From: a virus
Taxonomy: Duplodnaviria > Caudoviricetes
IMG/VR virus record: IMGVR_UViG_3300037780_000102
Span: 1 to 34,606 of that record
DNA: 34,606 bases
Reading direction: 5' to 3' (one strand)
Shown: positions 1 through 34,606 of the stretch, in pieces
How the letters are laid out: each line of letters begins with the position of its first letter
How positions within the stretch are numbered: the first letter of the stretch is position 1
Made by a program: the position numbers and the translations under genes
Notes under the pieces: model-generated
What the model was told of the DNA's origin: nothing
Databases searched by the model: none
What the model saw: only the letters and a program-made list of their open reading frames with translations

Positions 1-736
1 TCTGGGTATCACCGACCCATGCATAAATCCCTGTCCCGTTAGAAGGGTCACGATAGACTCGGTAATACTCGGCGCCAGCCACAGCGGTCCATGTTATCTT
101 CGAACCGTAGGTGGTGGTCATCTCGTCAATGTTGTGAGTGACACTCGATGATGGGAGCGATTCAACACCATTCTCGTCCACCGCAGTCACTACATAAGTG
201 TAGTCTTTATTATCGAGCGTACTCGCCGTCCCCACTGTTGTTACAGCTACTCCCGTAGGCACTGTCACTGAGCTACTGTAGTTAATAACATCGAGCGACC
301 AGTTGTCATCCGCTGTCCGGCTCAACCGTCTAGGATCGTAATCCGGGTGAGTGATGGTCATCTGATCGGCATCTTGAGTGAACACTAGCCTGGAGAGGTC
401 CTCTGTACCATAGGGTGTGGTGATCTCGTAGGGAACAGATGCACTGAGGACATAACCACCGTCCCGGATGACGCGCATGTTCTCGTCCTCAAAGACAAGA
501 ATGTAACTCTGCTCAGTGTTGAACTGGAACGGTATGAGTCGACCCCTGTAATCTGAGTCTTTCAACTCATCTATGAACTTTGTCCCCGGGCGAGAATCAA
601 TACCGCCTTGCGGTCTCACTATAAAATTCAGGCACAGGGAGAGACCGTACTGGTAACTCTGCAGATCAGCACGGGCGTGAAGTGAGGGGGACAGTTCTCC
701 CCCAATAAAGGATCTCTGGGTGACCTGTTCTCCCAC
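1..736 (-). CDS. Tail tubular protein B / head-stabilisation protein (T7 gp12, P22 gp10-like), truncated by the window edge
   Basis: Not in the ORF track. Manual translation from GTG at 736 gives MGEQVTQRSFIGGELSPSLHARADLQSYQYGLSLCLNFIVRPQGGIDSRPGTKF, the typical QxSFxxGELSP...PQGG...RPG N-terminus. It abuts the tail tube A stop codon. Confidence 0.85.
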   Translation of the reverse strand, partial: MGEQVTQRSFIGGELSPSLHARADLQSYQYGLSLCLNFIVRPQGGIDSRPGTKFIDELKDSDYRGRLIPFQFNTEQSYILVFEDENMRVIRDGGYVLSASVPYEITTPYGTEDLSRLVFTQDADQMTITHPDYDPRRLSRTADDNWSLDVINYSSSVTVPTGVAVTTVGTASTLDNKDYTYVVTAVDENGVESLPSSSVTHNIDEMTTTYGSKITWTAVAGAEYYRVYRDPSNGTGIYAWVGDTQ

Positions 737-1417
737 TTAGCCCCCCCGGCGAACTCGAATGTATTCGCTCTCTTTCTGCCGATAGTGCTTCTGGTTGTTG
801 GCCTTAGTCTTGGCCTTATCGATGAATGCGGAGTAAAGCTGTAGGCAACGCACCTCGAGCTTTGACCCTCGCTCCTCACCGACAATCGGGACCGCTATCA
901 TTGAGCCAAGGAGATACGAAAGCGCCAGCTTGAAGTCTGTAGTGTAGACATTCGGGTCATCTATCTGCGCCCTGTAGTTCGCACGCAAGCCGCTCTCCTT
1001 CGTCCCGATCACCTTGTTGCCCTGGGATTGGTCGAAGAACACGTCATACTCGACTGGAGGATCAACAGAGGGTCTGTGCTGTCTGTGATCGTCCTCGAAC
1101 CTCAGCGCTACTGCGGAACTGTTGGAGGTGTCCTCAGACGCCTCAGTGATATTTCTGATGAGATAGTTCAGATGTAAGCAATCGGAAGGGTACGCCCACA
1201 TATAGGGCCAGTTGAAAATGTTGCTGCTGGAATACTGGGCCAGGGCGATCACCCGGGTGTTGAACCCCCAGTCATGATCCGCCAAGACTTGATCCCGGGC
1301 CAGATTGTAGTGGAGGTTACACTGCTGCGCCTCGATACTGGAACCGTTCAGTGAGTTGATACTCTTGGCCCGAATTTTAGCTAGGGCCAAGTTGCAGAGT
1401 TCGACCGATGAGGCCAT
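737..1417 (-). CDS. Tail tubular protein A / adaptor (T7 gp11-like)
   Basis: 226 aa. MASSVELCNLAL..I N-terminus, HDWGF and YPSDCL motifs, and position between capsid genes and tail tube B. Confidence 0.8.
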   Translation of the reverse strand: MASSVELCNLALAKIRAKSINSLNGSSIEAQQCNLHYNLARDQVLADHDWGFNTRVIALAQYSSSNIFNWPYMWAYPSDCLHLNYLIRNITEASEDTSNSSAVALRFEDDHRQHRPSVDPPVEYDVFFDQSQGNKVIGTKESGLRANYRAQIDDPNVYTTDFKLALSYLLGSMIAVPIVGEERGSKLEVRCLQLYSAFIDKAKTKANNQKHYRQKESEYIRVRRGG

Positions 1418-1423
1418 GGCTGT

Positions 1424-1744
1424 TTACCCGTAGAGTTTTTTTACACGATCATCTTCACCTGATTTTACCTCAAGTTCAGTGATCTGAATACTCATGCTCT
1501 TGCTGTTCCTTGAGACATTGTTCCCTGACGCCTCGACATTGTGCTCGGACTTCCTGCTGACCTTGGCCCGAGCAATCACCGTCACCTCATCGTCGACCGA
1601 CAAGTTGGCGATGTTGAGGGCGTCATAAAGGTCATCCTCCAGGGTCAACTCTGTCCCATAAGGATAACTTTCCGAAGACCCTAAAGCAGAAGACTCCACA
1701 TCAGAGGAGTCTTCTTTCGATTTGCTGACCTTTGTCAGAGCCAT
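1424..1744 (-). CDS. Small virion protein (capsid staple-like)
   Basis: 106 aa. YPYG-x-x-LxL motif, SMSIQIT, and C-terminal KLYG, as seen in this position in BPP-1-like podophages. Confidence 0.55.
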   Translation of the reverse strand: MALTKVSKSKEDSSDVESSALGSSESYPYGTELTLEDDLYDALNIANLSVDDEVTVIARAKVSRKSEHNVEASGNNVSRNSKSMSIQITELEVKSGEDDRVKKLYG

Positions 1745-2112
1745 TACAGTTCTACCGTCCCCGCACCATTGTCGCCGTTCTGGCCGGCAGCAACGCTGAA
1801 ATCGGGGGACTTGTTCTTCTCCTGCTGACCCTTGATGCTTTCACCGATCTTGCCAGTGATCATACCGATGAAAGTGGTTTTACCCTCGCTCAGGCCGGCA
1901 CCGGGTCCCTGTCCCGCAACCTCGTCGACAAAGTCGCTCTCAGACTTCTCCTGAGCAACTTGCTGCTCCTCCTTAGTCATCTCCTGCAACCATGAGGGCA
2001 GCTTACCCTTGATGGGTTTGTCAGTGGTGAGGAACGGACGCTTACCCTGGGGGTCATACATGACCGGGGGCTTGCCGTAGAAACCTCTTTTCAAAACTCG
2101 ATAAGTAGGCAT
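1744..2112 (-). CDS. Hypothetical late protein
   Basis: ATG at 2112 preceded by AAGGAG. The stop overlaps the next start by one base. Confidence 0.7.
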   Translation of the reverse strand: MPTYRVLKRGFYGKPPVMYDPQGKRPFLTTDKPIKGKLPSWLQEMTKEEQQVAQEKSESDFVDEVAGQGPGAGLSEGKTTFIGMITGKIGESIKGQQEKNKSPDFSVAAGQNGDNGAGTVEL

Positions 2113-2122
2113 GTGCACTCCT

Positions 2123-2154
2123 TAAAAAGACACCCGACCCCTAAGGGCCGGGTG
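2123..2154 (-). terminator. Intrinsic terminator after the capsid and cement genes
   Basis: Minus strand reads CACCCGGCCC-TTAG-GGGTCGGGTG then TCTTTTT. Confidence 0.75.
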
Positions 2155-2167
2155 AAGACGATGGCAA

Positions 2168-2611
2168 TTACGCGCCGGTGAGGTTGGTCTGTCGGCCCAT
2201 CACGATACCTGCCGTAATCTTACCGGTGGTAGCGTTGGAGCCGCCCACGGTGTAGCGGATACCCAGGTATCGACCGGTGATCTTGTCCGGCAGGACATTG
2301 GCGGAGAACTGATAACCCTGCACCAGTGATGCCGTAGCAATAGCACCGGAGCTATAGGCGACTACCGCGCTCGAACTCAAGCCCGCGTTTGCGGCAGACT
2401 CGATAGTGACGGTCAGATCATCCAGAGTGGCGAAGTCTTCTGTTACCTGAACCAGTACCGGGATGGGCGCACCCTTACCGATGTCCTGGTTCAGCGCAGC
2501 GGCAGCATCATACGGTGTGCCGGGGGCGCCAAGGTCAATGACGTTCGCGCTGATGGCTGTAGCAGTGATCGCCTGGTCATCAGAGAACAATTGTTGTGCT
2601 GAAAAAATCAT
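2168..2611 (-). CDS. Capsid cement/decoration protein (Bbp16-like)
   Basis: 147 aa. MI...FSDDQAITATAISANVIDL and RYLGIRYTV...GKITAGIV motifs, directly after the major capsid gene. Confidence 0.85.
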   Translation of the reverse strand: MIFSAQQLFSDDQAITATAISANVIDLGAPGTPYDAAAALNQDIGKGAPIPVLVQVTEDFATLDDLTVTIESAANAGLSSSAVVAYSSGAIATASLVQGYQFSANVLPDKITGRYLGIRYTVGGSNATTGKITAGIVMGRQTNLTGA

Positions 2612-2655
2612 TTTAACATCCTCGTGTTAAGTTGAAGGAGGGGTCAGGTCACCTA

Positions 2656-3684
2656 TTAAGTGACCCGAGCCTCTGTGTTGACCAGTGCGTCGGTTTCCCG
2701 CAGCGGCATACCCCGGTATGTCAGCACCTCTTTACCCTCGATCTCCTTCGGAGTCAGGCGGACAAAGGAGTCATTGGTGCCGCTGTTTGTGCTCGCGGCA
2801 TCCAGGGCCTCCAGCACATCGCCGTTGGCGTAGATCGCAGTACGACCCATTCCACCCATACCCGGGCGACGACCGGCATGCTTCCAGTAAGCCTTCCGCA
2901 TCACGTCGTAGATGGTCAGATCGCTGCCGTCAAGATCGGTAGGATCTGCAGCAAGCAGGCTCACATCGATGTTGGCGATGCGGGTGACGAAACGCCAGTC
3001 CTTCAGGGCCAGACCAATGTGCCAGCGGAAGAGTTCTTCCATGACATAGTAAGGGTTGTCGTTGCTGTCCAGGACTCGCTGCTCACCCTTGTCCTCACGA
3101 GTGACACCCGCCTTAGTACCTTTGGGGTACAGGAGGTGGCATGCGTTCTCACCCCAGGTCACAAACCAGATGGAGGTGTTATCGGAACCAGTACCGCCGG
3201 CGTCGATAATCTGACCACCATTGGCGGCAGAAGTGTCGGAGAAACGAGGCGCCAGTCCCATGAACTCTTCAGGATCGGCAGCGGTGTTGCCGTAGAACAG
3301 CTTACTCGCCACCTCCTGGTTCATTGCTTCCAGGAAAGCTTGAGCCTCGCTCAGTCGTACGGCGCCCCCATTTCCGGAGAGATCCAGCACACGCTTATCC
3401 ACGCTGCTCAGGGCCTCTACGAAACCGGTGGTGTCTTCAACCTGTGCGCGGCGAGACTTGCTCTGGCTAATACCCTGGTACAAACGACCCCAGGCGACAG
3501 ACGGCAGACCCGTGCGAACAGAATGCAGGTGAGATGAGCCCTTGTTACACTCGACCGCAATTGCGTCGTCGAGAATGGGGTTCATCTCGTTCAGCATTTC
3601 GATCACGGGGACAATGTTCCCGTTACCGTCCTGCTGCTTGTAAAGGTCGATCAGGTCGACAAAATTGGCTCCAAGTGTTGCCAT
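2656..3684 (-). CDS. Major capsid protein (BPP-1 Bbp17-like)
   Basis: 342 aa. RTGLP..W, F.GLAPRF, IDAGGTGSDNTSIWFV.WG, DWR...RIANID and DAL.NTEARV motifs. Confidence 0.93.
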   Translation of the reverse strand: MATLGANFVDLIDLYKQQDGNGNIVPVIEMLNEMNPILDDAIAVECNKGSSHLHSVRTGLPSVAWGRLYQGISQSKSRRAQVEDTTGFVEALSSVDKRVLDLSGNGGAVRLSEAQAFLEAMNQEVASKLFYGNTAADPEEFMGLAPRFSDTSAANGGQIIDAGGTGSDNTSIWFVTWGENACHLLYPKGTKAGVTREDKGEQRVLDSNDNPYYVMEELFRWHIGLALKDWRFVTRIANIDVSLLAADPTDLDGSDLTIYDVMRKAYWKHAGRRPGMGGMGRTAIYANGDVLEALDAASTNSGTNDSFVRLTPKEIEGKEVLTYRGMPLRETDALVNTEARVT

Positions 3685-3727
3685 GATAATTTACTCCCGT
3701 AAATTCATTTAATGTTAACGATCAGGA

Positions 3728-4438
3728 TTATCCCTGTTTGACGCCCCCGTCCTCGGCGTAAAGTTGTGATGCTCTGTCCTGTGGTCCAGTTTGCACACCG
3801 CCTCCGCTACCGGGGTTGTCCTCGCCAATCTCCTTGCCGATCTTGGCGAAAATTCGAATGATTTCAGGATGGTTCCCGATGCCGTAGTCATTGAATGCCT
3901 TACTCAACTCTGGTGTACCAAACTTCTCCAGGGTCACCTTAGCGCTCTTGACGGCAGCGTCGAAATTGTTCCCGCCGATCTCTTCATCGGCCTTGGCATC
4001 ATTCAGCCACTGTTGCACGACAGTTGAAGCAGCATCGGACTGTTCCGCCTGAGTCGCCTTGACGTTGTCCGCATGGATTCCCATCAGTTCCTCAACACCC
4101 TCTTTGGGGATGTTGTACTTCTGGAACCATGGAGTAAGACTACCCATGGCCTTGTCACTGATTTCGAACCCTTCCGGAAGGCTCACGTCGGCATAACTTT
4201 CGGGGGCAGTATTCTGCTGCTCCTTGTCGTCGCCGGTTTCTTTATCGTCCCCGGCATCCTGATCGTTAGCTGTTAGAGCAGTCTCCTGCTTCTCATCACC
4301 AGCGATCTGTTCGTCACTGCCTGACTTGTCATCAGATGCAGTTTGTTCCTGCTGCTGAGCAGCTTGTTGCTCAGCTTCCTGTGACTCCTGACCCTGTTGG
4401 TCATTCGTCGCTTGTTCGTTTTCTGTTGCTTCGGGCAT
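3728..4438 (-). CDS. Scaffolding protein (Bbp18-like)
   Basis: 236 aa with an acidic, disordered N-terminus and a G.GNHPEIIR.F.KIGK...ED motif, immediately upstream of the capsid gene. Confidence 0.8.
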   Translation of the reverse strand: MPEATENEQATNDQQGQESQEAEQQAAQQQEQTASDDKSGSDEQIAGDEKQETALTANDQDAGDDKETGDDKEQQNTAPESYADVSLPEGFEISDKAMGSLTPWFQKYNIPKEGVEELMGIHADNVKATQAEQSDAASTVVQQWLNDAKADEEIGGNNFDAAVKSAKVTLEKFGTPELSKAFNDYGIGNHPEIIRIFAKIGKEIGEDNPGSGGGVQTGPQDRASQLYAEDGGVKQG

Positions 4439-4679
4439 TGTTCAATTCCTTCAGTATTGTCAAAGGTAACTCGGGGTCAACCTTCTGAAGCTCGGCGTAA
4501 ACCCACTCTCCGATACTCCTCCGACCCTCATGGTAAGCGTGGTCACGACCGTCCCTCATGTAGACGTTCTTCAGGAAGCTGGACTGGTCCAGCAGTCGTG
4601 CTAAAAACCTCTTACCTGATTCTGTGCGGATTATAGCACTGATGTCCTCTTTTTCCAACTTCTCGCTATCACGCATCAC
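4401..4679 (-). CDS. Bbp19-like protein
   Basis: 92 aa. T.SGKRFL.RLL and AY.EGRRSIG motifs. GTGA overlap with the portal stop. Confidence 0.75.
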   Translation of the reverse strand: MMRDSEKLEKEDISAIIRTESGKRFLARLLDQSSFLKNVYMRDGRDHAYHEGRRSIGEWVYAELQKVDPELPLTILKELNNARSNRKRTSDE

Positions 4680-6355
4680 ATGAGCCCCGCTTCACGCATG
4701 TCGTCGGCCGCTCCAGCCGATGTCTGCTGGGCCTGGGCGGCTTTGTTCGCGGTGTCCATGGCCGTGTTGCTCCGCTCCATCTGAGCCTGTTGTGCCCGGG
4801 CCTGAGCCTCGGCAGCTGCTAGTTCAATGGCCTCATCGTCCGGTCGCACCACATCCGGGCTGACACCGGAGTCTTGGGCGTAGCGATCAACAGTCTGCAT
4901 CGGATCGATCTTATGCCGCGCCTCGGGCCAGATTTCAGTGATCTCAGCAACAAATCCGACAGTGCGTTCTATGGAGGTCAGGCCGACCAACTGCTGCGCC
5001 TGAGCAAGGACGGACACATACTCGACAGAGACCTCGGTGTTAACCAGATCCGGCGGCGGCGGAGGCAGGTATCCGCCCTCCTGAAGTATGTTGAACAATC
5101 GGTTAATCAGTGGGTTCAGCAATTCGTTGTGCAGACGTTCCAGAACAGGCCCCAACATGAGTAGCTTCTCCTCATGCTTCTCGGCGACCTCGCGGGCAGT
5201 GATCTGTCGCCGGTCGGTATTGGCGAGCATGAGGAACAGGTCGACGTAGAATGTCTCCTTGATCCGGTTCTCAACCTCACGCTGGTTCTCGGCGATGTAG
5301 TCAATCCTGGGGGCATAGTTCCCGTAGATTGTGCTGATCGTTTCCTCACCCTTCTCGATACCTATGAACTCGCCAGGGTGGGGCGGACCTCCACCGAGCT
5401 TGCTGCTGGCATTTGCGGAACCTTGGAGTGCCGGGTTGCCCACTTTATCCAGTGCCTGATAATAACGCTTCTCACCCAACTGCAAACCCTTGCAGTCGCC
5501 GAGCGCATCCATGGCCGGACAGCTATCGGAATACACCTGCTCGTCCCGAACGTCCCACCGGGGGCACAGGATAGGGAATTCATTGAACCCGGCCTTCCTC
5601 AGAAAATCTGTACCCTTCTGCTTGCCGGAGCTGTTGCCATCCTCGAAGTAGCAGGACTCAAACATCATATTCCGGGAGAACGGGGACCCTTCCTTATAAC
5701 CCTTGTTAGGCTGGACAATGTGAGTGATAGGGACGTGAATCTCGTAGTCACTCCGGTTGTACTTGTCCCTGACCCAGTTGCTCACATTACCGAGCCCGAA
5801 CTCTTCGACCACTTGGTTCACCGTCTTGGTGTACTCTCGGGCGAAGGTGTCGATGATATCGTTGGCGCCGGCGCCGAGCATGTACCCGCCAATGGTGTAA
5901 GTCTTGGCCCTAACAAGTGTCTTGGGGTCTTGGTATAGGCCCATAGCCCCGGTGGCAAAGACACCCAGCTCGGCATAAAGACTGTGCAGCTGGTTGTAGA
6001 TGTTGGACTGAGCCAGGACCCGGTACATGATCTGCTGCACATCATGCAGCCACTCCTTAACCGCAGCCCGGTCGTTCATGCCCGGGATGGACGCAGCCAG
6101 CTTGAACCACGGGCGAGCGGGAGATGTGATGCCCGCCATCATGCCCGAGGCCAATGTCCTGGCGGATCTGCGCGGGGTGTTGTTGAACTGTTTGGTGTTG
6201 CGCTTCGGTTTCTTGTCCTCGCCCTTCGCCAGGAAGCGGCCGCGAGTGAACAGGACGTTTTCGGCCAGCTCACCCCAATAGTCGAAATAGAGTGTGCGCT
6301 CCTTGCGAAGTGCCTCCACTCGCTTGCGGTACTGCTTCAGCTTGTCTTCAGACAT
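4676..6355 (-). CDS. Portal (head-tail connector) protein
   Basis: 559 aa. LASGMMAGITSPARPWF, TAREV.E..EEKLLMLGPVLERL..ELL.PLI.R and VEYVS.LAQAQ motifs. Confidence 0.95.
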   Translation of the reverse strand: MSEDKLKQYRKRVEALRKERTLYFDYWGELAENVLFTRGRFLAKGEDKKPKRNTKQFNNTPRRSARTLASGMMAGITSPARPWFKLAASIPGMNDRAAVKEWLHDVQQIMYRVLAQSNIYNQLHSLYAELGVFATGAMGLYQDPKTLVRAKTYTIGGYMLGAGANDIIDTFAREYTKTVNQVVEEFGLGNVSNWVRDKYNRSDYEIHVPITHIVQPNKGYKEGSPFSRNMMFESCYFEDGNSSGKQKGTDFLRKAGFNEFPILCPRWDVRDEQVYSDSCPAMDALGDCKGLQLGEKRYYQALDKVGNPALQGSANASSKLGGGPPHPGEFIGIEKGEETISTIYGNYAPRIDYIAENQREVENRIKETFYVDLFLMLANTDRRQITAREVAEKHEEKLLMLGPVLERLHNELLNPLINRLFNILQEGGYLPPPPPDLVNTEVSVEYVSVLAQAQQLVGLTSIERTVGFVAEITEIWPEARHKIDPMQTVDRYAQDSGVSPDVVRPDDEAIELAAAEAQARAQQAQMERSNTAMDTANKAAQAQQTSAGAADDMREAGLM

Positions 6356-6759
6356 TAAGCATTCCTGCTGTTCTTGTTCTGCCCGCCGGCTTTACGCTGA
6401 CGCACAGGGGCATTGTCCACCACACCGCGTGGGCCGGTGAGAATGGTGTCGCTGAGCCTGTCATCCGGGCGATTGCCGAACAGGAAGCCCAGCTTGAGCC
6501 CTGGCGCCTGCGGTACACGGCTGAAGCCCGAGTTGATGGCATCCAGGAAACTGGTGCCAGTGGAGCCGCCGACCGAACCTGCGGTAGTCGTGGTGCGGTT
6601 TTGCTGCCGGTTGTAAAAGTTGCGGGCGATCACGGCCTCGTAACCACGTGTAACATTGCCGTCTGGGGTCTGGTATATAAACCCAAAACCCTCCGGCTCT
6701 TCAGCAGGCGGAGCTGTGATCGGTTTCTTGGTGGGTGTACCCTGTTGTGGTAGTGACAT
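6355..6759 (-). CDS. Hypothetical virion protein upstream of portal
   Basis: 134 aa with a C-terminal TILTGPRG motif, usual for the small gene before the portal in this phage group. GGAGG SD upstream. Confidence 0.6.
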   Translation of the reverse strand: MSLPQQGTPTKKPITAPPAEEPEGFGFIYQTPDGNVTRGYEAVIARNFYNRQQNRTTTTAGSVGGSTGTSFLDAINSGFSRVPQAPGLKLGFLFGNRPDDRLSDTILTGPRGVVDNAPVRQRKAGGQNKNSRNA

Positions 6760-6799
6760 AATTAATCATCCTCCCGACGATTCGCGGATTGTACCACCG

Positions 6800-8455
6800 T
6801 CAATGCTCCGAATCCAGCGGGTGATAATCGCGCCCACGACCGCGCCCCGTCATCTCATGTCGAGCATGGGGCGCCACGTCCTTCTGACCCCGGGGTCTAG
6901 GTAGCTGCGGCACCAGTCGTGCGAAGGTCAGGAACAGGGCATCCGTGTCATCCGGCGAGTACCCAACCCGGGACTTGAACCCGTTGTAGCTGTTGCCCCC
7001 GGGACCCTTTCGATCACCCGAGCCGCCACCCTTGGGCTCCACCACCAGCCGGCCGACCTTATCGTGCCAGTACTCCCTGGCGATCAACTCCTGTTCGAAC
7101 TGGGGATCATAGCTCAGTGCGCCGCCGTTCATCATCCACTCGCGGCATCGGAAACCCATCTCCGAGGTCTTGTCCGCATACTGCCGATCATCGTCCGGCT
7201 TGCCGCCGAAGTGGACATCGATCACGTTGTAGCCGAGCGCACGCAGTCGGTCGCCGATCGGACCACCGATTCCCGTCGCATCAATGAACACATGATCCGG
7301 CTGGTGACGATCCAGGACCATCGCCAGCTTGGACACGACCACTTCGGAGTCGCGGGTCTTCTCCCCGGGCATCTTGTAGGTCGGCTCACTCCTGGCGTCA
7401 CGACCGCGCCGGAAGCGCACGACCAGATGATCATCGCCGCCGCGAGCAACATCGATACCGCAGATGAGCGGATCTGTTCCCGTGTACATCCCCGGGGGGT
7501 TCTCGTTCATGCAGTCGTGGACCACGTCGCCAGGGAGGAACTGCATGGTGCCGGCACGTGGCAGGACACCGCGTACCCGGACCCTGAAGAAGTCGGAGTT
7601 CTCCCCATACTTCTCCTTCCACTCCTCGATCTTGCCCTTGTTGGTCATCTTGGCCTCTCGGCTGTCGATACTCTGCGCACGCCAGCCCGAGTTGGGTTTC
7701 AGCTTCTGGGCAAACTCACCCGTGTTTCGTGTCGGGTTACCGAAGGCAAAGTGGAACGGCTCGCCATCTGTCTTACCTCCTTCGGCCACTTCCCAGATGA
7801 TATCTGGGACAGCTGACGCCTCGTCGAAGATGTAGAACGGTGTGCTCTGTGCATTGTGTAGACCAGCGAACGCCTCGGAGTGTTCCTCCTTACAGGTCTG
7901 CGCATCCACGCGCCACGTCTCCGGCCATGACTTGTGATACATGGACAGGGAGCCCTTGCCGCTGGTGAGGATGAACCAGTTACCAGTCAGGCAACGCTGC
8001 TTCCACTTCGCCAGCTCACCCCATGTCTTGGTGCGCAGCTGCTCTGCAGTATTGGCGGTCACGATACCTTTGGCCTGTGGCCGTGTGCTCATGATGAACA
8101 GGATAATCCATGCCACTAGCGCAGACTTTCCGATACCGTGACCAGATGAGATTGCTTTGTCGAAAGAGGGGACAGGTGTCACACCGTCGAAGCGGTTCAG
8201 GCGCATGGCCTCACCCCACTCGATCAGGACATCACGCTGCCAGTCATCCGGGCCATCGAATCCTTCCAGCTCCCCCTCACCCCAGTCAAATGCCCAGAGC
8301 ACCCAGTTGTACGGGTCATAGTGGAAGCTGGCGCAGTCGTCCGCGATGTCCAGGTCAAGTTGGTTGGCAAAGCTTTCCCCGCCGTGCTCGGCGTCATGAG
8401 ATCGCATTGCCTCGGAGATGTGATCCCGGGGAAATGGTGCGCAGGGTGAGTGCAT
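6800..8455 (-). CDS. terL: Terminase large subunit
   Basis: 551 aa. Walker A SSGHGIGKS, Walker B IFDEAS, FGNP motif, and nuclease motifs GIDVARGGDD, IDATGIG and SPDDTDA. Confidence 0.95.
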   Translation of the reverse strand: MHSPCAPFPRDHISEAMRSHDAEHGGESFANQLDLDIADDCASFHYDPYNWVLWAFDWGEGELEGFDGPDDWQRDVLIEWGEAMRLNRFDGVTPVPSFDKAISSGHGIGKSALVAWIILFIMSTRPQAKGIVTANTAEQLRTKTWGELAKWKQRCLTGNWFILTSGKGSLSMYHKSWPETWRVDAQTCKEEHSEAFAGLHNAQSTPFYIFDEASAVPDIIWEVAEGGKTDGEPFHFAFGNPTRNTGEFAQKLKPNSGWRAQSIDSREAKMTNKGKIEEWKEKYGENSDFFRVRVRGVLPRAGTMQFLPGDVVHDCMNENPPGMYTGTDPLICGIDVARGGDDHLVVRFRRGRDARSEPTYKMPGEKTRDSEVVVSKLAMVLDRHQPDHVFIDATGIGGPIGDRLRALGYNVIDVHFGGKPDDDRQYADKTSEMGFRCREWMMNGGALSYDPQFEQELIAREYWHDKVGRLVVEPKGGGSGDRKGPGGNSYNGFKSRVGYSPDDTDALFLTFARLVPQLPRPRGQKDVAPHARHEMTGRGRGRDYHPLDSEH

Positions 8456-8925
8456 CAGCTGAAATCCAGTTCGGGTGGTTGTGTGAAATCCAGCGAAGGC
8501 GCCGGGTCTGATTCTTTCTCCTGCACGCGCTTGCGACCGCGATTCAGCCGTGCACGGATCTCCTCATCACCGACGATGTGCACCTTCTCCGCAGAGTACG
8601 AGTCCACAGCAGCATGGCGACCGATCTCCCGCAAGGCTGCGTTCGACTGTGACAGCTTACCCTCCTGCCGAGCCAGCACATGATTGTCGACCAGCTGCTG
8701 CAGGTGCCAGTCGGCATCAATGCAGGCAAGGTCCAGGCGCTTGGACAGGATGTTCTCAATAGCTGTGCGCACGTCATCGCGCTGCAAGAGATCGTAACCG
8801 GTGCCAGGGCTGTAGCCGGCACGCACAGCCGCCTCGTCCGCCTTGAAGTCTTTGATGTACTCAATGACAAAGGCAGCGTGGCGGTCTGTTAGTCCGGTCA
8901 GGTCTCCCTGCTTAATGATGGGCAT
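8455..8925 (-). CDS. terS: Terminase small subunit
   Basis: 156 aa. LT.RH.AFV.EY..D....AA.RAGYS helix-turn-helix. Stop/start overlap with terL. Confidence 0.9.
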   Translation of the reverse strand: MPIIKQGDLTGLTDRHAAFVIEYIKDFKADEAAVRAGYSPGTGYDLLQRDDVRTAIENILSKRLDLACIDADWHLQQLVDNHVLARQEGKLSQSNAALREIGRHAAVDSYSAEKVHIVGDEEIRARLNRGRKRVQEKESDPAPSLDFTQPPELDFS

Positions 8926-8953
8926 CGCGTCCTCCCGACGGGATGTGTTTAAA
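8896..8953. repeat. 58-bp perfect direct repeat, copy 1 (terS RBS and first 10 codons)
   Basis: GGTCAGGTCTCCCTGCTTAATGATGGGCATCGCGTCCTCCCGACGGGATGTGTTTAAA, identical to 9254-9311. Confidence 0.95.
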
Positions 8954-8999
8954 AAATGCGATTATCTATGCACGTTTCAGTTGATGTGCATAGATTTCT

Positions 9000-9251
9000 T
9001 CACTTTCTTTGCTTGATTATGTGGACCAATTCCCTGGCTGAAACTTCAACGGCTCCAAACTCGACAGCGAGCTTACGCTTTTCCTTGCAAATATCAAAAT
9101 GCTCATAGGGTGTGTCGGGTCTCTGAATATGTCGCCTGTGGACCCCTATCCTATCGACCATGTTGATCAACTCCCTCCGAGTGTCGGCTATCATGTGACA
9201 CATTTTCATGTACCGATAGTTGTTCTCTTGGTCATCGACGTAAACAGCCAT
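9000..9251 (-). CDS. DUF4031-family protein
   Basis: 83 aa. MAVYVDD, CHMIADT..EL..M...IG, HFDI and A..GA motifs. Confidence 0.8.
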   Translation of the reverse strand: MAVYVDDQENNYRYMKMCHMIADTRRELINMVDRIGVHRRHIQRPDTPYEHFDICKEKRKLAVEFGAVEVSARELVHIIKQRK

Positions 9252-9253
9252 GG

Positions 9254-9311
9254 GGTCAGGTCTCCCTGCTTAATGATGGGCATCGCGTCCTCCCGACGGG
9301 ATGTGTTTAAA
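9254..9311. repeat. 58-bp perfect direct repeat, copy 2
   Basis: Identical to 8896-8953, offset by 358 bp. Confidence 0.95.
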
Positions 9312-9315
9312 TTCT

Positions 9316-9465
9316 TTAACTTCTACGACGCTTCGGCCGGGTCACCCACGCGCCGTGGTCATCAACACTGACCAGCGTAGCGCCATTCTTCAGGACCATG
9401 TTCATCTTGGCCGTGAAAAAGGGGGCAGGTGCTCCTCTTCGACGTATTCTCTTCACCGTGGTCAT
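9316..9465 (-). CDS. Small basic hypothetical protein (49 aa), first gene of the late operon
   Basis: Not in the ORF track. MTTVKRIRRRGAPAPFFTAKMNMVLKNGATLVSVDDHGAWVTRPKRRRS, with a GGAGG SD upstream of the ATG. Confidence 0.65.
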   Translation of the reverse strand: MTTVKRIRRRGAPAPFFTAKMNMVLKNGATLVSVDDHGAWVTRPKRRRS

Positions 9466-9583
9466 ATCGTCCCTCCAAGGGGGTCACGTGGCACAGGTTA
9501 ATAAGATGCCGGCCACCGGGTCGCAACCCATGCCCGAAGACGCCCGGTGCCGGCCACCGATGGGATCACCACCGGCAGCGCCG

Positions 9584-9612
9584 ATTATACACCCACCCCG
9601 CCCCCAGGCCAA
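9584..9612 (-). promoter_or_regulatory. Leftward sigma70-like promoter for the packaging and morphogenesis arm
   Basis: TTGGCC-N17-TATAAT on the minus strand. Confidence 0.6.
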
Positions 9613-9698
9613 GGATCATCGGCATCCCGGGACCACTTTCCGAATGTCAAAATCCGCGACATCACCATGTAACGTGTGTCATGAAGCACTGGTCCACG

Positions 9699-9711
9699 TA
9701 AGCTGTTGATA
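9699..9711 (-). promoter_or_regulatory. IHF consensus site
   Basis: Minus strand TATCAACAGCTTA matches WATCAANNNNTTR. Confidence 0.55.
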
Positions 9712-9872
9712 TTGCTCATGTTATCCACTGGTTCATAACACTCGTCAACGGACGGGGCGGGTTGAAAGCCGCGCCAGCTCTGGGCTCTCAAAATCCGACA
9801 CATCACCGCGCATCAACCTGTACACGCTGCAGCCCAGTATCCATGGGCCTATGCACGATTAGAAGCACAGAC

Positions 9873-10238
9873 GGGGACAGTTGGGAGGGTTCCAGAGGTT
9901 CACCGGGGGGATTTTTCGATAGTGCGAAATCACCAGATCTGAGTTTTTACCATATAACTGTCCCCACTGTCCCCACTTCTCTACAGCCCCCGTGGTATAA
10001 GGGATAGAGACGGTGTGTGTTGAAACCTGCAATGGTCCCCACTTGACCACCACACCCCTGTAACCCGCATGGATACTGGGCCCCAGGCGGGGCGGGTTAT
10101 TTCCGCAACAATGTCACCGGTTTCGAATCTCCTTGTAAATCAATAGCTTAGCACCGCTGAAACCTGGTTTCACTGCCATAACACACACCCTATGGGATGT
10201 CACACAGAATCACATATCCCGCCAATCTCGGGGACAGT
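9873..10238. repeat. Iteron-like 9-mer GGGGACAGT, 4 copies in both orientations
   Basis: GGGGACAGT at 9873-9881 and 10230-10238. ACTGTCCCC in tandem at 9957-9965 and 9966-9974. Partial GTCCCCACT at 10035-10043. Confidence 0.65.
10138..10150 (+). promoter_or_regulatory. IHF consensus site
   Basis: AATCAATAGCTTA matches WATCAANNNNTTR. Confidence 0.55.
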
Positions 10239-10314
10239 GGATGCAATTCTGGACACACTGCGACGAAACGAGTGATCTGTACGATGAAATTTTGACACAG
10301 ATCAAAATCAACGC

Positions 10315-10343
10315 TTGACACTAGTTCACAGTTCGTTCACAAT
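10315..10343 (+). promoter_or_regulatory. Early sigma70-like promoter
   Basis: TTGACA-N17-CACAAT, followed by the hairpin CGGGG-AATGG-CCCCG and an AGGAGG SD. Confidence 0.65.
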
Positions 10344-10401
10344 GGGCACCAAGAGATCGGGGAATGGCCCCGGCAGCAAGTAGCCCAGGAGGGCGGATCA
10401 C

Positions 10402-10554
10402 ATGACAGAACTTGAAATCAATGAGCTGAACGAGAAAGCTACACACAGTACACTGACACCGCTCGAAGAGCAGTGGCTCAAAGACAGCGTGGGTTTCATC
10501 GAGCAACTACAGATTGAACGTAACAAGGACGGCTGGAGCCCTTACTCAAAATGA
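10402..10554 (+). CDS. Hypothetical early protein (50 aa)
   Basis: Not in the ORF track. MTELEINELNEK...WSPYSK, AGGAGG SD, ATGA overlap with the next gene. Confidence 0.7.
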   Translation: MTELEINELNEKATHSTLTPLEEQWLKDSVGFIEQLQIERNKDGWSPYSK

Positions 10555-10778
10555 ACGACCTGATCTGGAGGAAAATTGAATCGGGTTGGTATTGCGCCCA
10601 GTGGCCTGATGCAGATTCTTTTCTTCACATCAGAGGTGGCTCACGGCAGGGATGGAACATTCACCTATCTGAGGAAGAGCTAGATTGGCGCGGTTTCCTG
10701 ATAGCAGCATGCATTGAAACCCTTATCGACGCAAAGATTGAAGCCGGTGAATACCGCAGAAAAATAACATCACGATAG
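10551..10778 (+). CDS. Hypothetical early protein
   Basis: 75 aa, coupled to the previous ORF. Its TAG stop overlaps hammerhead 1. Confidence 0.7.
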   Translation: MNDLIWRKIESGWYCAQWPDADSFLHIRGGSRQGWNIHLSEEELDWRGFLIAACIETLIDAKIEAGEYRRKITSR

Positions 10779-10838
10779 TCGAAACCCGGGCAACCGGGTC
10801 TGCAGGATCTGCCCCACCTGCACTGATGAGACAGGGCG
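10778..10838 (+). ncRNA. Type II hammerhead ribozyme 1 (predicted cleavage after C10800)
   Basis: GTC-GAAAC-CCGG(GCAA)CCGG-GTC^-TGCAGG(ATCTGCCCCA)CCTGCA-CTGATGA-GAC. Loop I GCCC can pair with the 3' tail GGGC. Confidence 0.93.
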
Positions 10839-10856
10839 AACAATGGAGATAGTCAC

Positions 10857-11216
10857 ATGAAATATTTCGTACACAATGCCGGGGGTCGAGCCTGGGCGTT
10901 CAACAAGAGCCTCCTGGAAGCACTACGCACAGCACGTGCTGTACCCGAGCAACGCCTGGACGCGAACATCGAGGCCGCAGAGTGTGTCTTCATCGATGGG
11001 GTGAAGGGCGAGAAGGAAGCGAACCTCTACGTTGCCGAGTGCAACCAGAACCACCAGGACTACCAGCCCCCGAGCGTCACTGTGACAGTGATCGCTGTCG
11101 AGGATGATGTGGAGCTGCTGGAAGCACTACGCTCAGCAAGTTTCATCCGGCACGCGGTTGGCCGGTTCAAGATCAGCATTGAACCCAGCGGTCGGATTCA
11201 CTTTCTGAAAGCATAG
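10857..11216 (+). CDS. Hypothetical early protein (between ribozymes 1 and 2)
   Basis: 119 aa. GGAGATAGTCAC-ATG start. Its TAG stop overlaps hammerhead 2. Confidence 0.8.
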   Translation: MKYFVHNAGGRAWAFNKSLLEALRTARAVPEQRLDANIEAAECVFIDGVKGEKEANLYVAECNQNHQDYQPPSVTVTVIAVEDDVELLEALRSASFIRHAVGRFKISIEPSGRIHFLKA

Positions 11217-11280
11217 TCGAAACGGGTCACCTGACCCGTCTGCCGGACCCCGATCCTCCCGGCACTGATGAGACAGGATC
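11216..11280 (+). ncRNA. Type II hammerhead ribozyme 2 (predicted cleavage after C11240)
   Basis: GTC-GAAAC-GGGTC(ACCT)GACCC-GTC^-TGCCGG(ACCCCGATCCTC)CCGGCA-CTGATGA-GAC. Loop I GATCCT can pair with the 3' tail AGGATC. Confidence 0.93.
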
Positions 11281-11297
11281 ATAAAGGAGATAGTCAC

Positions 11298-11669
11298 ATG
11301 AGCATTGAACTCAAGAATAAAGTGAAAGACGGTTCACCATACACAGTCTCAGGATGGAGAGCAGAACTGCACGTGGACGGAGAGAAAATAGGCACCGTAG
11401 CGACCACACACGTGCGGGGCAAGTATGCTATAAACCTGGTCGATGATGAAACCAGACAGTGGTGCGAGATCCAGGGCGGTTACCGTTCCATCGCAGCAGG
11501 GATTGAAGAGAAGGTGGGCGCTGGAAGAATTTGGCTGAATAAAAAGCAGAAGCAGGTAATCCATGGGGCAACCCTGATTAAGAAGATCGAAAAGACAAAG
11601 CAAGAGATTGAATCTCGGGACAATCAATTGACCAAGCTACGAGCCGAATTAGATAAGTTACTGAAATAG
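11298..11669 (+). CDS. Hypothetical early protein with C-terminal coiled coil (between ribozymes 2 and 3)
   Basis: Start reassigned to ATG 11298 after AGGAGATAGTCAC, giving 123 aa. Its TAG stop overlaps hammerhead 3. Confidence 0.8.
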   Translation: MSIELKNKVKDGSPYTVSGWRAELHVDGEKIGTVATTHVRGKYAINLVDDETRQWCEIQGGYRSIAAGIEEKVGAGRIWLNKKQKQVIHGATLIKKIEKTKQEIESRDNQLTKLRAELDKLLK

Positions 11670-11732
11670 TCGAAACGCCCGGAGGGGCGTCGTGTGAGAG
11701 GTGGCACCTCCGCACCTGATGAGACAAGCCAC
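11669..11732 (+). ncRNA. Type II hammerhead ribozyme 3 (predicted cleavage after C11691)
   Basis: GTC-GAAAC-GCCC(GGAG)GGGC-GTC^-GTGTG-A-GAG(GTGGCAC)CTC-CGCAC-CTGATGA-GAC. Loop I GTGGC can pair with the 3' tail GCCAC. Confidence 0.92.
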
Positions 11733-11745
11733 AGGAGATAGTCAC

Positions 11746-11925
11746 ATGAGCATTGACAATTACACAGCGGTAGCAGTTGCTGAAGGCTTTGAAGAAGCTG
11801 AGAGTGAGGAGCAGATCATCGAAGCGTGGCAGCACTTGCACGATACCGGTCTGGCTTACCAGCTACAGGGTAGCTTCGGTCGCACGGCCCAACGACTGAT
11901 TGAAGAGGGGGTAATCACAGCATGA
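11746..11925 (+). CDS. Small conserved phage protein (59 aa)
   Basis: Start reassigned to ATG 11746. The AWQ.L.DTG....LQG.FGRTA..LIE.G motif is common in phage early genes. Confidence 0.8.
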   Translation: MSIDNYTAVAVAEGFEEAESEEQIIEAWQHLHDTGLAYQLQGSFGRTAQRLIEEGVITA

Positions 11926-12398
11926 GCACATTAAAACAGAGACCAGAATACGTGGCACAGATCAAGGCCAACCGGGAGCAGTTCGAGAAGGACCACCCGG
12001 GACTGGCTGACCGGATTCGCACACACAAGGGCGACAGGGGTTTCCTGTACAGCATGGCCCTGAGGCTGGAGCAACTGGGCAAGCTGACACCGAAGCAGGT
12101 CGAGGTTGCAGAGCGAATCCTCGGGACTGGCGAGAACCCTGTCGGCACCACTATCGACCAGTTCATCGAGCACCTGAACACCCTGGCGAACCGCGCCGGC
12201 GTGAGCTACCGGTTCACCGCCGCCAGGGGCAAGAAGTACACCAAGGTCGTCGGATCTGGCGCCTACTGCTTCATCGACGCCGAAGGTAACATTTACAAGG
12301 CGGAGTCATGGTCACGACCGGCCAAGGGTGTCCGCGCTAGACTGGCTACGCTGGACCTGAGGCAAGTAGACCTTTATACCAGCTGGTTGTATCGATGA
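11922..12398 (+). CDS. Hypothetical phage protein
   Basis: 158 aa. C-terminal GKKY.KV...YCFID..GNIYKA.SW..PAKGVR motif. ATGA overlap. Confidence 0.8.
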   Translation: MSTLKQRPEYVAQIKANREQFEKDHPGLADRIRTHKGDRGFLYSMALRLEQLGKLTPKQVEVAERILGTGENPVGTTIDQFIEHLNTLANRAGVSYRFTAARGKKYTKVVGSGAYCFIDAEGNIYKAESWSRPAKGVRARLATLDLRQVDLYTSWLYR

Positions 12399-12550
12399 AG
12401 TGGCTAGTGAAGGATTGCATCTGGACCCACGCCACGGTGATGGGTCATGGAGGGGACAGGAAAGTGCTCACCGATTGCAGAGGCAGTTTGAGAGAGTATA
12501 AAACACCTTACTGTGACCAATGTGGTCGTAGGGTGAAGGTTAAACGATAA
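12395..12550 (+). CDS. Small Cys-rich (zinc-ribbon-like) protein (51 aa)
   Basis: Not in the ORF track. MKWLVKDCIW...TDC...PYCDQCGRRVKVKR. ATGA overlap with the previous gene. Confidence 0.6.
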   Translation: MKWLVKDCIWTHATVMGHGGDRKVLTDCRGSLREYKTPYCDQCGRRVKVKR

Positions 12551-12601
12551 CCATGTGACCGGGCCAGGGACGGCCCAACTTAATCTGGGAGACATGACGC
12601 T

Positions 12602-12982
12602 ATGAAACAACCGCAACGATACGAACACACGCACTGCTCCGATGCATGCTTTGACATGGAGGCCAATCACGAGGGGGATTATGTTCTCTACGAGGACTAC
12701 AAGAAACTGGAGCAAAGCGTTAGTGGCTCTACTGAGGCAAAAATAATCTACTGTGACCTCTACACCGTGGATGGATACAAAGAGCACACCTGTGAAGACC
12801 ATGACCTCGGTGAGGTTGAACTTCCTGAGAAAATCGATGAGCTGATAATCATGACTGATGTGAATGGTCGATTGAACATCATGGTTAACGGCAAAGAGAT
12901 ATTCAATTCCAAAGATCACGAACTGCCCAGCCCATCCGAGTGCCAGGAGTGCGAGCTGACAATCAGGAGAAAAGAACCATGA
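12602..12982 (+). CDS. Hypothetical protein
   Basis: 126 aa, GGGAGA SD. N-terminal RY...ME...GDYV.YED motif shared with 13389..13733. Confidence 0.7.
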   Translation: MKQPQRYEHTHCSDACFDMEANHEGDYVLYEDYKKLEQSVSGSTEAKIIYCDLYTVDGYKEHTCEDHDLGEVELPEKIDELIIMTDVNGRLNIMVNGKEIFNSKDHELPSPSECQECELTIRRKEP

Positions 12983-13389
12983 AATCAATCATACACATTA
13001 ACAAGCACCACATCGCCGCCAACCTGAAGCACGGCACCAAGCTGCCGGTCATCACGGTGAAACAAGGCGGGCGTAACATAAAGTGCGACGAGGTCGAGAT
13101 CCTCGGCCCGAGCAAGGTGGTCCACTCACCCGACAAGCCGCTGAGCTGCGGCGCCAGGGTCTGGATCGAGACCGAAGCTGAGCTGAAGATCAAGCCGCGC
13201 CAGCTGACCCTGACCGCGATAGAGTACAGCGAACCCCACAGTGGGCTGTTTGACCTGTACTACAAGGGCCGGCTGCTGAAGGAGGCTCTACGAGGCTCTG
13301 AGGCATTCCGCTACGCACGGGACAAGGGCTACACTCGTGTGAAGTACGAGACCCTGTACCAAGGCACTCAGATCAAGGAGGTGGACTGA
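12979..13389 (+). CDS. Conserved hypothetical phage protein
   Basis: Start reassigned to ATG 12979 (AGGAG SD). IHIN.H.I..N and EI.GPS.V..SPDKPLSCGARVWIET motifs. Confidence 0.8.
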   Translation: MKSIIHINKHHIAANLKHGTKLPVITVKQGGRNIKCDEVEILGPSKVVHSPDKPLSCGARVWIETEAELKIKPRQLTLTAIEYSEPHSGLFDLYYKGRLLKEALRGSEAFRYARDKGYTRVKYETLYQGTQIKEVD

Positions 13390-13733
13390 TGGACATTAAA
13401 AGATACAGAACAATAGCTCAACCGGAATGGGCAATGGAGGAGAATACTCAGGGTGAGTACGTCCGGTACGAGGACATCAAGCACCTGCTGCCCGAACGTG
13501 AAATAGTTGGCGGAAAGGGAACAACAATAACTGCGACAGAGATCCTACAGCATATGGGTAGGAAGAAAGAGGGGTTCCTCCATCCTGGAGGCACAGCTAT
13601 TATTGAAGAGCGAGTGCGCAATCTGGAAGAGTTTGTCGGCGAGCTATTGGATACATCGGTTCACGGGCCGGGGTCGGAGATGCGAGCCAAGCGCTTTCGC
13701 GCCAGACTGCAAACCATACTTGACAAAGGGTAA
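13389..13733 (+). CDS. Hypothetical protein
   Basis: 114 aa. AGGAGG SD, TGATG overlap. Confidence 0.7.
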   Translation: MDIKRYRTIAQPEWAMEENTQGEYVRYEDIKHLLPEREIVGGKGTTITATEILQHMGRKKEGFLHPGGTAIIEERVRNLEEFVGELLDTSVHGPGSEMRAKRFRARLQTILDKG

Positions 13734-13748
13734 CAATTCATTCACAGT
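13720..13748 (+). promoter_or_regulatory. Internal sigma70-like promoter
   Basis: TTGACA-N17-CACAGT, the same layout as 10315-10343. Confidence 0.45.
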
Positions 13749-13774
13749 ACGCCGAAACTATGAGGTAGCTCACG

Positions 13775-14158
13775 ATGGAAAAGATCACAGTACGCATAGG
13801 CAGGCCCGGACCAAACTCGTCCAAGTGGACCAGTGTCACCGGGATGCCGAAGGAAACAAACCCTGGTCTTCGCTACAGCCAGGACCTGTTCTTCCTGGAG
13901 AAAGCGTTCCAGATCTCGCACAAGCGGGCCAAGGCTCTGATCGACAGGCTGGAATCGCAAACCCGCGCCACTTCCCAGACCATCACGGTGGTACTCACCC
14001 ACGAGCAGCTCGGTCGCTACGCAGCCATGCGCCGTTGCCCGGTTGACCTGTACAACTACTGGCTGGCGCCGAATGTGCGTGAGTATGAACCCGAGGTCGA
14101 GGAGGACGAGGAACCTGAGACCATTGAGCTACGCCCCGGTCGGAGGACTGTGCCGTGA
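13775..14158 (+). CDS. Hypothetical protein
   Basis: 127 aa, GAGGT SD. Confidence 0.7.
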   Translation: MEKITVRIGRPGPNSSKWTSVTGMPKETNPGLRYSQDLFFLEKAFQISHKRAKALIDRLESQTRATSQTITVVLTHEQLGRYAAMRRCPVDLYNYWLAPNVREYEPEVEEDEEPETIELRPGRRTVP

Positions 14159-14736
14159 TAAATAAACTACTGGTCAAAAAAATACTAGAGCAGTGCACCA
14201 GCTTTGACTGGTCACTACAGGGATTTGGTATGTTACGCCTGTACCTGGACGATGAGGTCAGACTTCATGTGTGGGACTCAAGGTACCGAGTAGAAAATGT
14301 ATCGATCATCCACACTCACCCGTGGAACTTTGAATCATTCATCATTGCCGGCGTCATGACTAACAGAATGTACGCTGAGCACCCCAACGCAATGAATGAG
14401 AATAACTTCTCACACTACAGGCAGAAAATTTTGACAGGGGAAAATGCCAAAGGTGTTGAACCCATTGAACCATGTCTGCTGGTGCCATCTGCCAATGACA
14501 CCTACACCGAAGGTAATCGTTATTTTCAGGACATGCAGATAGCCCATGAATCAGCGTATCATGACGGCACGGTGTCGATAGTTTCCAGGTCGAATAGAAC
14601 TGAGAACGATCACGCCTACACTTATTGGGACAAAGATTCAGGTATCAAAGGCTGGGTTTCAGCAGCACCGAGGAAAGCAACCGAAGAAGAAGTGGTTGAC
14701 ATCTGTTCCTACTCACTTGATCGATGGTTTTACTAA
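14155..14736 (+). CDS. Cupin-like hypothetical protein
   Basis: 193 aa. RLHVWD, IHTHPW.F.S and distal AHES motifs resemble a His-triad metal site. Confidence 0.6.
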   Translation: MINKLLVKKILEQCTSFDWSLQGFGMLRLYLDDEVRLHVWDSRYRVENVSIIHTHPWNFESFIIAGVMTNRMYAEHPNAMNENNFSHYRQKILTGENAKGVEPIEPCLLVPSANDTYTEGNRYFQDMQIAHESAYHDGTVSIVSRSNRTENDHAYTYWDKDSGIKGWVSAAPRKATEEEVVDICSYSLDRWFY

Positions 14737-14804
14737 TGAGACAGAAGACTAGCACCTATGAAGATCTGATCCTGTCTCCCACTAAACAACCAGAGGAACA
14801 AATC

Positions 14805-14984
14805 ATGAGCCTGACTGAAACCCATAACCACTGTAACTTCTGCGGCAAGCCACGCGCCGGAGGCTGGTGCATGGACAAGCTGTGCATCGGATCATTCGAC
14901 GGTGCCACCGAGCACTACCTGACCAACAAAGAGGGACACACGGAACCTCTTGATATCGGTGAGGAGGACTTGGAAGATGAGTGA
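14805..14984 (+). CDS. Small Cys-rich protein
   Basis: GAGGA SD before ATG 14805 (alternative ATG at 14736). CNFC...C....C. Confidence 0.55.
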   Translation: MSLTETHNHCNFCGKPRAGGWCMDKLCIGSFDGATEHYLTNKEGHTEPLDIGEEDLEDE

Positions 14985-15429
14985 ATTGCAGGAATTTAGA
15001 GACTTAGTGGAAATGCACATGGGGGCGAAGTGGTTAAAGGTTTTCGACAAACACACCAATACCACCCACCCTGCCGATGGTGAGCTGGTGGAAGAGCTTT
15101 GTATTGTAAAGCGTGTGCTGCAAGCTCAGATTGATAGTTGCGCTTCTCCGATGGATAGCTGCGCAGAGTGTGACAGATTTGCCCGCAGCATTGACGCAGT
15201 ATCAAAGGCCATCACCGCCCTACAGGGAGTGACGATTAGCCGGGAGTGTGCGGAAAACAGCCTTAACGTGGTGCGAAGTGTGCTAGAGGATTCCGAAGAG
15301 CGAATAAGAAAATTGGGGCCATTCAAGCAATATTCTGCCCGGACCAAGTATCGCCCTGTGCTGAAGGTGATTGAGGCTACAGAAAACGAACTGGCAAAAG
15401 CCCTGGAGCACTCCAATGAGTCAAGGTAG
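14977..15429 (+). CDS. Hypothetical protein
   Basis: GAGGAGG SD before ATG 14977. Confidence 0.65.
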   Translation: MSELQEFRDLVEMHMGAKWLKVFDKHTNTTHPADGELVEELCIVKRVLQAQIDSCASPMDSCAECDRFARSIDAVSKAITALQGVTISRECAENSLNVVRSVLEDSEERIRKLGPFKQYSARTKYRPVLKVIEATENELAKALEHSNESR

Positions 15430-15628
15430 ACTTAACCCGGCAATCGCTGACGCACTGGTCACAGGGTCTGTGAGCCTGAACAAATCGTTCTCCCACAGGC
15501 ACCAGAAATTCAGGAACGGTAGTCACGACAGTCGGATGAACTCCTTCCCCACTTGTGAACAGTGCGGAAGACCCAGTGTGAAATCGACGTGTAAGAAGTG
15601 TGAGGACGAGGAGTATGATTTTGATTAG
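15416..15628 (+). CDS. Small zinc-finger-like protein
   Basis: GGAG SD. CEQC...CKKC. Confidence 0.55.
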   Translation: MSQGRLNPAIADALVTGSVSLNKSFSHRHQKFRNGSHDSRMNSFPTCEQCGRPSVKSTCKKCEDEEYDFD

Positions 15629-15713
15629 ATTACTACTACCCCTGCTGTTCCTGACCGCTTGTTCCACCGTGCCGTATACCCTGCCCGTATCGGGGGTAGA
15701 ATATGCGTACTGA
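15615..15713 (+). CDS. Tiny predicted lipoprotein (32 aa)
   Basis: Not in the ORF track. MILIRLLLPLLFLTAC-STVPYTLPVSGVEYAY, lipobox LTAC, GAGGA SD. Overlaps both neighbours. Confidence 0.55.
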   Translation: MILIRLLLPLLFLTACSTVPYTLPVSGVEYAY

Positions 15714-15927
15714 CAGGATGAAGATAATCACCCGGCGGACTGTCATCTGTGCCTACACCGGTGAGATCCAACACCACCAGAATATTCACGCCGTCGAGAG
15801 AGTGCCGGCGCACAGGGTGAGACGTTGGCGCAGGAGAGTGGGGCGTGCGTTCCCCATGATGTTGCGAATGTTCTACCCACGAACTGTTTCAGGAAGGAGA
15901 TTCAGAGATGTCAGAAGAAAAGTGTGA
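15703..15927 (+). CDS. Arg-rich hypothetical protein
   Basis: 74 aa, fills the gap before the HD gene. Confidence 0.5.
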   Translation: MRTDRMKIITRRTVICAYTGEIQHHQNIHAVERVPAHRVRRWRRRVGRAFPMMLRMFYPRTVSGRRFRDVRRKV

Positions 15928-16486
15928 ATGCACCTCGGTGTTGACTTACCCGGGCGGCAACATTGTCGACCTTGCTAACCCGGACCCGGACACTATTGTC
16001 CTGGATGACATAGCTCACCACCTGAGTATGCTCTGTCGTTTCACGGGTGCAGTGAGCGAGTTCTACTCCGTGGCCCAGCACAGTATCTATGTTATGACGC
16101 TGATCGCAAGATCTTATGACGACAAGAAACTCTGGCGCACAGCCCTCTTTCACGACGCCCCCGAGTACGTCACGGGGGACTGCAATAAGCCGTTCAAACT
16201 AATGCTGGGCGACGGCTACAAGGAAGTGGAAGATCGGATCTACTCGGTGATGGCGGAGAAGTTTGACCTGTATGACCCGATACCTACTCAGATAAAAATT
16301 GCCGATCAGCAGACTTATGTCAGGGAGCGAATCGATATAGCTAACTCAGTGAACATTTTCGAGGACGGAAGGCATGACAAGTACAAGGATGTAGAGGTGC
16401 CGGGTCTCCCACTTCTCGCGGGTTTCAGCCACAGTTACTGGGCCGACTATTTTAGAATGCACGCAAGATCTCTGGGAGTGGAATGA
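15908..16486 (+). CDS. HD-domain phosphohydrolase (YfbR/YfdR-like 5'-deoxynucleotidase)
   Basis: 192 aa. DIAHHLS..CRF.G, YSVAQHS, ALFHDAPEY..GD and K.AD motifs. Confidence 0.88.
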   Translation: MSEEKCECTSVLTYPGGNIVDLANPDPDTIVLDDIAHHLSMLCRFTGAVSEFYSVAQHSIYVMTLIARSYDDKKLWRTALFHDAPEYVTGDCNKPFKLMLGDGYKEVEDRIYSVMAEKFDLYDPIPTQIKIADQQTYVRERIDIANSVNIFEDGRHDKYKDVEVPGLPLLAGFSHSYWADYFRMHARSLGVE

Positions 16487-18255
16487 TGCCGACTGAGAAA
16501 AAGAATAGTAAGCGAGTAGTAAATAACGGCATGCTGGCGGGGAAAGTTATTCCGGCCGACCCTAAGGTCTTGGAATTTGCCGAGGTCGCCGGGTTCAGTG
16601 ACCAGCAATACAAGGTTTATCAGTGCTATGTTGACCTGACGGCAGAGAAGAAGGGGGAAAAGCCGGGTATGATCGAGCTGGCTGAGTACGTGGTCTCCCG
16701 GTTCAAATCTATCCGGAGCAACTTCGATGCCCCCAGCGCCAGCCGGTGTATAAGGCAGGCTCAGAACCGGGCGTCGGATGCCGGCTGGCAACCTCCCGCT
16801 GAGCTGAAGGTCGACCGAGACGTCGCCAACAAAAACCTCAGGACAGTGGAAAAGAAGCTGCGGAACCAAGTCTCCACCTACGTGGTCACATGGGCGCAGA
16901 ATGCCACCCCAGTGCACCAGGGCTTTCTCAAGTCCCTGGAGCAGTTCTGCAAGCACAGGGGCGCAGTGCTCCTGGTGATCGCCGGTCGCTACCGGAACCC
17001 GACCTCCATCTGGACGTGGCACAATCAGGAGAACGAGTACTGGGCCGAGGAGGTGGCGCCCTACCTGATCGAGGACAGGGTTGAGCTGAATGACAACCTC
17101 GTCGTAATGGGTGACATCAAGACGATACCTACAGCCGAGAACCCACTCTCCGGATTCCAGTCGATCACCCGGGACAAGTCCGGCATATTCGGACATGCGA
17201 AAGTGGCCCTGGGCGTGGTCGCCACACCCCAGAACACGATGCCGAAAATACTCACCACCACCGGGGCTGTCACTGAGCGGAACTATGTCGATGCGAAGGC
17301 CGGCAAGAAGGGTGAGTTCCACCACACCTTCGGTGCCACCGTGGTTGAGATCCAGGACGACCTGTTCCACATGCGCCAGATCAATGCCTGTGACGACGGC
17401 AGCTTCATCGATCTGAAGCACGAGTACAAGCCCAACGGTTTCAAGCTCGCCGCCAGGGCGAAGGGTATAGTCCTCGGCGACAGTCACGGCGATTTCATGG
17501 ACCCGGTCTGCGAGAAGGCGATCTTCGGCAAGGGCGGGATGGTGGACTTCTTCGAGCCGGAGAACATAGTATTCCACGATGTCTACGACGGCTACTCCGG
17601 CAGTCATCACCACAAGGGTCAGATGTTCACCAAGCTGGCGAAGCGTCGGAGCAACCGTGATGACGTCCGAGGCGAGGTGATCAGGACACTGGACAAGTTC
17701 AGCAGCTGGATGAGGGATGATACGAATTTCTGGCTCGTTGACTCGAACCACAATCAGCATCTGGTGACGTGGATACAGGAGACTGATCCGCGCAAGGATC
17801 TGGTGAACCTACCCTTCTGGGTCGAGATCGTGGGCATGATGGAGCCAGGTGTCATCATGACCAAGAACGGTGCCAAGTATCCCAATCCCTTACAGCTGAT
17901 GGCTGAGAAGCACTTAGGCAAGGACAAGAGGGTGCGATTCCTGACCCGGGACGACCGTCTCATGATCGCCGGCATCGATTGCGGCAACCACGGTCACCGA
18001 GGACCCAATGGCGCGAGAGGAACTATTCGTAATTATGCCTTCCTGGGGGTGAAGACTATCACCGGGCACGGGCACTCCCCCGGAATCCACCACGGTCATT
18101 ACCGGGTCGGGACTAACACTTACCTCGAGCTGGAATATAACGAGGGACCCAGCTCATGGTTGCAGACAGACTGTGTGATCTACGCCAATGGCAAGCGATC
18201 ACTCATTCACAAGATCAATGGAAACTGGCGAGCAGTGAGGAGAAGGAAGCAGTGA
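16483..18255 (+). CDS. T5 A1-like protein (metallophosphoesterase-fold nuclease)
   Basis: 590 aa. T.AQNATPVH..F, IFGH.K, PKI..TTG.VT..NY...KAGKK.EFHH..GA.VVE, LGDSH, HD..D, SNH, HGH.GPNG.RG and GH.HSP motifs. Confidence 0.8.
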   Translation: MMPTEKKNSKRVVNNGMLAGKVIPADPKVLEFAEVAGFSDQQYKVYQCYVDLTAEKKGEKPGMIELAEYVVSRFKSIRSNFDAPSASRCIRQAQNRASDAGWQPPAELKVDRDVANKNLRTVEKKLRNQVSTYVVTWAQNATPVHQGFLKSLEQFCKHRGAVLLVIAGRYRNPTSIWTWHNQENEYWAEEVAPYLIEDRVELNDNLVVMGDIKTIPTAENPLSGFQSITRDKSGIFGHAKVALGVVATPQNTMPKILTTTGAVTERNYVDAKAGKKGEFHHTFGATVVEIQDDLFHMRQINACDDGSFIDLKHEYKPNGFKLAARAKGIVLGDSHGDFMDPVCEKAIFGKGGMVDFFEPENIVFHDVYDGYSGSHHHKGQMFTKLAKRRSNRDDVRGEVIRTLDKFSSWMRDDTNFWLVDSNHNQHLVTWIQETDPRKDLVNLPFWVEIVGMMEPGVIMTKNGAKYPNPLQLMAEKHLGKDKRVRFLTRDDRLMIAGIDCGNHGHRGPNGARGTIRNYAFLGVKTITGHGHSPGIHHGHYRVGTNTYLELEYNEGPSSWLQTDCVIYANGKRSLIHKINGNWRAVRRRKQ

Positions 18256-18566
18256 ATCCTGAAGACATAGTTATAAGGGGTCCTGGCGGCAAGCGCCCAG
18301 CGAAGACCTTTGCAAGCGAGACTCGACGCATCATACGCTCGTTCGAGGGTAAAGAGTTTCGAGCGATCCACATCATATCGATACTGCGGGGAACCAAAAT
18401 TGAGCACCTGAAGTGTCGATCAGACTCGGCCCTCAGGGCCGGGGTCAGGAAACAACTCGCCAAGCTGATCGACAGGGGTCTGGTAGAAGTGATCCGCCAG
18501 CCCAAGAACGGCAACGGCGAAAAAGTAGCGGGCATTTATAAGGAGAAAGAACATGCGGAGAAATAG
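18252..18566 (+). CDS. Possible winged-helix DNA-binding protein
   Basis: GTG 18252 overlaps the A1 stop. VRKQLAKLIDRGLVEV motif. Confidence 0.55.
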   Translation: MNPEDIVIRGPGGKRPAKTFASETRRIIRSFEGKEFRAIHIISILRGTKIEHLKCRSDSALRAGVRKQLAKLIDRGLVEVIRQPKNGNGEKVAGIYKEKEHAEK

Positions 18567-19128
18567 ACCGACCAACAACATTTCGGGCATCATCCACATC
18601 ATCGCGGCGTCGGCCATTATGGGTTTCGGCAATGCCGTCGGGGTTGATACTCGATCTTTCAGTGAAGGGGGCACTGCTTACCGGCAGACCTTCGGCACCC
18701 GGGGTAAGAAACCGAGGATCAAGAAACCTCGCGGCACCACCGGGGGACCAACTCGAGCAGAGGTGCCAGCTCGCCCTTGTTTACATTGCGGTAGGAAGAC
18801 CAAGCATCCACAGCCGTTCTGCAGTGCCGAGCACATCAAGCTCTGGCGTGCAGAGAATCCCGGTAACGGACGTTATGCCCACCCTGATTGGAAGGATGAC
18901 CCGATCCTATATCGCGTTCGATCTCGTCCAATAAGGGGTGACGCGAATCTTGTGATCCTACCGGTCTACGCCCCCGACTCCCCTTTGGGTCGAACGTACA
19001 AGCTGGGGGTAGGTCTGAAATCCGAGTGCCCGACCACAGCCACCATGTTAGCTAACCAAAAACCAATCGATTGTATGATCGACGCCATGAGAGCGGGTGA
19101 CCGATACCTACGGGAGAGAGCAGCATGA
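18553..19128 (+). CDS. Basic hypothetical protein with a CxxC...FCS zinc motif
   Basis: 191 aa, AAGGAG SD. CLHCG...FCSAEH. Confidence 0.6.
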   Translation: MRRNRPTNNISGIIHIIAASAIMGFGNAVGVDTRSFSEGGTAYRQTFGTRGKKPRIKKPRGTTGGPTRAEVPARPCLHCGRKTKHPQPFCSAEHIKLWRAENPGNGRYAHPDWKDDPILYRVRSRPIRGDANLVILPVYAPDSPLGRTYKLGVGLKSECPTTATMLANQKPIDCMIDAMRAGDRYLRERAA

Positions 19129-19802
19129 AAGGACAAATCCCCAAGGTAGCACTAATAGTCCCGTCCGGGGACACGGTACATGCCCAATTCACCGAGTGCC
19201 TGATGCAGATGATGCTGGTCAGTGCACCGAAGGTGATGCTGGGTTACTTTAACATCCGCTGCAGCCACATCGACAAGTCCAGGAACGAAGCGGTCAAGAT
19301 GGTCATGGACCATAACAAATCTTATCCGGAGAAACCGTTCACCCATGTCTGCTTCGTCGACAGTGACCAGACATTCCCGCCCGAGACCCTCCTCCAGCTA
19401 CTCAGTCACAAGCGAGCGGTAGCCAGTGTCGCCAGTGTCAGGAGAGTGGAGCCGGTAGACTGGACCTGCCGGGACAAGAAAGGCGACAGAGTCCCGGTGC
19501 ACGAGAGGCAGGGCCTGATCCGGGTGCACACCAACGGCTTCAGCTTCATGCTGCTGGAGATGAGGGTCTTTGACGGCGAAGGTTCTGTCGCCGCCTTCCC
19601 CTGGTTCAAGTCCGGCTACACATGGAACAACAGCGAGGCTGAGACCAACCAGTTCATTGAGGGCGCCAGGTTCTGTTCCGAGGATGAGTGGTTCTGCCTG
19701 GGCCTGAAGGAGCGCGGGTACGCAGTGATGGTGGACGCGGATCTTTCTGTGAAAATCGGGCACATTGGTACTAGACAGTTCACAGTCTCCGATATAGAAT
19801 GA
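19125..19802 (+). CDS. GT-A fold (family 2-like) glycosyltransferase
   Basis: 225 aa. SRN, THVCFVDSD (DxD), GFSFML, SED.WFC and D.....GHIG motifs. Confidence 0.8.
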   Translation: MKGQIPKVALIVPSGDTVHAQFTECLMQMMLVSAPKVMLGYFNIRCSHIDKSRNEAVKMVMDHNKSYPEKPFTHVCFVDSDQTFPPETLLQLLSHKRAVASVASVRRVEPVDWTCRDKKGDRVPVHERQGLIRVHTNGFSFMLLEMRVFDGEGSVAAFPWFKSGYTWNNSEAETNQFIEGARFCSEDEWFCLGLKERGYAVMVDADLSVKIGHIGTRQFTVSDIE

Positions 19803-19841
19803 CCACTCTTTTGTAATCAACAGCAAGTAAGGAGTTTTAAA

Positions 19842-20138
19842 ATGCACGGTCTACAGACAATTCGCAAGCTGAACAATCAGGCCATCCGGAGTCACTTCTC
19901 CAGTGAACATTTCGCCGTCGGTAAGCCGGTCAATATCCAGGAGAGTGATGGCAGTGTGCGCCGGGCCACGGTCACCCAGAATGTCGAGGGTAGTATTTAC
20001 TTCACGGCGGGCGGGGTTCGCTTCCAGAAATCGAACGGCCTAAGTGTCGGCCTGGACATACCGATCAAGGTGTCCTCGCCGGATGCTGATGAGCCGAGTC
20101 GATTCCCCTCAGCCGAACAGGTGCTGTCGCAGCACTAG
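19842..20138 (+). CDS. Hypothetical protein, last of the early arm
   Basis: 98 aa, TAAGGAG SD. Stop overlaps the convergent endolysin stop (CTAG). Confidence 0.7.
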   Translation: MHGLQTIRKLNNQAIRSHFSSEHFAVGKPVNIQESDGSVRRATVTQNVEGSIYFTAGGVRFQKSNGLSVGLDIPIKVSSPDADEPSRFPSAEQVLSQH

Positions 20139-20659
20139 TCCCACCCGCTCTCAACACCGAGGACCACATCCCACGCCCTGAGGTAGTTGTCAGCCCAGCG
20201 CTCAGGGTGTGGTTTCCCCGGTCTCCACGCTTCGATATACTGATCCCACCCCTTCATGTGCTCATCCTGCATCGGCAGGCGCTCAGGGAGCCGCCACAGG
20301 GCCAGACGAGCGAAGCAAGCCGCCAGTAGATCATTGTGCTTCATCGCCCGCCAGAGCACGCTCACGTCCTCAGGGTAGCCGAGAAGATCCAGAACCACCA
20401 GGGCCATCTCACGGCTCGCGTGATGCCTCAGGACCCCATTAATGCCGGCACGCTCAAACTGGAAGAAACTCACAGCAGGGCCTTTCAGCGACTGCCACCA
20501 GTGGCGGCTTGTACCAATGAGTTGCTGCCGGTGGATGAACTGGGACTCCTGCAGGCCGATAGCCAGGATCATGGCCCTGGCCGGCACAGTGTTCAGGTGC
20601 TGGGGGAAGAGTCTGGCCGCAGCGGGTGCGACCAGGGTGTGGAAGGTCTCCGGCTTCAC
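20135..20659 (-). CDS. Probable endolysin (lysozyme/transglycosylase-like)
   Basis: Likely GTG start at 20659 (GTGA overlap). AIGLQES..F..R.Q, GPA...FQFE and ARL.LW...W..Y...WRPGKPH motifs. Confidence 0.72.
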   Translation of the reverse strand: MKPETFHTLVAPAAARLFPQHLNTVPARAMILAIGLQESQFIHRQQLIGTSRHWWQSLKGPAVSFFQFERAGINGVLRHHASREMALVVLDLLGYPEDVSVLWRAMKHNDLLAACFARLALWRLPERLPMQDEHMKGWDQYIEAWRPGKPHPERWADNYLRAWDVVLGVESGWD

Positions 20660-20910
20660 TCTTCGCAGGGCTGCTGGGTATCGCCGAAGAAAGGCACGAC
20701 TTTGATTGCGTTGACGATAGCCCTGGCTATCTGGGAACCGGTCCATGTTCCGCATACGAGCACGGACTCAACAGCCTCGGTCGACTCCTTCACCAGGGTC
20801 ACGTTTTCGACGAAGACATTCCGCTCCTCGACAGGGTTCTCGGAGACGGGTTCGGTGGCGCAGGATGCCAGAACCATTACAGTGAGCAATAATACAATCA
20901 GCTTCTTCAA
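20656..20910 (-). CDS. Lipoprotein in the lysis cassette (spanin candidate)
   Basis: TTG start at 20910 with GAGGA SD. MKKLIVLLLTVMVLAS-C lipobox, 84 aa. Confidence 0.65.
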   Translation of the reverse strand: MKKLIVLLLTVMVLASCATEPVSENPVEERNVFVENVTLVKESTEAVESVLVCGTWTGSQIARAIVNAIKVVPFFGDTQQPCEE

Positions 20911-21125
20911 CCGATCCTCTCCTCGGCCTTCAGCCGGCCGTAAATTGATGCCCAGCCGCCGATCACGGGAGCCAGAGCTGTGATTGTTTGGACGATCAGT
21001 TCGGCCAGTTCCTTCTCCTGAGCATTCGTCAGAACAATACCGAAGAAGGCCAGTGCTCCTGAGGACATGGATAATATCGCCCCCCAGATCGTCTTGGACT
21101 TGTACCATTTTTTCATGAAAATCAT
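20907..21125 (-). CDS. Probable holin
   Basis: 72 aa. KKWYKSKTIW N-terminus, two hydrophobic segments, IYGR C-terminus. Two nearby Met starts. Confidence 0.65.
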   Translation of the reverse strand: MIFMKKWYKSKTIWGAILSMSSGALAFFGIVLTNAQEKELAELIVQTITALAPVIGGWASIYGRLKAEERIG

Positions 21126-21126
21126 T

Positions 21127-23682
21127 TCACCTCACCGCTTTCACAGTTGTCTCGGATTTTGCCTGCCTCATCTGCTGCTCATAGGCATCGTACAGCTGGC
21201 TCGGAGTCATCGCCTCGTAGATGTGGCAATCTCTCACGGCCCAAAGCCGGTAGTCACTACGCGCCCGCCTGGCTCGCAGCTGTGAGACACTTGACATTTC
21301 CCGCATTATACACCCTACACGCACCGGTGTGAACAGGTGTCGCTCGGCGTACATGAACTGTTCCCCGATCATCGGACCGGCCTTGAAGGTCTCTACCATG
21401 TCGGCACTGGACACCAGATCAGATTTGAAGCATCCTATCTGGTTCGATATGAACGACTCGATAGTCTGCTGCATGGGTGATTTACTCGCGTCCCTGATGT
21501 CCCTCAGGAACTCTGTGACCGGCGGCGGCAGGCCGGGGTTGAACTGGCTCAGGTCGACTTCATTCCGCAGGTAATGGATCACGTTCTCCGCGCCACCGTT
21601 TTTCATCCAGTCCCACGCCTGCTTCCAGAACTCGACCCATTCGGAGCGCATGTTGCCGTCGGCGGCGCGTACGTTCAGGTCGGTCCAGAGCGCGTAGATC
21701 CTCCGACTGTCGTTGTTCAGGGCCAGCGGTAGCTGGGAGTTTGTCGTCATGGTCACCGACAGGATGTTGCGGATCTTCATCGGTTTGATGTTTTTCTGGT
21801 TGATCCGCAAGGTGTCGGGCGGTGCTGCAGCAAGGGGTTTGATCTTGTTGCTCACCTGCCGCGCCTCACGCCTGTCACCCAGCTCCGCCTCGTTAATGTG
21901 CAGGTACTTAGTCCCCAGCGCCCAGTCCTGGAATCCGCCCAAGAGTTCCTCACCGTCGATGGTGGTGTGGTTCTCACCCATGGCGACCTTGAGCGGATGC
22001 AGTAACCAGTCCTTGCCAGCGCCTTCGGGACTGCCCATGAGCAACATGTGATTGATTTTTTTATCCGGATGCTGCAGGGTGAATGCCATCCACTGGACTA
22101 TTCTCACCCGGTGCTCGGACCAGCCCAGGGTGTCGAAATGTTGCAGCCAACAACTCACGTCGCCGGGGTGACCCTGCACCTCACTGTCTTCCGACCAGTT
22201 GTTGCCGTAGGTGATGCCCTTCTCCTGGAAAATAGCGGGGCGCTTCGGCGCATAGTCCAGCTTGTCCACTTTGCAGACCATGTCACCCTGCAGTGCCTGC
22301 TTCCTTGCCTCCTCGTCCATGTGCGAGTAGGTGTTCTGGTACGCTTCAGGGGTGTAGAAGATCCGTTTCCTCCTGTCGTAAAACTGGTTCAGCTCCCGGA
22401 CGAATATGACCTCGTTAAAGAAGTCCATTCCGGAATTGGAACGCTCGTACCACTCTTCACGGAGTTCTTTCAGAATAGTCTTGAAGTCCGCCTTCGACCA
22501 GCCCATGACGTCCCGTATCTGATCGTGCCAGTGGACCTTGTCAATGGAGCTGTAATCATCCACAGCCCTGAGTAGTTTGCCGGCGATGTCCCTGGCCTCA
22601 TTAGATCCCGGGTTGATCCGGCGCAGCTCATCCATGTGCTCCTGTATGGGGTCCGCCTGTGGTTCAACGACTACCTGTTGCTGTCCGCCTGTGAAGTCAA
22701 GGGCGGTGTCGCTTCCCGAAGAAGGTTCGCTGGCTTCACCGGTTGAACCAAAACTCCTGAACACCTGCCATCGCTTGAGAGTTTTAACGAAACCAGATTC
22801 ACTCTCCTCAATCCATCGGAGCAGATCCGCACCGGTTCTACCTGCACAAGCACCGTGGTGGCACTTGAATCCGAGCGATCCGTCAGAGTTAGTGAAGATG
22901 GCCGTCCCTGAATCATCGGCTCCCGTATGTTCGTCCACCCACGGGCAGGTGATGTCGAATCGACCATCGCTCCTCTCCTCTTTTATATGAATAAGGTCCG
23001 GTATTTGCAGTAATGGATGATCATCGACTGAAGCGGCACCGTCTACCCGCTGCTCCCGGCGCTGTGCGTCCAGGTTGATTGCAAAAGGTTCGGCCAGTTC
23101 TTCAAGTGACACATGGCACTCTGGGTTCCATTCCAGTATTCGGCATTGGAACGGCTGACCATCGACAAGCTTGCTAGCCTTATTGTTTACACCATCCGGT
23201 AGTCGCACATATCGAGTGACACCCTTCATGCCGGGGTCTCTCCCTTCCGGCGCCATCCCGTTAGCAACCAATCCGTCGAGCAGATTGTCCACCCGGTGAC
23301 GGTCGGTTGCTAAAGCGGTCAGTTTATAACCCCACTGCTCGGACCCCGGGCTGGTTTCCAGAATGTAGGTTGGCTTGGGTAATTTCTGAACCTGATCAAG
23401 CGGTAACTTTTCCCGAACATCATCTAGTACGATGACATGGGTTGCTCGGTACAATGCTTTCCGCCGACGTGCCACTCCTTTCTCATCGGGGTAGAAGGTA
23501 CTGATGGTGAAGTACTGGTTACTCGGTGGTTGGAATGCGTACCTGCTGAAATAGTCCCCCTTCCATGCGGACAGATGTCGGCCCGGGGGAATGTTCATCG
23601 GATCATAGCTGAAGTCGGTTACGTGAGCCCATGGGAGGTCTTCACCGAACAGCGTGGATAGAAATTCTTTGTTGCTTGGCAT
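21127..23682 (-). CDS. Primase-helicase (RepB'/AEP-type primase domain, Zn-binding domain, DUF5906/SF3-like NTPase)
   Basis: 851 aa. VLDDV, LETSPGS.Q.GY, RY.RLP.G.N.K, CPW..EH...FKC.HG.C, Walker A GSPEGAGKD, INE and TTN motifs. Confidence 0.88.
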   Translation of the reverse strand: MPSNKEFLSTLFGEDLPWAHVTDFSYDPMNIPPGRHLSAWKGDYFSRYAFQPPSNQYFTISTFYPDEKGVARRRKALYRATHVIVLDDVREKLPLDQVQKLPKPTYILETSPGSEQWGYKLTALATDRHRVDNLLDGLVANGMAPEGRDPGMKGVTRYVRLPDGVNNKASKLVDGQPFQCRILEWNPECHVSLEELAEPFAINLDAQRREQRVDGAASVDDHPLLQIPDLIHIKEERSDGRFDITCPWVDEHTGADDSGTAIFTNSDGSLGFKCHHGACAGRTGADLLRWIEESESGFVKTLKRWQVFRSFGSTGEASEPSSGSDTALDFTGGQQQVVVEPQADPIQEHMDELRRINPGSNEARDIAGKLLRAVDDYSSIDKVHWHDQIRDVMGWSKADFKTILKELREEWYERSNSGMDFFNEVIFVRELNQFYDRRKRIFYTPEAYQNTYSHMDEEARKQALQGDMVCKVDKLDYAPKRPAIFQEKGITYGNNWSEDSEVQGHPGDVSCWLQHFDTLGWSEHRVRIVQWMAFTLQHPDKKINHMLLMGSPEGAGKDWLLHPLKVAMGENHTTIDGEELLGGFQDWALGTKYLHINEAELGDRREARQVSNKIKPLAAAPPDTLRINQKNIKPMKIRNILSVTMTTNSQLPLALNNDSRRIYALWTDLNVRAADGNMRSEWVEFWKQAWDWMKNGGAENVIHYLRNEVDLSQFNPGLPPPVTEFLRDIRDASKSPMQQTIESFISNQIGCFKSDLVSSADMVETFKAGPMIGEQFMYAERHLFTPVRVGCIMREMSSVSQLRARRARSDYRLWAVRDCHIYEAMTPSQLYDAYEQQMRQAKSETTVKAVR

Positions 23683-23704
23683 TGTGGGGGTTTTGTCCTA
23701 TAAT
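23676..23704 (+). promoter_or_regulatory. Antisense sigma70-like promoter overlapping the primase start codon
   Basis: TTGGCA-N17-TATAAT. Confidence 0.7.
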
Positions 23705-23709
23705 GCGCT

Positions 23710-23773
23710 GGCGAATGTGACTTAGTGTTTACTTGCCCTCTATAGCCGCTTGAGATACAGCGGCTTTTTTTTT
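23710..23773 (+). ncRNA. Putative cis-antisense RNA (about 64 nt) to the primase-helicase leader
   Basis: Lies between the 23676-23704 promoter and the 23744-23773 terminator, with no ORF. The start position is estimated. Confidence 0.62.
23744..23773 (+). terminator. Intrinsic terminator
   Basis: AGCCGCT-TGAGATAC-AGCGGCT running into a 9-T tract (23765-23773). Confidence 0.85.
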
Positions 23774-23787
23774 GCAAATTTCTGTGA

Positions 23788-23802
23788 TTAATCGCTGTTC
23801 AT
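23788..23802 (-). other. 4-codon upstream ORF (MNSD) with a strong SD in the primase leader
   Basis: Minus strand GAGGAGGGG-CGATC-ATG AAC AGC GAT TAA. Confidence 0.45.
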
Positions 23803-23852
23803 GATCGCCCCTCCTCTGCATTGTCCCGGCGTTCCGGGCAAAAAGAGCGCAC

Positions 23853-23881
23853 AGTATAGCTCCAACCGAGCCTTCATTCAA
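23853..23881 (-). promoter_or_regulatory. Sigma70-like promoter for the primase and lysis transcript
   Basis: TTGAAT-N17-TATACT on the minus strand. Confidence 0.7.
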
Positions 23882-23895
23882 CTGTCAGACAATGT

Positions 23896-23924
23896 TTGAC
23901 AACCCCTGTCTCCCCGTGTATGAT
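23896..23924 (+). promoter_or_regulatory. Sigma70-like promoter for the replication operon
   Basis: TTGACA-N17-TATGAT, back-to-back with the leftward promoter. Confidence 0.78.
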
Positions 23925-23959
23925 CGCCTTTCCAATCACTGAACAACCGGTAAGACAGC

Positions 23960-24157
23960 ATGAGCCTGGACGACAAGTACGAGACCCGATGCAACAGTTT
24001 CGACAAGGCCGATTACATCCGCCGATGTCAGAGCCTGGGCGTGGAGCACACGGACATGACCAGGGAAATCATGCAAGCTTTTAATACTGGTCGTTTAAGA
24101 ATAGTACCGACCGAAGACCAATCCGTAATGATTAAAGGAATCCACCATGAGCCTTGA
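23960..24157 (+). CDS. Small protein, possibly a ribbon-helix-helix regulator
   Basis: 65 aa, first gene after the promoter. A strand-helix-helix pattern is plausible but unconfirmed. Confidence 0.55.
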   Translation: MSLDDKYETRCNSFDKADYIRRCQSLGVEHTDMTREIMQAFNTGRLRIVPTEDQSVMIKGIHHEP

Positions 24158-24551
24158 ACAAGTTATCGCCAGTTTCACCGAGGAGCTGAAGCAGACTAAC
24201 AAGTTGTTGTCTGTTATTGCTGACAAGCAATCTGCCCCTGTTGTTGTCGCCGATGCACCTGCTGCACCTGCTGCACCTGCTGCACCTGCTGCACCTGCTG
24301 CACCGAAAGAGGACGCGCCCCCTGCACCTGCTGCACCGAAAGAAGACGCGCCCCCTCCTCCCCCTGCCGAGGAGACAATGACTCTGGAACAAGCCAATAA
24401 CGCACTGCGCGAAATTTGTGCCAGGAAATTCAATAACCAGGGCGGAGCTGTATTCGACGTCCTGAAAAGCATGGGCGCCGCATCGCTGACGGATCTCCCG
24501 GCCGAACAATGGCCCGATGTGATTGAGAAAGTCGAGAACACGGAAGCTTAA
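24147..24551 (+). CDS. Ala/Pro-rich linker protein of the replication module
   Basis: 134 aa. MSLE..I..L N-terminus, APA repeats, C-terminal GA.SL.DL..EQW. Confidence 0.8.
   Translation: MSLEQVIASFTEELKQTNKLLSVIADKQSAPVVVADAPAAPAAPAAPAAPAAPKEDAPPAPAAPKEDAPPPPPAEETMTLEQANNALREICARKFNNQGGAVFDVLKSMGAASLTDLPAEQWPDVIEKVENTEA
24255..24305 (+). repeat. 9-bp tandem repeat (GCACCTGCT) x5 plus a partial copy
   Basis: Read directly from the sequence. Encodes APA repeats. Confidence 0.9.
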
Positions 24552-24553
24552 TC

Positions 24554-25912
24554 ATGTCCGAGCAACATGCCAGACTAGGACCCAGTGACAAGACTTGGCC
24601 CCACTGCCCTGCGGCGCCTTCTGCGCAAGAGCCTTATGAAAACATCCCGGGCAAGGCGGCAGTGGATGGGACCGGGTCACACTTGTTGCTGGAACTATGC
24701 CTGAACCACAATGTAAGGGCTGTAGCCTACCTGGGGGAGATCATTGGTGCGGGACATCATGATAATCCCAACGGTTGGATGGTTCACGAGGACCGGGTCG
24801 AAAGGGTTCAGACTTGTCTTGATTATGTCGAGAACCGGGTAAAGAAGCTGCGCGGCGACTATCCCGGGAGCACGGTAAAGGTCGAGGCCGAAAGCAAGTC
24901 CAACCCCGGTGAGTTTTTCGGCAGGGACGACTGGTGGGGTACTTGTGACATTACAATCGTTGTCTTGAACGCGCACGGCAAGTGTTTGTTCATTGAAGTC
25001 ATCGACTACAAAGACGGTCGCGGTTTCGTGCCGGCAAAGGGTAACACCCAATTAATCAGCTATCTCGGCGGTAAGGTTCACCCCTATATCGATGAGAAGT
25101 TGGAGATCAGGATTGCCTATCCCTGCCAAATGACTATCGTCCAGCCGAAGACAACTCCACCGGTGAGATCCGATGTTATCGAGCACGAGGATTTGTTCAC
25201 CGAGCTTAAGAAGCTGGCGGCTGCGGCCAACGCGACCGACCAGGAAAACCCTCCCTTCGTCCCCGATAACAAGGGTGGCAAGGGTCACTGTCGATGGTGC
25301 TTACACAGGGAAAATTGCACCGCGATGAATGAACGAGACATTCAGGAGCTACAGATTATGACAAGTTCTGACAATTTACCCGCCGAGATCGACGGTGGTG
25401 ATCTTTTCACCCTGGCTAACCAGTTGATCTCTGATCCGGAAAAGATGGATTCGGAGACTCTGACAAGATTGGCAGATATGGAGCCGGGTGTCACATCAAT
25501 ATTCCAGAAGGCCAGGGAGGAGATCGAGAAGCGGGTCCGGCGAAAGGATGACATTGACGGCTGGGAAATTGGTTTCGGTCAGTCCTCCCGTGTGTGGAAC
25601 GAGTCCGAGGAGACGGTGGCTAAAAAGCTGAAGAGTCAGCGTCTGAAAAAGGACCAGATCTACCCCGCCAAACTGATCAGCCCTGCCCAGTACCTGAAGC
25701 TGGATTGCCTGAAGCCGGAGCAGAAGAAGCGGATCGAAGAAGAACTGATTACTGTCAAGGCAGGCAAGGAAGTACTCAAGCGAGTGGCTGATTCTAGTCG
25801 TAAAAAGGCCGACGTTCTGGAGATGTTCGAGGACACTCCCCAACAGGAACCGGATGTTCTGGACTTCACTGCCCCCGCGCAGGCGGAGCCCGAAGAACTC
25901 AATTTCATCTAA
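24554..25912 (+). CDS. DUF2800-family Cas4/RecB-like PD-(D/E)xK nuclease
   Basis: 452 aa. HA.L.PS...W..CP, A..GT..H, GTCD, IDYKDG, N.QL..Y, IVQP and HCRWC....C motifs. Confidence 0.88.
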   Translation: MSEQHARLGPSDKTWPHCPAAPSAQEPYENIPGKAAVDGTGSHLLLELCLNHNVRAVAYLGEIIGAGHHDNPNGWMVHEDRVERVQTCLDYVENRVKKLRGDYPGSTVKVEAESKSNPGEFFGRDDWWGTCDITIVVLNAHGKCLFIEVIDYKDGRGFVPAKGNTQLISYLGGKVHPYIDEKLEIRIAYPCQMTIVQPKTTPPVRSDVIEHEDLFTELKKLAAAANATDQENPPFVPDNKGGKGHCRWCLHRENCTAMNERDIQELQIMTSSDNLPAEIDGGDLFTLANQLISDPEKMDSETLTRLADMEPGVTSIFQKAREEIEKRVRRKDDIDGWEIGFGQSSRVWNESEETVAKKLKSQRLKKDQIYPAKLISPAQYLKLDCLKPEQKKRIEEELITVKAGKEVLKRVADSSRKKADVLEMFEDTPQQEPDVLDFTAPAQAEPEELNFI

Positions 25913-25943
25913 TTGATTCAATAACTGAAAGAGGTAATAAGTC

Positions 25944-26702
25944 ATGAACGTAACAGGTATCTGTTCATTCCCGTCGCTTTTCAAGCCGAAGCGTATCCAA
26001 AGTAATCCGGATTCAGATCCGAAATACTCCCTCGTACTGTTGTTCCCGCCCAACGATCCCGAGCTTGCTCGGTTGAAGGCTGAGTTTGACAGGGTGAAAC
26101 TCGAGGCATATCCCAGTGGCTCGCCCGGTCGTAACGACAATATGTGCCTGGATCTGTATTCCAACAAGTTCGATCCCAACAAGGATTACTATGATCCGAA
26201 GTTAGCTCAGGAAGGCTGGTGGGCTTTTTCCTGCACCGCGAAGGAAGACGACAAGCCTCCCGTGGTCGACCAGGGTAATGAGTACATCATTGACCCGGCC
26301 TCCGAACTAGTGAAACCCGGCATGATTGTCATGGCAAACATCGGCATGAGCTACTATGCCAAGGGTGGCGGCGCCGGCATCGGTGGATGGCTCAACGGCG
26401 TGAAAGCCACTGGTCAACTCGGCTCACTGGGTCTGCTGGACAACAAGCCCACGGTGGAGCAGATGTTCGGCGATACTCCCGAATATCAGCAAGCTGTTTC
26501 AGCACCGGCAGCACCGGCAGCACCGGCAGCACCGGCAGCACCGGCAGCACCGGCAGCACCGGCAGCACCGGCAGCACCGGCAGCACCGGCAGCACCGGTC
26601 GGCCCCCAGATGACTGCTCAGGCGACAGCCAGCTATGAAGCCTACAAGGCTCAAGGTTGGACTGACCAGCAGCTGATTGATAATGGCTTGATGGTCGGCT
26701 AG
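25944..26702 (+). CDS. DUF2815-family ssDNA-binding protein
   Basis: 252 aa. SFP.LF.P, PKYS..LL and G.G.WLNGV motifs, APA linker, C-terminal YE.Y...GWTD.QLI..G.M module. Confidence 0.82.
   Translation: MNVTGICSFPSLFKPKRIQSNPDSDPKYSLVLLFPPNDPELARLKAEFDRVKLEAYPSGSPGRNDNMCLDLYSNKFDPNKDYYDPKLAQEGWWAFSCTAKEDDKPPVVDQGNEYIIDPASELVKPGMIVMANIGMSYYAKGGGAGIGGWLNGVKATGQLGSLGLLDNKPTVEQMFGDTPEYQQAVSAPAAPAAPAAPAAPAAPAAPAAPAAPAAPAAPVGPQMTAQATASYEAYKAQGWTDQQLIDNGLMVG
26502..26597 (+). repeat. Perfect 9-bp tandem repeat (GCACCGGCA) x10 plus GCACCG
   Basis: Read directly from the sequence. Confidence 0.95.
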
Positions 26703-28750
26703 TGTTAGACTTTGCCTTCAACATTCCGCCAGGGGATCTCGACTATGATGTCGAGACCTTCCCTAATGTCTTCACCGTGTACTTTGAGCACGTTGAGAAC
26801 GGCAGGAACTGGTTCTTTGAAATCAGCCCGTGGCGGAATGATCTGGCGAAGCTCATTGACTTTATCGATGCGTGCATTGAGCACAAGGGCGCAGTCAGAT
26901 GGGTCGGGTATAACAGTTTAGGGTTCGACTACCCGGTCACGCACTACATATATCGGCAGCGTGGTTTCACTGACGCTGCCGATATTTATGCCAAGGCCAT
27001 GGAGATCATCAACACTCCGTGGGAGCGTAGGTTCGATCATGTCATCTGGGAGTCGGACCACATTGTTCCCCAGATTGACCTGATGAAGGTGCACCACTTC
27101 GACAACGCGGCGAAGGCAACCTCGCTCAAGGTGCTCGAGTTCAACATGCGTGCTCACAATCTCATGGACTTGCCGTTTCCTGTCGGTACTGAGCTGGACC
27201 GCGAACAGTGCAGGACGCTCGGTGTATACAACATCAACGACGTGCGCGAGACTAAGCGATTTCATATCTTCAGCCTCGGTGCAATCAGCATGCGGGAACA
27301 GTTGTCCCGAAAGTTCGATATGCCTGTCCTCAATTGCAGCGATGTTAAGATCGGTGAGAAGATCTTGGTGAAAGCATTAGAGGATCGAGGGGTCAAGTGT
27401 CACGCATGGGTCGACGGCAGGAAGAAGAAGCTACAGACACACCGGGATAAAATTTACCCCCGAGACATCTTGCTACCATGCATTCAGTTTGAAGATCTCG
27501 AGTTCAACCGGATTCATAACGAACTACTGAATAAAGAGATTCCGGCCCACACCACCAAGGGTGTCTTCGACAACCTCGTCGCCAATGTTCAGGGGGTCGA
27601 GTATAAATTTGGAACGGGGGGTTTACATGGCTCTGTTGAGAACAGGATCGTCCGATCTACTGAGACACATCAGCTGGTCGACGTTGATGTCGCGTCATAC
27701 TACCCAAATCTCGCTATTGTTAACGGTTTCTATCCCGAGCACCTCGGGGAAGAATTCTGCGAAGCGTACCTGGATATCTACCGGACCCGGAAGACCTACC
27801 CGAAAGGGACCCCAGAGAATGAATCATATAAGCTTGCGCTCAACGGTTCGTTCGGTAACAGCAACAACGCCTATTCCGTCCTCTATGATCCTCAGTATAC
27901 GATGTCGATTACACTCAATGGTCAACTCCTATTGGCAATGCTAGTTGAGGCACTCATTAAGGCGCCCGGGTTACAAATGGTCCAGGCCAACACCGACGGT
28001 GTCACCTACCTGTGCCCCCGGGAGCATCTTGATTGGACCCGCAGTGTCATAGACTGGTGGCAGGGTATGACCGGCCTCGAGCTGGAGGAGAACTTCTACC
28101 AGTCTATGTTCATCCGTGACGTGAATAGTTACATCGCTGTGAAGGACGACGGCAAGATAAAGCGCATTGGTGCCTATGCCTACGAGACAGCCGCCGACAA
28201 CCCTGGGACTCGGGAGCTTCAGTGGCATAAGGACTGGTCGGCCAGGATCGTGCAGATGGCTGCCGAGGCTTACTTGGTCCACGGCACACCGATCCGCAGA
28301 TTCATTATGGGTCACGGCGATATGTACGACTTCTTCTGCAGGGAGAGAGCCAAGGGTCAGGCGAAGTTGGAGCTTGACGGCAGACCGTTGCAGGACACTA
28401 TTCGTTACCTGATATCAAACAAGGGCGGTCGACTTGAGAAAGTGTTCCCGCCGTCCGGACCTGAGGGCCAGTTCAAAAAGGCGAACGGTGTGCCCCAGCG
28501 ACTCTATGATCAGTGGCATGCCGACAACGGGAACGTGCACAATCCGGATCTGCACACCAAGAACGAGAGCACCTACGAGCAGCGCAGGGTCGGTGTAAAC
28601 ACTGGCTGGAACGTCACCCTTGTGAATGAATGGGATGATGCTGAGTGGGAGCAGGCCGAAGCTTCCGGCGCCGAACATGGTCTGGATATCAATTACGAGT
28701 ACTACATCAAGAAGGCGGAAGATCTGGTGAATCTGCAGGAGATGAACTAA
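26702..28750 (+). CDS. DNA polymerase, family B-like, with 3'-5' exonuclease
   Basis: 682 aa. ExoI YDVET, ExoII GYN...FD, ExoIII YNIND. Polymerase motifs DVASYYPN, KLALNG.FG and NTDG. Confidence 0.92.
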   Translation: MLDFAFNIPPGDLDYDVETFPNVFTVYFEHVENGRNWFFEISPWRNDLAKLIDFIDACIEHKGAVRWVGYNSLGFDYPVTHYIYRQRGFTDAADIYAKAMEIINTPWERRFDHVIWESDHIVPQIDLMKVHHFDNAAKATSLKVLEFNMRAHNLMDLPFPVGTELDREQCRTLGVYNINDVRETKRFHIFSLGAISMREQLSRKFDMPVLNCSDVKIGEKILVKALEDRGVKCHAWVDGRKKKLQTHRDKIYPRDILLPCIQFEDLEFNRIHNELLNKEIPAHTTKGVFDNLVANVQGVEYKFGTGGLHGSVENRIVRSTETHQLVDVDVASYYPNLAIVNGFYPEHLGEEFCEAYLDIYRTRKTYPKGTPENESYKLALNGSFGNSNNAYSVLYDPQYTMSITLNGQLLLAMLVEALIKAPGLQMVQANTDGVTYLCPREHLDWTRSVIDWWQGMTGLELEENFYQSMFIRDVNSYIAVKDDGKIKRIGAYAYETAADNPGTRELQWHKDWSARIVQMAAEAYLVHGTPIRRFIMGHGDMYDFFCRERAKGQAKLELDGRPLQDTIRYLISNKGGRLEKVFPPSGPEGQFKKANGVPQRLYDQWHADNGNVHNPDLHTKNESTYEQRRVGVNTGWNVTLVNEWDDAEWEQAEASGAEHGLDINYEYYIKKAEDLVNLQEMN

Positions 28751-29028
28751 TGGGTGTGCGCGAGAATGAGGTCGAAAGGTACTTGGACGAACAGGTCAGA
28801 AAGATCGGAGGCATAACTCGAAAGTGGGAGAACCGGCACCATGCTGGTGTACCTGATCGAATCGTCATACTTCCGAATATCATTGTCTTTGTCGAGGTAA
28901 AGACCGAGAACGGAAAACTCAGCAAGTTGCAAGAAAGAGAGCATAAGAGATTGAGGGAAGCTGGCGCCAATGTCGGCGTCGTGTATGGTAAACTTAGCGT
29001 TGATGATTTTATCGCGGAGTGTCTATGA
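28750..29028 (+). CDS. VRR-NUC domain nuclease
   Basis: ATG at 28750. E..VE.YL, GVPDRIV and FVEVK...GKLS.LQ motifs. Confidence 0.9.
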   Translation: MGVRENEVERYLDEQVRKIGGITRKWENRHHAGVPDRIVILPNIIVFVEVKTENGKLSKLQEREHKRLREAGANVGVVYGKLSVDDFIAECL

Positions 29029-29501
29029 AAATTTTAGTCCTCGGCCACGGTGGTCACGGCAAGAATGAAGTCTGTGATATTCTGCACAGACATGGTCTCA
29101 GCTCGTGCTCCAGCTCATGGTTTGCATTCGAGAAAGTGATCTGGCCCGCCATCGGGCACGAGTACGTCGACAAAGAATCCTGTTACGCTGACCGCAGGAA
29201 CCGGCGCCAAGAATGGTTCGACTTTATCTCGGAATACAATACTCCGGACAAGGCAAGATTAGCGAAGGAACTCCTGGCCGAGTATGATGTCTACAACGGC
29301 ATGCGGTCCATGGATGAATTTCTCGCAACCTACAAATTATTCGACAAGATCCTCTGGGTTGATAGATCGCAAAATGTTGCACTCGACCCCTCGATGAAAA
29401 TCCCCAGAGACGGATCAATGGAGTTAATCGATAACAATGGATCACTTACCAGCACCGAAGGACAGCTCGTACAGCTTCTCAATATCAACCAATGGGCTTG
29501 A
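29025..29501 (+). CDS. P-loop deoxynucleoside monophosphate kinase-like protein
   Basis: MKILVLGHGGHGKNEV P-loop, CY.DR.N.R..W and Y.GMR...EF motifs. Confidence 0.68.
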   Translation: MKILVLGHGGHGKNEVCDILHRHGLSSCSSSWFAFEKVIWPAIGHEYVDKESCYADRRNRRQEWFDFISEYNTPDKARLAKELLAEYDVYNGMRSMDEFLATYKLFDKILWVDRSQNVALDPSMKIPRDGSMELIDNNGSLTSTEGQLVQLLNINQWA

Positions 29502-30990
29502 CTTCAGCCGGCCGGAACCTGCGCCGGATCTACTTCAACCTCACCAGCTGCACGATTACCAGCGGGCGGCAATAGCGCACATACTGCAGAACCACGACGC
29601 CATGCTCTGGCTGGATATGGGCCTGGGTAAAACCATCATCAGCCTGACTGTCATCGCCGACAGGATTGCCCGGGGTGAGATCCGTAAGGTCCTTATCTGG
29701 GGGCCACTGCGCGTCATCCAGAGCGTCTGGACCACCGAGGCCAGGAAGTGGACCCATACTCGCCACCTCCGCTTCAGCATCATACACGGGACCCCTGAGC
29801 AACGCCTGCGAGCAGTCTTCGCGGATGCTGACGTGTACCTGTGCAACTACGAGAACATGAACTGGCTGGCTGACAGGCTGAACGTCTACTGTATCAGCAA
29901 GGGTCGACCGTTACCGTGGCAGATGGTTGTCTATGACGAAGTGTCGAAGTTGAAGAATAGCACTGCGCTCCGGATGAAAGGTGGCACACGAGACCGTGAG
30001 GACGGTAAGGGGAACCCGGTGAAGGTGAAGATCATCGGCTGGCGTAACTTCATCAATAGGTTCCTGTTTCGAATCGGCCTGACCGGCACACCGGCGAGCA
30101 ACGGCTACATTGATCTCCACGGGCAGTATCTAGCTGTTGATGGTGGCAAGAGCCTGGGCAAGTTTGTGACTCACTTTAAAGATTCCTACTTCAGCTCCGA
30201 CTACATGGGCTGGAAGTGGACCCCGACGAAACAGGGGAAAGAATTTATCGAGAAGAAGATCAGCCCCATCACTCTGAAAATGGACAGTAAGGACTACCTG
30301 GACATGCCACCGGTGAAGGTGACTGACCTGATGGTCGATCTGCCGGCGAAGGCCAGGAAGCATTATCGAGAACTGGAACACGATCTGTTCACCGAGTTGG
30401 ACTCGGGCCGCAATGTCGAACTGTTCAGCAAGATGAGTGTCTCCAACAAGTTACTGCAAGTCTGTAACGGCCAGGTGTATCTGAATCAGGAGGTCTACTC
30501 TGAGGGGTACGACGCTGTCCACAACGCCAAGCTGGACGCGCTGGAAGACGTGCTGGAGGAAGCGGCCGGTCAACCTGTGCTCTGCTCCTACACCTTCGTC
30601 AGCGACGCTGAGCGGATCATGAAACGGTTCAAGGACTATTCACCGGTCAATCTCACACATGCCAAGAATACGTCCAAGGTGATAGAGAACTGGCAGGCAG
30701 GTCGCGTCAGGCTATTGATAGGTCACCCGGCCAGCATGGGTCACGGTATCGATGGCTTGCAATACAGCGGCAGCATCGTCGTCTGGTTCGGTGTGAACTG
30801 GTCCCTGGAACTTTATGACCAGATGAATGCCAGGATCAACCGACAGGGTCAGAAGAACACGGTGAAAATTATCAGGATCTTGTGTAACGAGACAGTGGAC
30901 TTGGCTGTTGCCGATGCTATCGAGAGGAAGACGAGTGATCAGGAGGGCCTGAAGAAGGCCCTCCAGCGTTACAGGGAAGGGGCGCTCTAG
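29437..30990 (+). CDS. SNF2-family helicase
   Basis: 517 aa (start uncertain). LHDYQ, LDMGLGKT, DEVS, LTGTP, HPASMGHG..LQ and Q...R..RQGQ motifs. Confidence 0.92.
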   Translation: MDHLPAPKDSSYSFSISTNGLDFSRPEPAPDLLQPHQLHDYQRAAIAHILQNHDAMLWLDMGLGKTIISLTVIADRIARGEIRKVLIWGPLRVIQSVWTTEARKWTHTRHLRFSIIHGTPEQRLRAVFADADVYLCNYENMNWLADRLNVYCISKGRPLPWQMVVYDEVSKLKNSTALRMKGGTRDREDGKGNPVKVKIIGWRNFINRFLFRIGLTGTPASNGYIDLHGQYLAVDGGKSLGKFVTHFKDSYFSSDYMGWKWTPTKQGKEFIEKKISPITLKMDSKDYLDMPPVKVTDLMVDLPAKARKHYRELEHDLFTELDSGRNVELFSKMSVSNKLLQVCNGQVYLNQEVYSEGYDAVHNAKLDALEDVLEEAAGQPVLCSYTFVSDAERIMKRFKDYSPVNLTHAKNTSKVIENWQAGRVRLLIGHPASMGHGIDGLQYSGSIVVWFGVNWSLELYDQMNARINRQGQKNTVKIIRILCNETVDLAVADAIERKTSDQEGLKKALQRYREGAL

Positions 30991-31031
30991 GGGGTTGACC
31001 CATCGGAACCGTGTTCATAGCTTATTCACAG

Positions 31032-32255
31032 TCACAGATGAACAGGGATCGTGCAGATCTTGTACACCTTGCCTCCGAGTAAATCATCACCTGGGGTCAT
31101 TGCAGCATAGATCTCCCCACCAGCCATGCTCGACATATCCAGCCACTGTACAATCCTGCAGAAGACATCGTCATCAAGGGGCACGTTCCTGAACGTGGGT
31201 TCAAGATTAGGTATCGATGCCACCGGTGCCCAGTTGTCGGCGATTGAGTTGTAGTTGTACTTCGACCCATCCAGCTCATCCGGTAACATGACACCGCCGC
31301 CCCGGTATCTGGGTAGGCGCATGTACAGCTCACCGTCTATCACACCGCCGATCCAGAGGTTGCCGACAGTGCCGCGTTCCTCGGCAGTTGGCACGTACCG
31401 GGCATTGAGTCGGAACCGGTTGATGAACTCGAACTTCCAACCAGGTGTCTCGGGGATCTCCCAGCCACGGAAGCTGCGGACAATCCACGCCTCAAAGAAA
31501 GGCTCATCGACAATGTGCCAGGGTAGCAGGCCGAAACCAGCATCACCCCAGTCAGTGCCCCATGAGTTGAGCACGATGAAACCACCGAGGCTCTTTGACG
31601 AGCCCACGATTAGCATGGCGTGACCACCGATGCTATCACCAGCCTCACGAACTGTCTCATAGTCATGCTCCAACAGGGGGCCGCTGAAGTGTCTGAGAGA
31701 GTCGGTGACAGTGACCCCGAATCCCACTGGCAAACCCTCCTGCAGGCACGACTTCACCCGGTGGATCTTCTCCGAGCGCGATCCGTCATTGACACGGGAG
31801 CGCACCACAGCCTCGTACCGATCGACACGGTTCTCAAAGGCAAGAGGATGGATGTCATCCGGTGGCAGAACCTTCGACTTACTGGTGTCATAGGGGTACT
31901 GCTGCTCGGTCGGTGTGCCATATTTCCTGCCGACCTTGTACAGGTCACGGATGAACACACCGGAATCCTGCAACCGGCCTTCGATGTGCTTTGTCATCAC
32001 GTAGGAGTAAAGCCTGGAATACTCCCTGCGCACACCGTTCTGGTTGTCGATGTGCTCGATCTGGTTGGTGAACATGTTCCCACCACAGCTGCCGATGTGC
32101 AGCTGGTCAGGAACCGAGAGCACGTCATCGCGCAGATCGATCTCGTTGTCGATCTGCTCAGGGGTGAAGGGTGACCGGTAGGGAATGTCCCTCAGGTCAA
32201 CCGGTGACGGTTGGATGCTGTTCCTTGTGAACTCGTGCAGGCTGGGTGCGGGCAT
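31032..32255 (-). CDS. Papain-family (C1) cysteine peptidase with C-terminal extension
   Basis: 407 aa. DLR, DQ..IGSC (oxyanion Q and catalytic C), GGHAM (H), NSWG.DWG..G (N). AGGAGG SD. Confidence 0.88.
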   Translation of the reverse strand: MPAPSLHEFTRNSIQPSPVDLRDIPYRSPFTPEQIDNEIDLRDDVLSVPDQLHIGSCGGNMFTNQIEHIDNQNGVRREYSRLYSYVMTKHIEGRLQDSGVFIRDLYKVGRKYGTPTEQQYPYDTSKSKVLPPDDIHPLAFENRVDRYEAVVRSRVNDGSRSEKIHRVKSCLQEGLPVGFGVTVTDSLRHFSGPLLEHDYETVREAGDSIGGHAMLIVGSSKSLGGFIVLNSWGTDWGDAGFGLLPWHIVDEPFFEAWIVRSFRGWEIPETPGWKFEFINRFRLNARYVPTAEERGTVGNLWIGGVIDGELYMRLPRYRGGGVMLPDELDGSKYNYNSIADNWAPVASIPNLEPTFRNVPLDDDVFCRIVQWLDMSSMAGGEIYAAMTPGDDLLGGKVYKICTIPVHL

Positions 32256-32353
32256 GTTACCTCCTTATAAAATCACGGTCCCCATCATACCACAACAAAC
32301 GAAAAGGTGTCACCGATTCCACCACGATCAGGAAAGTGGCAGACCGGTGAAAT

Positions 32354-33019
32354 TTAAGCCGAATATGGGATTTCGATAATTCCGGCTTTCCAGTTGGTGG
32401 AACCAGAAGCCGCAAATTCTCCAGGATCCTCGGTGGAAGAGTCTGCGATTAGCTGAGCCACACAAAGTGAACTGGCCGATGATTCCCCGATATTGAGAAT
32501 TTCGTCCCGCTCAGTCAGCGTCCATCCTGCAGGCTGGGAAAGCTCAACCGCTGTATCGATACAGCCAGCAGCAATAAGAATTGAACCCGCAGTCAGGCCG
32601 GTCGCTTCTGGCGGATTAGGATCCCCTGAAGCACCAGTCGCATCACCTTTATCTATTGGAGTTCCTGCTTCACTAAATTGCAGTAAACAGATAACAGAAG
32701 ATGAGAATCCCCCCGCACCGCTAACACTGAACGTCGTCTCTGTGCCATCAGAAACTTGATATCCAATATAAAAAGCAGGGTCGCTTCCAGAGTAGTCAAT
32801 CAGGTCCGTAGGCGAGGCATCGTCTCCCCATGAGAAACTGCCATTGCCATCACCAGAGCTGAAGATGATCACTATTATGTCACCACTGGAAAGCGTAAAA
32901 CCGGGCGATACACTCCAGTTGTTTTCTTCGTCAGTGGCGATAAAGCTATCAACGAGTGTGGGAGATTGAGCGCTGCCGCCAGCGACCGGCCCCGCAGAAC
33001 AAATCATATTAAGACTCAT
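32354..33019 (-). CDS. Acidic beta-rich tail or receptor-binding accessory protein
   Basis: 221 aa, S/G/T/D-rich with GD..V and PAGWT motifs. ATGA-coupled to the tail fibre gene. Confidence 0.55.
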   Translation of the reverse strand: MSLNMICSAGPVAGGSAQSPTLVDSFIATDEENNWSVSPGFTLSSGDIIVIIFSSGDGNGSFSWGDDASPTDLIDYSGSDPAFYIGYQVSDGTETTFSVSGAGGFSSSVICLLQFSEAGTPIDKGDATGASGDPNPPEATGLTAGSILIAAGCIDTAVELSQPAGWTLTERDEILNIGESSASSLCVAQLIADSSTEDPGEFAASGSTNWKAGIIEIPYSA

Positions 33020-34233
33020 TGCAGGGCCACCACGTTAAGAACAGATCTTGAATTGGTCTTTGTGATATAGCAGATGAATTCATCGGTGTCAGTGGTGGTG
33101 AAATCATCGCCGACAACTTTGGTGAATCCGCTGGTGGTGATTGCTCCAGCACTTCCATTGTTCGTGATATGAACAGTCATGGTGCAAGTATTCGATGGCG
33201 GTGCCAGGGTGAAGGCACCACCATTCACGCAATACTGCTGATTCCCATCATCCGGATCAGGGGTATAGGTGCCGCTGGACTTTGTGCCGGCGTCATAATC
33301 GGTATTAGAATATCCAGCCGTTAATGTGTCAGCCGTGTCTGCTTTTAGGGTGTCTGCGTCATAACCCTGAACACTTGAGCCAATGTCGCCAGAGACTAGA
33401 GCATTATCAAGATTGATTGCGCCAGTGACGCTGATATAGTCCAGCTTGGTTTTATCTGCGGTGGTGAAACTCGCCGTCGTGGCAGCAAGCACCGCGCTAT
33501 ACGCCTGAACATCAGTTCCAATTTCCAGGCCCAAGTCTGCCCTTACTTCGGCATAGCTGCGGCCTTCCAGGGTATTGGAATCAGTGAATCTGGCGAAATC
33601 ATTGGCCTCCGGTGTCCCGCTTATATCAGCGAAACCACTGTTAGGCGGGTCTGTAAAAGTCAGGGAGTCGACAGTTAAATCGGTGAACTCACCGGTGCTC
33701 GGAGTATCTCCACCTATGGGTCCCGGGGCACTGAGGTCGCTAGAACTGGAACCGTATTCCAGGGCGTTACCGGCGGCGTTCCAGCGGACGTACCGTCCAG
33801 CTTCCGGCGCCGGAAGCTCGGCACTGGCTCCGCCACTGTAACTGTCGGCAAATTTCACCGCTCGATCCAGCTGATCATCCTGCTGCTGGAGGAGAAAGGT
33901 GATCTTATCCATCGCCGTTTCATGGATCTCGGGATCGAAGGCGCCCTGGGAACTGAAATCAGTCTCCTGTGTTAAGGAATAATTCGAACGAATGTAGAGG
34001 GTATATCCGCTGTCCAACGGTGAGTTAAGCACCACATTGCCGCCGGCATCATCACCCACCCCGGTGATCGTGTAGTCGGTTGTCAGGGTCAGAGTGGTCA
34101 GCGCCCCTGCATCAGTGGTCTGGTAGACCGTCAGCTGATCCTCTTCCTCGATCCTGAAGTCATAGGCGAAAGTATCCGTAACACCGTTGCCGGTGTAAGG
34201 ACCCGAGGTGATGTCAGTAGTGTTTACCGTCAC
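33016..34233 (-). CDS. Tail fibre protein (T7 gp17-like N-terminal anchor)
   Basis: 405 aa. YTGNGVT..F.Y.F, L.TDY...G.G...GG.V, TQ.T and HE.A.D..T...QQ motifs. Confidence 0.85.
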   Translation of the reverse strand: MTVNTTDITSGPYTGNGVTDTFAYDFRIEEEDQLTVYQTTDAGALTTLTLTTDYTITGVGDDAGGNVVLNSPLDSGYTLYIRSNYSLTQETDFSSQGAFDPEIHETAMDKITFLLQQQDDQLDRAVKFADSYSGGASAELPAPEAGRYVRWNAAGNALEYGSSSSDLSAPGPIGGDTPSTGEFTDLTVDSLTFTDPPNSGFADISGTPEANDFARFTDSNTLEGRSYAEVRADLGLEIGTDVQAYSAVLAATTASFTTADKTKLDYISVTGAINLDNALVSGDIGSSVQGYDADTLKADTADTLTAGYSNTDYDAGTKSSGTYTPDPDDGNQQYCVNGGAFTLAPPSNTCTMTVHITNNGSAGAITTSGFTKVVGDDFTTTDTDEFICYITKTNSRSVLNVVALQ

Positions 34234-34598
34234 GGCAAAATACCTCTAGTGTGCAATAGATTTAGAACCCACTTGTAAAATTCCCCGATAATGGGGACGC
34301 TGATTATAAATAAAGCTATCCGCTTGACAGCTGCCCCGATCCGAATAACCCCTTGGGCATCGCGCCATAGCTGCACCATGCCTGAGGTACTCTTGGTCAC
34401 GTTCTCGACAGCATCCGTTAACTCCCCGGTTTGCTTCACGAGGTTTTCTATCGCCTCACTGTTTTTCCTGGAGCATTCGATCAGGGAATCCATCTTCTCG
34501 TCACCGCGCTCCAGGCGAGCGTTGGTGTCTTCGATGTGCTGATCGAGCCGCTTTTCGAGCTGTTTCAATGGTTCATCCATGGCCGACGATTTTACCAC
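34230..34598 (-). CDS. Coiled-coil protein with C-terminal transmembrane segment
   Basis: 122 aa from GTG (or ATG at 34580). Heptad repeats then IALFIISVPII. GTGA overlap with the fibre gene. Confidence 0.65.
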   Translation of the reverse strand: MVKSSAMDEPLKQLEKRLDQHIEDTNARLERGDEKMDSLIECSRKNSEAIENLVKQTGELTDAVENVTKSTSGMVQLWRDAQGVIRIGAAVKRIALFIISVPIIGEFYKWVLNLLHTRGILP

Positions 34599-34606
34599 TT
34601 AATCCG

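What the first reader, a model, noticed from the sequence alone, without database searches (positions are those of the whole stretch)
10778..11732. Three tandem type II hammerhead ribozymes punctuate the early operon
Seen in sequence: three intergenic elements share the full hammerhead core (CUGAUGA-G, C-GAAA-C, GUC cleavage triplet) with an open 3-bp stem II (GUC/GAC). Stems I and III differ in sequence between copies but keep their pairing. Each loop I has its own complement just 3' of stem II (GCCC/GGGC, GAUCCU/AGGAUC, GUGGC/GCCAC), so the pseudoknot covaries. Established: this is the type II hammerhead layout, and such ribozymes have been reported near phage genes, with poorly understood function. 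Inference: compensatory changes mean all three are selected for activity and cut the early transcript after 10800, 11240 and 11691. This would be protein-free mRNA processing analogous to RNase III cutting of the T7 early mRNA.
Basis: partly seen in the sequence, partly recalled or inferred. Interest (0 to 1): 0.92.

Follow-up and report, generated by a model that had tools for sequence, protein, structure and literature searches.

The report
Hammerhead ribozymes punctuating a phage operon
Three hammerhead-type RNA motifs fill the gaps between small genes of an uncultured phage, each wedged between one gene's stop codon and the next gene's ribosome-binding site, and likely cut one long message into hairpin-capped gene-sized pieces, an arrangement described in phages since 2011.

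Summary
Observation confirmed. Rfam Hammerhead_II (RF02276) hits all three copies: 39.8 and 39.0 bits (above the 37-bit cut-off) and 32.8 bits (below it, E 0.001). Cores are perfect, predicted cut sites are 10800, 11240 and 11691, and the pseudoknot covaries. The layout is general: in viral contigs the stop lies 0-8 nt before the core in 107 of 142 and 89 of 122 other ribozymes (random positions: about 5). Best reading: constitutive cutting into linear gene-sized mRNAs with hairpin ends, a natural RiboJ-like insulator. Cleavage and benefit are untested. Triple hammerheads flanking prophage genes were described and shown to cleave by Perreault 2011 (PMC3088659), and this scan has found the layout repeatedly on other DNA. 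Cleavage-gated translation and a conserved decoy helix were not supported; enrichment of gene-swap breakpoints at ribozymes was inconclusive. New member of a known kind.

The parts
10315..10343 (+). sigma-70-like promoter (TTGACA-17-CACAAT, 10 of 12), the only + strand site found upstream of the array; start near 10350 inferred
   Evidence: consensus match only (4 sites in the region, shuffles 5.3)
10402..10554 (+). ORF, 50 aa, no family
10551..10778 (+). ORF, 75 aa, no family; its TAG supplies the G of HH1's stem II strand
10778..10837 (+). HH1, type II hammerhead; predicted cut after 10800; pseudoknot GCCC/GGGC
   Evidence: (32.8 bits, E 0.001, below gathering)
10845..10859 (+). shared leader GGAGATAGTCACATG (SD + ATG), copy 1
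10857..11216 (+). ORF, 119 aa, orphan, between HH1 and HH2
   Evidence: (only itself)
11216..11280 (+). HH2, type II hammerhead; predicted cut after 11240; pseudoknot GAUCCU/AGGAUC
   Evidence: (39.8 bits)
11285..11308 (+). shared leader copy 2; 24 nt identical to copy 3, running into the first codons
   Evidence: family D3
11298..11669 (+). ORF, 123 aa from the SD-led ATG, orphan, between HH2 and HH3
   Evidence: (only itself)
11669..11732 (+). HH3, type II hammerhead; predicted cut after 11691; pseudoknot UGGC/GCCA (5 bp if stem I opens)
   Evidence: (39.0 bits)
11733..11756 (+). shared leader copy 3
11746..11925 (+). ORF, 59 aa, DUF7417 / phrog_3908, first gene after HH3

Best explanation
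Three type II hammerhead motifs each fill a whole gene junction of this phage operon (stop codon, ribozyme, Shine-Dalgarno, ATG) and likely self-cleave constitutively, turning a predicted single transcript into linear pieces that would each begin with the same kind of hairpin-capped 5'-OH leader. Shown in sequence: cores, stems, pseudoknots, TAG overlap, identical leaders, cut site always 3' of the stop. Inferred: transcription from the promoter-like site at 10315-10343; cuts after 10800, 11240, 11691 giving about 450 nt (two ORFs), 440 nt (119-aa ORF), 451 nt (123-aa ORF) and a long 3' piece; the 3-bp open stem II lets products fall apart so that cutting is one-way; each upstream piece keeps its stop plus the stem III hairpin at its 3' end; each downstream piece starts with stem I and the pseudoknot, then SD and AUG. 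Likely purpose (inferred): insulation, i.e. each swappable accessory gene gets a standard, stable, independently translated message whatever lies upstream, as synthetic RiboJ does.
For: Rfam and core consensus. Pseudoknot covariation in the window (4/6/5 pairs against 2-3 when swapped) and in 89 of 111 other ribozymes with a loop of 5 nt or more (swap control mean 20.7, max 34; 52 different helices). Junction grammar in unique non-window ribozymes: upstream stop 0-8 nt before GAAA in 107 of 142 (GUC stem II), 89 of 122 (GCC) and 11 of 17 (CUC), random positions mean about 5, max 11; SD-led start within 45 nt in 108 of 142, 93 of 122, 16 of 17; stop inside the ribozyme in only 5, 2 and 0. Perreault 2011: three tandem prophage arrangements cleaved in vitro, the Agrobacterium triple also in E. 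coli; no circles or spliced products detected; a halovirus early transcript 5' end maps within 3 nt of a hammerhead cut. RiboJ raised transcript about twofold and protein two- to tenfold in E. coli.
Against: No cleavage or RNA-end data for this phage. HH1 is below Rfam's cut-off. Forcing stem II costs 2.4, 3.9 and 6.4 kcal/mol against the free minimum-energy fold (pseudoknot and core contacts not modelled), so HH3 especially may fold slowly. Genome compaction alone could explain stop-codon abutment; my control is random positions, not other intergenic elements. 5'-OH products are not always stable: glmS cleavage lowers expression. The purpose step has no direct evidence; a 2019 review calls bacterial ribozyme roles largely elusive. 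The promoter-like site is no more than chance would give in number.
Confidence: 0.65

Rival explanations
1. Ribosome-gated anti-polarity device: a ribosome ending at the TAG covers GUC-GAAA and blocks folding, so cutting happens mainly when the upstream gene is not being translated, severing the nascent RNA and dropping Rho before it can stop RNA polymerase.
For: TAG overlaps stem II in 3 of 3 copies; stop 0-8 nt from the core in 107 of 142 and 89 of 122 other ribozymes. The footprint of a terminating ribosome reaching several nt past the stop is my own knowledge.
Against: Compaction gives the same geometry. Termination is brief, so gating would be a delay only (inference). The paper search on hammerhead + Rho + nascent + polarity listed nothing on natural phage ribozymes among 12 of 122 papers listed.
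Confidence: 0.12
2. The ribozyme-leader units are kept mainly as short homologies at which accessory genes are gained, lost and swapped (PeSL-like); cutting is secondary.
For: Leaders identical over 15 nt in 3 copies and 24 nt in two, into the coding sequence. In other phages homology ends at the unit: L075/L112 97% identical up to the pseudoknot tail then unrelated; L020/L033 and L080/L054 up to the start codon; L004/L054 begins 7 nt before GAAA (8 pairs picked from 17 one-sided pairs).
Against: With a control, homology broke at 6 of 24 ribozyme-junction observations and 25 of 133 ordinary-junction observations (26 locus pairs in 9 clusters, not independent; missed ribozymes may sit in the ordinary class). 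Recombination does not explain perfect cores and covarying stems and pseudoknots. No joined variant of the array in three contig sets (two are patchy).
Confidence: 0.1
3. Cutting destabilises or down-tunes the accessory messages (glmS-like), shutting early genes off quickly.
For: glmS cleavage reduces expression; cuts create new ends on every piece.
Against: Both new ends carry hairpins (stem III, stem I); every unit provides a full SD and start; RiboJ raises expression in E. coli. Host and its RNases are unknown.
Confidence: 0.07
4. Excised single-gene pieces religate into circular mRNAs: because stem II is GUC/GAC in all copies, the 5' end (stem I, core, pseudoknot) and 3' end (GAAA, stem III) of each piece can rebuild a chimeric hammerhead.
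For: Stem II invariant in 3 of 3; geometry follows from the type II layout.
Against: Only 3 pairs join the ends. Perreault looked for circles and spliced products and detected none. Stem II differs between neighbouring copies in other arrays, e.g. L048 and L050. No RNA ligase among the 54 ORFs scanned with PHROGs, though the contig may be incomplete and a host ligase is possible.
Confidence: 0.04
5. Cleavage-gated translation through a decoy: the leader's GUCACAU pairs with the core's AUGAGAC and switches the start codon on or off with cutting.
For: The helix appears in the minimum-energy folds of HH2 and HH3 and of all three 3' fragments; the upstream 5-mer recurs in the leader in 3 of 3 window copies and 0 of 120 others.
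Against: Duplex only -3.7 kcal/mol; 7 of 120 other ribozymes reach that, shuffled leaders 8.7; cost of opening SD-AUG changes by under 0.8 kcal/mol between precursor and product in all three.
Confidence: 0.03

Closest known systems
Clustered hammerhead ribozymes flanking single genes or short gene blocks in prophages (Perreault et al. 2011, PMC3088659; triple arrangements of Clostridium scindens, Azorhizobium caulinodans, Agrobacterium tumefaciens)
   Same: Several hammerheads in close succession between small phage genes; type II layout with pseudoknot; proposed processing into operon- or gene-length mRNAs.
   Different: New phage and orphan flanked genes; identical SD-start leader after each copy and TAG overlap, which the passages I read do not mention (figures and supplements not seen); activity untested here.
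Rfam RF02276 Hammerhead_II (clan CL00010)
   Same: Full-length model match 1-66/66 for all three copies.
   Different: Stem II is 3 bp (one-base insertion against the model); HH1 falls 4 bits short of the gathering score.
RiboJ synthetic ribozyme insulator (Clifton et al., 10.1101/317875)
   Same: Self-cleavage removes upstream RNA and leaves a standard hairpin leader before the RBS; raises mRNA and protein in E. coli.
   Different: Engineered and placed after a promoter; here natural, repeated between genes; works-like comparison only.
RNase III processing of the T7 early mRNA (recalled, not looked up)
   Same: One early transcript cut between genes into gene-sized mRNAs with end hairpins.
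   Different: Needs a host protein and leaves 5'-monophosphate/3'-OH ends (recalled); hammerheads leave 5'-OH and 2',3'-cyclic phosphate.
PeSL cassettes of T4-type phages (Arbiol et al. 2010, PMC2839356; listing and start of abstract only)
   Same: Repeated intergenic expression units next to variable orphan genes.
   Different: PeSLs are promoter/stem-loop units; here no promoter-like site lies in the units, and breakpoint enrichment was inconclusive.

Membership tests
Type II hammerhead ribozyme (structural class) | Catalytic core CUGANGA, GAAA and UH cleavage site | tested here: met
   CUGAUGA, GAAA and GUC in 3 of 3
Type II hammerhead ribozyme (structural class) | Stems I and III closed by loops, stem II open | tested here: met
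   Stem III 5/7/5, stem I 6/6/5 contiguous pairs, stem II 3 bp open; definition
Type II hammerhead ribozyme (structural class) | Loop I pseudoknot with the sequence 3' of stem II | tested here: met
   4/6/5 cognate against 2-3 swapped pairs; predicted pairing, not probed
Type II hammerhead ribozyme (structural class) | Mg2+-dependent self-cleavage after C17 | not testable with these tools
   needs in vitro transcription or end mapping
Rfam RF02276 (HH2, HH3) | Score at or above the 37-bit gathering threshold | tested here: met
   39.8 and 39.0 bits
Rfam RF02276 (HH1) | Score at or above the 37-bit gathering threshold | tested here: not met
   32.8 bits, E 0.001; HH1 is not filed as a formal Rfam member, only as a type II hammerhead by core and fold
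Clustered phage/prophage hammerheads (Perreault 2011) | Several hammerheads in close succession flanking single genes or short blocks in a phage genome | tested here: met
   3 copies about 440-450 nt apart, one ORF between each; terminase, capsid, tail and polymerase genes in the window
Clustered phage/prophage hammerheads (Perreault 2011) | Transcript cut into the predicted pieces | not testable with these tools
   no RNA data for this DNA could be examined
Retrozyme / viroid-like circular RNA | Ribozymes inside long direct repeats around a unit released as a circle (definition recalled) | tested here: not met
   longest repeat shared by the units is 24 nt; interiors are unrelated ORFs; circles themselves not testable
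PeSL cassettes | Promoter within each repeated unit | tested here: not met
   no promoter-like site in the three units
PeSL cassettes | Gene gain, loss and swap concentrated at the units | tested here: inconclusive
   examples exist in other phages but 6 of 24 against 25 of 133 at ordinary junctions; no close relative of this phage found

The most novel reading that the evidence does not exclude
The stop-codon-fused hammerhead is a translation-sensing insulator: the ribosome ending the upstream gene sits on stem II and GAAA, so the ribozyme fires preferentially on untranslated stretches, cuts the nascent RNA, removes Rho's foothold and hands the next gene a fresh stable leader. Phages would thus make arrays of foreign accessory genes immune to polarity without any antitermination protein, which would answer why unrelated ribozyme classes crowd these junctions.
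Probability: 0.12. Interest if true: 0.75.

Novelty: new member of a known kind. Interest (0 to 1): 0.28.

Why it matters
What self-cleaving ribozymes do in bacteria and phages is still described as largely elusive (review PMC6765202). This locus does not change what is known, but it is a compact test piece: promoter-like site, three perfect ribozymes and standard leaders in 1.6 kb. The measured grammar (stop within 8 nt of the core in about three quarters of other copies for two stem II variants; SD-led start within 45 nt in about three quarters) narrows the candidate functions to insulation, stability control or polarity relief, all testable with reporter constructs in E. coli. Natural stop-ribozyme-RBS units are also ready-made parts for synthetic operons.

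Tried and rejected
Close relatives: blastn against 50,697 annotated phages gave one 42-nt hit in a capsid gene; a core-plus-leader pattern gave 3 loci, all the same non-ribozyme sequence; 27 terminase-relative loci (38-60% identity) held no type II hammerhead by my finder in the DNA fetched; the DUF7717 protein gave one 14-residue match. Function of the flanked genes: no PHROG, Pfam (best E 0.017) or NCBIfam family, only themselves in the protein collection, no usable Atlas hit. Expression: no RNA holder listed; three DNA contig sets showed no differences or joints within the array, one may be the source sample and two cover it only in patches. Decoy helix and cleavage-gated translation: not enriched, no change in opening cost. 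ATAGTC repeated on both sides of each unit as a target-site duplication: seen only here, 0 of 120 others; left unexplained. Breakpoint enrichment: not shown. SNORD99 hit at 11435-11476 (E 0.71) is chance. No other Rfam family in the window at gathering level. Rows dropped: of 202 finder hits 164 unique, 156 with 200-nt flanks (these counts include the window's 3 copies); of 313 unique over all scans 295 used after removing the window's 3 and those near locus ends; 111 of 161 non-window ribozymes had a loop of 5 nt or more; 17 same-contig loci left out. The sets are biased by the search patterns (fixed stem II) and hold related phages. Papers opened without use: PMC10879173, PMC7858274, 10.1101/2024.07.19.604288 (passages).

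Full report
Observation. Rfam RF02276 Hammerhead_II matches 11215-11282 (39.8 bits) and 11668-11734 (39.0 bits) above the 37-bit gathering score, and 10777-10840 at 32.8 bits, E 0.001, below it; all cover the whole model. A structure-aware finder (GAAA, stem III, UH, stem I, CUGANGA, stem II) finds exactly these 3 in the window and none in 100 first-order resamplings. Counting from GAAA puts C17 at 10800, 11240 and 11691. Stems I and III differ in sequence and keep pairing; stem II is GUC/GAC in 3 of 3 and is uninformative for covariation. Each loop I pairs with its own tail over 4, 6 and 5 bases but with the other tails over 2-3. In HH3 the 5-bp version needs two inner pairs of the predicted stem I to open.

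Setting. The window is the whole held assembly, one 34.6-kb contig without an exact terminal overlap. It carries terminase, head-tail adaptor, major head, tail, primase, DNA polymerase, helicase and exonuclease genes; the gene set reminds me of BPP-1/APSE-type podoviruses (recalled, not tested). Runs holding it are labelled pond metagenome, and one 6.4-kb contig at depth 88 spans the array without differences, though it may be the source sample. After a long stretch without confident genes next to the terminase genes, a sigma-70-like site (TTGACA-17-CACAAT, 10315-10343) points into a run of small + strand ORFs; no + strand terminator-like site follows it up to 16500. 'Early operon' is an inference from this layout. 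The ORFs flanked by the ribozymes (119 and 123 aa) are orphans; the gene after HH3 is DUF7417 and the next DUF7717.

Each unit fills its junction completely. The upstream ORF ends in TAG whose G is the first base of the stem II strand (TAG-TC-GAAA; offset 2 in 3 of 3), and 23-27 nt after the core comes an SD-led ATG within an identical 15-mer at 10845, 11286 and 11734; copies 2 and 3 agree over 24 nt, into the first codons. Cutting therefore always falls 3' of the stop, leaves the upstream gene whole with stem III at its 3' end, and gives the downstream gene a leader of stem I, pseudoknot, SD and AUG.

How general. Arrays of 7-9 copies occur (L045, L048). Among 295 unique non-window ribozymes with flanks, the upstream stop lies 0-8 nt before GAAA in 107 of 142 (GUC), 89 of 122 (GCC) and 11 of 17 (CUC), against about 5 at random positions (max 11); an SD-led start lies within 45 nt in 108, 93 and 16; the stop is inside the ribozyme in 5, 2 and 0; 18 of 295 have an open frame of 120 codons or more through the core. 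The pseudoknot has 4 or more Watson-Crick pairs in 89 of 111, swap control mean 20.7, max 34, with 52 different helices. Caveats: patterns fix stem II, related phages are not independent, and dense packing alone could bring stops close.

Mechanism. Shown: sequence, fold potential, covariation, junction grammar. Inferred: cleavage (14 of 18 consensus hammerheads were active in Perreault's tests; three tandem arrangements cleaved at all sites, one also in E. coli), product sizes of about 450, 440 and 451 nt plus a long 3' piece, and one-way cutting because only 3 pairs of stem II hold the products. Likely purpose: insulation and stabilisation of each accessory gene's message, as with RiboJ, which raised transcript about twofold and protein two- to tenfold in E. 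coli. Against: forcing stem II costs 2.4, 3.9 and 6.4 kcal/mol over the free fold, pseudoknot not counted; glmS shows that cleavage can lower expression; host unknown.

Rivals tested. (a) A decoy helix between the leader (GUCACAU) and the core (AUGAGAC) appears in predicted folds but is weak (-3.7 kcal/mol), not enriched elsewhere (7 of 120; shuffled 8.7) and cutting changes the cost of opening SD-AUG by under 0.8 kcal/mol: rejected. (b) Recombination cassettes: in 8 pairs chosen from 17 one-sided pairs, several near-identical phages switch to unrelated genes at the unit, but a control gave breaks at 6 of 24 ribozyme-junction and 25 of 133 ordinary-junction observations from 26 locus pairs in 9 clusters: inconclusive, at most a by-product. 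(c) Circles: halves are interchangeable here, but Perreault detected no circular or spliced products and stem II varies within other arrays. (d) Ribosome-gated cutting that relieves Rho polarity fits the stop-codon geometry and is not excluded; it is the novel case.

Comparison and novelty. Works like: clustered prophage hammerheads, RiboJ and, loosely, RNase III cutting of T7 early RNA (recalled). Membership: type II hammerhead by core, topology and pseudoknot, 3 of 3; formal Rfam member, 2 of 3; cleavage untested. Papers seen: PMC3088659 passages and part 1 of 2 of the Discussion, its figures and supplements not seen and they may show the stop-codon overlap; PMC6765202 passages; 10.1101/317875 part 1 of 2, covering the main text; PMC2839356 listing and start of abstract. 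My searches listed no paper that measures the stop-ribozyme-RBS grammar, but the library lacks most subscription journals. Earlier notes of this scan report the same layout, including stop-codon fusion and standard leaders, in several other genomes; none concerns this genome. Verdict: real, clean, known kind; interest 0.28.

Noticed in passing
window 8896-8953 and 9254-9311: A perfect 58-nt direct repeat holding the terminase small subunit leader and first ten codons brackets a DUF4031 gene (9000-9251, - strand), as if the gene came in with a duplication of the terS start; contig depth of the repeat is double (194 against 88-93), so it is real in that run.
   Followed up: partly
window 10797-10837 (HH1) and L014, L033, L097, L102, L020: HH1's stem I, core and tail are 95-98% identical over 40-42 nt to ribozymes of phages with quite different leaders; either units travel between distant phages or this is a favoured solution (TGCCC is among the commonest pseudoknot helices).
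   Followed up: partly
window 10775-10780/10849-10854, 11213-11218/11290-11295, 11666-11671/11738-11743: ATAGTC stands on both sides of each ribozyme-SD unit; removing a unit between them would leave stop, 4 nt, ATG. Not seen in 120 other ribozymes; unexplained.
   Followed up: partly
window about 10350-11691: The three predicted upstream pieces are nearly equal in length (about 451, 440, 451 nt); spacing in other arrays varies widely, so probably chance.
   Followed up: no
L045 (7 copies), L048 (9 copies), L200/L201 (7-8 pattern matches), L050 (5 copies): Much longer type II hammerhead arrays, some mixing stem II sequences, would be better test cases than this triple.
   Followed up: partly
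L004, L010, L014, L020, L033, L054, L080; L064, L075, L112: Families of 90-97% identical phages that differ in the gene right after or before a hammerhead unit.
   Followed up: partly
window 31032-32255 (-): 407-aa protein with a papain-family (Peptidase_C1) domain, E 4.7e-09, next to tail fibre genes.
   Followed up: no
window 10911-10937 and 11115-11141; 12656-12709 and 13434-13487: Internal 27-nt repeat (89%) in the 119-aa orphan and a 54-nt 70% repeat shared by two downstream ORFs.
   Followed up: no
window 16483-18255 (+): 590-aa ORF labelled DNA transfer protein (phrog_1745, E 7e-150) lies in the rightward accessory region, away from the structural genes.
   Followed up: no
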